DNA from: an uncultured Clostridia bacterium | Lineage (GTDB): Bacteria; Bacillota; Clostridia; Oscillospirales; Ruminococcaceae | DNA length: 38,730 nucleotides | Reading direction: 5' to 3' | Assembly (NCBI GenBank): GCA_947629275.1 | Contig: CANRDG010000001.1 | Span: 1 to 38,730, forward strand | Shown here: positions 1 to 38,730 of the stretch, one piece after another | Layout of the letters: each line of letters opens with the position of its first letter | Numbering within the stretch: position 1 is the first letter of the stretch | Program-made: the position numbers and the translations under genes | Notes under the pieces: generated by a model | Databases searched by the model: none | What the model was told of the DNA's origin: nothing | The model's input: the letters and a program-made list of their open reading frames with translations, nothing else

Positions 1-134
1 ACGCCCGTTATGTAGTCTATCACCACAAAAGCTATCAGCGCGTACAGCAGCCCGTCGCAGCCGCCGAGAAACCACCCAAGCCAGCCGCCTACAGCCGAGA
101 AAATCAGCTGTATAGTGTTCCATATTTCTTTCAT
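1..134 (-). CDS. Holin, Phage_holin_4_1-like, N-terminal part only (gene continues off the left edge)
   Basis: My own minus-strand translation from ATG 134..132 gives MKEIWNTIQLIFSAVGGWLGWFLGGCDGLLYALIAFVVIDYITG. This is a hydrophobic TM segment with the GG-DG--YAL---V-IDY-TG pattern typical of clostridial phage holins. SD GGGGG lies upstream. Not in the ORF track because it is truncated. Confidence 0.7.
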   Translation of the reverse strand, partial: MKEIWNTIQLIFSAVGGWLGWFLGGCDGLLYALIAFVVIDYITG

Positions 135-175
135 ACGTTTCGCCCCCTATTCTTGCATAATATACGTTGCATAAT

Positions 176-400
176 TTAATCCCCCTCTCTTTTATCGAGA
201 ACAGCATCTACCATGTTGTTAAATTCTGTTCTGTCAGCCCTGTAGGTGGACTTGTTCTGAGCATACAATTCCATGTCAGAAATTGTCTCCGAACAACTTA
301 CTCCGCCGCTTTCGTCAATGTTTGCCGAAAAATATCCTATGACTTTATCTTCCGTCATTGACGACCCTGTGAGATTTACGCTTTTAGATACACTAAGCAT
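176..400 (-). CDS. Hypothetical small phage protein (between tail fibre and holin)
   Basis: 74-aa ORF with SD GGAGGA 8 nt upstream of the ATG. It starts 3 nt after the upstream stop. No recognisable motif. Confidence 0.55.
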   Translation of the reverse strand: MLSVSKSVNLTGSSMTEDKVIGYFSANIDESGGVSCSETISDMELYAQNKSTYRADRTEFNNMVDAVLDKREGD

Positions 401-403
401 TTT

Positions 404-757
404 TTATTCCTCCAATTTTATAAATTCTTCAAGCGCCAGCAGATCAGAAGCGCTTATAGTAACATTATCAGGTAATGCTATCGGTTCATAATCGATTTCT
501 GCTTCTTGCTGCAACAATTCTTCATAGTCGCTGTTAAATGCCGACATCTTACTTTCATCGATATCATAACCTTGTTTGTTTTTCCTGCCGTACTTTTCAC
601 ATAGCTTTATGCGCTCGCTGTCATAGATTTCAAGCTCCGCCTGCACCTTTTTAATCATTTTTGCAAGTGCATAACTTGTTTTTACGGGTAGAGGTTCTGC
701 ACCCAGCCTTTTTAGCGAGGGTGACAAATTTACCAGTCTTGCAATTGTTGTTTTCAT
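404..757 (-). CDS. Hypothetical phage protein; possible tail-fibre accessory protein by position only
   Basis: Start re-set to MKTTIARL. Its ATG overlaps the tail-fibre stop as ATGA (754..757). Acidic C-terminus. The function is a positional guess. Confidence 0.55.
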   Translation of the reverse strand: MKTTIARLVNLSPSLKRLGAEPLPVKTSYALAKMIKKVQAELEIYDSERIKLCEKYGRKNKQGYDIDESKMSAFNSDYEELLQQEAEIDYEPIALPDNVTISASDLLALEEFIKLEE

Positions 758-3700
758 GATGATCTTCCTTTCAATTCTTTTATTTCTGCGGAAAGTTGTT
801 TTAATTTTTCCCAAATAATTGGGATAAATTGTTCATATGCAAGTGTATATATATCTTCGCCGTTTTCGCTTGTGGTAGTAATTATATAATCGTTCTGCCA
901 TGGTATACCGAGTTCTGACAATGCCGCGATCACGTCCTGCGCAACAAAACCAAAGTTTGTTTTGTTTTCAACATCGTCGTTGTATTTAAATGATACTGCC
1001 GAAAGCTTGTCCGGCAAATCAAGCAGCTTTTTTGACAATGGCAATATATCATGCTTAATACGGCTGTCGGAAGAAACCGTTATAGATTTTGCCGATGTGA
1101 TTGCTGTCCCTATAATATGTGTCTTACATAACGATGATGCAACGACTATGCGTTTATCATTATACACATAACCTATAAGACCATATGTCGTTTTGTTTAA
1201 TTCACACCAAAGGTATCTATTGGAAGTTTGATTGTAACCATAGATATATATACTATCGTTTCTTAGCTGAATACATGTTGTATTTTGCCGATTTATATTA
1301 ACAAGCCATGTACTGGTATCGGTGTCTGGTTTCATAGTAGTGAATGATATACCGGCTTCTCTGATTTTTATAATAGAATTATTTCCGCCGCCATAAAGAT
1401 TAGTAGTTTTATCCTTATCCAGAATCAATCCGTTATGTGTAGATGTGTTTATGATTTCTGTTACATCCGCTGTACTCCTGATAGTGAAATAATTATCAGT
1501 AGCAGGAAAAAAGATACCACTATCTTCGCCGGCAGAAATTGAATTCACGCCTTTCAAATCATACCCACCGTTTGCAACATCGTAAAATAGACCTTCATTA
1601 TTAGATTTCCAATACATACTTAGCGGTGTTAAAGTTAATGCGCAAATATTACCAACGCTACTTGTAGCAGTAGGCAATTCTAGCATTGACAACGATATAT
1701 TGCCATTACCTATTGACGTTTTAAATATTTTTGAAGTGTACCCGAATTTAGAAGCTTCGGATGCGGTCTCGAAAGCACCGTTAGAAAGCTGCCACTGAGC
1801 ACCAGCGTATATGCCACCGGGAAATGGTCTGCCTGCGACTGCGGCAGCAGTTTTAAAGTTTGTAGATTGCAAAATACCTGCGGTAACTGTTCCCAAGTTT
1901 GCAGAAATAGCAGAAAGAGACGATATATTAAGCTTGGCAGCAGTAATAGTACTTGCTGCTATTTGTGTAGCTGTAATAGTTCCTGCTGCTATTTTCGCTG
2001 CCGTAACAGCATTTGCAGCGAGCTGATTCGTTCCGACTGCACCTGCTGCGATTTTTGCAGCCGTTATGGCATTTGCCCCAATCCTGTCGGCTGACAACGT
2101 ACCTGTAGTTATTTTCCCGGCATCAAGGTTGGCAATTTTAGCGTTTGTTATAGTTGCATTTGCTATCTTTGCATCTGTTACTGCCAAATTAGCTATCTGT
2201 GCAGTGCCGATACAAGCATCGGCAAATACGCCGCTTGCTGCTGTAAGTGTTTTTGCCGCTAACTTAGCCGCCGTAATAGTACTTGCGACTATGTGATTCG
2301 CTGTAATAGCATTTGCCGCGATTGCCGACGAACCAAACTGTTGTGCTGACCATGTTGTACCATTAAAATAGTACATCTTGTCGCCGTCGTCGGTGTCAAA
2401 CCAAATATCGTTTGCCTTTCTGCCGGTAGTTGCCGGTGCGGCTGCTTGATAAAACACAGTATTCTTGCCGTTTGCAGCTGTAAGAGCGTTTGTAGCTGTT
2501 GTTTGAGCAGATGTAGCTGTTGATTTTGCAGTATCAGCCGTAGATTTGGCAGTATCGGCGGTAGACTTAGCCGTACTTGCTGTGCTGTTCGCCGTATTAA
2601 GCCCATTATCAAGCACAGGTGTAGTTGTAGTTGTACTATTGTCGTCCCATGTGATATAGCTGCGTGTCCATATGTACTTGCCGGAAGTCCACGCAGGGCA
2701 TGAGTCGCTCCACGTCCCACCTGTTTGTGTGGTATTTGAGGAAGACAAATAGTATTGCGGCACAATGGATTTTACGCCCTTTCCTTTCGGACCTGTAGCA
2801 CCTGTAGCACCTGTTGCCCCCTGCGGTCCAGCCGCACCAGTATCCCCTTTTTCGCCCTTATCGCCTTTCGCTCCTGTCGCTCCCGTAGCGCCTTGTGGTC
2901 CTGTTGCGCCAGTAGCTCCCTTAGCACCTGTAATGCATACCGGTGATGTTTCACTGCTTTTACCGTTAGAATATGTAGTAACAGTCTTTGTCCACATATA
3001 TTTGCCGTTTTCCCACGCAGGTACTGTCACACTCCATGTACTGCCCGAAAGTTCAGTAGCGGAAACAGATAAATAATACTGTACTGTTACACCTGTTATT
3101 CCAACGCCTGCCGCTCCTGCTGCACCTGCTGCTCCGACATCACCTTTGTCGCCCTTTTCTCCCTTATCACCTTTGTCGCCTTTAAATTCTCCGCTGTCGG
3201 CACGTCGTTCAAGGTCGTCAACGGTACTTTTTGCTATGCCGGCATCTTCAAAAGCCTGCGCTATCCGTTCATTTATATCCTGTGCCAGTTTATCACCGTC
3301 AATTGCACCTTCTGCTATGGTACTGCCGCCATATGACGTTTGCTGCCATTTCTCACCGTCATAACGATAGATAGCTATTATATTACCGTCGGCATCTGTC
3401 TGAAACCATGTATCATCTTTATACGATAAAGATCTATCGGGTGCATCTGATTGATAAAAATTAGTGTTTTTCCCGTTAGCTGATTTCAAAGCAACCTCTG
3501 AATCTTTCAAAGCAGCCGCAGCATCGTCAAATGCTTTTTGAAGCTGAGCATTCAGTTCTTCGGAAAAAGCATTGCTGTCAAATGCCTGCTTTTCCCAACT
3601 TTTTGTTGCTTCACTGTAAATATATATCGCTCCGCCCTCTAACTCCGAAAACCATATATCGCCGTCAGTTCTTCCTTCAACGGGCGGTGCTTTTTCGCTG

Positions 3701-4866
3701 CGGAATACGGTATTTTTGCCGTTTGCTGCTTCGACAGCTTTTACTGCATTTTGCTGCGCCTGCGAGGCGTTGTGCGCAGCTTGCTCTGCCGCTGCAAAAG
3801 CGCGATTTGTTGGTACATAATAGCTAGTCTGCGATCCACCGTATGAATAGATATAGCATCTGCGGCGGCTATTATAAACGCTCGACATTACTATTATCTT
3901 TCTGTCACCGCCGTATAAGTCGGCTTGCTCATACAAAATACAGTCGCCTGCTTGCAGCGCAAGGTCGCCAAACCATGTTATATTTGCGTTATAGAATGAT
4001 AATTTTTCTACCAACGCTTTTATATTCGAGAGCACTTGACTAATATCAGAACGATCTTTGCTTAAAAAAGGGTTGCCTGTTATATCAATCACATATCCGC
4101 TTTCACCGGAAAGAATATCGTCAAACTTTACGCCGGTAACTGATATAGCTTCGTCCGATACGGAACGGCTTATCGCATTATCTTCATTGATCACCAAATC
4201 TACCGAATCAGAAAAAGCTATAAACTCGAGTTCTCCGGTATCTCTTGTACAGCGGCAAAAACACCCCAACAACTGTGCTATATAAGTGATCATATCACGA
4301 CAGTTATAGGTCATACCCTCTGTTATATTAAGCGTAAAGCTTTTTTCAAGATTAGCAAGACCCGATATATTCTTATGCCTTACTTCACAATAATCACATA
4401 TATAGTCTACAAATTCTGTCAGTGTCTTTGTAGTGCCGTTAAGTGCTTTAGGCACGTCAACGTCAAACTTAATCAAATTATCGTATGCCTTGAAAGCTAT
4501 GCTGTTCTTTTTTCTGCTGACAGAATCCTTTTGGACATTAAATATACCTATAGGTATAGTAACAGTCTGTTCGCCGCTGTCGATGACATACACATACTTT
4601 TTACTAAGATTCACTGTAGCATATTTTAGCAAAAAAGGGTTGTCCAACGCTATAAAAAGTTCAAGTTCTATCTCACCAACATATGTGCCGCCGATATTAA
4701 ACTCATTCGCCATTACCGATTTTTCGGTGAAAGAAAAGGTGTTTTCAAGTATATCGTCAGAAGTAAATGGTATCTTTTCACCGTTGGCAAGCGTAAGTGT
4801 ACCATCTAAGTATTCATCAGCCGCTCCATACGGATCATCTTTATATATTTGTTCAACATTCAACAA
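754..4866 (-). CDS. Mosaic tail fibre / host-specificity protein (1370 aa) with collagen-like segments and a C-terminal S74-type intramolecular chaperone domain
   Basis: TTG start with SD AAAGAGGTG. It follows the TMP and a Dit-position gene. It carries three ANGKNT-F...D-WF...W modules and two Gly-X-Y runs, each followed by a QYYLS...W...P-W--GKY-WT module. It also has an STADTAK heptad tandem and a long I-A-K/ITAAKIAAG repeat shaft. The C-terminus (about 757..1075) reads SDSRIKHDI...NFGFVAQDV...YEQFIPIIWEKLKQL, which resembles peptidase S74 chaperone domains. Confidence 0.85.
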   Translation of the reverse strand: MLNVEQIYKDDPYGAADEYLDGTLTLANGEKIPFTSDDILENTFSFTEKSVMANEFNIGGTYVGEIELELFIALDNPFLLKYATVNLSKKYVYVIDSGEQTVTIPIGIFNVQKDSVSRKKNSIAFKAYDNLIKFDVDVPKALNGTTKTLTEFVDYICDYCEVRHKNISGLANLEKSFTLNITEGMTYNCRDMITYIAQLLGCFCRCTRDTGELEFIAFSDSVDLVINEDNAISRSVSDEAISVTGVKFDDILSGESGYVIDITGNPFLSKDRSDISQVLSNIKALVEKLSFYNANITWFGDLALQAGDCILYEQADLYGGDRKIIVMSSVYNSRRRCYIYSYGGSQTSYYVPTNRAFAAAEQAAHNASQAQQNAVKAVEAANGKNTVFRSEKAPPVEGRTDGDIWFSELEGGAIYIYSEATKSWEKQAFDSNAFSEELNAQLQKAFDDAAAALKDSEVALKSANGKNTNFYQSDAPDRSLSYKDDTWFQTDADGNIIAIYRYDGEKWQQTSYGGSTIAEGAIDGDKLAQDINERIAQAFEDAGIAKSTVDDLERRADSGEFKGDKGDKGEKGDKGDVGAAGAAGAAGVGITGVTVQYYLSVSATELSGSTWSVTVPAWENGKYMWTKTVTTYSNGKSSETSPVCITGAKGATGATGPQGATGATGAKGDKGEKGDTGAAGPQGATGATGATGPKGKGVKSIVPQYYLSSSNTTQTGGTWSDSCPAWTSGKYIWTRSYITWDDNSTTTTTPVLDNGLNTANSTASTAKSTADTAKSTADTAKSTATSAQTTATNALTAANGKNTVFYQAAAPATTGRKANDIWFDTDDGDKMYYFNGTTWSAQQFGSSAIAANAITANHIVASTITAAKLAAKTLTAASGVFADACIGTAQIANLAVTDAKIANATITNAKIANLDAGKITTGTLSADRIGANAITAAKIAAGAVGTNQLAANAVTAAKIAAGTITATQIAASTITAAKLNISSLSAISANLGTVTAGILQSTNFKTAAAVAGRPFPGGIYAGAQWQLSNGAFETASEASKFGYTSKIFKTSIGNGNISLSMLELPTATSSVGNICALTLTPLSMYWKSNNEGLFYDVANGGYDLKGVNSISAGEDSGIFFPATDNYFTIRSTADVTEIINTSTHNGLILDKDKTTNLYGGGNNSIIKIREAGISFTTMKPDTDTSTWLVNINRQNTTCIQLRNDSIYIYGYNQTSNRYLWCELNKTTYGLIGYVYNDKRIVVASSLCKTHIIGTAITSAKSITVSSDSRIKHDILPLSKKLLDLPDKLSAVSFKYNDDVENKTNFGFVAQDVIAALSELGIPWQNDYIITTTSENGEDIYTLAYEQFIPIIWEKLKQLSAEIKELKGRSS
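2507..2590 (-). repeat. About four imperfect copies of a 21-bp tandem repeat inside the tail-fibre gene
   Basis: Units are GCAGATGTAGCTGTTGATTTT / GCAGTATCAGCCGTAGATTTG / GCAGTATCGGCGGTAGACTTA / GCCGTACTTGCTGTGCTGTTC on the + strand. They encode (A/T)STAKST-ADTAKST-ADTAKST. Confidence 0.8.
2776..2928 (-). repeat. Collagen-like Gly-X-Y run 2 (17 triplets) in the tail fibre
   Basis: Encodes GAKGATGATGPQGATGATGAKGDKGEKGDTGAAGPQGATGATGATGPKGKG. The mirror-frame + strand ORFs here are Pro/Ala-rich artefacts. Confidence 0.9.
3100..3180 (-). repeat. Collagen-like Gly-X-Y run 1 (9 triplets) in the tail fibre
   Basis: Encodes GDKGDKGEKGDKGDVGAAGAAGAAGVG. Confidence 0.9.
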
Positions 4867-4883
4867 CTACAAGCACCTCTTTC

Positions 4884-5243
4884 TTAATTCTCAATAAGGT
4901 TACAAACATATTCACACCATGTTTCATCATTATCTTTAGGCAAGATAACTTCGGCAGTAATATCACCTGCATACATTTGTGCCGTAACATATTTACCACT
5001 GGTGACATCATAAAAATATGTAGTAAAACTTTCAGGCTCAAATGCATTTGTAAGTATCGATAATTCTTTTATTTGCAGCTTCCACGTGGTGTATATCTTA
5101 TAAGTTCCCTGTCTTATCCTGTCTCTCTTTAATACTCCGCGTTCATTTCTTGTACTCATTTCACTGTCAAGATCCGATCTCTGTACTTTATATGTGACCG
5201 GCACAGGCAGCCATACATTATTTACCCTGATCCACTTATCCAC
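4884..5243 (-). CDS. Putative distal tail protein (Dit position), unusually short at 119 aa
   Basis: GTG start 2 nt after the TMP stop, with SD AAGGGGGA inside the TMP 3' end. It sits between the TMP and the tail fibre. The call is by synteny only. Confidence 0.45.
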   Translation of the reverse strand: MDKWIRVNNVWLPVPVTYKVQRSDLDSEMSTRNERGVLKRDRIRQGTYKIYTTWKLQIKELSILTNAFEPESFTTYFYDVTSGKYVTAQMYAGDITAEVILPKDNDETWCEYVCNLIEN

Positions 5244-5245
5244 GT

Positions 5246-8200
5246 TTATTCCCCCTTCCCGTTAGATCTTACAATGTTGCTCAGTCTGCGTTTTTCCATT
5301 GTAAACGCGATCTGCTCGGAATCGAGGAATATATAGATATCTCCGGTATCTTCCTGTGATACCATGCCGCCTGTTTCGCTTATTGCGGATCTTACGCCCT
5401 GCCTAATGCTCTCGCTTATCTGTGTATCATTTGCTACAGCTGTTCGGCTGCCGATACGACCTATAAGTTCAGCACCGTTTTCGTTGGCAATAAACATATC
5501 GCCATTTCTAGGTATACCGCCGCTTGCATACGTGCCTATATCAGGTAATGCAGGCGTTTTAAAAATTGGTGTGTCAGGTGCTTTAAGAATAGGTGTGGAC
5601 GACAAATTATTTATAAACAGCGAGCCGCCACCGAAAACGCCTGTGCTAAGTCGGAATCCGGTAGAAAAGAGTTTCGAGAACATATCTTTGAAGCCATCGA
5701 AGAATGATGTTCCGGCTGAACGTCCCGACGACTTAAAGCTTTCAGACGTATTTGTAGGCAGGCTGCCTGCAAGTGTTCTTATAGCACTGCCAATTATGCC
5801 GCCGCCACCCGATATGTTATTTTTTAGCGTAGTTATAAAAGAACTGCCGCTCGAAGAAGCGCTAGAATTGATGTCGGCAAGACTTTGATTTTTCCCCGAC
5901 AAAAACATTGTAGCTATTCCTTCTGCCGCTGATGCCGGACCATTTCTCGTCAACATATTCTTAACGGTAGTAACAAATGAACTGCCGCTTGAATTTGCTG
6001 CTGTCAAGATGCTGAATATACTTTGATCTTTGCCTGCCGTAAACATACTTGATATAGATGCTGCCATTTCAGGCGAACTGCGCCCTACAAGAGAAGTTAT
6101 AGCATTTTTAAACAAGCTGCCAATAATACTGCCGCTGTTGCTTGCAGCAGCATTACAGCTATTCTGAGCAATTGCAAACTGTGATGCAGCCGTCTGCATT
6201 ACAGCCAAGCTCAGTGAGCCGCCAAGCGCTGCCGTCAGACCGCCCGTATAAGCACCGGCAGTACTTTGGGCGTATTTCTCAGCTTGCTGTTTAGCGTAGT
6301 TGTTATAACGCTTTTGCGCTGCTTTATCAAGCGTAGGATCTATTGATTTGCTCTTAAACGCACTATTTGCTCCTGTAATAAACGACAAACCGTATTTCAA
6401 ACCCAAATCAGCAAATGAGTTTGTTCCTGTCATTAGATAAACCATATCGCTCGCAGAGCCTTTTGGCAAAGTAGAATTATTTACCCTTTTTTTAGTTTTA
6501 TTAAAAGAAGCATGAACGTTTTTAAGTACTTCTGCATCTTTTACTCTAAATTCTTCATCTTCGATCTCGTTCAATTGCCAAGTATTACCTAATACATCTT
6601 TATATTCACCACGAGATGTTTGCCATAAGTCGGCGTATCTTCTGTCGCTTTCTGCCGCTGCCTTTCTAGCCTCATCTTCCGCCGCAGATTCAGCTTTTCC
6701 AATCTGGGATGAGATAGAATACAATATACCCCCTGCAACTCTGTCTAATTCTGAAAGAGCAGTGTTTTCTTTCTCGGCAATCAAATTTAAAGTTTCTTCT
6801 AATGGAGCACTATCAACACCAAACGCGTTTGCTTGATTAACAAGCTGTTGAGCAGATTGTTTTTGTATTTTAAAAGTCTCTCTAATATTTTCGTAAGCAG
6901 CACTATATTCTGTTTCAAACTCACTAATTACTCTATCTACCTCATCTTCATTACCTAAATCGTACTTACCACTTTTCATCAGATCGTTAAACAGCCACTT
7001 CATATCGTAGGTGTAATCCTCAGTTGAAGCATTAACAGTGGACATTTTTAAAAGTTCTTCTTCTAATGCTTTCAGTGTGTCGTTATAATCTTTTGTACCC
7101 TTAGATAAAGTACTAAGTTTATCAGTAAGTTCAATTGCTTTCTGCATTGACTTGTCGATCTCATTAAAAAGATTATTCTGAGAAAGATATACTTCGGCAG
7201 AAAGAGCAGAGTTATCAACGTTGTATTTCAACCCGTCAAAGCTCATGTTTATACCGTCGATAATTGTTTGCGTTTCTTTCTCGATAATGAGTTTGGTATC
7301 TTTATAAAGCTGTTCAATTTTAGATTTTAACTCTGTAAAATCAACTTGATCAGTCATTTCGGGCGTGAATTTCAATTTGTTGAAAGTGCTTTGAATATCG
7401 TTTGCGGTAATATCTATGTCATTTTGAATACTATCTATTTCGCACGACAATGTGCTGAAATGGCTGATATACTCATCAAAGCTGCTAGTATAGTTTTTAA
7501 ATGCAGCTACAGCTTTTTCAAGCGGTACACCTGTGTGGTCAAAAAGATATGCTACACGATAATACTGCTGTTCCGCTTTGTCTGCTTCTTCTTTTGCTTT
7601 TTTACACTCAACCGCAAGCGAACCTATCATACCTACAAATCCGCCTACAGCAGTCACTGCCGCGCCGATAGGTCCGGTAGCAGCAAATGCAACGCCAATA
7701 GCACCTGCATAACCGGTCAAATCTAATATTGCGCTTTTTGCTGTCAATGTCTCATTTGCAATATGTCTGCCAAAATCTATGCCGACAAGCGTTGAAAATG
7801 CCGTTGTTATCGCCGCAAGCTTGATCTTATTTAATTTTTGAGTATATTTTTCAGCATCTTTTGCACTGTCAGATACTTTATTAAAGCTTTTAAATAGACC
7901 TACTAAGCCGTCTGCGTATGTAGACAGCTTTTTAACCGTCCATATCGAGGCAAGCAGTTCACCAATAATAATGATCAATTCTTTGTTTTCGCTCAAAAAA
8001 TCCTTAATGTTTTTAAGCTTGTCAATAAAATCGAGAGCCTTGTTCTTAATGCTCTTATACAAACGGTCAGTGTTGCTGTCAAGACCTGCGAGAAAATCAT
8101 ATTCGGGCAGATCAATGCCGAGGTCATAGCCGCCGCCTGCTTGACTGCTTCCAACACCTGATGATGTATCCGGAGATTGAAGTATATTAAGCTCGTCAAA

Positions 8201-9694
8201 GCCTGCAAGCCTTTGAACCTGCTTTACAGCTTCACCGGCACTTTCAGCAAATTCATCTGCCGATTCGGTAGATGTGCTTAAGCCGTTTTGCAGAGATGAA
8301 TAATCTATTTTCGGCAGTTCAAATCCCCATTTATTTGCCAAATATTCGGTTGCTTCGGTAAGCAGTCTTACAAATACCTGTATGTATGGTATCAGCTTGA
8401 CCGCAACTATAGATATGATATTACCCAATGCACGTTTTAACTGCGTAAGCTGCTGCTCCAGTATACGCATACTGTTCGCAGGGGTAATGATAGTTCTTGC
8501 CATATCGCCCATGACATTTTTACTTTGGTCAAGTATAGCGATATATCTCAACTGCGACTTCTGCGCCTGTGTCATTGTGTTTATGCTCTGAGTTATACCG
8601 TTATTGTAAGCGATCTGCTGTAAGGTAGCGGCATCAAGCGCATAGCCGAGCCGTCTGAGCGGCTCTAATTCGCCCGAAATACCCGACTGAACTTTCTGCA
8701 TAGCTTCGTCTATATCGGTATTGAAAAAAGATGCTATATCGTAGCCGATTTGAGTAAGGTTTTTGCTCATTATATCGGCTTTTTCATTTACAACTCCAAA
8801 TCCTGTTGTTATCTGTTTGAAAATACCCCAGTTTCTTATAAATTCGGACGGATCTATGCCGAGCAGTTCTTTCACCTTTTCTGCATAGTTATAAGCCTCT
8901 TCTGCACTATCGCCCATTGCAACATTAAAGAGATTGAGATTTTCAACAAACTGATTGCTTTCATTAAGTGCATCAAAAGCAAATTGACCAAATTTTTTTA
9001 TGGCGTAAGCAGCCGCTATAGCTCTTACTCTGATGTCCGAAAATAAAGTTTTCAGGAAAGAGCCTTTTTTATTAAAACTATTTGTCGCTGTATTAGCTTT
9101 TTCAACGTTTTGAGTAACTTTATTTATGTTATTCGGCAATGCATTGAACGCCTGACCTACCGTATTTAGGTTTTGCGCCAATGGTATTATAGCCGTATTT
9201 ATCTCATTCATAGCTGCGGCAAACTTTTGCGTGTCTACCGTTTCAAGAGCTTTCGCCGTCTCCGGCAAACGCTCTAATGATCTAAGGTAGGAGCTAAGAT
9301 TACTCTTGCCCATTGTTTCAAAGGGCTTGAACATATCTGCAATTGCCTTAGCTTTTTCAGTGTTTACATTTATGCTGTTTATCAAAAGTGATACTTCGGT
9401 CAAAGTTTTTGCAGCATTTCTTACCTTTGTAAGGTTAGGTACACTTATTGTATTGAGCTTATTTATGCTGTTTACAAGCGACGTTATCTTTGTGCCGGGA
9501 TCTGCTGTGCTATTTAATTTTTGCGTGATAGCGTGTATCTTATCAATTTCTGATGTGATCTTATCAAAGCCCTTTATCGAGACAGTTTGAGATTTCAGCT
9601 TTTCAAGTCTAGCTATAAGTTCGTCAAGGGATTTTTCTGCCCTGTCTGCACTTGCAGATACCTCAATATTAAGCTTATCAATATCTAATGCCAT
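5246..9694 (-). CDS. Tail tape measure protein (1482 aa)
   Basis: Start re-set to MALDIDKL with SD GGTGAGG. Long coiled-coil-like N-terminal half, a TM-like Gly/Ala-rich hydrophobic segment (GYAGAIGVAFAATGPIGAAVTAVGGFVGMIG), and Ser/Gly-rich ~45-aa tandem repeats near the C-terminus. It occupies the canonical position after the tail chaperone genes. Confidence 0.9.
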   Translation of the reverse strand: MALDIDKLNIEVSASADRAEKSLDELIARLEKLKSQTVSIKGFDKITSEIDKIHAITQKLNSTADPGTKITSLVNSINKLNTISVPNLTKVRNAAKTLTEVSLLINSINVNTEKAKAIADMFKPFETMGKSNLSSYLRSLERLPETAKALETVDTQKFAAAMNEINTAIIPLAQNLNTVGQAFNALPNNINKVTQNVEKANTATNSFNKKGSFLKTLFSDIRVRAIAAAYAIKKFGQFAFDALNESNQFVENLNLFNVAMGDSAEEAYNYAEKVKELLGIDPSEFIRNWGIFKQITTGFGVVNEKADIMSKNLTQIGYDIASFFNTDIDEAMQKVQSGISGELEPLRRLGYALDAATLQQIAYNNGITQSINTMTQAQKSQLRYIAILDQSKNVMGDMARTIITPANSMRILEQQLTQLKRALGNIISIVAVKLIPYIQVFVRLLTEATEYLANKWGFELPKIDYSSLQNGLSTSTESADEFAESAGEAVKQVQRLAGFDELNILQSPDTSSGVGSSQAGGGYDLGIDLPEYDFLAGLDSNTDRLYKSIKNKALDFIDKLKNIKDFLSENKELIIIIGELLASIWTVKKLSTYADGLVGLFKSFNKVSDSAKDAEKYTQKLNKIKLAAITTAFSTLVGIDFGRHIANETLTAKSAILDLTGYAGAIGVAFAATGPIGAAVTAVGGFVGMIGSLAVECKKAKEEADKAEQQYYRVAYLFDHTGVPLEKAVAAFKNYTSSFDEYISHFSTLSCEIDSIQNDIDITANDIQSTFNKLKFTPEMTDQVDFTELKSKIEQLYKDTKLIIEKETQTIIDGINMSFDGLKYNVDNSALSAEVYLSQNNLFNEIDKSMQKAIELTDKLSTLSKGTKDYNDTLKALEEELLKMSTVNASTEDYTYDMKWLFNDLMKSGKYDLGNEDEVDRVISEFETEYSAAYENIRETFKIQKQSAQQLVNQANAFGVDSAPLEETLNLIAEKENTALSELDRVAGGILYSISSQIGKAESAAEDEARKAAAESDRRYADLWQTSRGEYKDVLGNTWQLNEIEDEEFRVKDAEVLKNVHASFNKTKKRVNNSTLPKGSASDMVYLMTGTNSFADLGLKYGLSFITGANSAFKSKSIDPTLDKAAQKRYNNYAKQQAEKYAQSTAGAYTGGLTAALGGSLSLAVMQTAASQFAIAQNSCNAAASNSGSIIGSLFKNAITSLVGRSSPEMAASISSMFTAGKDQSIFSILTAANSSGSSFVTTVKNMLTRNGPASAAEGIATMFLSGKNQSLADINSSASSSGSSFITTLKNNISGGGGIIGSAIRTLAGSLPTNTSESFKSSGRSAGTSFFDGFKDMFSKLFSTGFRLSTGVFGGGSLFINNLSSTPILKAPDTPIFKTPALPDIGTYASGGIPRNGDMFIANENGAELIGRIGSRTAVANDTQISESIRQGVRSAISETGGMVSQEDTGDIYIFLDSEQIAFTMEKRRLSNIVRSNGKGE

Positions 9695-9731
9695 GTACCT
9701 CACCACCACTTCTTTGCAAGGCACATGGCAC

Positions 9732-10169
9732 TTAGTTCTTATTTTTCCCTTTATCTTTGTTCACACTTATAAATCGTTCAAGATATAGCTGCATTTTCAG
9801 CCGTTCGTTCTCTATCGCCTGCTGTTTCTTTTCTTCGCTGTCTATATCTGACATATTTTCTTTTGTATCTTTCATGTTGTATGGCTTATCAGGGTAAGGC
9901 AGAGCAGTTGTGCCCTTTTTTGCAAACGCTCGCAGCAATGGAGCGGCACAGCAAAATGCTTCATACATATATCTGCCGTTTAGCCATGCATCCCGATCCG
10001 CTTTTTTAAATTCTCTTTCCTGCCGTATCTTCTCAGCTTCTCTGTAAAAAATTGGGAGAGCCAAATCGCCCTCCCAAAATTCTTCAGCGGTCATTCCTAT
10101 TGACAAATAATACGGAAGGCATTCGTAGAATATCTCTGTATATGTCCGGGAGCCGGATCTTACTCCCAC
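9732..10169 (-). CDS. Hypothetical protein in the gpT position (possible -1 frameshift extension of the tail assembly chaperone)
   Basis: The ORF track starts it at a GTG with no SD. Its frame is -1 relative to the upstream chaperone and stays open for 13 codons upstream of that GTG, overlapping the chaperone's 3' end. It lies between the chaperone and the TMP. Confidence 0.5.
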   Translation of the reverse strand: MGVRSGSRTYTEIFYECLPYYLSIGMTAEEFWEGDLALPIFYREAEKIRQEREFKKADRDAWLNGRYMYEAFCCAAPLLRAFAKKGTTALPYPDKPYNMKDTKENMSDIDSEEKKQQAIENERLKMQLYLERFISVNKDKGKNKN

Positions 10170-10549
10170 GTCGCTAAAGACTCGACGTTCTCCTGTTCGT
10201 TCTGAATATCGGGATCAAGAAGCGCGATCACCGTTTTTGCAAACATTTCAGTCAGTTTTGAAAGCAGCTTGTTCCGGTTGGCAATATTATCGTAAATATC
10301 GTCTATCACCTGTGCATTACCGACTACCAGCGAGCGGTGGTGCTTAAAGAACGCATATCTGAACAGCGTATCACGAGTAGTTATAGACATATTACTTATA
10401 AGATCCTGCGCCGACATACCTGTCTGCGCTTCAACTGCTTTTACGGTCTTTCTGTCATATTCAAGCATATAAGGGCGATCCTTATATCTCACAGTGATAC
10501 TGTTTTTATCAGCAAGCTTGACAGTGTCGTTGATTTTTTCTGTACTCAT
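10160..10549 (-). CDS. Tail assembly chaperone (gpG-like)
   Basis: Start re-set to MSTEKIND with SD GGAGG 9 nt upstream. It lies directly after the major tail protein and before the TMP. Size is about 129 aa. Confidence 0.6.
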   Translation of the reverse strand: MSTEKINDTVKLADKNSITVRYKDRPYMLEYDRKTVKAVEAQTGMSAQDLISNMSITTRDTLFRYAFFKHHRSLVVGNAQVIDDIYDNIANRNKLLSKLTEMFAKTVIALLDPDIQNEQENVESLATWE

Positions 10550-10577
10550 TTTAACATACCTCCGCATTTAAAATATT

Positions 10578-11057
10578 TTATTCAATAGTGGGCTTTGTGT
10601 CCCATTCAGGCGCGTTAGTCGGCGTTATATACAGCTGTGCTTCAAGCACGTTATTAACTTCCGTCTCCGGCATACCCAATGGTGACGGTTCACCTGTAAA
10701 ATAGCAAGCCTTTTCAAGCCCCGGTATAACAACTACAAACCACACCGCTTTATCTGCTTTCTTGCTTGCATTAAATGTAGTCATCAGTGTATCCCAACAA
10801 TTCATCAATGCCTGCGACAGATTCGCGGTAAGCGCCATTGCTCCGCCGAGATCTTTAAGCCCCGGTATATAGGTCTTAAACTCTGTTTCTGCAAGCGTTG
10901 TGGTTTCCAGCGTTTCGGGTTCTCCGTCAAGTGCAGGTGTTGATTTGATGCCTAGAATATCAGTCCAGCCCTCTGTAGGACGTGTTCCAGATTCGGTTTC
11001 GGCGGCATAATACATATGTATACCAGCCGTACTAAGTGAAATTATAGCTTCTGCCAT
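10578..11057 (-). CDS. Major tail protein
   Basis: 159 aa with SD AAGGAGGA. Canonical position. Ser/Thr/Gly-rich sequence resembling TP901-1/phi13-type major tail proteins. Confidence 0.7.
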   Translation of the reverse strand: MAEAIISLSTAGIHMYYAAETESGTRPTEGWTDILGIKSTPALDGEPETLETTTLAETEFKTYIPGLKDLGGAMALTANLSQALMNCWDTLMTTFNASKKADKAVWFVVVIPGLEKACYFTGEPSPLGMPETEVNNVLEAQLYITPTNAPEWDTKPTIE

Positions 11058-11096
11058 TTTTTATTCCTCCTTAAAAAATTGGCACATGGCACTTTA

Positions 11097-11510
11097 TCAT
11101 TTTGTATAAACATACCCGTCCGTGCCAACGACAGCGGTATAACGCGCTTTTAGCCTATAAATGGTCGAATTTGCCAAGTTTTCAACAGGCTCACAGAATG
11201 TACGCACAAAGCCTGTTTCAGTAAAGACCTTATCAACAGATGACATGATATCTTTCGCCTGTGCTTTTTTATCGGAAGTCAGATTGCTGTAAACATCTAC
11301 TTCAAACATAGCATTGGTAAAGTTTTCATATTTCGCGTTATCAATACCCTTTTCATATACGGTCGTGCTCATCATGACGATACTCACAGCCGGAAAGGTC
11401 GTGCTTTCAGCCTTTATCATGTTACGTTCTCCGGTTACGTATATATTTTCATACTCCGACCGAAGATAAACAGCTATCTTGTTGAATATATAGTTCTCGA
11501 AGTCATTCAT
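11097..11510 (-). CDS. Putative tail terminator / tail completion protein
   Basis: Start re-set to MNDFENY. Its ATG overlaps the upstream stop as ATGA. The call is by position only. Confidence 0.45.
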   Translation of the reverse strand: MNDFENYIFNKIAVYLRSEYENIYVTGERNMIKAESTTFPAVSIVMMSTTVYEKGIDNAKYENFTNAMFEVDVYSNLTSDKKAQAKDIMSSVDKVFTETGFVRTFCEPVENLANSTIYRLKARYTAVVGTDGYVYTK

Positions 11511-12019
11511 CTGAATACCTCCCGTACACATTGCTGCAAAGATCTCTCCATTTCTAGCACAGTTTCATACATGAACGGTCTGCTCGGCATACCCTCGGTA
11601 AATCGCCACTCCCCGTCATCTGTCGGGTAGAACCAACCGACTTTGCCGTCTTTAGTAGTCACATATTTTGTGCCGCCTGTGTAATGGTATCCTGCCTTGC
11701 TGATAGCTGTGCCCGGATATGGTTCTGCTTCTCCGACAGTGCCCGTGCCAAATTCAACAAATACAGCATAGTTGCAATCTACTGTAATATACCCTGCATT
11801 AAGCAAAGGCGAATAATACCCACTTACTGAGTTTAGCAGCTCTCCGGTATCATAAGCGCCTATCTCTATTATCTTAACGCGGCATACTTCAAGCCCAAGA
11901 TCTATAAGGTTCTGCACTATAAGCATTGACTTATTACGCACACTCTCCTTATACGCTTTAAGCTGAGATATAGCCTTGTTTATAGATTGAGGAGACAAAG
12001 TAAACTTTATATTGGTCAC
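11507..12019 (-). CDS. HK97 gp10-like head-tail (neck) protein
   Basis: Contains DTGELLNSV...YAVFVEFGTG, which matches the tG-L--s / Ya--vEfGt signature of the HK97 gp10 family. Its start overlaps the upstream stop. Confidence 0.6.
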   Translation of the reverse strand: MTNIKFTLSPQSINKAISQLKAYKESVRNKSMLIVQNLIDLGLEVCRVKIIEIGAYDTGELLNSVSGYYSPLLNAGYITVDCNYAVFVEFGTGTVGEAEPYPGTAISKAGYHYTGGTKYVTTKDGKVGWFYPTDDGEWRFTEGMPSRPFMYETVLEMERSLQQCVREVFR

Positions 12020-12375
12020 TGCACTGTCACTCGCTTTATGGCATATACAGTTTCATTTAGGCTTTTGGCAACTTTTTTGACAATGAAATTATGAGGCTTT
12101 GTAATAGGGTCTGTGTCGATCCACAGTATACTGTTTTCGTTTATTTCGCAGTCCAAAGATGTGACAGACATAGTGCGGTCATAATCTGCAAGATTGCCAA
12201 ACATCTGTTCAGACGTAATGCCTTTATTTGCAGACAAGGAAATATTTATACTTCTCAGATCGGAATATATATTCTTTTCTGCGCCCGAATAATTTCCGTA
12301 CTCATCTTTAAGCAGCTCGCTGCGGACAAACTGTTTATAGTATATTTTTTGCTGATTTCGCCGCAGATCTCTCAT
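12016..12375 (-). CDS. Putative head closure / head-tail joining protein
   Basis: Start re-set to MRDLRRNQ (ATGA overlap at 12372..12375). It lies between the gp6-like connector and the gp10-like protein. The call is positional. Confidence 0.45.
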   Translation of the reverse strand: MRDLRRNQQKIYYKQFVRSELLKDEYGNYSGAEKNIYSDLRSINISLSANKGITSEQMFGNLADYDRTMSVTSLDCEINENSILWIDTDPITKPHNFIVKKVAKSLNETVYAIKRVTVQ

Positions 12376-12692
12376 ATCATCAGACCCCCACACAAGGGAG
12401 TTATCTCGTCAAGCAGATCTTCTGATACCCAAGATGACTTATAAGAACGGCTCACACCGTTTTCAGAATGTGCCAGTTCCCCCTCTGCGCCTATCTTGTT
12501 GTAAAGATCCATAGCTATTCGTACCTGAAGGTCTTTATACTTGTCCTCAACTTCATTAGGATAATTACCAAAAGGAAAGCGCCTTTCAAATATGATAGAC
12601 TTAGCACTGGCGAGCAGTTCTTCAAGCAAAGGTTTTTCAAGTTCTTCGCCGTCTAAAGCCAAGCGAATACGAAGCTTTTCTATCTGTTCCAT
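12372..12692 (-). CDS. gp6-like head-tail connector protein
   Basis: 106 aa, directly after the capsid gene. N-terminal LRIRLALDGEELEKPLLEELLASAKSII and the overall size resemble Phage_connect_1 proteins. Confidence 0.6.
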   Translation of the reverse strand: MEQIEKLRIRLALDGEELEKPLLEELLASAKSIIFERRFPFGNYPNEVEDKYKDLQVRIAMDLYNKIGAEGELAHSENGVSRSYKSSWVSEDLLDEITPLCGGLMI

Positions 12693-12718
12693 TAAGACAC
12701 TCTCCTTTTCAATAAAAC

Positions 12719-14077
12719 TTATACAGCAGCTTTTGACTTGATCTTAGCTGTACCGCATTTTACAGCCAACCCGTCTGCATCAACTTCGACAATAAGTATT
12801 GTCTGATCTGTAGTAGCAGTTATTTCGTCAACACCGTTCCAGTTGCTATAACCGCCGCTTATCTTATCACCGTATGCAGGCGCTGTCACGCTAGCACCTG
12901 TCTTATACTTGTAAGTATGTCCGGGTTCTATCATTGGCGACACTGTGATAGCTGTCTTGCCGCTTTCACTGCCCTCTGCCGAGGTTACGGTAATAGGCTC
13001 TATCTTAGTGTTTGTATTAAGTACAAAAATGTCGCCAAGATGTTCAAATGAGGGCATAACTATCTGTGATGCCCATATTTTTGTCAGAACGGGTGGTCCT
13101 GCTTCGGTAGAAGTACATACTGCAACACCGGTATGAACGATCTTAACATCAACATCGCGTTTTGATTTAAGGTCGGATTCTTCCGGTGTAGTTCCGTATC
13201 TCGTAGAGCCAAGCTGCTTCAGCTGGATAAACGTAACTATATCGTCGGGGAAGAACGCCTTAGAATCGCCGTTCTCGTCTGTAAATGTCAGATCTCTTTC
13301 CAGAACAGTGATCTTGTAGTTCTGCTGTATAAATTTCTTGACAAGTTCATTTGTCAGGAAAACTACACCTGCTCCCGGTGCCGCCTGTGAAATGATATAT
13401 GGTCTTATCTTTTCATTCTCAACAATGTCGGTCATTGTTTTTGAAGAGAGGATCATTGCATCAGGCGTATGACCCATTTTTGCAAGCGTTCTCTTAGCCT
13501 GCTCAATATCGTGCAGAGGATTAGAATTAGTGTGATCCGTCCAAGCTGCTGTGCCGCTTAATCCTTTCCAGTTTTTCTTTTTGAAAGAACCGTCGGGGCT
13601 GTAATTAAACGAATATACTACGTCGTCTGCCGCTATATTTATTTCAGGTTCACCGTATTCGGGTGAGAGCAGCTGCATTATCATTCTTTCGGGTACTACA
13701 TCAGCGCCGCGAATCAGCTTAGTTGCATCATCAAAGATGTTTTCAAGAACTGCCGTAATATACGGGTCATTCATATCCGCCGCTCTGTTAAGCTCCTGCC
13801 TGTCCTTTTCAAAGATAGGTATTCCCTCACGGAAAAACGGCATTTCGTTCTGTAGCTTAAGTCCACCTATGCGACTTCTTATGTTTGGTTTGGCATCAAA
13901 AGTAGTCGGGCGCAGAGAAATAGGCTGTTGCGAGTTGCCTATGATCTGCGTAAGGTCAAGACCGTTCTGCTTTTTCGGCGGAAACAGTATAGGACCTAAA
14001 TACTGGGTGCTTTCAGCCGGCAAGTTATCAACATATGCCGATATAACTTTGGCATTAACAACTTCATTAACGTCCAT
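12719..14077 (-). CDS. Major capsid protein (lambda gpE-like family) with a ~95-aa C-terminal Ig-like extension
   Basis: SD AAAGGAGA. The N-terminal 350 aa follow the capsid-E pattern (LFPPKK...). The C-terminus PITVTSAEGSESGKTAITVSP...ILIVEVDADGLAVKCGTAKI looks like a Big_2-type beta-sandwich. Confidence 0.8.
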   Translation of the reverse strand: MDVNEVVNAKVISAYVDNLPAESTQYLGPILFPPKKQNGLDLTQIIGNSQQPISLRPTTFDAKPNIRSRIGGLKLQNEMPFFREGIPIFEKDRQELNRAADMNDPYITAVLENIFDDATKLIRGADVVPERMIMQLLSPEYGEPEINIAADDVVYSFNYSPDGSFKKKNWKGLSGTAAWTDHTNSNPLHDIEQAKRTLAKMGHTPDAMILSSKTMTDIVENEKIRPYIISQAAPGAGVVFLTNELVKKFIQQNYKITVLERDLTFTDENGDSKAFFPDDIVTFIQLKQLGSTRYGTTPEESDLKSKRDVDVKIVHTGVAVCTSTEAGPPVLTKIWASQIVMPSFEHLGDIFVLNTNTKIEPITVTSAEGSESGKTAITVSPMIEPGHTYKYKTGASVTAPAYGDKISGGYSNWNGVDEITATTDQTILIVEVDADGLAVKCGTAKIKSKAAV

Positions 14078-14094
14078 AAGTATTCTCCTTTCGT

Positions 14095-14424
14095 TTATTC
14101 AAAAAATGTTATGCGAGGAAGAGCGCTTTTTGCCGCTTCATCAACGCTAACTCCTAGCGCGGCAAGCTTCTTTGCCGATACATCACCGACATATACGAGC
14201 GCTACCGCTGCATCACCGTCTGTTACATCTGTTTCATGCAACAGCAGCCCCAAGCACTTGTCATCATTTGAGGGCAAAGGCGTACCTGCCGGCAAGACTT
14301 TCTTTCCTTTTGCATTTGCCTGAACATCAGCTGATCTTACAGTGTATGGTCTGGCTGAAAAATCAAATGTTCTTAAAAAAGTGATCTCTTCGCCCAGTTT
14401 ACTTACTTTAGTTGACATTGACAT
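14095..14424 (-). CDS. Head decoration protein (gpD/HDPD-like)
   Basis: 109 aa with SD GGAGG. It lies between the scaffold and capsid-E genes. Contains the motif LGLLLHETDVTDGDAAVALVYVGDV. Confidence 0.5.
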   Translation of the reverse strand: MSMSTKVSKLGEEITFLRTFDFSARPYTVRSADVQANAKGKKVLPAGTPLPSNDDKCLGLLLHETDVTDGDAAVALVYVGDVSAKKLAALGVSVDEAAKSALPRITFFE

Positions 14425-14428
14425 GATT

Positions 14429-15028
14429 TTAACCTCCTATGATATTTTTTAAATTTTCTGCACTTACCTTGGCAGCATCAGCACGACTTTTGGCAAAACT
14501 TATAGCCAGTTGTTCAGCAGCGCTGTACTGATCTTTTTTGTCATTATCGTCCTTCTTCTCCGAGGTTTTGCCGTCCGGTTTTGGAGTTTTACTTATTGAG
14601 TTGTCTTTATACTCCTGCTCCCATGCTGCTTTTCGCTTCTGTAGCATTTTGGAAATAGCTTTTGCACTGCTCAGAGTATCGTTTTCGTCTTCCTTGACGA
14701 TACTGTCGATAAAGTCTTTGTAATCTTCAGATGCCAGACCATCAGCTACAAATATAGCCTCTGCCTTAGTTTTGTTCAAAAGCATAAGATTATCGCGCCT
14801 TGCCTTTTCCGCCTGTTCAAGAGCAATTTTCACACGCTCTTCATTGGAAAGTTTTTCGCGCTCATACTCTTCAAACTTTTTGGCTTTTTCTCTCAACTCT
14901 TTAAGGTCGTCGTCTTTGATCGAGGCTCCCTTTGCAGAATTGACCTCGCTGTTGTGCTGATTCAGAAAAGCAGTTATTTCATCATCAGTAGCGTTTGGAA
15001 AGATCTTTTTTACATCTTCTCGTGTCAT
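14429..15028 (-). CDS. Head scaffolding protein
   Basis: Start re-set to MTREDVKK with SD AAGGAG. Highly charged and helical (Lys/Glu-rich). It lies upstream of the decoration and capsid genes. Confidence 0.6.
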   Translation of the reverse strand: MTREDVKKIFPNATDDEITAFLNQHNSEVNSAKGASIKDDDLKELREKAKKFEEYEREKLSNEERVKIALEQAEKARRDNLMLLNKTKAEAIFVADGLASEDYKDFIDSIVKEDENDTLSSAKAISKMLQKRKAAWEQEYKDNSISKTPKPDGKTSEKKDDNDKKDQYSAAEQLAISFAKSRADAAKVSAENLKNIIGG

Positions 15029-15103
15029 AAGTAATGCTCCTTTCACATCTACGCTTTTTAACGCTGGTCGCTCAGCTGATGTTTGCTGTTTGCCGCACAG
15101 CTG

Positions 15104-15778
15104 CTATTTTACAGGTCTTATACTACACCTGCAATTTACTGTTTCTGCTGCTGATGCACCATAAGAATCGTCTTTGGGGAACATCATCAGCTCACCGCCG
15201 ACTTCAAACGGTTCAAGTATCGGTTTTTCCTGACCATTTGCTTCGTGATGTGTTTTTCGTTCTCTGCCGTCTATAGTGCATACCCATTTTTTCATTTTAT
15301 AACCTTGCTGTAGCAGACTTTCGATCTCTGCTAGGTTATATGTCGTCATTATCTCGTTTCGTACGATATTTAATATTCTTTCGTCACTAGCTGCTTTTTC
15401 AGGCTTGCCAATAATAAAATACTTCATAGATGCCCGTGCTATATATTTAGCAACTCTTTCGGAATGTGCTTTCAACCAGTCTGTAGAATAATCGGATATT
15501 TTTCCGTGCAACGGACAGAGCATATTCAAAAATTCTTTTAATGTTCGCTCTGAAAGAGAATTAAATTCTCTTTTAAGCAGTATATAAACCGCCGCTAAAT
15601 AAAGTATTTTTTCTTTACTATTGCTTTTTTCACTGATATTTTTTTGCTTTGCAAATATAGGAGTAATAGCCTTTTCGGCTTCTCCAATAAGTCTTACCGC
15701 CTTTACTTTTTCAGCCGAAGATATATCGTACTGAGAAACATACAGTATATTAAGTTCGTCTTTATTGCTTATTGGCAT
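15104..15778 (-). CDS. Minor head protein (Mu F / SPP1 gp7-like)
   Basis: The C-terminal DGRERKTHHEANGQ...NCRCS motif is typical of the Phage_Mu_F family. It overlaps the portal 3' end. Confidence 0.75.
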   Translation of the reverse strand: MPISNKDELNILYVSQYDISSAEKVKAVRLIGEAEKAITPIFAKQKNISEKSNSKEKILYLAAVYILLKREFNSLSERTLKEFLNMLCPLHGKISDYSTDWLKAHSERVAKYIARASMKYFIIGKPEKAASDERILNIVRNEIMTTYNLAEIESLLQQGYKMKKWVCTIDGRERKTHHEANGQEKPILEPFEVGGELMMFPKDDSYGASAAETVNCRCSIRPVK

Positions 15779-17273
15779 CACTATTCAACTCATTTGTAAG
15801 CATTTCTATAATCTTAGTCAATTCTTCATCAGAAATATCTGAAATATCTGTTGTATCTCCGAAACTGTTTTCCTCTGACTCATTGCCTTGACTATAAAGC
15901 ATCTTATTGAGCGTTTCCACGCTGTCTCTGTAGACCTGCTCCGGATCTGAGAACAAGCCACAGTTACTAATAGCGATCCTCGGGTGTATGCCTGCTTTAA
16001 GCATATTAAGCAGCCCCTCAGTCTTGACAAGCATGTTGTCTGTTTTGTTTCGTGTGAACTTTATCTCGACCTCATGCACTTTGAGATTTTTAACAGCTTC
16101 CGGAGCATTTATCTTGTTATTGCAGATATTTAATACCGCTTTAACAAACTCTATTTCGGACGGCGTAAATATACGCTCAAAGCTGCGCGCAGCACTTTCT
16201 GCCATTATCCAGCCCTCGCCGATAATAAGCGCCTGCCCTGTGTTGCCTCCAGCCGAGGCTCTTCTGTCGGGCACACACGCTATTCTCAGCATAGTCTGAT
16301 ACATATCCTCTTTCAATGCAAGGCAAGGTGTTTGGTCAAGTTCTGTCTTTATATTTTTTATTCCTGCCTGCATTCCCGGCGTTGACTTCGTCATAATTAT
16401 GCCAAGCCTTTTTAGCTGGTCGTATGTTTCCTGCGTTATCTCGCAGTTATTGAACCATGTAAAAGACTGTATATCCTGCTCTAAACCATCTACACAATTT
16501 GACGTTATGGTATTGAGCGCATCACAAAGACTTATGACATTCTCATAAGATCCTGTTCTGTGCGGATCGTTAATGTACTCTATAACAGGGATACAACCGA
16601 GCATATGTTCAGTTGCTTGGTCTATTTTAAATTCATTGTTCTTGCAGCTGATCTTATAAAACATATCATCTGTGTAGCAATTATAAACGTTGTATTCAAT
16701 ATCATGTTCATCAACTTCACAAGTGATTATAACGCCCATGATCTTCTTTTTGGTATAGTTTCTGCGTTTTATAACAAATACATCTCGTGGATCTGGGATA
16801 TATGTTTCAAACGGCACATCATTACCCTTTTCAGTCGGAAAGACCAATCTGTATGCTATTCCGCACTCGTTGAGCCACTCGGCTAGTTCGATATCTTTTA
16901 CAGATTTTCCGTCAAGCCTCATAAGCTCATTAAGAGCTGCTACACCGCCATTTTCATTTTCATACACACTGTCAGTGCTGTCAATTTCGCAATTACCGCG
17001 AACAATATACTGCACAGGCTCACCGAATACAAAACCAACTTTAAAATTCGTGATCTCAAGCGCATGGTTTTCTTCGATCTTGTTATTTATCTCCGGGCGT
17101 ACAGTTTTTGTCCGCTTTGAGATAGGCGTATCATTTTCAATATAATCATGCAGATAAGTTATCTCTGCCACATTTTTTTGGTGTATATTTAAAGCACCTT
17201 GCAAAATAGATATGATATTATTTGCAGAGATCTCTGCGGTAGTAAATATTTCGCGCCTGCCGTGCAGTTCCAT
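15762..17273 (-). CDS. Portal protein (SPP1 gp6-like)
   Basis: Start re-set to MELHGRREIF with SD GGGGGAAG. About 503 aa, followed by the Mu F-like gene. The extended ORF-track start would run into a terminator hairpin. Confidence 0.85.
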   Translation of the reverse strand: MELHGRREIFTTAEISANNIISILQGALNIHQKNVAEITYLHDYIENDTPISKRTKTVRPEINNKIEENHALEITNFKVGFVFGEPVQYIVRGNCEIDSTDSVYENENGGVAALNELMRLDGKSVKDIELAEWLNECGIAYRLVFPTEKGNDVPFETYIPDPRDVFVIKRRNYTKKKIMGVIITCEVDEHDIEYNVYNCYTDDMFYKISCKNNEFKIDQATEHMLGCIPVIEYINDPHRTGSYENVISLCDALNTITSNCVDGLEQDIQSFTWFNNCEITQETYDQLKRLGIIMTKSTPGMQAGIKNIKTELDQTPCLALKEDMYQTMLRIACVPDRRASAGGNTGQALIIGEGWIMAESAARSFERIFTPSEIEFVKAVLNICNNKINAPEAVKNLKVHEVEIKFTRNKTDNMLVKTEGLLNMLKAGIHPRIAISNCGLFSDPEQVYRDSVETLNKMLYSQGNESEENSFGDTTDISDISDEELTKIIEMLTNELNSDANKQ

Positions 17274-17293
17274 ATTCTTCCCCCTGTTCTTGT

Positions 17294-17340
17294 AAAATAA
17301 AATGCCGTCTTTACCGATAACTTGGATCGGTAAGGACGGC
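17294..17340 (-). terminator. Strong intrinsic terminator immediately upstream of the portal RBS
   Basis: 15-bp stem with 14/15 paired (17304..17318 against 17326..17340) and a 7-nt loop. On the minus strand it is followed by ATTTTATTTT. Confidence 0.7.
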
Positions 17341-17448
17341 ACACATGGAACTTTCGTTCAGGCACTTTAGTTATATGATCTGCACAATAATGCAGTTGAT
17401 TTTCGCTTGCCGCTGTGTGGTGCGGCAAGGTATTAGGAGAGTAAACAT

Positions 17449-17619
17449 TTATGGCAAATCTCTTTTCAAAGATTTACAGGTATTATTAAGCATTACCGAA
17501 ACGTTTTTTCGACACAGCTTGCAGTAAGGATATATCAGCCCTTTGGCGTTTTTATCAACCAAGAGCAGCCATTTTCCACAATGTGGGCAGTATATCTTGA
17601 CTTTTGTATCTTCATTCAT
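17449..17619 (-). CDS. Small Cys4 zinc-ribbon protein, Com-like (56 aa)
   Basis: My own translation: MNEDTKVKIYCPHCGKWLLLVDKNAKGLIYPYCKLCRKNVSVMLNNTCKSLKRDLP. The CxxC-x18-CxxC layout resembles Mu Com-family proteins. Below the ORF-track size cutoff. Weak SD (GGGG). Confidence 0.5.
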   Translation of the reverse strand: MNEDTKVKIYCPHCGKWLLLVDKNAKGLIYPYCKLCRKNVSVMLNNTCKSLKRDLP

Positions 17620-17745
17620 TTAAGCAGCCCCATAAAAACATAAGAACATATATTCCTCTAATTTAATTCTAACACCGCGACCGGTGTAAAAACAAGACTA
17701 TTCTGTGTAAAAATTTTTATTAAAAATTTGTGCATGTTGAACAAA

Positions 17746-19395
17746 TTACCAAAAGCGCTGAATGATCTTTACACTCGCCGTACCGTTGAAGATATAGTCA
17801 CAAAGCTGTGCCAGACTATCAGGCGCATCATCATGCTGTTTCTTACTGTTTTGATTGTAGGAAAGCAACTGTGCGATAAATTCATCATATTCTTCGCCGC
17901 GGTTTTTATCATTCCGAAAATAGAATTTCATAATATCGGTAGAATATTGTATTATTCTTGACTGCTTGCTTTGAGTTGTAGGCGCACGCTTAGATGTGAT
18001 CCTGATGTGTATACCGAGTTCACGCAAACGGCGGTCAATATCATCAGCATATTCTGTACCGCCGTTGTTGGCTTCAAAGTTTTCGCTGTCCGGCTTATAT
18101 CGCTGAGTTTTGGCAATTATTTGCGGTTGAGTATATGTCTTATCTTTTTGACTAAATACTACGTCGTGAATATATACAGAATTATCGTCGTACACATATG
18201 CAAAAATCATTGAAAGATAATCTCCGCCGCCCCACGCTACATCACACTGCGCTACCTTGCGCGCAGGCTCACAGCTCGGAAGTTCACCGTCATACCAGTT
18301 CATATCACTTTCGTGGAATAGCAATCCCTTTCTTTCGATCGGCTGCTGTAAATACATACAACTAAACGTTAATTCGTCAATATTACTTTTGATCTCTTCG
18401 ATCTTTTTCTTTGTATAGCGGTCGGGGTGGTCGTATTCAAAATTGCTGTGGTGATGTTTATCCCAAACAGGAATTCTTATAAATTCATAGCTGTCGTCAT
18501 TTTCATGTTCTTTTCTCATGCGCGTTAAAGGATCGTGCACCGACCATATTGTGCCAAGCATGATCTGTTTGATATTGTCGCCGATACATCTTGTCGTTAC
18601 TGTGCTGGTATAATCTTCGTACAGAGTATCAAGGCGTTGTTTGTTCCTTGCTACTTCTGCATTTTTTACAAGGTCATCTGTGATAAGAAATTTATTAGCC
18701 CTCGTTCTGCCCGTGATAGATCCGCCCAAGGAAGTTATACCGAGCGTGGGAAAATCGCCCTTTTTTCTGTATGACAAAGTAGCATATTCGGCTGATACAG
18801 TCGGCATACCGTTGGCAAATATATCATTATGGGCGTATTCCGTTGTATCTGTCAGAATTGAACGCAGGCTGTCATACATCATCTTCACCATGCCGTCAGA
18901 ATAAGATATATACATATTTGCCGATTGAGGATATTTTCCTGCAATATAGGCAAGTAAAAACTTAATAAGCGTTGTCTTACCCGTGCCCGGCGGCAGCGAG
19001 ATGCCAATAAAGCTTTTATTCGGATCGTCAATAAACTTCTGTATGCGAGAGATAAGTCCGTGTTTACCTTCCAACACACTGCGGCGCGGCAGCCAGAACT
19101 TTGCCGCAGATGTCCTGTTCCACTCACAAGCGATCATATACATATCAAGGTCATCTGAGGCGGCATACAGTGCAAAATAACGGGCAAGCGTATATGCTGC
19201 CAACGATTTTTGTATATCGTCCGTCGCTGATCTGTTAGTCATACGCATAGCCGCAAAATACCCTGTCTTTGCAGCTTTGATTGAGTATTTGTCTTTATCG
19301 CCGTAAACTTTTAACGTTTCAAGCAGCAGTTTCAAGTTATCGTATTTTTCAAAATCTTTAGATACAGCCAGCTTCAACATTTCGGCATTCGTCAT
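17746..19395 (-). CDS. terL: Terminase large subunit
   Basis: Walker A GISLPPGTGKTT, plus a C-terminal nuclease-like region. Start re-set to MTNAEMLK with SD AAGGAGA. An alternative upstream ATG at 19467 overlaps the recombinase stop as ATGA. Confidence 0.9.
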   Translation of the reverse strand: MTNAEMLKLAVSKDFEKYDNLKLLLETLKVYGDKDKYSIKAAKTGYFAAMRMTNRSATDDIQKSLAAYTLARYFALYAASDDLDMYMIACEWNRTSAAKFWLPRRSVLEGKHGLISRIQKFIDDPNKSFIGISLPPGTGKTTLIKFLLAYIAGKYPQSANMYISYSDGMVKMMYDSLRSILTDTTEYAHNDIFANGMPTVSAEYATLSYRKKGDFPTLGITSLGGSITGRTRANKFLITDDLVKNAEVARNKQRLDTLYEDYTSTVTTRCIGDNIKQIMLGTIWSVHDPLTRMRKEHENDDSYEFIRIPVWDKHHHSNFEYDHPDRYTKKKIEEIKSNIDELTFSCMYLQQPIERKGLLFHESDMNWYDGELPSCEPARKVAQCDVAWGGGDYLSMIFAYVYDDNSVYIHDVVFSQKDKTYTQPQIIAKTQRYKPDSENFEANNGGTEYADDIDRRLRELGIHIRITSKRAPTTQSKQSRIIQYSTDIMKFYFRNDKNRGEEYDEFIAQLLSYNQNSKKQHDDAPDSLAQLCDYIFNGTASVKIIQRFW

Positions 19396-19411
19396 AATTT
19401 CATCTCCTTGA

Positions 19412-19445
19412 CAATAAAAGTGCCCCGAATTTTCGTCCGAGGCAC
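19412..19445 (-). terminator. Intrinsic terminator after the serine recombinase gene, just upstream of the terL RBS
   Basis: On the minus strand: GUGCCUCGGA, a 7-nt loop, UCGGGGCAC, then TTTTATTG. The stem is about 9 bp including G-U pairs. Confidence 0.55.
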
Positions 19446-19463
19446 TTGGCACTGTGTTCATAG

Positions 19464-20216
19464 TCATTTCAGTATAGGCTCATGCTGACCTTTTACCCAG
19501 TCAGCGCCGCCGTATTTGTAAAATCCCCTATAAGTTTTTTCGTTTTCGATAATGCTCTTTATATTGCTTGCATAAAACTGACCGCCTTTTCGCGTGTGAA
19601 AGCCCATGTCGTTTAATTTATTCGCCGTCTGCAAAAGCCCTACACCCTGTGCATGCATTTCAAATATCTTTCTGACTATCTCTGCTTCGCTGTCTTTTAT
19701 AGTCATCACACCGTTTGTAACTTCATATCCATATGGCACTCTGCCGCCGCTGTAGCCGCCCTTGCTTGCTTTTATCTTTCTTCCGCCTGAAGTTCTTTTC
19801 TGAATGTTCACTCTCTCCTGTTCGGCGACAAAAAGTGTGAACGACTTTAGTATTCCCGAAAATGCACCGAAGTCTCCAAAGTTCTCTACAACGCTTATCA
19901 GTTGGACATTTTTCTTGCTGAGAAGCATTTCATAGTAAAAGTATAATTTGATCTCACGGGCAATTCTGTCGCTCTTCGCTACAACGACAGCTTCATACGG
20001 TGGGTTCTTGAATTCGTCGTCATACAGTATCTTGTCAAGAGCAGGTCTGTTATCGCAAACACCGCTTATACCCTCGTCAATGTACCAATCAAGAATATTC
20101 AGGTCGTTCTTTCTGCAATAGTCTTCGATCTGTTCACGCTGCGCATCAAGTCCAAATTTATCTTCACCTGTTTGTCCTGCGGTGCTTACCCGGCAGTAAG
20201 CTATTATGTTTTTCAT
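19464..20216 (-). CDS. Serine recombinase: resolvase catalytic domain plus the 'recombinase' domain, with no zinc-ribbon/coiled-coil domain (250 aa)
   Basis: Start MKNIIAYCRVSTAGQ with SD AAGGAGA. Catalytic motifs YCRVSTAGQ, DEGISG, SDRIAREI and VAEQER are present. The second domain, GGRVPYGYEV...VRKIF...GQHEPILK, ends where large serine integrases continue into the Zn-ribbon. Confidence 0.8.
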   Translation of the reverse strand: MKNIIAYCRVSTAGQTGEDKFGLDAQREQIEDYCRKNDLNILDWYIDEGISGVCDNRPALDKILYDDEFKNPPYEAVVVAKSDRIAREIKLYFYYEMLLSKKNVQLISVVENFGDFGAFSGILKSFTLFVAEQERVNIQKRTSGGRKIKASKGGYSGGRVPYGYEVTNGVMTIKDSEAEIVRKIFEMHAQGVGLLQTANKLNDMGFHTRKGGQFYASNIKSIIENEKTYRGFYKYGGADWVKGQHEPILK

Positions 20217-20241
20217 AAATGTCACTCTCCTTTACAATTAC

Positions 20242-20270
20242 ATTATACTCTAAATAAATGTAAAAGTCAA
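20242..20270 (-). promoter_or_regulatory. Near-consensus sigma-70-type promoter of the recombinase gene
   Basis: On the minus strand: TTGACT (20270..20265), a 17-nt spacer, then TATAAT (20247..20242). It lies 26 nt upstream of the ATG. Confidence 0.6.
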
Positions 20271-20538
20271 CCCCTTTTTTTATATTTTTTCTGTTCACAG
20301 GGTTGAGGAGTAGACGTGGGGACCTCTCAAAAGACCCCCGGGGGGGGTAGCTGTAGAAAGCTTGAATACGCGCTTTTACAGTGCATAGAACAAATTGTAC
20401 ACTTTTCATATAAATTGAGACGACATTTTATGCAAATGTACTATTTTACACTTAATCATAATTAAAATACTAATTTATTACACTTAATTAAAATTAAAAA
20501 TAAATGTAAATTTGCAGAGTAAAGAAAAAAGCTGTGTT

Positions 20539-21150
20539 CTAATCAGTATCATCATGCCGCTCTGCGTTCAATGCCTGCTCACTCTCTTGCAGTAAGCGCT
20601 TCTGTATATCGCTTATATCACCCGATCCGTCGAGCATATCTATCTGCCTTACTATTTCTTCGTCCGGTGTGTCTTTCAAGCCGTAATAATTCTTGGCGCG
20701 AAAAATATAAGCTACGACATTAAGCTTGCCTGCCATGACCATTTTGGCATCGAAAATCTTCAAAAAATCTTTGGCTTTTTTAATAATTTGCGACGTATTG
20801 GGGCTGAACCCTTTTGACCTTCCCTTTTCCCAGTCGATAACAGTCGAATGAGAATAGCCTGTATAAGTGACCATTTCTTCAACACAAGGCGTAATTCCCT
20901 TTTCGGCACACCTGCAAAAATAGCTGTCAAGACGTTCTACAAGTTCCTCGTCGCTCTTTACGCGAGGCATCTTGTAAGCCTCATATGCTTCACGCAGTAT
21001 CTTTTGAAGAAGCGCCTTATCCTCGTCTGTTTCAAATACGCCATCGTAAGAAGTGCTAAAGTTATTGCGACCACCTCTGCCATACAGCGGTCGCTCTTTA
21101 TCAGTAACTATTTCAGCATTTACTTTAAGAACATCATCTTTCTTTTTCAA
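20539..21150 (-). CDS. terS: Terminase small subunit (P22 gp3-like packaging protein)
   Basis: TTG start with SD AAAGGAGA 6 nt upstream. A central HTH-like GITPCVEEMVTYTGYSHSTVIDWEKG and the segment AKDFLKIFDAKMVMAGKLNVVAYIFRAKNYYGLKD match the gp3-type terS pattern. Confidence 0.75.
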   Translation of the reverse strand: MKKKDDVLKVNAEIVTDKERPLYGRGGRNNFSTSYDGVFETDEDKALLQKILREAYEAYKMPRVKSDEELVERLDSYFCRCAEKGITPCVEEMVTYTGYSHSTVIDWEKGRSKGFSPNTSQIIKKAKDFLKIFDAKMVMAGKLNVVAYIFRAKNYYGLKDTPDEEIVRQIDMLDGSGDISDIQKRLLQESEQALNAERHDDTD

Positions 21151-21152
21151 AG

Positions 21153-21371
21153 CTATTCTCCTTTCTCGGCAGGCGATATATCGTCAAGTGAGCATATATA
21201 AGCGGTCTTGCCGTCGCTGCGCATCTCGGTAACTTCCGCCTGATAATAAAAGCCGCTGTCATTTCTCCTTATCGTCGCTCCCGTCAATATGTACACGCCG
21301 TTTATGTGTAGTCTATCGTTTCTGAACACCACACGTTTGTTCAGGTAGTGCTTTATTTCTTTTTCTGTCAT
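21153..21371 (-). CDS. Hypothetical small protein (72 aa)
   Basis: ORF whose start overlaps the RusA stop. It lies upstream of terS, a slot often used by late regulators. No motif recognised. Confidence 0.5.
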   Translation of the reverse strand: MTEKEIKHYLNKRVVFRNDRLHINGVYILTGATIRRNDSGFYYQAEVTEMRSDGKTAYICSLDDISPAEKGE

Positions 21372-21823
21372 ATGTCTAACCTCTGTATAGCTACAAATAT
21401 TCCCGGCGTGTCAGACCAAAACTTCTCGACGATCTCAGAAGCGACAATAGCATCATCGCTGAAAAAGCCGACCTCGGTCAGGCAGTCTTTGAAAAGCTTT
21501 TGAAGATTATCAGTGTCGGGTCGTGTAATCTTATAGTCGCCGTCGTTATGCTTGTTGGTGCGATCAAGCGGAAACAGCCACTTGACCATAAGCCGAACAG
21601 GCACATTGGCAAACATGGGCTTTTCTATTCCACATTGCTTTTCATATGCGTTAAACTTATGACCTAGATGTGCTAAGAACTTATCATGTGCAGATTTTAA
21701 TTCAGGCGTTTCGTAGAAAATCATCTTGCCGCTTTTACTTTGAGTAACCCTGCTTTGCTGCTTAGTGATCCGCGGCGGTATCATCGGCAGGAAAAATCTA
21801 ACATCATCATTTTTGTTTGGCAT
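21368..21823 (-). CDS. rusA: RusA-family Holliday junction resolvase
   Basis: Start re-set to MPNKNDD with SD AAGGAG. The motifs PRITKQQ...RPDTDNLQKLFKDCL...DDAIV match the RusA endodeoxyribonuclease pattern. Confidence 0.75.
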   Translation of the reverse strand: MPNKNDDVRFFLPMIPPRITKQQSRVTQSKSGKMIFYETPELKSAHDKFLAHLGHKFNAYEKQCGIEKPMFANVPVRLMVKWLFPLDRTNKHNDGDYKITRPDTDNLQKLFKDCLTEVGFFSDDAIVASEIVEKFWSDTPGIFVAIQRLDI

Positions 21824-21877
21824 ATTTTTACAACTCCTTTTCTTTGTGTTTTGGGGTCTGCGAATATTTCTATTCAT

Positions 21878-21909
21878 ATTTTATGGGGTTGTTTAATACC
21901 CCATAAAAT
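21878..21909. other. Perfect 12-bp-stem hairpin flanking the iteron array
   Basis: ATTTTATGGGGT (21878..21889), an 8-nt loop, then ACCCCATAAAAT (21898..21909). No clear U-tract in the gene direction. Confidence 0.5.
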
Positions 21910-21937
21910 AATATGAAATATTATTTAGGTTTTTTCC

Positions 21938-22161
21938 GGGAGAAAATATCGATTAAGTTATCGATATTTTCTTCCAAAATTGCTCGGAAGAAAAAATTAT
22001 TTTATCGATTTCTTCTTCCACGAGAAAGAAAATATCGATTAAATTTTCTTTTCTTCTCGGAAGAAGAAATCGAAGTTAATCGAAATTTTCTTCCAAGACG
22101 TTTCTATTTTCAACATTATTCCCTGGAAGAAAAAATCGGACTTAATCGATATTTTCTTTCC
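21938..22161. repeat. Array of five imperfect palindromic ~34-38-bp units (iteron-like; candidate replication origin or multi-operator)
   Basis: Units lie at 21938..21975, 21986..22019, 22022..22058, 22059..22094 and 22125..22161. All have the form GGAAGAAAA-ATCGA-TTAA-TCGA-TTTTCTTCC. Units 4 and 5 plus their right flanks form a ~66-bp direct repeat. Confidence 0.85.
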
Positions 22162-22186
22162 AAGATGTTTCTGTATTCAACAATAT

Positions 22187-24424
22187 TCAACAAGCTTTAA
22201 TTCCCACATTTTTGCCCTCTTTCCAAAAGCCGCCATGTTCTGAAATACGATTAAGAACTGTCTTCTCACTCACGCCCATGTACTCGGCTAAGTCACTTGT
22301 GGTACATTGACCGTTCTCGGCTACGGCATAAAAGGCAGTCTCGACAGATTTCTTCCTGTCCTCTTGGCGCTGCTCGTTACTTTTGCGCTTGTCAAAGTTC
22401 TTTCCCCAAGGTGAGCCTTTGGCAGTTGTTTTCGGCTGCGTACCCTCAAAGCCTAGGTCTTTAAGAGAGCCTGTGTCGTCTATGCGGTGTATCGGGTAGT
22501 CAAACCATAAGTTTATAGGCTCAAACTTCGGAAACTCTCGCAGCGTGCCCTCTACTCGCCACGCCGTGCGACCGCTCATGCCGTGCTTGGCTCTGTCTAT
22601 CTCGTCTATCATCAATTTGTACGACTTAAGCGATAATATCTCTCGTGCCTTTTCCGTCATTACAGATGCAGACTGCATATCGTCCTGCGATAGATCCGGA
22701 TCGCCGTCAAATCGGCATATCCATTCGCGGCAGATACGGCAAGTCAGCTTGTTTTCTTCTTGCTTCTTTAAGCTGTCTGTAATTTCGAGCTCGGCAAAGT
22801 CGAGAAGCGCATCAGGATCGCGCGCGAATACTCCCGAGCCCGAAGCTCTGTCCATAGACCTTTTCGCACCCTGCAATCCCTTAGAGTGATGGTGGCAGTA
22901 TATGACCGCACACCCAAGCTCGTTGCACACGCTGTCAAAGTAATTGCAGAATTTTGACATATGTTCCGCGCTGTTTTCGTCGCCCGTCAGCATCTTGTAT
23001 ATTGGGTCAAAGATAATTGCAATATAGCCGCGCTTTTTGGCACGGTGTATAAGCTTTGGTGCAAGCTTGTCCATGGGCGCACTGTGACCGCGCAAGTTTA
23101 GTATATCTATTTTATCAAAGTTATCGACTTTGTAGCCGAGGGCATCGTATACGTCCTTAAAACGGTGCATACATGATGCGCCGTCAAGCTCCAAGTTTAC
23201 ATACAGCACCTTACCTTGTGCGCAGTTAAATCCCAGCCATTTCTCACCCTCTGCAATAGCTATGCAGAGCGATATAAGCGCAAATGACTTGCCGGCTTTA
23301 GAAGGCCCTGCGACAAGCAGCTTGTGCCCTTGTCTTAGCACACCGTCAATAAGCGGCGGTGCAAGCTTGGGCATATGCTGCCATACGTCGGCAAGGCACA
23401 CTGTGTCGGGCAGATCATCATTGATAGCCGCTATGTAGTCATACCACTCCTGCCAGCTGCGCTTGCCTATGTGACTGTCGACTATAAACTGCTTACGCTC
23501 GCCGCGCTCTATTCCCGGCAGGCGTGAGAGCCTTGACGGATTGCGGCAGCTTTTGTCTACATAAAGCCCGTTCTTGCGGCATACGCCAAAAAGATAGTCT
23601 ACTCGCTTGTGGTACTCGTTAAGATCAGGCGCATCTATATGCACTATAGCGTGCAGGCTCTTGCCGCCTGTATATACAAGCATAGCGACAGGCAGCTCTA
23701 AATCTCTTATAAGCGCGTTCTGCTCTTCAAGCGCCATGTTGTCACTCTCAACAAGCGCGTATCTGTAGTCGGTTACATTCTCGTCTTTAACGCCCCTGCC
23801 GTCAAGAGGATTAAAGCGGATCCATGCGCCTGCCTCTTTTTTGTAGTCGCCAAGCACCGCGCCTATATCGCCGCCGCACTTACGCAGCTCTTTAATAAGC
23901 TCTCCTGCCGTGCGGTCGTAGCTGCCTCTGTTCGGCAAGTGCTTTACAGTGCCGTCGTCGCTCTGCTTTTCCCACGTTTCTGTTACATAGCCGACATGGT
24001 CGTCTTTATCAAACAGCGTTTCGAGATATGTAATTATCTGCTCGGCAGGATTCCACACCGTAGGCTCTTTAACGGGTATGCCCTCGCCTGTCAGCGGCGC
24101 GGAGAGCGTTTCTTCCTCGGCGGTAATGACGTCATTCCAGTCATAGGCAAGCGGCGCAGGGCGTTTGAACTCAAAGCCTCTGTCTTTTGCCATTTGTACG
24201 ATAGTACCTGCCGTTACCGGCGAGGCAGATCCGCCGAAGGTGTTCCACTTGCTCTGACATTCGCCGGCATGAAAGCGACGTGCATCACGCCTCGACCAGT
24301 TTTCCCAGTCGGTGCAGGAGTACCCCTCATGTTTGAGCGCCATACCGACGTTTATCCACTCTTGATAGTCGCAGTCGGCAGGGTCTATGTGGTCTAATAT
24401 ATCAGTAAGTTTAATATTATCCAT
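22187..24424 (-). CDS. Primase-helicase: PriCT-2-like N-terminus + AEP-type primase core + AAA_25/RepA-like ATPase + C-terminal HTH
   Basis: N-terminal W-NVGMALKHEG...W-WS...KW; a primase-like segment VESD...GGKSLHAIVHID; Walker A GPSKAGKSF; C-terminal HTH TTSDLAEYMGVSEKTVLNRI. Confidence 0.75.
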   Translation of the reverse strand: MDNIKLTDILDHIDPADCDYQEWINVGMALKHEGYSCTDWENWSRRDARRFHAGECQSKWNTFGGSASPVTAGTIVQMAKDRGFEFKRPAPLAYDWNDVITAEEETLSAPLTGEGIPVKEPTVWNPAEQIITYLETLFDKDDHVGYVTETWEKQSDDGTVKHLPNRGSYDRTAGELIKELRKCGGDIGAVLGDYKKEAGAWIRFNPLDGRGVKDENVTDYRYALVESDNMALEEQNALIRDLELPVAMLVYTGGKSLHAIVHIDAPDLNEYHKRVDYLFGVCRKNGLYVDKSCRNPSRLSRLPGIERGERKQFIVDSHIGKRSWQEWYDYIAAINDDLPDTVCLADVWQHMPKLAPPLIDGVLRQGHKLLVAGPSKAGKSFALISLCIAIAEGEKWLGFNCAQGKVLYVNLELDGASCMHRFKDVYDALGYKVDNFDKIDILNLRGHSAPMDKLAPKLIHRAKKRGYIAIIFDPIYKMLTGDENSAEHMSKFCNYFDSVCNELGCAVIYCHHHSKGLQGAKRSMDRASGSGVFARDPDALLDFAELEITDSLKKQEENKLTCRICREWICRFDGDPDLSQDDMQSASVMTEKAREILSLKSYKLMIDEIDRAKHGMSGRTAWRVEGTLREFPKFEPINLWFDYPIHRIDDTGSLKDLGFEGTQPKTTAKGSPWGKNFDKRKSNEQRQEDRKKSVETAFYAVAENGQCTTSDLAEYMGVSEKTVLNRISEHGGFWKEGKNVGIKAC

Positions 24425-24428
24425 ACGC

Positions 24429-26009
24429 TCACGCTCCTATATATGTCGCAGGGTCAATGTCATACGGTATGCGCCAGCCGTTTGAGGCTATGCGGTCAAT
24501 AAGCTTTTTTGCTGTATCAAACTGCCAGTTACCAACGTGCTTAAAGCCTCGCGATTCCAAAAAGCGTATCTGCTTGGGTGTAGTCATACCCATAGATCTG
24601 CGGTTGGCGAGCCTGTCAAGTATAAGCTGCGCCTTGCCTGCCGTTTCTATCTCGTCGGGGTATATGCCATACTTTTCGAGAGCAGCTTTCTGTTTTTCAG
24701 ATGCAGGCGACATCTCCCAGCCGAATGCAGGCTGATATGATGACAGATCTTCCGCTTGTATGCTCATCTCGTATTGCAGAGGATCTACCAGTTTTCTCTT
24801 TCGCATACGCATTTCAGCGAGCATATTGGCAAGTGCTTCTTCGCGCTTAGCCACAACGTCTTCGCTGGCTTTTTCTTCTGCTTCTGTAATGTCTACTGGT
24901 TCGGAAGTCTCGGAAAGGTTTTCGGTCATTTGTGCCGCTACCTCTGCGCTCTCACAAATAAGAGATGCAGGGCGGCAAAGCTCATGGCGTTCGGTATGCC
25001 ATAAAAAATCAAGTAATAGCAAGTGGTCTTTGCCCTCGCAGAGCCTTGTGCCGCGCCCTACCATTTGGCAGTACAGGCTTCTGACCTTAGTCGGGCGCAG
25101 AACTATAATACAGTCTACCGAGGGGCAGTCCCAGCCCTCTGTCAGCAGCATAGAGTTGCACAGCACATTATATTTGCCGCTTTCAAAGTCAGAGATCACC
25201 TGCGCCCTGTCGTCGCTGTTACCGTTGACTTCGGCAGCTTTAAAGCCTTTTGAATTGAGTATCTCTTTGAATTTTTGTGATGTCTTTATCAGCGGCAGGA
25301 ATACAACAGTTTTACGGTCTTTACAGTAATTCAGCATCTCGTCGGCGATCTGATACAGATACGGATCGAGAGCATTGTCAATGTCGCTTGCACGAAAATC
25401 GCCTGCCTGCACGCTTACGCCCGAAAGGTCAAGCTTTAGCGGAATAGTCTGCGCTTTTATCGGCGACAAATAGCCCTCTTTGATTGCTTTCGGCAGGGTA
25501 TATTCATAGGCAAGACTGTCAAATATCTGCCCGAGATTTCTCATGTCGCCCCTGTCGGGCGTGGCTGTTACACCTAGTATTTTAGCGTTAGAAAAATGCT
25601 CTGTAACTTTTTGATAGCTGTCCGAAATAGCATGGTGCGCCTCATCTATAATTATTGTATCAAAGTAGTTTCTTGAAAATTGTGCAAGCCGCTTGTCGCG
25701 CATCAGCGACTGCACCGAGCCGACAACGATCCTGTACCAGCTGCCTTGGCAGCTTTCTTCAGCTTTTTCTACAGCGCAGCCCAGCCCTGTAGCCTGCATT
25801 ATCTTGTCGGCAGCCTGTGTAAGCAGCTCGCCTCGGTGAGCAAGTATAAGCACTCGCTCACCGTTTCTGACTAGGTCTTCGGAAAGCTTAGCAAAAACTA
25901 TCGTCTTGCCGCAGCCGGTCGGCAGCACAAGCAGCGTTCTCTTGTGTCCGCTTTCCCACTCGCGCATGATAGCCTCTTTCGCCTCGCTTTGATATGTACG
26001 CAGTTCCAT
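24429..26009 (-). CDS. SF2 (DEAD/DEAH-like) helicase
   Basis: Motif I LPTGCGKT, motif II IIDEAHH, motif III VTATP and motif VI QMVGRGTR. The C-terminal ~100 aa carry two similar KQ--LE--G...A--LIDR modules. Confidence 0.85.
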   Translation of the reverse strand: MELRTYQSEAKEAIMREWESGHKRTLLVLPTGCGKTIVFAKLSEDLVRNGERVLILAHRGELLTQAADKIMQATGLGCAVEKAEESCQGSWYRIVVGSVQSLMRDKRLAQFSRNYFDTIIIDEAHHAISDSYQKVTEHFSNAKILGVTATPDRGDMRNLGQIFDSLAYEYTLPKAIKEGYLSPIKAQTIPLKLDLSGVSVQAGDFRASDIDNALDPYLYQIADEMLNYCKDRKTVVFLPLIKTSQKFKEILNSKGFKAAEVNGNSDDRAQVISDFESGKYNVLCNSMLLTEGWDCPSVDCIIVLRPTKVRSLYCQMVGRGTRLCEGKDHLLLLDFLWHTERHELCRPASLICESAEVAAQMTENLSETSEPVDITEAEEKASEDVVAKREEALANMLAEMRMRKRKLVDPLQYEMSIQAEDLSSYQPAFGWEMSPASEKQKAALEKYGIYPDEIETAGKAQLILDRLANRRSMGMTTPKQIRFLESRGFKHVGNWQFDTAKKLIDRIASNGWRIPYDIDPATYIGA

Positions 26010-26011
26010 AC

Positions 26012-26476
26012 TTAAAACCTTCCTGCTGTCCAGCCTGATGCCGCAGGCGCGTTTGCTTCGTCATAGTCGTAAAAACGCTTTATGCGATTGGCCTTCCCCT
26101 CTGTGCCGTCTTTCTTGATATACGTTTCTACGACCACCTTGCACTTGCCTTTCTTGCCGATAATGTTCCAGTTCATTTTCAGCGGCTCACCGTGCTTTTT
26201 CATGCCGAGAGATAAAAACAATTGCGACAGCTTCCATTCAAAGTTTGAAAGCAGGAAAAATCCCTCTTCTATACTTACAGTGCCCTCGCTGCCCGTCACC
26301 TCAAAAGTGACCATAGCCCTGTTACAAGGCGGCACTTTTTCTGATCCGTTGTAACGTGTTCTTACAACTTTTTTGACTGTGTATTCATAGTCGCCGTCGG
26401 GCAGCAGCACAAACTCGCCGCCCTCATTTTTTATCTGATCTTCCCAGCCATAGGCTACAACATTTTCCGTGTTCAT
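26012..26476 (-). CDS. DUF669-family phage protein
   Basis: 154 aa, between the AAA_24 ATPase and the helicase, as in many Firmicutes phages. The sequence pattern (DGDYEYTV...FEV...W) resembles DUF669. Confidence 0.6.
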   Translation of the reverse strand: MNTENVVAYGWEDQIKNEGGEFVLLPDGDYEYTVKKVVRTRYNGSEKVPPCNRAMVTFEVTGSEGTVSIEEGFFLLSNFEWKLSQLFLSLGMKKHGEPLKMNWNIIGKKGKCKVVVETYIKKDGTEGKANRIKRFYDYDEANAPAASGWTAGRF

Positions 26477-26491
26477 TGTTCATTACTCCTT

Positions 26492-27586
26492 TCAATCAAA
26501 TGGATTTTCTTGGTTTTCTTTTATCATTTTGTAAACATCGTTCCAGCAGGCTATAAGCACGCCGCTTATAAAGCGCTCGTCATATCTGCTTACGGGCATA
26601 TCCTGTGGGTAGTAGCCTTTAAGGCTGACCGCAAGTCTGATGTCCTCTTCGCTTACCCTGTACTCCTGCATAAGGTCTTTCAGCGGTTTCGGCAGTTCTT
26701 CGGGAATATTCAGCGGCGTAACGTCTTCAAAGTCTGACAGATCACCGACTACATTTACATCGGTCTGTACCGGTGCAGGCGCAGGCTGCTCTACAGCACG
26801 CTCAATAACACGTTCGGGCGCTTTCGTCTCGGTCGGTGTATCTTCAAAAAGATGTGCTATGTACTTGTATTCAAGCGGCAGCTCATCAGGCAGCCCGAAG
26901 CGGTTCTTTGCATCCCAACAAGCACGCCGTGTCGTATACATAACTCTTTTGCACTCGTTATTATTTGCCTTTAACTTTTTGCCGTCCTTGTCCAAAGCGA
27001 TCACTTCTGTCTTAAAATTCAAAAACAGAACTATATCCGCCCATTCTTTGACGATCGGTGCGATCTTGTTAGTGGTCTTGTCGCCGAGCTTCAGTTCCCA
27101 GCGGTCATATCCTGCGCCCATTTCTTCGGGTTGGTCAAATTTCTTGACTTTCGCGTGTGCTATAAGTACCACATTTATGCCGCTATCCACGACCTCTTGC
27201 AGAAGGTCAAGAAACTTGTCGAATTTTTCCTTTTCGTACTGCCAACCATTCCCGTAACCAAATTCCTCTATACCTGTTTTTTTGTACTTAGCGCACAGTT
27301 CGGCTATGCACATTCTCTCTGCCCAGTCAATTGTGTCTATGACAAGAGTTTTGCAGCGTTTCAGTTGCCTTTCCTGCTCGATATTTTCACAAAGCAAAGT
27401 CCAGCTGGTGGGTGTTGGCAGTCTGTCCACGTCAAGGGCTGATGTGCCGCCCTCAACGTCTATAAATATCGGGTCGGGAAATTGTGCCGCAAATGTTGAC
27501 TTGCCTATGCCCTCTACGCCATATATGACGACTTTCTTTGCCTTTTTCTGCTTGCCTCTTACAAGCCCTGCTGTGTTTGTTATCAT
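26492..27586 (-). CDS. AAA_24 / Sak4-like RecA-fold ATPase with a C-terminal extension
   Basis: Start re-set to MITNTAG (TGATG overlap with the upstream stop). Walker A YGVEGIGKST, Walker B TLVIDTID. Confidence 0.75.
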   Translation of the reverse strand: MITNTAGLVRGKQKKAKKVVIYGVEGIGKSTFAAQFPDPIFIDVEGGTSALDVDRLPTPTSWTLLCENIEQERQLKRCKTLVIDTIDWAERMCIAELCAKYKKTGIEEFGYGNGWQYEKEKFDKFLDLLQEVVDSGINVVLIAHAKVKKFDQPEEMGAGYDRWELKLGDKTTNKIAPIVKEWADIVLFLNFKTEVIALDKDGKKLKANNNECKRVMYTTRRACWDAKNRFGLPDELPLEYKYIAHLFEDTPTETKAPERVIERAVEQPAPAPVQTDVNVVGDLSDFEDVTPLNIPEELPKPLKDLMQEYRVSEEDIRLAVSLKGYYPQDMPVSRYDERFISGVLIACWNDVYKMIKENQENPFD

Positions 27587-28854
27587 CAGAATGTACCTTC
27601 CTTCCATGTTTTTTGAGTTTCTGTATTAGCGCCGTTGACGTATGATGTGCCGTCCTCGATAATGATACTGCACTCGTCGCCGGTCGATACCCTTGTGGCT
27701 ATAGCCTGTAAGCCCTCGCCGCTCAGCCACTCGCCGAAGCTTTGCAGCGTATCGGTGTCCAGCTGCTCAAGCTTGTCCAGCAATACAAAGCCACACTCGG
27801 GGTTAAGCTTACGCACGATAGATGTCGCCACAATAAGCTGCTCTGATCCGCTCATGCAGTCCCACTTCTGCCCCTTGTATACAAGCTCTCCCTCTTCGAC
27901 GGTCAGTCCCTCTAGAGGCATATTCGCGTTGTCGAGCAGCCTGCGCTTTGCAGCCCTTGTGCCCTCAATGTCGGCAGTAAGTTCGTCGTACTGCTTGCTG
28001 TATTTTTCGGCATCGATTTCTGCCTTTTCTCTTTCGAGGTTGGCATATATCTTTTTGTTTGTTTCCTCAATGTCTGCAAGGCTCTTTTCTATCTCGGCGG
28101 TGCTCTCATCTTTAAGAGCAGCCACCGTTTTGTTGGCGGTCACATACTCGTTTTCAAGGCGAGAGATCTCCTGCTTCAGCTTCAGCATCTCGGTCTGTGC
28201 CTGCTTTAACCGCTGTTCTGTCTCCTGTTTCTGATCCCTCAGCCGTTGGTTCTCGCCGTTCTTGGCAAGTATCTGCTGCTGTCTAAGTATGAGTTCTGAT
28301 GCCGATATAGGCTCTAGCGGCATACCTGCGTACACCGGCATTTCTTTGGCGTATTTTTTCTTTTGGTCTGCAATTCTGCCGACCACCGTGCGCTGGTCGT
28401 ATAAACTCTTTTCTTCGACTTCAAGCTGATACAACTTATCTCCAACGCCTATTATTTTCAGCAGCGTTTCGGCTTTTTCTTTGTTGGTCTGACCGAGAAA
28501 CTTCGGCAGGTTCAGCGCAAGCTTTTCCACGAAGCTGTTGAGCAGGTTCTGACCGCCCTTGTTGCCGCTCGGGTCTATGACCTTTAAGCTGCTGTTCTTG
28601 CCCGACCGCTCAACGACTATGCCGTTATCGAGGGTCAGCCGCATATACGGCTCTGCGTAAGCGCCGTCGCGCTTGGGGTTGGAAGGCTTAAAGTTATCGC
28701 CGCCCAGCGCCCAGCTTATTGCATCCAGCACCGATGACTTGCCCTGTGAGTTCTTGCCGCCTATCACTGTCAGTCCGTTCTTTGCCGGCGTGAGCTGCAC
28801 CGCCTTAATGCGCTTGACGTTCTCAATTTCAAGCGTGGTGATTTTTGTTGACAT
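27586..28854 (-). CDS. SMC/Rad50/RecF-like ATPase (AAA_23 type) with a central coiled coil
   Basis: N-terminal IENVKRIKAV...GGKNSQGKSSVLDAI (Walker A), a long heptad-rich middle section, and C-terminal LSGSEQ...FVLLDKLEQLD (signature and Walker B). Confidence 0.75.
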   Translation of the reverse strand: MSTKITTLEIENVKRIKAVQLTPAKNGLTVIGGKNSQGKSSVLDAISWALGGDNFKPSNPKRDGAYAEPYMRLTLDNGIVVERSGKNSSLKVIDPSGNKGGQNLLNSFVEKLALNLPKFLGQTNKEKAETLLKIIGVGDKLYQLEVEEKSLYDQRTVVGRIADQKKKYAKEMPVYAGMPLEPISASELILRQQQILAKNGENQRLRDQKQETEQRLKQAQTEMLKLKQEISRLENEYVTANKTVAALKDESTAEIEKSLADIEETNKKIYANLEREKAEIDAEKYSKQYDELTADIEGTRAAKRRLLDNANMPLEGLTVEEGELVYKGQKWDCMSGSEQLIVATSIVRKLNPECGFVLLDKLEQLDTDTLQSFGEWLSGEGLQAIATRVSTGDECSIIIEDGTSYVNGANTETQKTWKEGTF

Positions 28855-28894
28855 TTTTACATTCTCCTTTACAAATTAGTTTTTAGTATCTTTT

Positions 28895-29143
28895 TTATTT
28901 GTTCTCACCACTTTCATTTATTTCACCTCCTGCCATGTCGGCAATACTGCTTATATTCAGCCGATTGTTTGTCCTGCATATCGGGTATACGCGTGAGCAC
29001 TTAGTACAATCAAGACTTACCACCCAGCCCCAGTTAGGAGAGAACTTGCCGTACTGCTCCGCCTCTTCACTCATGCCGTCAAATCCTACAGAAAGTTCAA
29101 GCTCTGCTCCACATTCAGGGCATTTTAAATGTTTTATTCTCAT
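28895..29143 (-). CDS. Hypothetical zinc-ribbon protein (82 aa)
   Basis: CPEC...CTKC Cys4 pattern. Its start overlaps the upstream micro-ORF stop (ATGA). Confidence 0.55.
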   Translation of the reverse strand: MRIKHLKCPECGAELELSVGFDGMSEEAEQYGKFSPNWGWVVSLDCTKCSRVYPICRTNNRLNISSIADMAGGEINESGENK

Positions 29144-29241
29144 TTTTTCACTCCTTTTCGATATGATTTTATATACGCAGAGACTGCTGTTTGTATGTTT
29201 TCCGTTGCGATCTTTAATGCACGCTTTTCAACGGTGTCCAT
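29140..29241 (-). CDS. Hypothetical micro-ORF (33 aa)
   Basis: My own translation: MDTVEKRALKIATENIQTAVSAYIKSYRKGVKK. It is chained by TAATG and ATGA overlaps to its neighbours. Below the ORF-track cutoff. Confidence 0.3.
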   Translation of the reverse strand: MDTVEKRALKIATENIQTAVSAYIKSYRKGVKK

Positions 29242-29378
29242 TACTCCACTTCCTCTTCAAGATATTTTCTAACCGCATCTGCGCAATCCTCGTTTTGCTG
29301 ATTTTTGCAAGTGTCTCTCAGATAACAATAATCACAAGAGAAAGGCGGTATCAGATTGCCGGCGATTTCAGCCGCCAT
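29241..29378 (-). CDS. Hypothetical Cys-rich micro-ORF (45 aa)
   Basis: My own translation: MAAEIAGNLIPPFSCDYCYLRDTCKNQQNEDCADAVRKYLEEEVE. Weak, closely spaced SD (GAGG). Confidence 0.3.
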   Translation of the reverse strand: MAAEIAGNLIPPFSCDYCYLRDTCKNQQNEDCADAVRKYLEEEVE

Positions 29379-29406
29379 TTCCTCAATAGTGGCATCTTTT
29401 AGCTTT

Positions 29407-29676
29407 TCAAAACGTGTTATTTCTTGTCACCTCTTTCAGCATTTCGGGGTCGTCGTAAATGTTACCGATTACTTCTAATCTAAAATTTGAATAAATAAAA
29501 TATTGGTGCTTTTTGAGTTTCTTACTCGTCCGCATGAACGCGAGTATATCAGTATTGAAGTAAATCACGCCAACATCAAACTCATTTGGAAAAACATCGT
29601 TATTAAAATGCTTGACGATATCACCTTCAAATATTTTTTTGTCATTGATATCGTTGATTCCTATATACTGCCCCAC
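29407..29676 (-). CDS. YopX-family protein, N-terminally shortened
   Basis: KIFEGDIV and the C-terminal GNIYDDPEML match the YopX signature. GTG start with no SD. The ORF begins where full-length YopX proteins are already about 40 aa in. Confidence 0.6.
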   Translation of the reverse strand: MGQYIGINDINDKKIFEGDIVKHFNNDVFPNEFDVGVIYFNTDILAFMRTSKKLKKHQYFIYSNFRLEVIGNIYDDPEMLKEVTRNNTF

Positions 29677-29862
29677 TGTTTCGGGTCAACGTCCCAGACG
29701 TTCTCGCAGTAATGCTTTTGTGGTCGGGTGGTTTGCCTTGTGCATTGCTATTGCATCAGGGTCATGGTTGATAGCTATATCAACGCTTCTGCCCGTTGCC
29801 ATAGATATGCCCGTGGAAGCTCCACCGCCGCCTGCAAAGTTATCAACTATTAGTTCTTTTAT
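29677..29862 (-). pseudogene. Remnant of a DNA (cytosine-5) methyltransferase (N-terminal ~65 codons only)
   Basis: My own translation: (ATA)KELIVDNFAGGGGASTGISMATGRSVDIAINHDPDAIAMHKANHPTTK, with motif I FAGGGG. SD AAGGGGGAG is intact, but the start position holds ATA. After an A4 run (29716..29719) the homologous reading HYCENVWDVDPKQ continues in another frame. All downstream catalytic motifs are absent. Confidence 0.75.
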
Positions 29863-29875
29863 TTTTTACTCCCCC

Positions 29876-30706
29876 TTATTCAAATAAACTTATCTGCGCC
29901 CAGTGTTCTTTTTCTTTGAGAATATTCCAATAAAAACGATTGCTACTATCTATAACACCTGAATCTTCTAAAGCAAAACGCTTGTCAAAGTCGTGTACAG
30001 AGTGTCCGTCAGGTTTGAAATGTACAGGGCTGTCGCTATCCCATTTCAAAAGCAATTGCCATAAGTCGGGGTAGTTCTTGCGCAATAACCGTAATTGCTG
30101 AATCCCCTGATTGTGGCAAAACCAGCAACCGCCCCGTGTAGCTGTGGTGTATATAGGAGATAACAGGTCGTTTTCCTCACACCATTTTCGGCAGTCGGCT
30201 TCTGTCCAGTTTGCAAGAACTAAAGGACTAATTTTACAATCGTTCAAACTATGAAAGCGATTAGGCTCATCGGCAGCTATTCCGATATAATCATAACGCT
30301 CTTTACCGTCTGTGCATTTAATACTATTTATAGCATTAAGCTTTAATTTGTTACACCAATTGCCTTTTATCAACGGAAAGCCTTTAACTTTTCCAACATA
30401 TTTGCCTTTTATGCGTTTACTGAAAAAGCATTTCTCATAAGTCATTTTGTCGCTTGTATAACCGTCAACTTTTGTAGCAACAATGTGTTCTACATTTATG
30501 CCCCAACGTTCCTTGATAATGCGATCCGCCTTAGCCTTAAACTCTTGCATAGGCGGCAGATCTGCCGATATAGTATCTGTCGCCCATACTTCCGCATGGA
30601 CTATTCTGTCAAGCGGCAGACCCAGCTTTTCTATCGCGCCTAAGCAAGCAAGGCTGTCCTTGCCGTAAGAAAGGCTGAGTATGTACTCTTTATTCTGATT
30701 TCTCAT
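29876..30706 (-). CDS. PAPS-reductase-family (PP-loop) protein
   Basis: N-terminal LSLSYGKDS is a variant of the PP-loop SGGKDS motif. C-terminal GGCWFC Cys motif. It overlaps the upstream methyltransferase gene by 17 nt. Confidence 0.7.
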   Translation of the reverse strand: MRNQNKEYILSLSYGKDSLACLGAIEKLGLPLDRIVHAEVWATDTISADLPPMQEFKAKADRIIKERWGINVEHIVATKVDGYTSDKMTYEKCFFSKRIKGKYVGKVKGFPLIKGNWCNKLKLNAINSIKCTDGKERYDYIGIAADEPNRFHSLNDCKISPLVLANWTEADCRKWCEENDLLSPIYTTATRGGCWFCHNQGIQQLRLLRKNYPDLWQLLLKWDSDSPVHFKPDGHSVHDFDKRFALEDSGVIDSSNRFYWNILKEKEHWAQISLFE

Positions 30707-31196
30707 TTTTATGATTTTTGGGTTTCATAAACACCATCCAATGCGTATTCATCTGCTTGCCTGTTCGCTGCCCAAGCAGCGGAGTATAAGGCGACAGCGG
30801 CAGTATATCTTTAAGCGGAATTTGGATTTCACTCCATTTGAAAATAAGTATTCCGTCGTCGTCTAGCACTCGAAAACATTCCATAAAGCCTTTCTGTATC
30901 ATGGTCTGCCAATCTCCCTCAAGACGACCGTATTTAAGTTTCAGCCAACTGTTTTCACCGCATTTCGTGAGGTGTGGTGGATCGAATATGACCAGTTTAA
31001 ATGACTTATCATCAAACGGCAGAGCCGTAAAATCGCATATGGTGTCGGGTGATATCTCGATGTATCTGTTTGGGTAAAACTCATGTCGAGGCACTTGCCG
31101 TATGTCGCAGAACTCGACATCAGAATTGTTTTTATCAAAATAAAACATTTTCGCACCACAGCATACGTCAAGCACACGTTTGTTAGGCTTTTTCAT
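30690..31196 (-). CDS. Small SAM-dependent methyltransferase with a DPPH motif (probable N6A/N4C DNA methyltransferase)
   Basis: Motif I VLDVCCGAKMF, then motif IV IFDPPH about 50 aa later. SD GAGAGG. The DNA rather than RNA target is inferred from context. Confidence 0.65.
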   Translation of the reverse strand: MKKPNKRVLDVCCGAKMFYFDKNNSDVEFCDIRQVPRHEFYPNRYIEISPDTICDFTALPFDDKSFKLVIFDPPHLTKCGENSWLKLKYGRLEGDWQTMIQKGFMECFRVLDDDGILIFKWSEIQIPLKDILPLSPYTPLLGQRTGKQMNTHWMVFMKPKNHKNEKSE

Positions 31197-31602
31197 TTTT
31201 ACCTCTCATTTCATCTTCAAGCATATCAAGCACTTTTTCAAGCGCCGCTTTCACGATCTCTGCTATATTCGGCGGCAAAGTGTATGATTTGCTTTTCTCT
31301 TTGCCTGAACGTGCTTTATACAGCTTTACTTCTGCATTTCTATCGAGCAGTTCCCTGATCGTATCTATGACCTCTTTGAGAGCGTATTCTTCCGCCTTTT
31401 CGATAAGCATTTTACCGTCAATATTTGATATTTTATGATACGCGCTAGAATCAAGATACCGCTTAATGTCACGCATAGTCATTTCTGACGTTTTAAATCT
31501 CTCAGGACATCTGCCTATATATGCCTCTTTGTAATCTTCTATCGCTTGGCACAGTATGCCGCCGATAAGGTTTTCCACGCCCTCGTCGCATATTTTTTTC
31601 AC
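31183..31602 (-). CDS. Hypothetical protein (139 aa)
   Basis: GTG start with SD AGGAG 6 nt upstream. No motif recognised. Confidence 0.55.
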   Translation of the reverse strand: MKKICDEGVENLIGGILCQAIEDYKEAYIGRCPERFKTSEMTMRDIKRYLDSSAYHKISNIDGKMLIEKAEEYALKEVIDTIRELLDRNAEVKLYKARSGKEKSKSYTLPPNIAEIVKAALEKVLDMLEDEMRGKNEKA

Positions 31603-31616
31603 TGCTATCTCCTATC

Positions 31617-31853
31617 TTATGTTTTTTCCCAGCCTTTGCCTTTGATTTCAAAAGAAATGTTGCTTACCTTTATGCGCGGTGCAGGCTCTTTCTTTGCTTT
31701 TTTCGGCGGTCTCATGACGTCAATAAACCACAGCACTAGCACCATGATCATCACGCCGACAGACCGCCCCGACAGTGTGCCGTACACTTTAAGCTCAGTA
31801 AGCGCCAGAATAACGCCGAGGAAGCACAAAGCGCTATACAGTACCTTTAACAT
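31617..31853 (-). CDS. Small membrane protein (2 predicted TM helices, basic tail)
   Basis: Start re-set to MLKVLYSALCFLG with SD AAAGGAG 9 nt upstream. Two hydrophobic stretches are followed by RPPKKAKKEPAPR. Confidence 0.5.
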   Translation of the reverse strand: MLKVLYSALCFLGVILALTELKVYGTLSGRSVGVMIMVLVLWFIDVMRPPKKAKKEPAPRIKVSNISFEIKGKGWEKT

Positions 31854-32124
31854 TAACGCCACTCCTTTCAAGTTCTCGCAGCTTTTTCAGCCGCCTTTCA
31901 TAGTCATCAACGTCAATTCTCCAAACCTCATACGCGACCCGTGTGTTGATAGAGTGCGGCAGAAACGCCTTTATGTTCTGGTCTGCCATTACCCTTTTGA
32001 CCTCGTTCTTCATACGCTGCGCGACCGTTTCACCCACACCGAATAGTTCCTTGATCTCGCTCGTTCCAAGCTCCGGCTGCGAATAGTACAGCCGCAGAGC
32101 CGTTTCAATGTCAGGGTTTTTCAT
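31834..32124 (-). CDS. Hypothetical HTH-like DNA-binding protein (96 aa)
   Basis: SD GGGGGA. The segment GTSEIKELFGVGETVAQRMKNEV looks like a helix-turn-helix. Confidence 0.5.
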   Translation of the reverse strand: MKNPDIETALRLYYSQPELGTSEIKELFGVGETVAQRMKNEVKRVMADQNIKAFLPHSINTRVAYEVWRIDVDDYERRLKKLRELERSGVNVKGTV

Positions 32125-32271
32125 TTAATCATTCCCCCTTACTTCCAGTTTACACTCGCCGTCCGTCTGCTCAGTATATTCCTTGCAGAAATTCTCTGCA
32201 TCTTCACGGCTTGCAGTAGCATAGACAGCTTCACCGAACGGGTTTTCGTAAAAATCAATTACTGTGTACAT
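32125..32271 (-). CDS. Hypothetical acidic micro-protein (48 aa)
   Basis: My own translation: MYTVIDFYENPFGEAVYATASREDAENFCKEYTEQTDGECKLEVRGND. SD GGAGGAGG 9 nt upstream. Its stop abuts the next ATG. Confidence 0.45.
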   Translation of the reverse strand: MYTVIDFYENPFGEAVYATASREDAENFCKEYTEQTDGECKLEVRGND

Positions 32272-33046
32272 CAGATTCTACCTCCTCCAGTATTGCTTTG
32301 CCGTCGCGGAAGATAAGCGCAGCGCCCAGTACATTTGCGATCGCAGCAGCGACTTTAACGCTGTTGGTATGTCCACGCATAAACTCGCTTATGGTACACT
32401 GCTTATATCCCGTGAACTCTGCCAGCATATTATTGTTGATACCCAACGCCTTCTTGCGCTTGGTAACTTGGTATCGGAAATAGCCGTATTCGCCGCCGTA
32501 CTTCTTCTGTACATACTGTTCGCGCTTTTTATCCAGCATTTCTCTTACCTCTTGCGGTATCTCGTCTCGCAGATTTGGAACACTGTCCTGTTCCGTTTTA
32601 ATCTTTGAAAGAGAGATTTTTGGACTTTCATCTTTCGGCGGTGACTTAGATATGACTTGCGCTCCGTCCGGTACGCTGAGGGTTATTGTCACCCCGTTGA
32701 TACTAAGTTCTAAAATATTCGTTGCCATAAATGTTTTCTCCACCTTTTCTCCTTTATTAGAATTTATTACCCTAATGACTTTGACTTCTTCTGCACATTT
32801 TCCGGTGTATTCAGTGCTTTTGCTCGACTTGCTTTGGTAAGTATTCTCTCCTAAAAGATAGTCTAAAGACACATTGAAAAAATGACCTATTTTATCAATG
32901 TACTTCATGTAAGATTGACTTTTCCCTGATATCCACGCAGAAAACACACTTTTCTCAATACCGAGATAATCGGTCAAATCTTTTTGATTTTGCTCATTTC
33001 GCCTAAGCAAAACCAATATTTTGTTTACAACACTATATTCAGCCAT
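32255..33046 (-). CDS. Dual-HTH XRE-family regulator (263 aa)
   Basis: SD GGGGGGTG. N-terminal XRE HTH (QKDLTDYLGIEKSVFSAWISGK...SLDYLLGE) and a second HTH near the C-terminus (NNMLAEFTGYKQCTISEFMRGH). Confidence 0.7.
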   Translation of the reverse strand: MAEYSVVNKILVLLRRNEQNQKDLTDYLGIEKSVFSAWISGKSQSYMKYIDKIGHFFNVSLDYLLGENTYQSKSSKSTEYTGKCAEEVKVIRVINSNKGEKVEKTFMATNILELSINGVTITLSVPDGAQVISKSPPKDESPKISLSKIKTEQDSVPNLRDEIPQEVREMLDKKREQYVQKKYGGEYGYFRYQVTKRKKALGINNNMLAEFTGYKQCTISEFMRGHTNSVKVAAAIANVLGAALIFRDGKAILEEVESDVHSN

Positions 33047-33087
33047 TTATATTCACCCCCCTTAGATAGTCAAATAATATAATGTTA

Positions 33088-33339
33088 CTAAGTAAGCGAC
33101 ATGTCATCTGAAATTACTACGGCAAATTTTCTAGCACTACTTCTGCCAAGAAGGTAATCGACTGAACAATCGAAAAGATTCGCCATATCAATTAACACAG
33201 TCGTCGGAATGTTCCCACTAAAAAGCCAATTGTAGTAAGTTTTTCGTTCTTTATAATTAAGCCTTTTAATAAGTTCCTCTTGTGATAGTCCACAACGTAT
33301 TCTTTCAGATTCAATATTAGGATACTTAAACGAGTTCAT
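33088..33339 (-). CDS. Cro-like XRE-family regulator
   Basis: SD GGAGG. HTH GLSQEELIKRLNYKERKTYYNW...VDYLLGR. It is the first gene of the leftward operon, divergent from the CI-like gene. Confidence 0.75.
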   Translation of the reverse strand: MNSFKYPNIESERIRCGLSQEELIKRLNYKERKTYYNWLFSGNIPTTVLIDMANLFDCSVDYLLGRSSARKFAVVISDDMSLT

Positions 33340-33361
33340 AAAGCTTTCACCTCCATTTGCA

Positions 33362-33409
33362 ATATACGCACTTTGTGTATATTATTATATACGCAAAATG
33401 TGTGTATGT
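33362..33409. promoter_or_regulatory. Two related palindromic operators (O1 33362..33382, O2 33387..33409)
   Basis: O1 is ATATACGCA-CTT-TGTGTATAT and O2 is ATATACGCA-AAATG-TGTGTATGT. Half-sites are TATACGCA / TGTGTATA. A weaker third site may lie at 33431..33447 (TATTCACAAATCGCATA). Confidence 0.6.
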
Positions 33410-33412
33410 CAA
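33384..33412 (-). promoter_or_regulatory. Consensus early lytic (leftward) promoter
   Basis: On the minus strand: TTGACA (33412..33407), a 17-nt spacer, then TATAAT (33389..33384). O2 fills the spacer and O1 covers the predicted start site. Confidence 0.7.
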
Positions 33413-33487
33413 GAGCAAAAGCTATAAAATTATTCACAAATCGCATAGCTACTATTAGTGCAATATTTACAAATTGTGCAATTTCGC

Positions 33488-33515
33488 TTGACAAATTACT
33501 CAAAAAGCGTATAAT
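33488..33515 (+). promoter_or_regulatory. Repressor (rightward) promoter
   Basis: TTGACA (33488..33493), a 16-nt spacer, then TATAAT (33510..33515). SD GGAGG lies 7 nt before ATG 33537. Confidence 0.65.
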
Positions 33516-33536
33516 TAAATAAACGGAGGCGATTGT

Positions 33537-34391
33537 ATGTTAAGATTGAAAGAATTAAGACAGGAAAAGAAACAAAACATGAGACAGACGGCTATTGCAT
33601 TAGGAATTCCATATACAACTTATATATCTTATGAAAAAGGAGACAGGGAGCCTAATTCAGAAATGTTAATTGCATTAGCCGAATACTTTAATTGTTCAAT
33701 TGACTATCTTGTCGGAAGAAGTAATGAAAGAATTAGTGACGAAGTTTTAGATCAAGTAAATTTACTAGATAATGATTTATTGGTATTTCACGGAAATATT
33801 CATGATGCCAAAAAAGCTCAAAAAGAAAGATATTCTAAACTTACGTCAAGTCAACAATTTTATAACGAGCAACCATTGGACTTTTTAACAAGTGATGAGA
33901 TGTCTCAAATAAAAAAATACCGTACACTTGACGAGTACGGCAAAAAAATAATGAATAGTGTGTTGAATATTGAATATGATAGATGCACGCATATGGAAGA
34001 ACAATCAACAATTGAGCTACCTATACAATTGATCTCGGCATCTGCTGGAACGGGTCAATGGCTCGGTGATGATGAATATACAGAACGTATAAGAGTAGCT
34101 GATACAGCAGAAGCGCGAAAGGCTAACCTCGTAATTGAAGTAAATGGAAACAGTATGCTACCTAGTTATAAAGACGGTGATAAAGTACTTGTTCGTTTGC
34201 AACGAGACATAAATATAGGTGAAATAGGCATTTTCGTTGTAAATGGCAGTGCTTATATTAAAGAAAAAGGTAAAAACGAACTTGTATCTCTAAATCCCGA
34301 ATTTGACAATATCGCTATTAACGAATATGATAGGATAGATTGCGTTGGAAAAGTATTAGGTATAGCAGACGTTATAGATTATTCTATTTAG
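33537..34391 (+). CDS. CI-like repressor: XRE HTH + LexA/S24 autopeptidase domain
   Basis: N-terminal HTH QNMRQTAIALGIPYTTYISYEKG. A candidate Ala-Gly cleavage site (SASAGTG). S24 catalytic Ser in VNGNSMLP and Lys in YIKEKG. Confidence 0.85.
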   Translation: MLRLKELRQEKKQNMRQTAIALGIPYTTYISYEKGDREPNSEMLIALAEYFNCSIDYLVGRSNERISDEVLDQVNLLDNDLLVFHGNIHDAKKAQKERYSKLTSSQQFYNEQPLDFLTSDEMSQIKKYRTLDEYGKKIMNSVLNIEYDRCTHMEEQSTIELPIQLISASAGTGQWLGDDEYTERIRVADTAEARKANLVIEVNGNSMLPSYKDGDKVLVRLQRDINIGEIGIFVVNGSAYIKEKGKNELVSLNPEFDNIAINEYDRIDCVGKVLGIADVIDYSI

Positions 34392-34402
34392 GAGGCAGCA
34401 CA

Positions 34403-35257
34403 ATGAAACGTATTATATTACTATTAATGCTTATTGCAAGCCTTACTTTAGCTTCGTGCTCAGATACTTCTGCTTCAGATAAAGAGAGTACTTCTATATC
34501 AGACACCCAAAGTCAAGCTGTTACCAAAAGCACTACAACTACCGAAAAAGTGGTTATTGATATAAGTTCATCAGACAGCGATTCAGCCGGTGAAAGCACT
34601 TCCAATTCGACCGTAGATGAAGCTGATCTTGATATGTTGGCATCATTCGACGGCTATCAGTACAGCGAAGATTATGATGATTATACCGTTACTTATTCAT
34701 ATCGGGCAGATACCGATAAAATGATGATTATTATAGATGTTATAGTAGAGTTATACGATTCTTATGATTTATTAGAAAATTCTCTTAATATCTCATCACT
34801 AACAGATACTTTAAACAATACTGTTGACAATTTATTTAATACCACCGATATAGCAACACAAGGAAATTATGTGTTTAAAGACAATCTCGGAAACATTGTC
34901 GCAAAGTATTCATACGAATATTTAGGAGAGATGGTTTGTGAAAACTTAGACGGAACATATCAATTTTTTTTGAATGGCATTTCAAATATGAGCAATTATA
35001 GTAATATTATTGTTGACGATAACGATTTAAAAGAAAAAAACTCAATGTTAATATATGGGAGTTTTGAGGCACCACAAAATTATAGAGATGCTTGTGTTGT
35101 GTATGGAGAAGTTACCGGCGTGGACGGTGCTACAACCACTGCACAAGGTGTTGCTGATGAAAACGGGAATTTTACTCTAGCAGTCATAGATGAAAATTTT
35201 ATAGAATCTCACGGATATAAATCTTGTGTGATCATATCTATATATGATTTAATTTAA
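34403..35257 (+). CDS. Secreted lipoprotein (moron between repressor and integrase; candidate superinfection-exclusion factor)
   Basis: Start re-set to MKRIILLLMLIASLTLASCS (signal peptide plus lipobox L-A-S-C) with SD AGGAGG. A Ser/Thr/Asp-rich linker follows, then a ~190-aa Asn/Asp/Tyr-rich domain. Confidence 0.75.
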   Translation: MKRIILLLMLIASLTLASCSDTSASDKESTSISDTQSQAVTKSTTTTEKVVIDISSSDSDSAGESTSNSTVDEADLDMLASFDGYQYSEDYDDYTVTYSYRADTDKMMIIIDVIVELYDSYDLLENSLNISSLTDTLNNTVDNLFNTTDIATQGNYVFKDNLGNIVAKYSYEYLGEMVCENLDGTYQFFLNGISNMSNYSNIIVDDNDLKEKNSMLIYGSFEAPQNYRDACVVYGEVTGVDGATTTAQGVADENGNFTLAVIDENFIESHGYKSCVIISIYDLI

Positions 35258-35318
35258 ATAAAAAGCCGCTCCGGTGAGGCAACACCGAAGCGGCAAGTGA
35301 GAATGTCCCCATGTCAAC

Positions 35319-35345
35319 AAAGGGCAAATTCTGCCCTTTTATTGT
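35319..35345 (+). terminator. Intrinsic terminator after the repressor-lipoprotein operon
   Basis: AAAGGGCA, a 5-nt loop, TGCCCTTT, then TATTG. A second, longer hairpin (35265..35294, 11/12 bp) precedes it but has no U-tract. Confidence 0.55.
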
Positions 35346-35383
35346 AGCATAAAATTTTTTGAATGTCAATAGGAGGAGTTTTT

Positions 35384-36532
35384 ATGCCTATTTATAAGAT
35401 GACAGGCAAGAAAAACGGCAAGCAGCGTTACCGTGTGCGTATCAACTACACAGACAACTACGGCAAGGCGCATCAGACCGACCGCACTGTTTACGGTCTT
35501 GAAGAGGCAAAAATGCTTGAATATCAGCTTACCAACGACATCAAGCGCAAGAAAGAAACGCCTGCTGCCGGTATGACGATCAGCGATCTCTATGAAGAAT
35601 ATATCAACGCAAAGCGATATGAGGTGCGCGAGACCACTCTTGACAAGAGCGTGCGCATAATCGCGCGATACATCATACCCGAATGCGGCAGCACCAAGCT
35701 GTCGAAGTTTAACGTGGCTTCCGTCCAGAAGTGGAAGATGTACATGGAAGGGCTGAACGTCGGCATCACCACCAAGCGGAATGTCTATGGGGTGTTCCAC
35801 GCGATGATAAACTATGCCGTGAAAATGGAATATATGTCGCGAAACGTGCTGGAGCAGGCTGGTAACTTCAAAGCGCCGCTCGATACCACAGCCACCAAAG
35901 AAATGCAGTACTACACCGCCGACGAGTTCAAGCGGTTTATTGCCGCCGCAAAAAGTGAGGCTGAAGCGGCAGAAGCCAAGGGTGAGCTGTACAAATGGAA
36001 TTTTTATGTATTTTTTAACATCGCCTTTTACACAGGTATGCGCAAAGGCGAAATTAACGCCCTACAGTGGACGGACATCAAGGATGGCAGGATAAGCATT
36101 ACAAAGAGCGTGGCGCAGAAGCTTAAAGGTGCTGACCGCATCACGCCGCCGAAAAATAAAAGCAGCATACGCACTATACAGATACCGTTGCCGCTCATGG
36201 CGGTGCTGGAGCAGCACAAGGAGCGGTGCAGTGCCATTGACGGCTTTGCTGAGAGCTGGTATATCTGTGGCGGTGTGCGCTGCATAAGAGATACCAGCGT
36301 GCAGAAAACCTTGCAGAGATACGCCGAGGCGGCAGGTGTTAAAGCGATAAGGGTGCACGACTTTCGGCACAGCCATGCTTCCCTGCTTGCCAACGAGGGC
36401 ATAAACATACAGGAGATCGCACGTCGGCTCGGTCACGCGAAGATAAGCATGACGTGGGACACCTATTCGCATTTGTATCCGAGAGAGGAAGAAAGGGCGA
36501 TAAAAATTCTGAATAATATAAAAAACGTGTAA
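35384..36532 (+). CDS. int: Tyrosine integrase
   Basis: Start re-set to MPIYKMTGK with SD AGGAGGAG. Catalytic residues are present: R in YTGMRKGE, HDFRH (H-x-x-R), LGH, and Y in DTYSHL. It lies adjacent to the tRNA. Confidence 0.9.
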   Translation: MPIYKMTGKKNGKQRYRVRINYTDNYGKAHQTDRTVYGLEEAKMLEYQLTNDIKRKKETPAAGMTISDLYEEYINAKRYEVRETTLDKSVRIIARYIIPECGSTKLSKFNVASVQKWKMYMEGLNVGITTKRNVYGVFHAMINYAVKMEYMSRNVLEQAGNFKAPLDTTATKEMQYYTADEFKRFIAAAKSEAEAAEAKGELYKWNFYVFFNIAFYTGMRKGEINALQWTDIKDGRISITKSVAQKLKGADRITPPKNKSSIRTIQIPLPLMAVLEQHKERCSAIDGFAESWYICGGVRCIRDTSVQKTLQRYAEAAGVKAIRVHDFRHSHASLLANEGINIQEIARRLGHAKISMTWDTYSHLYPREEERAIKILNNIKNV

Positions 36533-36551
36533 AAATCGTGTAAGCAAAATA

Positions 36552-36579
36552 ATAAACCCCCGATTATTCGAGGGTTTAT
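36552..36579. terminator. Bidirectional hairpin terminator between int and tRNA-Ser
   Basis: ATAAACCC, a central section (inner CG/CG pairs and an ATTATT loop), then GGGTTTAT. T-rich on the + side (TTATTCTC) and on the minus side (TTTATTATTTT). Confidence 0.6.
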
Positions 36580-36586
36580 TCTCATA

Positions 36587-36678
36587 TGGCGGAGCAGGAG
36601 AGATTCGAACTCTCGGTCCCGATTAAGGGATTACTCGATTTCGAGTCGAGCCCGTTATGACCACTTCGATACTGCTCC
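36587..36678 (-). tRNA. tRNA-Ser (anticodon CGA), type II with a long variable arm; CCA encoded
   Basis: Folded by hand. Acceptor stem GGAGCAG/CTGCTCC, 3-bp D stem, anticodon stem CTCGA/TCGAG with loop CT-CGA-AA, an 18-nt variable arm, T arm GAGAG-TTCGAAT-CTCTC, discriminator G, and CCA. Confidence 0.9.
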
Positions 36679-36707
36679 AAATATTCAATAAACTTAGTGA
36701 CTTAGAT

Positions 36708-36736
36708 ATTATAACACATCGCGAAGAAAAAATCAA
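36708..36736 (-). promoter_or_regulatory. tRNA-Ser promoter
   Basis: On the minus strand: TTGATT (36736..36731), a 17-nt spacer, then TATAAT (36713..36708), preceded by TGTGT. It lies about 30 nt upstream of the tRNA 5' end. Confidence 0.55.
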
Positions 36737-36819
36737 TAGCAATAAAATTACATTTAGCAAAAAAATATTCACATCGGCGGCTGTCATTTTGTCAAATTTG
36801 CTTATTTTTTGCTGTATCC

Positions 36820-36849
36820 TTGACAAAGGTAATAAAAAAGTGATATTAT
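36820..36849 (+). promoter_or_regulatory. lysA promoter candidate
   Basis: TTGACA (36820..36825), an 18-nt spacer ending in TGa (extended -10), then TATTAT (36844..36849). Confidence 0.5.
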
Positions 36850-36893
36850 AGTATGTGTATGTATATTTTGCGAGAGGAGCAAAACTTAGGATC

Positions 36894-38150
36894 ATGAAAA
36901 CACCGTTTATCACTAAAGAACAAGCAGAAGAAATAATCAAAAAATACCCCACGCCTTTTCACATATACGACGAAAAAGGCATAAGAGAAAACGCACGCCG
37001 AGTAAAGCAGGCGTTTGCGTGGAATAAAGGCTTCAAAGAGTATTTTGCCGTTAAAGCTACACCAAACCCGTTCATTCTGAAAATATTGCAGGAGGAAGGC
37101 TGCGGCGTTGACTGCTCCAGCTATACCGAGCTGCTGATGAGCAAGGCGTGCGGCTTTGAGGGCGAGGATATAATGTTCTCTTCAAATGTAACGCCCGATA
37201 AAGACTACCTTTTGGCAAGGGAGCTTGGCGCAATTATAAATATCGATGATTTTACGCACATTGAGCACCTTGACAAGCTGTGCGGAATTCCCGAGCTTAT
37301 TTGCTGCCGCTATAACCCGGGCGGAAAGTTTGAAATGCACAATCAGATAATGGATAACCCCGGCGACGCTAAGTACGGCTTTACAAAAGCTCAGATAATC
37401 GAGGGCTTTAAGATACTGAAACAGAAAGGCGCAAAGGAATTCGGTCTGCACAGCTTCTTGGCTTCAAATACCGTTACCGACGACTACTACCCCGAGCTTG
37501 CAAGGATACTCTTTGAGCTTGCTGTTGAGATACAAAAAGAAACGGGCTGCAAGTTTAAGTTTGTGAATCTTTCGGGCGGCGTAGGCGTGGCTTACAGACC
37601 CGAGCAGCGCGGCAACGATATTATGAACATCGGCGAGGGCGTGCGCAAGGCGTATGAGGAAATACTCGTACCAAACGGCATGGGCGATGTTGCGATATTT
37701 ACCGAGATGGGCAGATTTATGCTCGCACCTTACGGACACCTTGTGACAAAGGTGCTGCACTTTAAGCATATATATAAAGAGTATGTGGGCGTTGATGCCT
37801 GCGCTGCAAACCTTATGAGACCCGCAATGTACGGCGCATACCACCATATAACGGTGCTTGGTAAGGAAAATGAGCCTTGCGACCACGTTTACGACGTTAC
37901 CGGCGGGCTTTGCGAGAACAATGACAAGTTTGCAATTGACAGAAAACTGCCGAAGATAGACATCGGTGATATACTTGTGATACATGATACCGGCGCACAC
38001 GGCTTTGCTATGGGCTATAACTACAACGGTAAGCTCCGCAGCGCGGAAGTTCTTCTGAAAGAGGACGGCAGCACGCAGCTTATAAGACGCGCGGAAACGC
38101 CGGAAGATTACTTCGCAACGTTTGATTTTTCGGACTTTTTCAAAAAGTAA
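36894..38150 (+). CDS. lysA: Diaminopimelate decarboxylase (PLP-dependent Orn/DAP/Arg decarboxylase fold)
   Basis: Start re-set to MKTPFITKEQ. PLP-lysine context FAVKATPNP, a Gly-rich NLSGGVGVAY segment, and C-terminal GGLCENNDKF...HDTGAHG. Confidence 0.8.
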   Translation: MKTPFITKEQAEEIIKKYPTPFHIYDEKGIRENARRVKQAFAWNKGFKEYFAVKATPNPFILKILQEEGCGVDCSSYTELLMSKACGFEGEDIMFSSNVTPDKDYLLARELGAIINIDDFTHIEHLDKLCGIPELICCRYNPGGKFEMHNQIMDNPGDAKYGFTKAQIIEGFKILKQKGAKEFGLHSFLASNTVTDDYYPELARILFELAVEIQKETGCKFKFVNLSGGVGVAYRPEQRGNDIMNIGEGVRKAYEEILVPNGMGDVAIFTEMGRFMLAPYGHLVTKVLHFKHIYKEYVGVDACAANLMRPAMYGAYHHITVLGKENEPCDHVYDVTGGLCENNDKFAIDRKLPKIDIGDILVIHDTGAHGFAMGYNYNGKLRSAEVLLKEDGSTQLIRRAETPEDYFATFDFSDFFKK

Positions 38151-38730
38151 TGAAGACCTGCTACATATCAGACCTTGACGGCACTTTGCTTGACGGCAGC
38201 GCACAGCTTACGCAGTTTACTAAAAACGCTCTCAGCGTACTGGTGAAACACGGCGTTAATATCACTGCGGCGACCGCAAGATCTCCGTACTCTGTAAGAA
38301 AAATATTCAGCGGCGTGAATATTCCTCTGCCTATGATACTTATGAACGGCGTTATGTTTTATGACAATGCGAATGATGAGATAATTTCATATAATGAAAT
38401 AAACCGCGATGCCGCTGTACAGGTGATAAAGACTGTAAAGGGCTTTGGCATTACAGCGTTTATGTATCTTATCAGCGACAAAAAACTGATAGTAAGGCAT
38501 GAAAATATTGATACGCCGTATATGTATGATTTTTATCGGCAGTGGCTTGTAAACTACGGCAAGCAGTTTGAGTATACAGAATACCTTGAAAGCGCTGTGA
38601 CAGACGGCATAGTGTATTTTACTATGCTTTATGACAAAAGCGTTTTAGAGCCTGTCTGCGAGGCTGTTTCAAAGATAGACGGCATAAGCTGCTCTTTTTA
38701 CAATGATATTTACTCGGATATGTGGTATCT
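38150..38730 (+). CDS. HAD-superfamily hydrolase, Cof-like (IIB), 3'-truncated by the window edge
   Basis: My own translation: MKTCYISDLDGTLLDGSAQLT..., with motif I DLDGTLL and TAATARS. The ATG overlaps the lysA stop (TAATG). Not in the ORF track because there is no stop within the window. Confidence 0.75.
   Translation, partial: MKTCYISDLDGTLLDGSAQLTQFTKNALSVLVKHGVNITAATARSPYSVRKIFSGVNIPLPMILMNGVMFYDNANDEIISYNEINRDAAVQVIKTVKGFGITAFMYLISDKKLIVRHENIDTPYMYDFYRQWLVNYGKQFEYTEYLESAVTDGIVYFTMLYDKSVLEPVCEAVSKIDGISCSFYNDIYSDMWY

Follow-up and report, generated by a model that had tools for sequence, protein, structure and literature searches.

A compact serine recombinase with candidate palindromic sites at the terS-terL junction of a gut Clostridia phage lineage

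The prophage in the 38,730-nucleotide stretch of Clostridia DNA analysed here (the window) carries, between terS and terL, a unit that we read as an autoregulated, resolvase-like site-specific recombination module and a regular component of its phage lineage; we assign this reading a probability of about 0.4. Domain matches and catalytic residues confirm that its gene is real and intact and place the product in the serine recombinase superfamily, with strand exchange as its predicted activity.

The 250-residue protein (a GTG-extended version of the reading frame reaches 20225) is built from a serine-recombinase catalytic domain, the E-helix and then the ‘recombinase domain’ (RD) of large serine recombinases, and its C-terminus, ...GQHEPILK, falls at the RD boundary. 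Pfam matched the Resolvase domain (PF00239) at residues 4-154, with 82.3 bits against a cut-off of 23.3, and the Recombinase domain (PF07508) at residues 176-248, with 52.9 bits against 21.1. It matched neither a zinc-ribbon domain nor HTH_7, the C-terminal domain being the RD, and among the open reading frames of the window none downstream could supply a zinc-ribbon/coiled-coil or C-terminal fragment. An earlier reading made from the sequence alone had expected the Resolvase and Recombinase matches and no zinc ribbon, and every motif that it quoted is there (YCRVSTAGQ, DEGISG, SDRIAREI and VAEQER). Nor is the catalytic core degenerate: an alignment of 29 family members shows R9, S11, D83, R84, R87 and E132/R135 invariant, the first five in 29 of 29.

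The best sequence matches, at 30-34% identity, are large serine integrases (A118/LI, TP901-1, Bxb1, SPbeta SprA, CcrB), which share the catalytic domain, E-helix and RD fold. An AlphaFold2 model (pLDDT 81) finds the SPbeta and Bxb1 integrases as its best Foldseek matches (9dxf, 9iu2, 4kis), and the modelled RD superposes on 4kis at 2.1-2.8 Å over ~112 columns. In the best profile and structure matches the N-terminal halves of these enzymes alone are covered, for example only positions 7-230 of 542 in the NCBIfam CcrB model and 87-343 of 651 in PHROG 95, and scores lie far under the family cut-offs (122.9 against 900). Large serine recombinases are about 400-700 residues long, whereas the window protein is half the length of the large integrases, and its predicted sites are short palindromes over its own promoter rather than attP. 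These comparisons show a large-serine-recombinase derivative that keeps the catalytic domain, E-helix and RD and lacks the zinc-ribbon/coiled-coil region.

This short form is a family rather than a truncation, because its length is conserved across ~90 clusters. The best 120 homologues all have 247-278 residues, and ~90 clusters (50% identity) of 240-290 residues come before the first proteins of at least 440 residues. The C-terminal GQHEPIL motif and the 247-278-residue length are kept in all close homologues and in the ~90 diverged clusters, which also retain the whole catalytic domain. A truncated pseudogene is ruled out by the conserved length. The 250-residue recombinases are a large, unstudied family whose genes, in many gut Clostridia phages, lie with their own DNA sites immediately upstream of terL. 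The sequence-only reading knew of no characterised recombinase of this architecture, lacking the zinc ribbon, at a terS-terL junction; no member of the family has been characterised, and our literature searches returned no account of it or of its terS-terL layout. Some databases name the family ‘DNA invertase’.

The gene had also been described as a self-contained unit, and consensus scans and folding agree, placing a predicted sigma-70 promoter of its own and a factor-independent terminator on its flanks (Table 1). The promoter agrees with the consensus at 11 of 12 positions, better than any other site in the 2.5 kb scanned; a strict pattern applied to 77 non-redundant relatives finds a corresponding consensus promoter at -51..-81 in 42 of them. 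The hairpin (19447..19418) has 12 pairs followed by TTTTATTGT, with a folding energy of -17.6 kcal/mol against -8.2 +/- 2.6 for shuffled sequences, and of 54 non-redundant relatives, 47 also have a hairpin with T-run directly against the start of terL. Translation of terL from the ATG at 19467, which would have put the hairpin inside coding sequence, is ruled out: that ATG has no Shine-Dalgarno sequence, the ATG at 19395 has AAGGAG, and the resulting 549-residue terL aligns end to end with its homologues. The hairpin is therefore intergenic, and it would stop transcription of the unit from entering terL.

Table 1 Features of the recombinase unit and its surroundings in the window.
Feature	Position	Strand	Basis or remark
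terL, large terminase	17746..19395	minus	start at 19395
Hairpin + T-run, terminator-like	19410..19447	minus	folding; between recombinase stop and terL ribosome-binding site
Recombinase gene	19464..20216	minus	ORF calling and Pfam; ATG start, 250 aa
Proximal palindromic site, TTTACATTTA-N14-TAATTGTAAA	20231..20264		pattern search
Recombinase promoter, TTGACT-17-TATAAT	20242..20270	minus	consensus scan; sigma-70-type
Element X, window variant, ACCCCCCCCGGGGGTCTTTT...CTCAACCC...AAAAAATATAAAAAAAGGGG	20266..20347		conserved; ends at -35 hexamer
Third half-site of distal cluster, TAAGTGTAAA on minus strand	20445..20454		
Distal palindromic site, TTTACATTTA-N14-TAAGTGTAA	20478..20510		pattern search; repeat families D6, D7
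terS-like gene, P22 gp3 type	20539..21150	minus	weak but consistent family matches
Tyrosine recombinase	35363..36532		beside tRNA-Ser
tRNA-Ser	36587..36678		beside tyrosine recombinase

The recombinase belongs to the regular equipment of this phage lineage and is not a stray insert. Close terL relatives were found with an alignment query, a single-protein query having found none, and 63 of the 68 relatives selected in this way (~93%) have a serine recombinase at the same position upstream of terL, which removes the earlier picture of a foreign wedge. Of these enzymes 8 are of the present type, and 55 are classical small Resolvase+HTH proteins. In ~100 loci terL and the portal gene come next after the recombinase, in the same orientation, and terS lies 1-4 kb upstream. 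It had been assumed that terS and terL normally sit side by side; this does not hold in the present lineage, in which the two are always 1-5 kb apart with a variable region between them. The family matches of terL and terS are weak yet consistent (Terminase_6C, GP3_package, PHROG 606), and the terS homologue of relative L166 exceeds the Pfam cut-off. Junctions that are truly empty do exist, as the sequence-only reading had thought worth checking, but they are rare: 5 of the 68 metagenomic relatives, and the cultured phage Maintenon, have no recombinase there. Lambdoid morons, in the HK97/HK022 definition, likewise form independent promoter-gene-terminator units among late genes, but they are sporadic and diverse, whereas the slot described here is nearly always held by a serine recombinase.

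A small serine recombinase is the last gene before terS in the cultured clostridial phages phiCD38-2 and CP51. These small ‘DNA invertases’, like those of most metagenomic relatives, share with the window unit its position relative to the terminase genes and its promoter-plus-palindrome design, but they are Resolvase+HTH proteins of ~185-195 residues, only ~30% identical to the window protein. The enzymes of the neighbouring-lineage loci L166 and L186 (~180-210 residues, with a C-terminal HTH_7) have the same small resolvase/invertase features. Small-recombinase modules often co-encode a ~92-residue open reading frame, without a Pfam or PHROG match, that is presumed to be a helix-turn-helix protein. 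DNA searches against cultured phages gave no match to the terS-terL region of the window.

Upstream of the gene lie two palindromes, at 20232-20263 and 20478-20509, whose shared 32-bp pattern is found nowhere else in the 38.7 kb, against a chance expectation of 0. The proximal one is centred on the -10 hexamer and extends to the Shine-Dalgarno sequence; the distal one stands 246 bp farther upstream, ~28 nt past the terS stop codon, and a third half-site gives the distal cluster the polarity -> <- <-. Relatives show the same palindrome geometry with half-sites of their own. In 16 loci these locus-specific half-sites are found only upstream of the recombinase gene, at about -70/-50/-28 and about -300/-277/-245 and with like polarity. 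They vary between loci and change together within a locus (for example TTACG, TTACA, TTGCA, TTGAA or ATACA), and this uniformity within and difference between loci points to binding by the recombinase. The two clusters of co-varying half-sites overlap promoters; some loci have the proximal cluster only. We propose the proximal palindrome as a candidate recombinase-binding, auto-operator and recombination site. Both sites are intact within the prophage, whose tyrosine integrase at the tRNA-Ser junction is confirmed, which argues against the serine recombinase being the prophage integrase. Nor does it appear to control a nearby repeat region, as had been suggested, since the repeats at 21.9-22.2 kb adjoin the primase gene and carry none of its motifs.

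Between the two palindromes stands a conserved element, X. The window version is 77% identical to the same region of L166, which has a different recombinase, and this homology ends at the -35 hexamer. A related form, GGGGGATAT...GGGGTGAG...AAAAATAAAAAG, is present in 120 IMG/VR stretches. X lies at a fixed distance, ~85 nt upstream of the -35 hexamer, and when loci were scanned for the X pattern only, a recombinase of either type and then terL followed in 89 of 110. Inspection rules out an intrinsic terminator, the conserved part being a hairpin and then an A-run. An Rfam search of the intergenic region found no RNA family, with weak chance matches only, in the iteron region at 21.9-22.1 kb, and a DNA search with X against cultured phages found no match. 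X is apparently untranscribed, and our guess is that this cis-element is a packaging site (pac/cos) or some other phage cis-signal. Two independent contigs start at X. A profile search with terL against PDB sequences returned nothing informative on packaging type (cos or pac).

These features suggest how the module may work. The recombinase would bind as dimers to 30-34-bp palindromes with locus-specific outer half-sites of ~9 bp and, through the palindrome over its own strong sigma-70 promoter, would act as its own repressor. A second cluster, of the same polarity, would in relatives cover a divergent promoter driving variable cargo genes. Large integrases choose their partners via the coiled-coil domain; since that domain is missing here, selectivity is probably supplied by extra sites, as in the res sites of Tn3 or Sin. 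Because each genome has one site region, directly beside X (probably a packaging or terminus signal), recombination between two copies of the region fits best. Two copies on one molecule could then recombine to circularise injected, terminally redundant DNA or to convert multimers to monomers.

Two known systems offer the closest parallels for such a role. First, Tn3/gamma-delta res, Sin and the beta recombinase of Firmicutes plasmids share with the unit, as predicted here, several unequally spaced sites between divergent promoters, together with implied autorepression and the single site region per replicon that resolution expects. They differ in that their DNA-binding domain is a small HTH_7 and ours the RD, that 160-290 bp, including an unrelated conserved element, separate the clusters here, and that the context is a phage late region rather than a transposon or plasmid; activity in the present case is a prediction from sequence. 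Second, in P1 lox lies close to pac, and Cre/loxP has in common with the unit a phage-encoded recombinase with a single site, a place by the presumed packaging start and separation from the system that maintains lysogeny, although Cre is a tyrosine and the window enzyme a serine recombinase. Either RecA or Cre-lox cyclises the DNA of P1, Cre-lox acting on the terminally redundant molecule (PMC3973344). By analogy only, we infer that the window recombinase may monomerise or circularise phage DNA in the same way.

Among the roles listed by the sequence-only reading, a packaging-linked resolvase is the best explanation, and several observations count against it. X lies 0.2-3 kb from terS, unlike the usual pac site, which is within or beside terS, and the contig-start evidence amounts to two contigs. 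A clade of 57-kb phages lacks X and still keeps the recombinase in position. General recombination could circularise the DNA, given the phage’s own Sak4-like P-loop protein and RusA, and a late-acting resolvase would destroy the concatemers needed for packaging. The few relatives without any recombinase, Maintenon among them, imply that the function is dispensable. Finally, the promoter palindromes of the small modules may belong to the presumed helix-turn-helix partner and not to the recombinase.

We consider it unlikely that the protein is mainly a regulator that represses a divergent promoter pair in an immunity or moron control region, with recombination secondary or lost; the immI region of P22, an immunity control region inside the late operon, invites the comparison. 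The sites do overlap the -35 and -10 hexamers of the gene’s own promoter and, in relatives, the distal-equivalent site overlaps those of the reverse-strand promoter for the cargo. In some relatives this cargo includes an antirepressor (Bro-N + ANT) and small proteins that look ribbon-helix-helix-like when judged by eye from sequence, and the small-recombinase modules pair their enzyme with a presumed helix-turn-helix protein that has palindromic operators of its own. Against a mainly regulatory role, the catalytic Ser, Arg and Asp are invariant and the whole catalytic domain survives in the diverged clusters. Moreover, the window has only a decayed reverse promoter and no cargo, yet the enzyme and both sites persist, and regulation alone leaves unexplained why unrelated serine recombinases replace one another at a single position. 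The cargo itself is diverse: its first genes group into 116 unrelated clusters, hardly any matches came from PHROGs and Pfam, and in PADLOC neither the cargo proteins nor the recombinase matched a defence system. Integron-like capture of this reverse-strand cargo was considered and rejected, there being no half-sites between or beyond the cargo genes and no relation among the first genes.

Recombinase modules are swapped between near-identical phages, those more than 90% identical across the terL region carrying either type. Close relatives may have the unit, lack it or carry a replacement, and homology boundaries are sharp, lying on the left at the -35 hexamer or at most ~60 nt upstream of it and on the right ~75-165 nt before terL. 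Recombinase and terL identities are also incongruent (73% against 38% in L001, 43% against 51% in L145). Such a pattern would suit a self-mobile cassette, as the sequence-only reading had envisaged, with a recombinase that moves itself into or out of the terS-terL gap, alone or together with cargo, but we give this little credence. No second site and no flanking direct repeat was found to mark a cassette, nor any site beyond the far end of the unit or of its cargo; the same slot holds resolvase/invertase-type enzymes, which do not normally transpose; and ordinary mosaic recombination between phages also yields swaps at conserved flanks.

HNH proteins assist the terminases of cos phages, and the recombinase might similarly serve as a packaging accessory, aiding terminase recognition or cutting, or holding genome ends together, when bound on both sides of X. 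In the window, as in many relatives, X does have site clusters on either side, and the place beside terL and X is conserved whatever the recombinase type. We nevertheless think this role improbable. The loci with a proximal cluster only and the 57-kb clade speak against it, as do the strong promoter and the terminator, which uncouple expression of the recombinase from the late genes, and we know of no precedent for a recombinase in such a role.

A DNA invertase flipping X, a promoter or the cargo as a phase switch is very improbable. The database label and the palindromic sites would suit one, but there is no sign of inversion across 77 non-redundant loci, where the promoter of the distal region is on the reverse strand in 37 and the forward strand in only 3, so that orientation is fixed; in addition, both clusters share one polarity, and the two palindromes are unlike at their centres, with AT as the central dinucleotide of one and GT as that of the other. 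Decay from a large serine integrase through loss of the C-terminal half, which matches confined to N-terminal halves might suggest, has a negligible chance of being right, contradicted as it already is by the conserved length and GQHEPIL motif and by the lack of a C-terminal fragment downstream.

More broadly, a large gut Clostridia phage clade may couple packaging to site-specific recombination. X would then be pac/cos, a serine recombinase of either of the two unrelated architectures, kept beside X, would use sites flanking the terminus to circularise incoming or replicating genomes or process them in another way, and the 250-residue enzymes would be the first natural ‘mini’ large serine recombinases to choose partners through accessory sites instead of a coiled coil. 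We hold this extended picture to be doubtful.

If the main reading is true, there are several implications. First, it would define an abundant, uncharacterised family of compact 250-residue serine recombinases whose cognate 30-34-bp sites could be read from each genome, giving a panel of orthogonal enzyme-site pairs for genome-engineering tests. Second, it would show a large-serine-recombinase core working without the zinc-ribbon/coiled-coil region, the usual controller of synapsis and directionality. Third, it would reveal an undescribed, conserved layout in gut Clostridia phages, running terS, variable cargo, X, serine recombinase, hairpin and terL, which may link the circularisation or resolution of phage genomes to their packaging. 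Even if the unit is only an autoregulated accessory gene, annotation is corrected, as genes of this kind are unlikely to be integrases and this lineage keeps terS and terL apart.

On the minus strand of the window, a terS-like gene is followed by a 313-nt spacer, the 250-aa recombinase ORF, a 68-nt spacer, terL and then portal. The sequence-only reading described an intact recombinase unit with its own promoter and terminator, separate from the tyrosine integrase, and every element it observed was confirmed. The promoter matches consensus at 11 of 12 positions and is the top-scoring site of the region, the hairpin has a folding energy of −17.6 kcal/mol (−8.2 ± 2.6 for shuffles), and a tyrosine recombinase beside tRNA-Ser marks the prophage end. 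A terL start at 19467 is ruled out, as the ATG there has no ribosome-binding site, whereas AAGGAG precedes that at 19395, and the 549-aa product aligns with homologues from end to end. An 81-aa ORF (20164–20409, minus strand), which lies in another frame and overlaps the promoter, the recombinase start and the conserved upstream cis-element that we call X, is most likely not a gene.

Features of the terS–recombinase–terL region in the window
Feature	Coordinates	Strand or position	Basis
terS-like gene	20539-21150	-	ORF order
Palindrome copy 2	20478-20509	just after terS	pattern scan
Extra half-site	20445-20454		repeat analysis of window
Recombinase promoter, TTGACT-17-TATAAT	20270-20242	-	consensus scan
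Palindrome copy 1	20232-20263	centred on -10 hexamer	pattern scan
Recombinase ORF, 250 aa	20216-19464	-	ORF and Pfam
Hairpin, 12 bp, then T-run	19447-19410	-	scan and folding
terL	19395-17746	-	start ATG with AAGGAG; homologue alignment

As anticipated from sequence, the recombinase matches Pfam Resolvase (82.3 bits) and Recombinase (52.9 bits) and no other Pfam domain. The best 120 homologues, all of 247–278 aa, share these two domains, and in a 29-member family alignment the catalytic residues R9, S11, D83, R84 and R87 are invariant and the C-terminal end ...GxHEPIL is common to all sequences. When 50%-identity representatives were searched exhaustively, ~90 clusters of 240–290 aa, reaching down to ~33% identity, preceded the first proteins of at least 440 aa. 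An AlphaFold2 model (pLDDT 81) has the catalytic fold, a long E-helix (119–151) and a helical C-terminal domain that superposes on the recombinase domain of a Listeria integrase (4kis) at 2.1–2.8 Å; its top Foldseek matches are the large serine integrases of SPbeta (9dxf, 9dxd) and Bxb1 (9iu2). Sequence and profile models of integrases match the protein over their N-terminal half only, far under cut-offs. Domain content, family length, structure and these half-length matches thus identify a serine recombinase built on a large-serine-recombinase core but missing the zinc-ribbon/coiled-coil domain. It belongs neither to the large integrases nor to the small HTH_7 resolvases/invertases, and is a family member rather than a broken integrase; decay from an integrase, despite the shared core, is contradicted by the lengths of the best homologues and by the ~90 short clusters.

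Among 165 loci fetched by recombinase family from IMG/VR, GTDB genomes (mostly Oscillospirales and other Clostridia) and public assemblies, ~100, nearly all those with at least 45% identity and enough downstream DNA, have terL (0–5 kb downstream, same strand) and then portal after the recombinase gene, with a gp3-like terS 1–4 kb upstream. Recombinase identity (55–73%) is often far above that of terL (~30–40%), and the two are incongruent (73% and 38% in relative locus L001, 43% and 51% in L145). In L065, L067, L071, L072, L074, L082 and L086, the terL ORF is 889 aa rather than the expected 555 aa and may carry an intein or inserted domain. Prophage contigs of this Clostridia-type phage lineage also occur in bins labelled Akkermansia muciniphila, Treponemataceae, Muribaculaceae and Paludibacteraceae (L114, L120, L131, L147), probably by binning contamination.

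The recombinase had been read as an insert between normally adjacent terminase genes, a view that holds only in part when loci are chosen by terL alone. Junctions without this gene do exist: the closest terL relatives (60–61%) carry a ~92-aa ORF and a classical 187-aa Resolvase+HTH_7 recombinase at the same position, of the 68 loci with sufficient upstream sequence, 5 have no recombinase, and in cultured phage Maintenon (terL 37% identical), terS and terL are 2.6 kb apart with no recombinase between them. In the other 63 loci, however, a serine recombinase encoded on the same strand as terL lies no more than ~4 kb away, of the 250-aa type in 8 and of small types of several lineages in 55. Moreover, members of a ~57-kb phage clade are >90% identical from ~75–165 nt before terL onward but differ in carrying the 250-aa type or small types. 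These results show that terS–terL separation is a trait of the phage lineage and that what is conserved is the presence of a serine recombinase ahead of terL, with modules exchanged as units. They go part of the way towards the outcome that the sequence-only reading named as counting against it, namely uniform presence at this site with no empty junctions. Many small recombinases follow a ~92–97-aa ORF (L166 6933–7211, L186 6566–6841, L187 6226–6519) that has no Pfam or PHROG match and resembles, in sequence, a degenerate helix-turn-helix protein; palindromes such as CAGATATATCTG lie in both divergent promoters at these loci.

In 47 of 54 non-redundant relatives, a GC-rich 12-bp hairpin and T-run sit directly before the start of terL (~35 nt before it in L010, L011, L017, L040, L183, L195 and others, as in the window). 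Given this placement, the recombinase unit is moron-like, and terL must be reached by read-through or antitermination. This supports the proposed autonomy of the unit, even though the hairpin belongs to the lineage rather than to the recombinase module. The terL ribosome-binding site often lies within the 3′ arm (for example, GAGCGCC...GGAGGGCGCT TTTTTATG), suggesting that termination or translation of terL could be regulated.

The pattern TTACANTTA-N10-20-TAANTGTAA occurs exactly twice in the 38.7-kb window (0 expected by chance). Most relatives have a near-consensus recombinase promoter overlapped by short locus-specific motifs. In the 16 loci examined, the locus-specific 9-mers are confined to the region upstream of the gene and form two clusters of equal polarity (-> <- <-), proximal at about −70/−50/−28 and distal at about −300/−277/−245. 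Half-sites vary by locus (TTACG.., TTACA.., TTGCA.., TTGAA.., ATACA..) but are constant at all positions within one; the palindromes (29–35 bp) differ in length between proximal and distal sites, reminiscent of res, whose subsites are unequal. Certain relatives carry the proximal cluster alone. Among 77 non-redundant loci, 37 have a consensus promoter on the reverse strand that the distal cluster overlaps, against only 3 with a forward one in that region. The reverse promoter would drive small, highly variable cargo genes (116 clusters among 265 loci); in the window, this promoter has decayed and cargo is absent, with the sites retained. We infer binding of the recombinase at the predicted sites, with repression of its own promoter and of any cargo promoter present. 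Some relatives carry, as cargo, a Bro-N + ANT antirepressor (L186 4601–5416, minus strand) beside small proteins that are ribbon-helix-helix-like by eye, recalling the immI region of P22. Between RusA and a primase/D5-like gene, window positions 21938–22190 hold dense direct and inverted repeats (unit ~AGAAAATATCGATTAAGT), including two arm pairs of 18–19 nt with 100% complementarity (I3, I6). This array, which looks like replication-origin iterons and is probably the adjacent repeat region of the sequence-only reading, contains no recombinase half-sites.

The conserved element X sits between the two clusters, with the −35 hexamer ~85 nt downstream of it, and in many loci has the form GGGGGATAT-N~25-GGGCGGGGTGAG-N~10-(ACCACAC/CCGC)-AAAAATAAAAAG. 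Scanning IMG/VR with the X pattern only returned 120 stretches; in 89 of the 110 with enough downstream DNA, a recombinase starts 140–1,400 nt downstream (26 of the 250-aa type, nearly all at ~140 nt, and 63 small types), with terL and portal next and terS 2–3 kb upstream. The window variant (20266–20347) shares 77% identity with its counterpart in L166, a small-recombinase locus, and this homology ends at the −35 hexamer. Flanked by outward-facing promoters or preceded by terminators, X is probably not transcribed. Searches of Rfam and of cultured phages gave no match to it, and it is absent from the 57-kb clade. Two independent contigs start at X, weakly suggesting a physical DNA end: L331 begins C|GGGGGATAT, and in L032 (IMGVR_UViG_3300045988_013871, 1–39), the Nextera transposase adapter TCGTCGGCAGCGTCAGATGTGTATAAGAGACAG is joined straight to GGATAT of X (adapter|GGATAT). 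GC-rich tandem repeats precede X in some loci (L010 1–140, L011 about −290 to −160 from the recombinase start, L041, L042 1–140, L055 1–190), in short units such as CCTGGTCCC, CAGCAGGACCCTGACGC and CACAGAGCCC, where several contigs break. A packaging signal is the most likely identity of X, at roughly even odds.

We propose that two copies of the site region on one DNA molecule would recombine in a resolvase-like reaction, with autoregulation keeping the recombinase scarce. This reaction is favored by the single site region per genome, the equal polarity of its clusters, its fixed orientation and the lack of any site flanking cargo or unit in the loci examined for half-sites. An invertase is contradicted by the promoter orientation, fixed in 77 loci, and by the equal cluster polarity. 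Because placement by X and the terminase genes persists whatever the recombinase type, a role tied to genome ends, either cyclization of terminally redundant DNA, as by Cre-lox of P1 (PMC3973344), or monomerization, is a natural candidate. A small serine recombinase is likewise the last gene before terS in the cultured clostridial phages phiCD38-2 (C. difficile, NC_015568.1) and CP51 (C. perfringens, NC_021325.1). In these linear records, the last gene is a small serine ‘DNA invertase’ (40521–41090 and 38534–39094, with terS at 29–736 and 35–781, respectively), with a ~200-aa tyrosine recombinase just upstream. Three points count against a genome-end role: the phage itself encodes RusA and a Sak4-like protein, X is only a putative pac/cos site, and some relatives have no recombinase. 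Rivals to resolvase-like recombination are a role as repressor only, in keeping with the predicted sites over promoters; a packaging accessory, in keeping with the position beside X and the terminase genes; and a mobile cassette, for which exchange of modules is set beside the lack of flanking sites.

The finding itself is real; its biological role is a proposal. It is more interesting as a feature of a family and phage lineage than as a single insert: a compact large-serine-recombinase derivative whose predicted cognate sites are readable and which occupies a conserved slot close to the packaging genes.

Follow-up and report, generated by a model that had tools for sequence, protein, structure and literature searches.

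The stretch at positions 21877-22186 of the window (the whole 38,730-nt piece of DNA analysed here) is probably the cis-acting replication origin of a temperate phage, and the primase-helicase encoded immediately upstream would be its initiator. A preliminary description of this DNA had placed a candidate origin beside the initiator/primase gene. That placement is now supported by several features of the sequence: the repeat array is fixed at the primase stop codon, its repeats co-vary with a recognition-helix residue of the primase-helicase, the gap that holds it is conserved, and a winged-helix fold is predicted for the C-terminus of the protein.

The window is a prophage with its lytic genes on the minus strand, and it includes the genes for a tyrosine integrase and a CI-like repressor (Table 1). 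In transcription order, the replication module encodes an AAA_23 ATPase, a Sak4-like AAA_24 protein, a PHROG-2698 protein, a DEAD-box helicase and finally the 745-aa 'primase'. Downstream of the primase gene come the gap, RusA, a small ORF, the terS-like gene, terL and the portal gene. The region between the primase gene and RusA had been described as non-coding from 21878 onward, and it is indeed free of genes, but its border with RusA has to be moved. RusA most likely starts at the ATG at 21823, which has an AAAGGAG ribosome-binding site, rather than at 21877, and the non-coding gap therefore spans 21824-22186 (363 bp). In a frame test, the ATG upstream of 21823 was out of frame and ran into a stop in L001 and L002, two rabbit-gut Clostridia genomes that carry the same element with a primase 97-98% identical to that of the window. 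The 95-aa plus-strand ORF predicted in the gap had been dismissed as the repeats read in frame; this holds, as the ORF has no Pfam match and is broken by stops in these 97-98% identical relatives. The G+C content of the repeat region is 25-32%, compared to 45-55% in the primase gene. Cumulative GC skew showed no inflection at 22 kb, a measure that is uninformative for a phage transcribed one way.

Table 1. Positions in the window of the candidate origin, its putative initiator gene and neighbouring genes.
Feature	Position	Strand	Description
Primase-helicase (putative initiator) gene	22187..24424	-	745 aa; PriCT_2 7-79, AEP ~120-335, RepA/RecA-fold helicase ~356-545, predicted winged helix 683-745
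C-terminal winged-helix coding region	22190..22378	-	Residues 683-745; predicted by AlphaFold
Recognition helix	22235-22267		E720-H730; N725 codon at 22250-22252
66-bp tandem duplication	22059-22188		Units 4 and 5 with a ~30-bp flank each; TRF 2.0 copies, 85% matches, score 197
Unit 5	22125-22160		Closest to primase stop; GGAAGAAAAAATCGGA-CTTAA-TCGATATTTTCTTTC
Unit 4	22059-22094		Palindromic unit
Unit 3	22024-22056		Left arm complete; right arm without ATCGA core
Unit 2	21986-22019		Right arm complete; left arm without core
Unit 1	21938-21975		Best palindrome; 16-nt arms, 94% complementary
Lone outer-box-like element	21928..21937		Sense GGAAAAAACC; between unit 1 and A/T-rich palindrome
A/T-rich stretch	21903..21927		24/25 A/T; between unit 1 and hairpin
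Hairpin/cruciform	21877..21910		13-bp perfect stem, GGGG/CCCC core, 8-nt loop
RusA-like resolvase gene	21368..21823	-	Pfam RusA; revised start; neighbour, outside the element
terS-like gene	20539-21150		~700 bp downstream of array
CI-like repressor gene	33537-34391
Tyrosine integrase gene	35363-36532		Adjoins tRNA gene at 36590-36678

The array itself begins 27 nt past the primase stop codon. Five palindromic units had been reported in the gap, and a repeat search, which returned palindromes as well as families of direct repeats, recovered all of them, with only the start of unit 3 shifted from 22022 to 22024. Each unit is built from half-sites consisting of an outer box, GGAAGAAAA, and an inner box, ATCGAT. 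About 22 bp separate the centres of paired half-sites, which would thus lie on the same face of the helix. With up to three mismatches allowed, the 16-bp half-site GGAAGAAAATATCGAT has 10 matches in the window, 8 of them inside 21938-22160 (223 bp), while dinucleotide shuffles of the whole 38.7-kb window gave an expectation of 0.49 +/- 0.70 and none of 100 shuffles reached 10. The 34-nt unit pattern was matched twice, against 0.00 expected. The array comprises 8 good half-sites and 2 degenerate ones, the ATCGAT core being missing from one arm each of units 2 and 3, and these two units jointly make an inside-out palindrome (22004-22039). The two remaining matches, at 36722 and 38497, are both at the three-mismatch limit and outside the lytic genes. 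No further close copy of the half-site and no second close cluster was found elsewhere in the window, and there was none in the immunity region or in promoter-proximal gaps. The direct repeat of about 66 bp formed by units 4 and 5 was confirmed by TRF at 22059-22188; it has the highest TRF score in the window, and its flank reads TGTTGAAWAYAGAAACRTCTT on the sense strand. The lone element beyond unit 1 may correspond to the terminal GAGGGAAGAAAAAG / GGGACAGACAAAC element of some relatives. A promoter and terminator scan of the region remained at chance level, with one weak promoter-like match in the array (22113..22085).

Past the array, the A/T-rich stretch holds a 21-bp palindrome, AAATAATAT-GAA-ATATTATTT (21906-21926), and we propose this stretch as a candidate DNA-unwinding element. 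A perfect hairpin had already been recognized at the far end of the gap. It is present, but its stem is 13 bp at 21877-21910 and not 12 bp at 21878..21909, with arms (21877-21889 and 21898-21910) that are 100% complementary and a free energy as DNA of -12.7 kcal/mol (z = -4.6 to -5.0). In relatives, a hairpin is found at the equivalent position with at least 10 different sequences. Most of these have the G-run on the 5' arm in the sense direction, which hints at a strand-specific role for the hairpin in its single-stranded form. An intrinsic terminator was considered and rejected: no terminator was called, and the stem is followed in the sense direction by ATGAATAG. A T-run after the hairpin is seen in some relatives only (L003 and L004). 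An Rfam scan of the window and four loci returned tRNAs only, and the hairpins matched no known RNA family.

The gap is under strong purifying selection. Compared to two close relatives, 5/353 (1.4%) and 8/363 (2.2%) of its positions differ, whereas at the fourfold-degenerate sites of the primase gene the same two relatives differ at 72/309 (23.3%) and 47/304 (15.5%). Substitution in the gap is thus 7-16 times below that of the neighbouring synonymous sites. The changes sit in the loops, junctions and flanks of the units, the exceptions being a single half-site base in L001 and an A-run, in the degenerate arm of unit 2, whose length changes by 1 nt. The A/T palindrome and hairpin are unchanged relative to both relatives.

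The same order of elements after the primase-helicase stop codon, namely repeat array, A/T-rich palindrome and hairpin, is common to about 180 related phage loci, among them L003-L007. In six Ruminococcus-type loci (about 57% identity) and 80 viral contigs (59-64%), the start of the array coincides with or overlaps the primase stop codon; behind it come an all-A/T palindrome (e.g. TATATTATTACATAATATATA), a GC-cored hairpin and the ribosome-binding site of the next gene. An A/T-rich stretch (at least 83% A/T over 24 bp) occurs in 75/75 distinct gaps among L001-L088, mostly between array and hairpin. The repeat sequences vary by lineage, with an inner box near TCGA or TCGG and an outer box of GGAA, GAGA, GACA or CGCA. 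When the repeat region was searched by blastn against 50,697 phage records, nothing matched; the element can be recognized by its layout and not by its sequence. A unit spacing of 37 bp is documented for the window and L003-L007 only, and no universal period is claimed; an automatic palindrome caller run on 151 distinct arrays gave a noisy spacing distribution. The next gene is mostly RusA, but another gene takes its place in L005, L007, L014 and L031, and since the array stays when the next gene is not RusA, it travels with the primase gene.

Cultured phages have the same order as well, as seen in Paenibacillus phage Dragolir, Streptococcus phage Javan535, Faecalibacterium phage FP_Lugh and Flavonifractor phage Castelnaud. 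None of these four carries an origin annotation, and the region is either blank or lies under small 'hypothetical protein' calls, with CDSs drawn over the array in two of them. Behind the Dragolir array lie RusA, a sigma factor and a RinA activator, and behind that of Javan535 several small genes; no terminase gene is present in the 1.5 kb examined downstream in either phage. The layout even recurs in a Streptococcus satellite of 9.8 kb, which encodes just a related helicase carrying an HTH at its C-terminus.

The primase-helicase is favoured over other regulators as the protein that binds the array, since its C-terminus changes along with the repeats. Its sequence matches PriCT_2 (7-79) and AAA_25 (356-516) in Pfam and PHROG 2597, annotated 'DNA primase', and its helicase part matches RSF1010 RepA (1g8y) by sequence (phmmer E 3.4e-6). 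The AlphaFold model of the full-length protein (pLDDT 71) has fold matches to the AEP domain of the cyanophage S-2L PrimPol, to RSF1010 RepA and to the RSF1010 primase RepB' (Foldseek E 5e-5 for 1g8y and 2.8e-4 for RepB', 3h20). By its domain order and prophage setting, the protein belongs to the published 'InversePrim' family, in which a PriCT domain precedes the AEP domain, which is fused to a RepA-family helicase, and which is reported only from prophages, mostly of Firmicutes (PMC5862659). The name used there for the first domain is PriCT-1, while Pfam scores PriCT_2 here (PMC5862659). The protein has more than 8,000 homologues. A tblastn search against 72,556 plasmids gave one match, in a 2.7-Mb replicon, and no small plasmid replicon built on this protein family was found among them. 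A scan of ten ORFs from the replication region revealed no RepC-like protein.

The C-terminus is predicted to be a winged helix. Residues 683-745 are modelled as helix, strand, helix, helix and a beta-hairpin wing (pLDDT about 85-92 in the core), an order obtained both for the full-length protein and when the last 85 residues were modelled on their own (pLDDT 81). Fold matches of this domain are to winged helices of the CRP/GlxR, IclR and MarR types; they are generic and weak (E at or above 7.5e-3), as expected for a domain of 60 residues. A Foldseek search with the isolated domain returned no SaPI Rep or P4 alpha domain. The C-terminal HTH had been put forward as a candidate binder of the repeats, and both the predicted fold and the co-variation of a residue with the repeats argue for it.

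Whether the repeats co-vary with the primase-helicase C-terminus had been suggested as a check, and the outcome is positive: a single recognition-helix residue changes with the array. In an alignment of the C-terminal 80 residues from 84 loci, residue 6 of the recognition helix (N725 in the window) predicts the class of the outer box perfectly, its mutual information of 0.985 bit being equal to the class entropy, while the next column reaches 0.70. GACA accompanies Arg (in one case CGCA does), and an outer box of GGAA or GAGA accompanies Asn, Ser or Lys. The set was extended to 164 loci by adding 80 Streptococcus-type loci and, from a Ruminococcus set of which 15 were found, those with a parseable helix. 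Here the median GACA count is 14 in the Arg class (n=114), and counts in the non-Arg class (n=50) range over 0-3; within the Arg class, only L087, with its CGCA box, scores low. The one-residue rule fails where helix position 2 is also changed, as in L087 (SEDTVRR) and FP_Lugh (PDTVRR, with an GGAAAATAGC repeat). As leads rather than tests, contacts of Arg with G:C and of Asn with A:T would fit the usual preferences of these amino acids for bases, and the helix of one class, S-E-K-T-V-G-R, resembles the CRP helix R-E-T-V-G-R.

Since the final codons of the gene double as the first half-site in many relatives, the rule can be tested with protein sequences alone. Among database proteins taken as an independent set, tails of the ...DKDK(I/V)E type (GACAA) went with Arg helices in 29/32 cases, and ...GKGKSR or ...EK-type tails with non-Arg helices in 21/22. 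The idea that the hairpin arms form an extra pair of half-sites that follows the class was also tried; it is true in a short-hairpin subgroup of Clostridia only and was dropped as a general rule, with 12 Arg-class hairpins lacking the motif and 2 non-Arg hairpins having it. Box-like sequence in the hairpin arms, on the far side of the A/T palindrome, is found only in part of the family.

On a tree built from the remainder of the protein, the helix classes are interleaved throughout, in five or more clades, and near-identical proteins can differ in class. In one clade, KAM and KSM variants eight codons ahead of the helix are each combined with either helix type (L065, L068, L070 and L067), while helix type and array class are never separated. 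The A/T palindrome and hairpin downstream are identical in both classes of this clade, and the unit exchanged is therefore a short cassette of helix and array. Linkage contributes to the association, since no more than about 100-300 bp separate the helix from the array, and part of the co-variation could reflect inheritance as a linked cassette rather than contact.

From these elements, a mechanism can be proposed for the candidate origin. First, the winged helices of the primase-helicase would bind the paired half-sites and thereby concentrate its subunits on the DNA. The RepA-like helicase domains would then form one or more rings beside the array and open the A/T palindrome at 21903-27. Next, the AEP domain of the same polypeptide would prime on the exposed strands, and the hairpin could act as a folded single-strand landmark, like the ssi sites of RSF1010 or the stem-loop of pRN1. 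Finally, the host polymerase would take over. What the analysis shows is the anatomy of the site, its conservation and its coupling to the protein; binding by the winged helix, melting of the A/T palindrome, priming by the AEP domain, the role of the hairpin and the start of replication at this site are all inferred.

The serious residual rival to an origin is that the array binds the winged helix but is no start site. It could then function in copy control ('handcuffing'), resemble P4 crr as an auxiliary cis site, or titrate, as a decoy, the initiator of a related phage that enters the cell, with the true origin elsewhere. The co-variation does show coupling to the protein and not initiation, and the frequent specificity switches in near-identical phages of one metagenome would fit escape from titration. 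However, the window has no second close cluster of half-sites, the A/T palindrome and hairpin are kept beside the array, and the satellite with only helicase and HTH shares the layout. We therefore regard a binding site without initiation as unlikely, and an origin as the better account.

A second rival is that the units are operators for a dimeric regulator, either the 263-aa dual-HTH protein or the primase-helicase itself, that would govern how transcription of the early replication genes runs on into RusA and the late genes. Dyad symmetry is a usual property of operator sites, the array lies at the boundary between the replication and packaging modules, and the weak promoter-like match falls within it. 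Yet the promoter and terminator scans gave no more than chance, half-sites are absent from the immunity region and promoter-proximal gaps, and five to ten sites over 220 bp with an A/T palindrome are unlike the layout of an operator. Moreover, the co-variation is with the C-terminus of the helicase itself. An operator array for another regulator, which the preliminary description had named as the alternative, is thus disfavoured by the absence of close copies elsewhere in the window and by a co-variation that points to the primase-helicase, and we consider operators of either kind improbable.

It is very improbable that the array is the pac site of the small terminase. The terS-like gene does lie nearby, and pac sites can be repeated, bent, A/T-rich DNA, as in SPP1. 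However, the Dragolir and Javan535 arrays are present with no terminase gene in the stretch examined behind them, and the array always keeps to the primase stop codon and changes together with the C-terminus of the primase. Lastly, the 66-bp duplication and a further 10-bp tandem duplication (L001 is without one 10-bp copy) show that the region duplicates, but that the repeats are functionless products of slippage or duplication, or a small mobile repeat in an A/T-rich gap, is excluded with near certainty because the gap is conserved, with its substitution rate far below that of synonymous sites, its layout kept in about 180 loci despite different sequences, and no close copy elsewhere in the window or in the phage database.

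If the stretch is an origin, a broader reading can be put forward, which we hold tentatively and with slightly less than even confidence: the loci compared here may represent an undescribed and widespread origin type of Firmicutes InversePrim phage replicons. One polypeptide would fill roles like those of RepC, RepA and RepB', specificity would be set largely by one helix residue (Arg with G:C; Asn, Ser or Lys with A:T), and cassettes of helix and array of about 0.3 kb would be swapped often. Were this true, cassette swapping would likely be driven by escape from initiator titration or cross-talk between co-resident prophages, and would amount to a system of 'incompatibility types' for phage replication. 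This wider pattern, more than the prediction of a single origin in the window, is what carries interest. The origins of temperate phages in gut Clostridia, streptococci and Paenibacillus are almost never annotated, and the grammar of an array at the primase-helicase stop codon, an A/T palindrome and a hairpin would let them be annotated from sequence in prophages by the thousand. That a single residue pairs with a single motif is a directly testable rule of protein-DNA recognition. In addition, it would give a handle on the replication compatibility of related phages and a route to origin-based phage resistance or to phage-derived vectors for Firmicutes that are hard to manipulate.

No earlier description of this origin type in InversePrim phages was found in the searchable literature, which likewise yielded no experiments on this phage or on any member of its initiator family. 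The accessible text of the InversePrim paper treats the protein only and was not found to describe a C-terminal winged helix or a cis-acting origin (PMC5862659). For S. thermophilus phages of the Sfi21 / 2972 type, the origin has been predicted in non-coding DNA that follows the replication module (PMC13575424). Since no S. thermophilus phage was among the tblastn matches of the 745-aa protein, their initiator family differs. An element after the primase gene of Sfi21 was reportedly found by Foley et al. in 1998 to confer phage resistance when cloned.

By analogy, the InversePrim-phage origin would work like the origins of SaPI, P4, pRN1 and RSF1010, and be of a kind already known. In SaPIs, the ori immediately follows rep and consists of iterons and an A/T-rich segment, the C-terminal winged helix of a self-loading helicase reads the ori, and in PriRep5 of SaPI5 the primase is fused to the helicase (PMC9371898). 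The likeness to SaPIs and other PICIs lies in a candidate ori immediately downstream of the initiator-helicase gene, multiple repeats, an A/T-rich segment and a predicted C-terminal winged helix. Unlike the protein of the window, which has a RecA-fold, RepA-like helicase, SaPI Reps have AAA+/SF3- or MCM-like helicases. The iterons of SaPIs are 5-6 nt long and flank a central A/T region on either side in opposite orientation, whereas here there are 34-38-bp palindromes of two 16-bp half-sites, and the A/T palindrome is distal to the array, followed by a hairpin.

The alpha protein of P4 combines primase, helicase and a C-terminal winged-helix binder of origin repeats (PMC4234260). Its primase is of the Toprim type and its helicase of SF3, unlike the AEP and RepA-like domains here. 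P4 has two separated clusters of repeats, ori and crr, and its origin is not known to adjoin the stop codon of the alpha gene. ORF904 of pRN1 is likewise a fusion of primase, helicase and winged helix, and the 166 bp that follow its gene contain an essential cis stem-loop (PMC4234260). With ORF904 and Bordetella phage BIP-1 the initiator proposed here shares an AEP primase, a helicase and a C-terminal winged helix; this type differs in having an SF3 helicase, no reported iterons and a stem-loop of about 100 nt.

Three proteins share the work at the oriV of RSF1010: RepC as the binder of the iterons, RepA as the unwinding helicase and RepB' as the primase at the ssi hairpins (PMC4234260; PMC8567376). 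The RepA-family helicase, the RepB'-like AEP primase and the order of repeats, A/T-rich segment and hairpin are all shared with the element of the window (PMC4234260; PMC8567376), and by its domain make-up the primase-helicase appears to match the activities that RSF1010 splits among RepB', RepA and RepC. This is in contrast to the three separate proteins of RSF1010, as here there is one polypeptide. Moreover, the 20-bp direct iterons bound by RepC are replaced by palindromes whose binder would be the fused winged helix, and instead of two ssi hairpins there is a single hairpin with a putative role. What is new compared to these systems is the use of a RepA-type RecA-fold helicase rather than an SF3/AAA+ one, composite palindromes of 34-38 bp, a distal A/T palindrome followed by a hairpin, and a single residue that tracks the class of the repeats.

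Cassettes made up of the recognition helix of the primase-helicase together with its array of palindromic units alternate between GACA-type and GGAA-type, named for the outer box of the half-site, among otherwise nearly identical primase genes of one data set (loci L009-L064 and L088, most from metagenome 3300045988). This alternation suggests that such cassettes are exchanged frequently, perhaps under diversifying selection on origin specificity. In many relatives (the related phage loci L011, L014, L063 and L073, together with numerous proteins from databases) the final 5-8 codons of the primase-helicase gene are supplied by the array's first half-site. The protein then ends in a tail such as KDKDKIE or KGKGKSR, and this tail therefore reports the repeat class.

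A perfect 10-bp tandem duplication (TATTCAACAA twice, window 22174-22193) overlaps the stop codon of the primase-helicase gene. Its copy number is polymorphic, since the close relative L001 has only one copy. A flank of ~30 bp (sense strand TGTTGAAWAYAGAAACRTCTT) was duplicated along with units 4 and 5 (window 22095-22124 and 22161-22186) and is confined to the window and the two loci closest to it; it could be a host-factor site or a weak promoter, or could be without a role.

The features of the window and of related loci are collected below. The two small CDSs annotated over the array or hairpin region in phages Dragolir and Castelnaud are probably gene-caller artefacts. The integrase and tRNA genes (window 35363-36678), with the host-like decarboxylase gene after them, probably mark the right end of the prophage and its tRNA attachment site. 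The serine-recombinase-like ORF lies between the terS-like gene and terL, an unusual location for such a gene.

Positions of features in the window and in related phage loci
Feature	Locus	Position	Strand	Remarks
DRAGOLIR_58	L089 (phage Dragolir)	2252-2371		"hypothetical protein" CDS
WAK79715.1	L092 (phage Castelnaud)	1919-2176		"hypothetical protein" CDS
terL	window	17746-19467
Serine-recombinase-like ORF	window	19464-20225	-	253 aa; Resolvase + Recombinase domains
terS-like gene	window	20539-21150
PAPS-reductase-like protein gene	window	29876-30706	-	PHROG 424; among early genes
Tyrosine integrase gene	window	35363-36532	+	directly adjoins tRNA gene
tRNA gene	window	36590-36678	-	directly beside integrase gene
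Diaminopimelate/ornithine decarboxylase gene	window	36855-38150		host-like; beyond tRNA gene
Long imperfect hairpin	L065, L067, L071, L073, L074, L087	~150-260 nt after stop
Long imperfect hairpin	L089-L092
Long imperfect hairpin	L188	2990-3075

In some related loci, the short hairpin that follows the A/T palindrome is replaced by a long imperfect one of about 60-90 nt, common to loci which differ in repeat class. These long hairpins gave no Rfam match; they recall the stem-loop of pRN1 and the ssi sites of RSF1010.

Follow-up and report, generated by a model that had tools for sequence, protein, structure and literature searches.

Two overlapping genes on the minus strand, one for a 168-aa methyltransferase and one for a 276-aa PP-loop protein, make up a recognizable kind of phage anti-restriction cassette rather than a new system. 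The window, by which we mean the whole 38,730-nt stretch of DNA analysed here, carries them within a siphovirus-like, temperate prophage from gut Clostridia, where they belong to the early operon. In the reading that we prefer, to which we assign a probability of roughly 0.45, the pair is an early-operon counter-defence cassette with exchangeable methyltransferases, in which the PP-loop enzyme probably takes part in SAM-linked counter-defence related to sulfur or phosphorothioate (PT).

Phage genes annotated as "PAPS reductase", of which ninC of phage lambda has been known for many years, are among the commonest unexplained accessory genes of temperate phages, and as a matter of routine they are wrongly called auxiliary metabolic genes of sulfur metabolism. 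A large gut-Clostridia branch of this family is unlike CysH; it prefers interchangeable DNA methyltransferases and a restriction-alleviation gene as neighbours, and it has repeatedly been fused to SAM synthetase. This placement and this neighbourhood steer experiments towards SAM-linked counter-defence or DNA modification, and not towards sulfate assimilation. If the PP-loop enzyme does modify DNA, it would provide a minimal, partner-poor route to backbone or sulfur modification, and it would bear on how phages escape the Dnd, Ssp, and type 4 BREX systems in the gut. A preliminary description of the pair, made from the sequence alone, was right about the identities of the two proteins, the early region, and the turnover of genes at this locus, whereas its use of the gene overlap as evidence of a pathway and its remark that the phage-borne versions have no demonstrated function did not stand.

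The PP-loop Protein and Its Relatives

The 276-aa protein (29876..30706, minus strand) is a NinC-family, SspD-like protein of the PP-loop ATP-pyrophosphatase type ("PAPS reductase-like"). It matches phrog_424 (1.4e-31) and, over profile positions 77-199 of 277, the SspD model of PADLOC (9.7e-9, a partial match). The gene begins with an ATG that has no Shine-Dalgarno sequence upstream. The SYGKDS motif occupies residues 13-18 and the GGCWFC motif residues 192-197, i.e., about two thirds of the way along the protein and not at its C-terminus, where it had been placed before. Across 32 homologues, S13, G15, K16, D17, S18, W117, C118, D146, and E147 are at least 90% conserved and G193, C194, F196, and C197 are invariant; the three cysteines C118, C194, and C197 are thus invariant or nearly so. 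The family as a whole is large, with 6272 matches.

The SspD model was matched by all 32 of the aligned family members (best E 1.5e-19), the BrxP model by two, and the DndC model by one or two (all PADLOC), which agrees with the earlier assignment of the protein to the PAPS-reductase superfamily and with its kinship to PT enzymes. In profile-profile alignment (hhalign), lambda NinC was recovered at a probability of 96.9% (E 1.5e-10, 178 aligned columns), and the family HMM also detected it at 7.1e-8. PptA was recovered at 95.4%, and the PP-loop, WC, DE, and CxxC motifs are aligned in PptA as they are in NinC. E. coli CysH, on the other hand, reached only 8.9%, in an alignment that ends before the CysH C-terminus, and so the protein does not cluster with the metabolic enzyme; such clustering had been named in the preliminary description as a refutation of its proposal. 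Members of the CysH family have a C-terminal catalytic cysteine of the ECGLH type. In our 32 sequences no conserved cysteine follows C197 and the C-terminal 80 residues are variable, so that the catalytic cysteine of CysH has no counterpart here. Judged by these profiles and motifs, the PP-loop protein groups with lambda NinC, PptA, and SspD and not with metabolic CysH, and it is, by sequence, a catalytically intact member of the NinC/PptA/SspD branch of the PAPS-reductase superfamily.

The AlphaFold2 model of the protein has a pLDDT of 91.6. A Foldseek search of the PDB with this model returned generic PP-loop enzymes only (TtuA, MnmA, NcsA, and GMP synthase), and a search of BFVD returned phage proteins that are unannotated or misannotated. 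Direct sequence searches of the PDB gave nothing useful for either protein of the pair. PptA from Vibrio phage vB_VhaP_VH-5 (PDB 21fy chain C, E 5.7e-5) surfaced only through the family profile, and it is the only solved structure found in that way.

The Methyltransferase

The upstream gene (30690..31196, minus strand) encodes an orphan SAM-dependent methyltransferase of 168 aa and starts with an ATG preceded by GAGAGG. Motif I (VLDVCCG) lies at residues 8-14 and motif IV (FDPPH) at residues 71-75, and D10, C13, G14, P73, P74, and H75 are invariant in 24 homologues. As had been proposed, the protein belongs to the class-I SAM methyltransferases, and its motif IV is that of the amino-methyltransferases, (D/N/S)PP(Y/F/W), in an unusual form that invariably has His at the fourth position. 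Because they are conserved or invariant across homologues, SYGKDS, GGCWFC, VLDVCCG, and FDPPH are hallmarks of the two families and not chance strings.

The family comprises 4151 matches and is present in 252 phage records from many phyla. The window protein matches the orphan phage DNA methyltransferases over its full length (phrog_954 "DNA methyltransferase", 1.4e-69; PADLOC MTase_II, 9.6e-58, and orphan MTase, 1.9e-45); no Pfam model scored above the cut-off. Like these enzymes, which occur in the early regions of temperate phages from many phyla, it is small and has no target-recognition domain (TRD); unlike them, its family ends motif IV with His (DPPH) instead of Y, F, or W. The AlphaFold2 model (pLDDT 79) shows a Rossmann methyltransferase fold, whose nearest relatives are Bud23, Trm11, an m4(2)C synthase, and TrmM (TM ~0.5), with CamA and TaqI lower. 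Since these nearest solved folds are RNA methyltransferases, DNA as the likely substrate is taken only from the PHROG and PADLOC annotations.

An ORF of 82 aa with a zinc ribbon (28895-29143) was considered as a possible activator of the methyltransferase in the manner of Trm112, since it has a weak Pfam match to Trm112p (E 0.0067) and the top fold matches of the methyltransferase are Trm112-dependent enzymes. This idea was dropped, because homologues of the ORF turned up only in the loci L089 and L090, and the 80 methyltransferase-centred loci have none.

The Early Operon and the Gene Overlap

The promoter at 33384..33412 (minus strand) is sigma-70-like, with TTGACA and TATAAT separated by 17 nt (12/12 consensus positions), and is likely to be the start of the early operon that holds the pair. 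We found no terminator-like site on the minus strand between it and position 28800. It is faced by a divergent promoter on the plus strand, also 12/12, at 33488-33515, and on its far side lie genes for a CI-like repressor (33537-34391, plus strand) and an integrase (35363-36532, plus strand). The consensus promoter and the nearby repressor and integrase bear out the earlier placement of the pair in the early region and show that the phage is temperate. Immediately upstream of the methyltransferase is the gene for a 139-aa protein (31183..31602, minus strand; phrog_7024, no Pfam match), whose end overlaps the methyltransferase start by 14 nt. Downstream of the pair lies a replication module of SMC-like, Sak4, helicase, and primase genes; in other phages, too, relatives of the PP-loop gene adjoin RusA, DnaB, and replisome-organizer genes. 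The SMC-like ATPase (27586-28854), 1 kb downstream of the pair, was considered as an analogue of DndD and rejected: it is part of the phrog_1499/Sak4/helicase/primase module, and none of 83 PP-loop loci has a homologue.

The methyltransferase stop and the PP-loop start overlap by 17 nt (30690..30706, minus strand), exactly as described before. Overlaps are, however, typical of the operon: among 33 minus-strand junctions, each from one ORF taken as a gene to the next, 11 overlap, so that the 17-nt overlap by itself says little.

Mosaic History of the Locus

Directly downstream of the PP-loop gene lies the remnant of a C5 cytosine methyltransferase (29676..29862, minus strand), the "dead C5-methyltransferase" of the preliminary description. 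It comprises the N-terminal ~60 codons, including motif I (FAGGGG). Its translation from 29862 to 29676, KELIVDNFAGGGGAS...HPTTK, corresponds to the N-terminal part of a C5 methyltransferase that is intact in the closest relative; it is frameshifted near 29717 and truncated at 29676, where the homology stops. This relative, L085, has an intact 460-aa C5 methyltransferase (PF00145) at the position of the remnant, and 1.85 kb of L085 is absent from the window. The sequence that follows is an 89-aa ORF (29407..29676, minus strand) encoding the C-terminal fragment of a YopX-family protein (Pfam YopX, 1.3e-15; profile positions 51-128 of 128), which has been joined to the C5 remnant by recombination or deletion. 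In the next relative, L089, a full-length YopX protein of 182 aa is encoded directly after the PP-loop gene.

L089 also has the same DPPH methyltransferase upstream of its PP-loop gene, where the two genes are separated by 172 nt with a 50-aa ORF. The overlap in the window is therefore a recent junction, which, together with the infrequency of the pairing elsewhere (see below), undercuts the suggestion that it signals joint work in a dedicated two-enzyme pathway; a short overlap of genes is no proof of a joint pathway. The turnover of modification genes, on the other hand, is seen directly in the comparison with these two relatives.

Gene Neighbourhoods across Phages

The pairing of these two particular families is not conserved when it is counted in both directions. 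No PP-loop gene was present in any of the 80 loci centred on the methyltransferase family of the window, which means that this family normally occurs without one, and the methyltransferase family was found in only seven of 160 PP-loop loci. DNA methyltransferases in the broad sense do adjoin PP-loop genes beyond expectation: of 86 loci, 19.8 were expected to have the PP-loop gene immediately beside the methyltransferase and 43 were observed to have it there, a comparison made with naive ORF calls and non-independent loci. Among 159 loci, a DNA methyltransferase lay within 3 kb of the PP-loop gene in 87, always on the same strand, and was directly adjacent in 52. After dereplication at 90% identity, a methyltransferase adjoined the PP-loop gene in 31 of 105 lineages; these enzymes belong to six or more families (C5, Dam-like, N4/N6, ParB-fused, phrog_757, or DPPH type); Dam-type enzymes adjoin the PP-loop gene in 14 other loci. 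The adjacency could also have arisen simply from a shared insertion hot spot.

Two other functions recur. The PP-loop protein is fused in frame to a SAM synthetase (PP-loop::MetK) in 19 of the 159 loci, a separate MetK gene is adjacent in four more, and there are cassettes in which a C5 methyltransferase is followed by PP-loop::MetK. A Lar restriction-alleviation protein is encoded near the PP-loop gene in 52 of 80 viral loci by ORF clustering, and in 33 of the 159 loci and 12 of the 105 dereplicated lineages by family HMM. Neither a methyltransferase, MetK, nor Lar was nearby in 47 of the 105 lineages, and no ORF in 253 loci matched the PP-loop HMM together with any methyltransferase HMM.

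Comparison with Known Systems

Lambda NinC is homologous to the window protein over ~180 residues, at only ~24% identity. The motifs align in spite of their differences: SGGRTS in NinC for SYGKDS, an xFC cysteine for WC, IGIRADEP for IGIAADEP, and GNCIFC for GGCWFC. Both genes are non-structural and belong to the early or delayed-early part of a temperate phage genome, close to genes for replication and recombination; ninC, however, has no adjacent methyltransferase, and it is located downstream of the replication module, whereas the window gene is upstream of it. We found no biochemical activity in the literature for proteins of the NinC family. PptA is, like the window protein, phage-encoded, about 250 aa long, and marked by a C...CxxC pattern. 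Its PP-loop is degenerate, with SCGAPS aligned to SYGKDS, and its gene, unlike the one in the window, has no methyltransferase in its vicinity and comes after the gene for RNA polymerase in a lytic phage of the T7-like kind. Relatives of PptA are labelled PAPS reductase in many marine phages; our literature search found no paper describing PptA function.

SspD, DndC, and BrxP, which transfer sulfur in the systems of DNA phosphorothioation, have the superfamily domain in common with the window protein. DndC has been described as a PP-loop enzyme in which three cysteines carry a 4Fe-4S centre and for which SAM use is claimed (PMC10853773), and three conserved cysteines are found here as well. 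No established PT system works without an ATPase (DndD, SspC, or BrxC) plus a partner that recognizes or nicks DNA (PMC12914056, PMC12707154). Neither such an ATPase nor a recognition or nicking protein (DndE or SspB) is among the recurrent neighbours in 80 viral loci, and in the window the PP-loop gene has no partner ATPase, DndE/SspB, or cysteine desulfurase gene beside it. The family is, in contrast to SspD, DndC, and BrxP, phage-borne and either solitary or placed beside methyltransferases, and the window protein lacks the DUF4007 and ferredoxin-like extensions of BrxP.

A close parallel to the pair comes from Vibrio phages, in which a gene for a PAPS-reductase-Dam fusion and its neighbour, when transferred between phages, gave escape from Dnd and the ability to infect a Dnd-carrying host (bioRxiv 10.1101/2021.05.05.442762). 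In p0018 of Vibrio phage 44E38.1, the PAPS-reductase domain is N-terminal and Dam is C-terminal (Piel et al., bioRxiv 10.1101/2021.05.05.442762); the anti-Dnd phenotype was assayed for p0018 and p0019 together, and not for the PP-loop family of the window. This result and the solved structure of PptA make the earlier remark about function outdated. Like the window pair, p0018 consists of a PAPS-reductase-type part and a small orphan DNA methyltransferase and lies in an early or variable region of the phage, in a setting where anti-restriction genes are exchanged between related phages. The differences are that p0018 is a single polypeptide, whereas the window has two ORFs in different frames and in the opposite order, with the methyltransferase upstream, and that the methyltransferase of p0018 is of the Dam family (phrog_111) and that of the window belongs to phrog_954 (DPPH). 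The family phrog_33262 has the p0018 architecture, and its N-terminal part gives a weak match to the PP-loop protein of the window (1.3e-5). It should be mentioned that in the Le Roux-lab phages that we examined the PAPS-reductase genes stand alone.

Proposed Role and Alternative Explanations

As a counter-defence cassette, the pair might work as follows. The methyltransferase would most likely methylate phage DNA at N6-adenine or N4-cytosine and in this way mask it from host restriction. The PP-loop of its partner would spend ATP on activating a substrate, by adenylation or in some other way, and the three conserved cysteines, by analogy with the TtuA-type thiolases and with DndC, would most likely bind an Fe-S centre or pass on sulfur. 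The resulting sulfur- or phosphorothioate-related chemistry on nucleic acid may either mark the phage DNA or subvert PT-based defences (Dnd, Ssp, and type 4 BREX), and the enzyme is probably a user of SAM or otherwise dependent on it. Both genes would be co-transcribed and co-selected as counter-defence cargo with no obligate two-step pathway: the methyltransferase slot is filled by different families in different phages, and this phage has lost a C5 methyltransferase but carries the DPPH enzyme. Hypermodification by two enzymes in an obligate pathway is less probable than a cassette with exchangeable methyltransferases. We count against the counter-defence reading that PT systems occur in only a few percent of gut genomes and the PP-loop family is very common, and that no ATPase or DNA-recognition/nicking partner recurs beside the PP-loop gene. 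The lineages with no methyltransferase, MetK, or Lar nearby, the chance of a shared insertion hot spot, and the RNA-methyltransferase folds nearest to the methyltransferase count against it as well.

The filing of phrog_424 under "moron, auxiliary metabolic gene" goes with the idea, put forward for Bifidobacterium prophages (bioRxiv 10.64898/2026.02.18.706556), that such proteins are PAPS/APS reductases which boost the supply of cysteine, methionine, and SAM for phage methylation. A fusion to SAM synthetase would suit a supply line from sulfur to SAM, but we regard this as the least probable explanation of all. Membership in metabolic CysH is ruled out by the hhalign result, by the missing C-terminal catalytic cysteine, and by the Pfam search, in which the window protein had no PAPS_reduct match even at E = 10 and only five of its 32 relatives touched PF01507; the consistent best match is the DNA-modification enzyme SspD, and no other sulfate-assimilation genes are among the recurrent neighbours. 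It is also very unlikely that the protein thiolates or otherwise modifies RNA (tRNA, as do TtuA, TtcA, and NcsA), unrelated to the methyltransferase, and so tunes translation or shields tRNAs from host anticodon nucleases. The [4Fe-4S] tRNA thiolases TtuA and NcsA, together with MnmA, are indeed its best structural matches, and it has both the PP-loop and the three cysteines. The TM-scores of 0.35-0.42, however, indicate that only the core fold is common, no RNA-binding accessory domain was detected in the protein, the sequence profiles favour SspD, NinC, and PptA, and the neighbours are DNA methyltransferases and Lar.

Other explanations keep the PP-loop protein close to DNA or to defence. 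The methyltransferase and the PP-loop enzyme may act on the same DNA sites, either in a compound modification beyond methylation, the idea of the preliminary description, or with the methyltransferase as the DNA-recognition module that a lone SspD-like enzyme lacks. Such joint action would agree with the enriched adjacency and the often overlapping junctions, with the cassettes of a C5 methyltransferase and PP-loop::MetK, and with p0018, which has just this PP-loop-Dam architecture and a link to escape from Dnd. Of the 495 positions of phrog_33262, the PP-loop protein covers 100-218 and a small Dam covers 304-434, which implies that PP-loop-Dam fusion proteins exist. Nevertheless, we consider it unlikely. 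The adjacent methyltransferases are interchangeable and of varied type (C5, N6A, and N4C), which leaves no single methylated base as a common intermediate and argues against a compound modification built on one; the specific pairing was found in none of the methyltransferase-centred loci and in few PP-loop loci; about 70% of PP-loop lineages are without an adjacent methyltransferase; lambda NinC and PptA stand alone; and the overlap in the window is a recent junction. More speculatively, and with a rather low probability in our estimation, NinC-family enzymes might be SAM-dependent Fe-S enzymes that install a PT, another sulfur, or a non-methyl mark on phage DNA without machinery of the DndD/SspC type by borrowing a methyltransferase. 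In that case, a co-encoded methyltransferase of whatever family would serve to bind the DNA or flip the base, some phages would obtain the cofactor from a fused SAM synthetase, and the overlapping pair in the window would be the minimal two-gene version. A last reading, in which the PP-loop protein works against defence and leaves DNA unmodified, for example by luring away or hijacking the host Dnd/Ssp modification complexes or by consuming a defence-related nucleotide or cofactor, is also improbable. In its favour, the anti-Dnd effect in Vibrio phages is without an established mechanism, neither ATPase nor DNA-recognition partners are encoded nearby, and the degenerate PP-loop of PptA suggests that some members of the family may dispense with ATP chemistry. 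In the subfamily of the window, however, the PP-loop, the D-E pair, and the three cysteines are at least 90% conserved or invariant, which points to catalysis.

The gene pair and the early operon

The two overlapping genes of the early region look ordinary but are informative: they belong to a known kind of phage counter-defence cargo, an orphan methyltransferase together with a NinC/SspD-like PP-loop enzyme. The 168-aa DPPH methyltransferase (30690..31196) and the 276-aa PP-loop protein (29876..30706) are both encoded on the minus strand and overlap by 17 nt (30690-30706, minus strand). The ORFs, this overlap, and the motifs (VLDVCCG at aa 8-14 and FDPPH at aa 71-75 in the methyltransferase; SYGKDS at aa 13-18 and GGCWFC at aa 192-197 in the PP-loop protein) are all present as the preliminary description had claimed, and each set of motifs is invariant, or almost so, across a family of thousands of members.

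The window (42.6% G+C) is a temperate phage or prophage, and related prophages occur in gut Clostridia, including Oscillospiraceae, Christensenellaceae, and Ruminococcus. Two divergent perfect-consensus promoters (33384-33412, minus strand; 33488-33515, plus strand) sit between the plus-strand CI-like repressor and tyrosine integrase (35363-36532) and the minus-strand early operon. The operon runs from HTH regulators through small ORFs, a 139-aa gene, the methyltransferase, and the PP-loop gene to a C5-methyltransferase remnant, a YopX fragment, and a Zn-ribbon ORF, and then onward to an SMC-like ATPase (phrog_1499), a Sak4-like annealing protein, helicase, primase, RusA, and the terminase and structural genes. 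No terminator-like site was found on the minus strand between 28800 and 33600. GAGAGG lies ahead of the methyltransferase start, which overlaps the 139-aa gene by 14 nt; no Shine-Dalgarno sequence was seen in the sequence upstream of the PP-loop ATG.

The gene for the 422-aa SMC/AAA_23-type ATPase (27586-28854), 1 kb downstream of the PP-loop gene, shares 22 nt with the Sak4-like gene. Its likeness to the DndD ATPase class is at superfamily level only, and it appears to be part of the recombination/replication module. Farther along, a 253-aa serine-recombinase/invertase-like ORF (phrog_95, phrog_125; 19464-20225) lies directly upstream of the large terminase, overlapping it by 4 nt; it may serve as an invertase, as a second recombinase beside the tyrosine integrase, or in place of a small terminase.

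A recent junction in a mosaic locus

The two specific families do not form a unit. In 80 viral loci built around the methyltransferase family, no PP-loop gene was found within 4 kb, and the DPPH family occurs in only 7 of 160 PP-loop-centred loci, where it lies downstream. In the closest related locus, L085, the PP-loop protein is 87% identical, the DPPH methyltransferase is absent upstream of its gene, and an intact 460-aa C5 methyltransferase comes after it. Window positions 30695-29676 are 85.8% identical to L085, the homology ends 125 nt into the C5 gene, and a 255-nt YopX C-terminal fragment stands in for 1.85 kb of L085. In L089 and L090, the next closest loci (PP-loop protein 77% and methyltransferase 84% identical), the DPPH methyltransferase is present upstream, with a 50-aa ORF in between, and a full-length YopX gene follows the PP-loop gene. 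Because these arrangements differ, the window is a mosaic that has lost its C5 methyltransferase, and the 17-nt overlap is a recent junction. The suggestion that the overlap signals joint working was therefore not borne out: 11 of 33 junctions between consecutive minus-strand ORFs taken as genes overlap, so that it is the operon's normal packing. The proposed dead C5 methyltransferase and turnover at this locus, on the other hand, agree with the remnant in the window and the intact gene in L085.

At 29407-29862 the N-terminus of the C5 methyltransferase (broken at 29676, with a frameshift near 29717) is followed head to tail by the last 89 aa of a YopX-family gene. These two joined remnants are the scar that a deletion or recombination left in the early operon. 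A family of ORFs of about 50 aa (MY.V.D.YENPFG.AVYAT...) has one upstream copy in the window (32125-32271), and at L089:3850-4002 another member is the very ORF that separates the methyltransferase from the PP-loop gene.

Placement of the two proteins

The methyltransferase matches phrog_954 “DNA methyltransferase” (1.4e-69) and the PADLOC type II (9.6e-58) and orphan MTase (1.9e-45) models, and its family spans 252 phage records, from Streptococcus to Vibrio, Acinetobacter, and Gordonia. It is modelled (pLDDT 79) as a minimal Rossmann methyltransferase whose nearest folds are the Trm112-dependent RNA methyltransferases Bud23 and Trm11, an m4(2)C synthase, and TrmM, with the DNA methyltransferases CamA and TaqI ranked lower, all at TM ~0.5. 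Its motifs are those of an amino-methyltransferase; it is annotation and context that suggest DNA as the substrate.

The PP-loop protein has no Pfam match even at E = 10, and matches phrog_424 “PAPS reductase” (1.4e-31) and, among the PADLOC defence models, SspD (9.7e-9). The SspD model is matched by all 32 aligned relatives (best 1.5e-19), BrxP and DndC by only one or two. Profile comparison gave 96.9% (E 1.5e-10) against lambda NinC, a nin-region protein that carries a PAPS reductase annotation and has the PP-loop, xxC, DE, and CxxC motifs in register; 95.4% against phage PptA; and 8.9% against E. coli CysH. PptA (21fy_C, E 5.7e-5), from Vibrio phage vB_VhaP_VH-5, is the sole PDB entry recovered by the family profile, and its relatives in many marine phages are annotated as PAPS reductases. 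The AlphaFold2 model (pLDDT 91.6) matches only the shared PP-loop core of PDB structures (TtuA, MnmA, NcsA, GMP synthase, TilS, QueC; TM 0.35-0.42).

The family conserves the PP-loop, D146-E147, and cysteines C118, C194, and C197. The catalytic cysteine of sulfonucleotide reductases is C-terminal, and the PP-loop protein lacks a counterpart, since no conserved cysteine follows C197 in the family alignment. A CysH-type sulfate-assimilation enzyme was ruled out by this absence, the low CysH score, and the lack of a Pfam match; judged from its sequence, the protein is an intact enzyme of the NinC/PptA/SspD branch. The three conserved cysteines recall DndC, described as holding a 4Fe-4S centre on three cysteines (PMC10853773). 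PptA itself (L091:3791-4543) has SCGAPS in place of SYGKDS, which suggests that some members of this phage family may have lost ATP-pyrophosphatase chemistry.

Methyltransferases, MetK, and Lar as neighbours

A looser association between PP-loop genes and DNA methyltransferases is real. We analysed the 159 of 160 PP-loop-centred loci with a clear PP-loop gene, taking 3 kb as the neighbourhood, a gap of ≤300 nt as adjacency, and 90% identity for dereplication; these counts rest on naive ORF calls and related loci. A DNA methyltransferase lies within 3 kb in 87 loci, always on the same strand, and is directly adjacent in 52 (31 of 105 dereplicated lineages); many of these pairs overlap by a few nt, the methyltransferase coming first as it does in the window. 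The families are C5 (45 loci), N4/N6 (17), ParB-fused (15), Dam-like phrog_111 (14), phrog_757 (13), and DPPH (7). In 43 of 86 loci, related loci being included, the methyltransferase's immediate neighbour is the PP-loop gene; for a gene picked at random from the same stretch, 19.8 would be expected.

In-frame fusions of the PP-loop protein to SAM synthetase (MetK), of ~624 aa (for example, P0123) and with complete Pfam N, M, and C MetK domains, occur in 19 loci (L052, L062, L080, L081, L083, L202-L204, L227, L230, L233-L238, L244, L246, and L252), and a separate adjacent MetK in four more (L060, L206, L209, and L241). A C5 methyltransferase is usually immediately upstream. One fusion comes from the genome of an isolate (Pumilibacter intestinalis) and so is not an assembly artefact. 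In addition, phrog_33262 is matched in its N-terminal part by the PP-loop protein and in its C-terminal part by a small Dam, which implies PP-loop-Dam fusion proteins.

The restriction-alleviation protein Lar was placed near the PP-loop gene in 52 of 80 viral loci by ORF clustering, and by a stricter family HMM in 33 of 159 loci (12 of 105 lineages). This small Cys-rich protein (PF14354) is encoded close behind the PP-loop gene, as at L005:5805-6113 and L020:5762-6040, and a second, coiled-coil Cys-rich protein (phrog_37865) occurs in 62 of the 80 viral loci; both are absent from the window. No methyltransferase, MetK, or Lar neighbour was present in 47 of 105 lineages.

Functional interpretation

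PAPS-reductase homologs have been noted on many mobile elements (PMC11437467). Piel et al. described p0018 of Vibrio phage 44E38.1 as a fusion protein in which a PAPS-reductase domain comes first and a Dam second; a sister phage that received p0018 and p0019 could infect a Dnd-carrying host (bioRxiv 10.1101/2021.05.05.442762). A 2026 survey repeats the p0018 result and finds PAPS reductases clustered in anti-defence hot spots (PMC13551039). All DNA phosphorothioation (PT) systems require a PAPS-reductase-domain protein and an NTPase, and BrxP of type 4 BREX has now been shown to make PT jointly with BrxC (PMC12914056; PMC12707154). A SAM-dependent radical mechanism is claimed for DndC (PMC10853773; PMC12707154), which makes the MetK fusions suggestive.

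Most likely, the window carries two anti-restriction functions that are expressed together but act independently, in a slot where one methyltransferase is exchanged for another. The PP-loop enzyme would either carry out SAM-linked chemistry of a sulfur or PT type or undermine PT-based defence. It is possible that the two act in a joint pathway, with the methyltransferase as the DNA-targeting partner of the PP-loop enzyme, as the fusion precedents favour; however, the methyltransferase types are interchangeable and many PP-loop family members are solitary. Roles for the PP-loop protein as an auxiliary metabolic gene product or in tRNA thiolation are the least supported.

Start of the C5 methyltransferase

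No ATG, GTG, or TTG precedes motif I (FAGGGG) of the intact downstream C5 methyltransferase (L085:4835-4897; window 29860-29862), and its reading frame opens straight after the PP-loop stop codon; in L085 the two genes share one frame. These features point to either an ATA start codon or read-through/coupling from the PP-loop gene. Were translation to begin at the ATA codon that lies 6 nt beyond a GGGGGAG Shine-Dalgarno sequence, the N-terminus would be a typical one, MKELIVDNFAGGGG.
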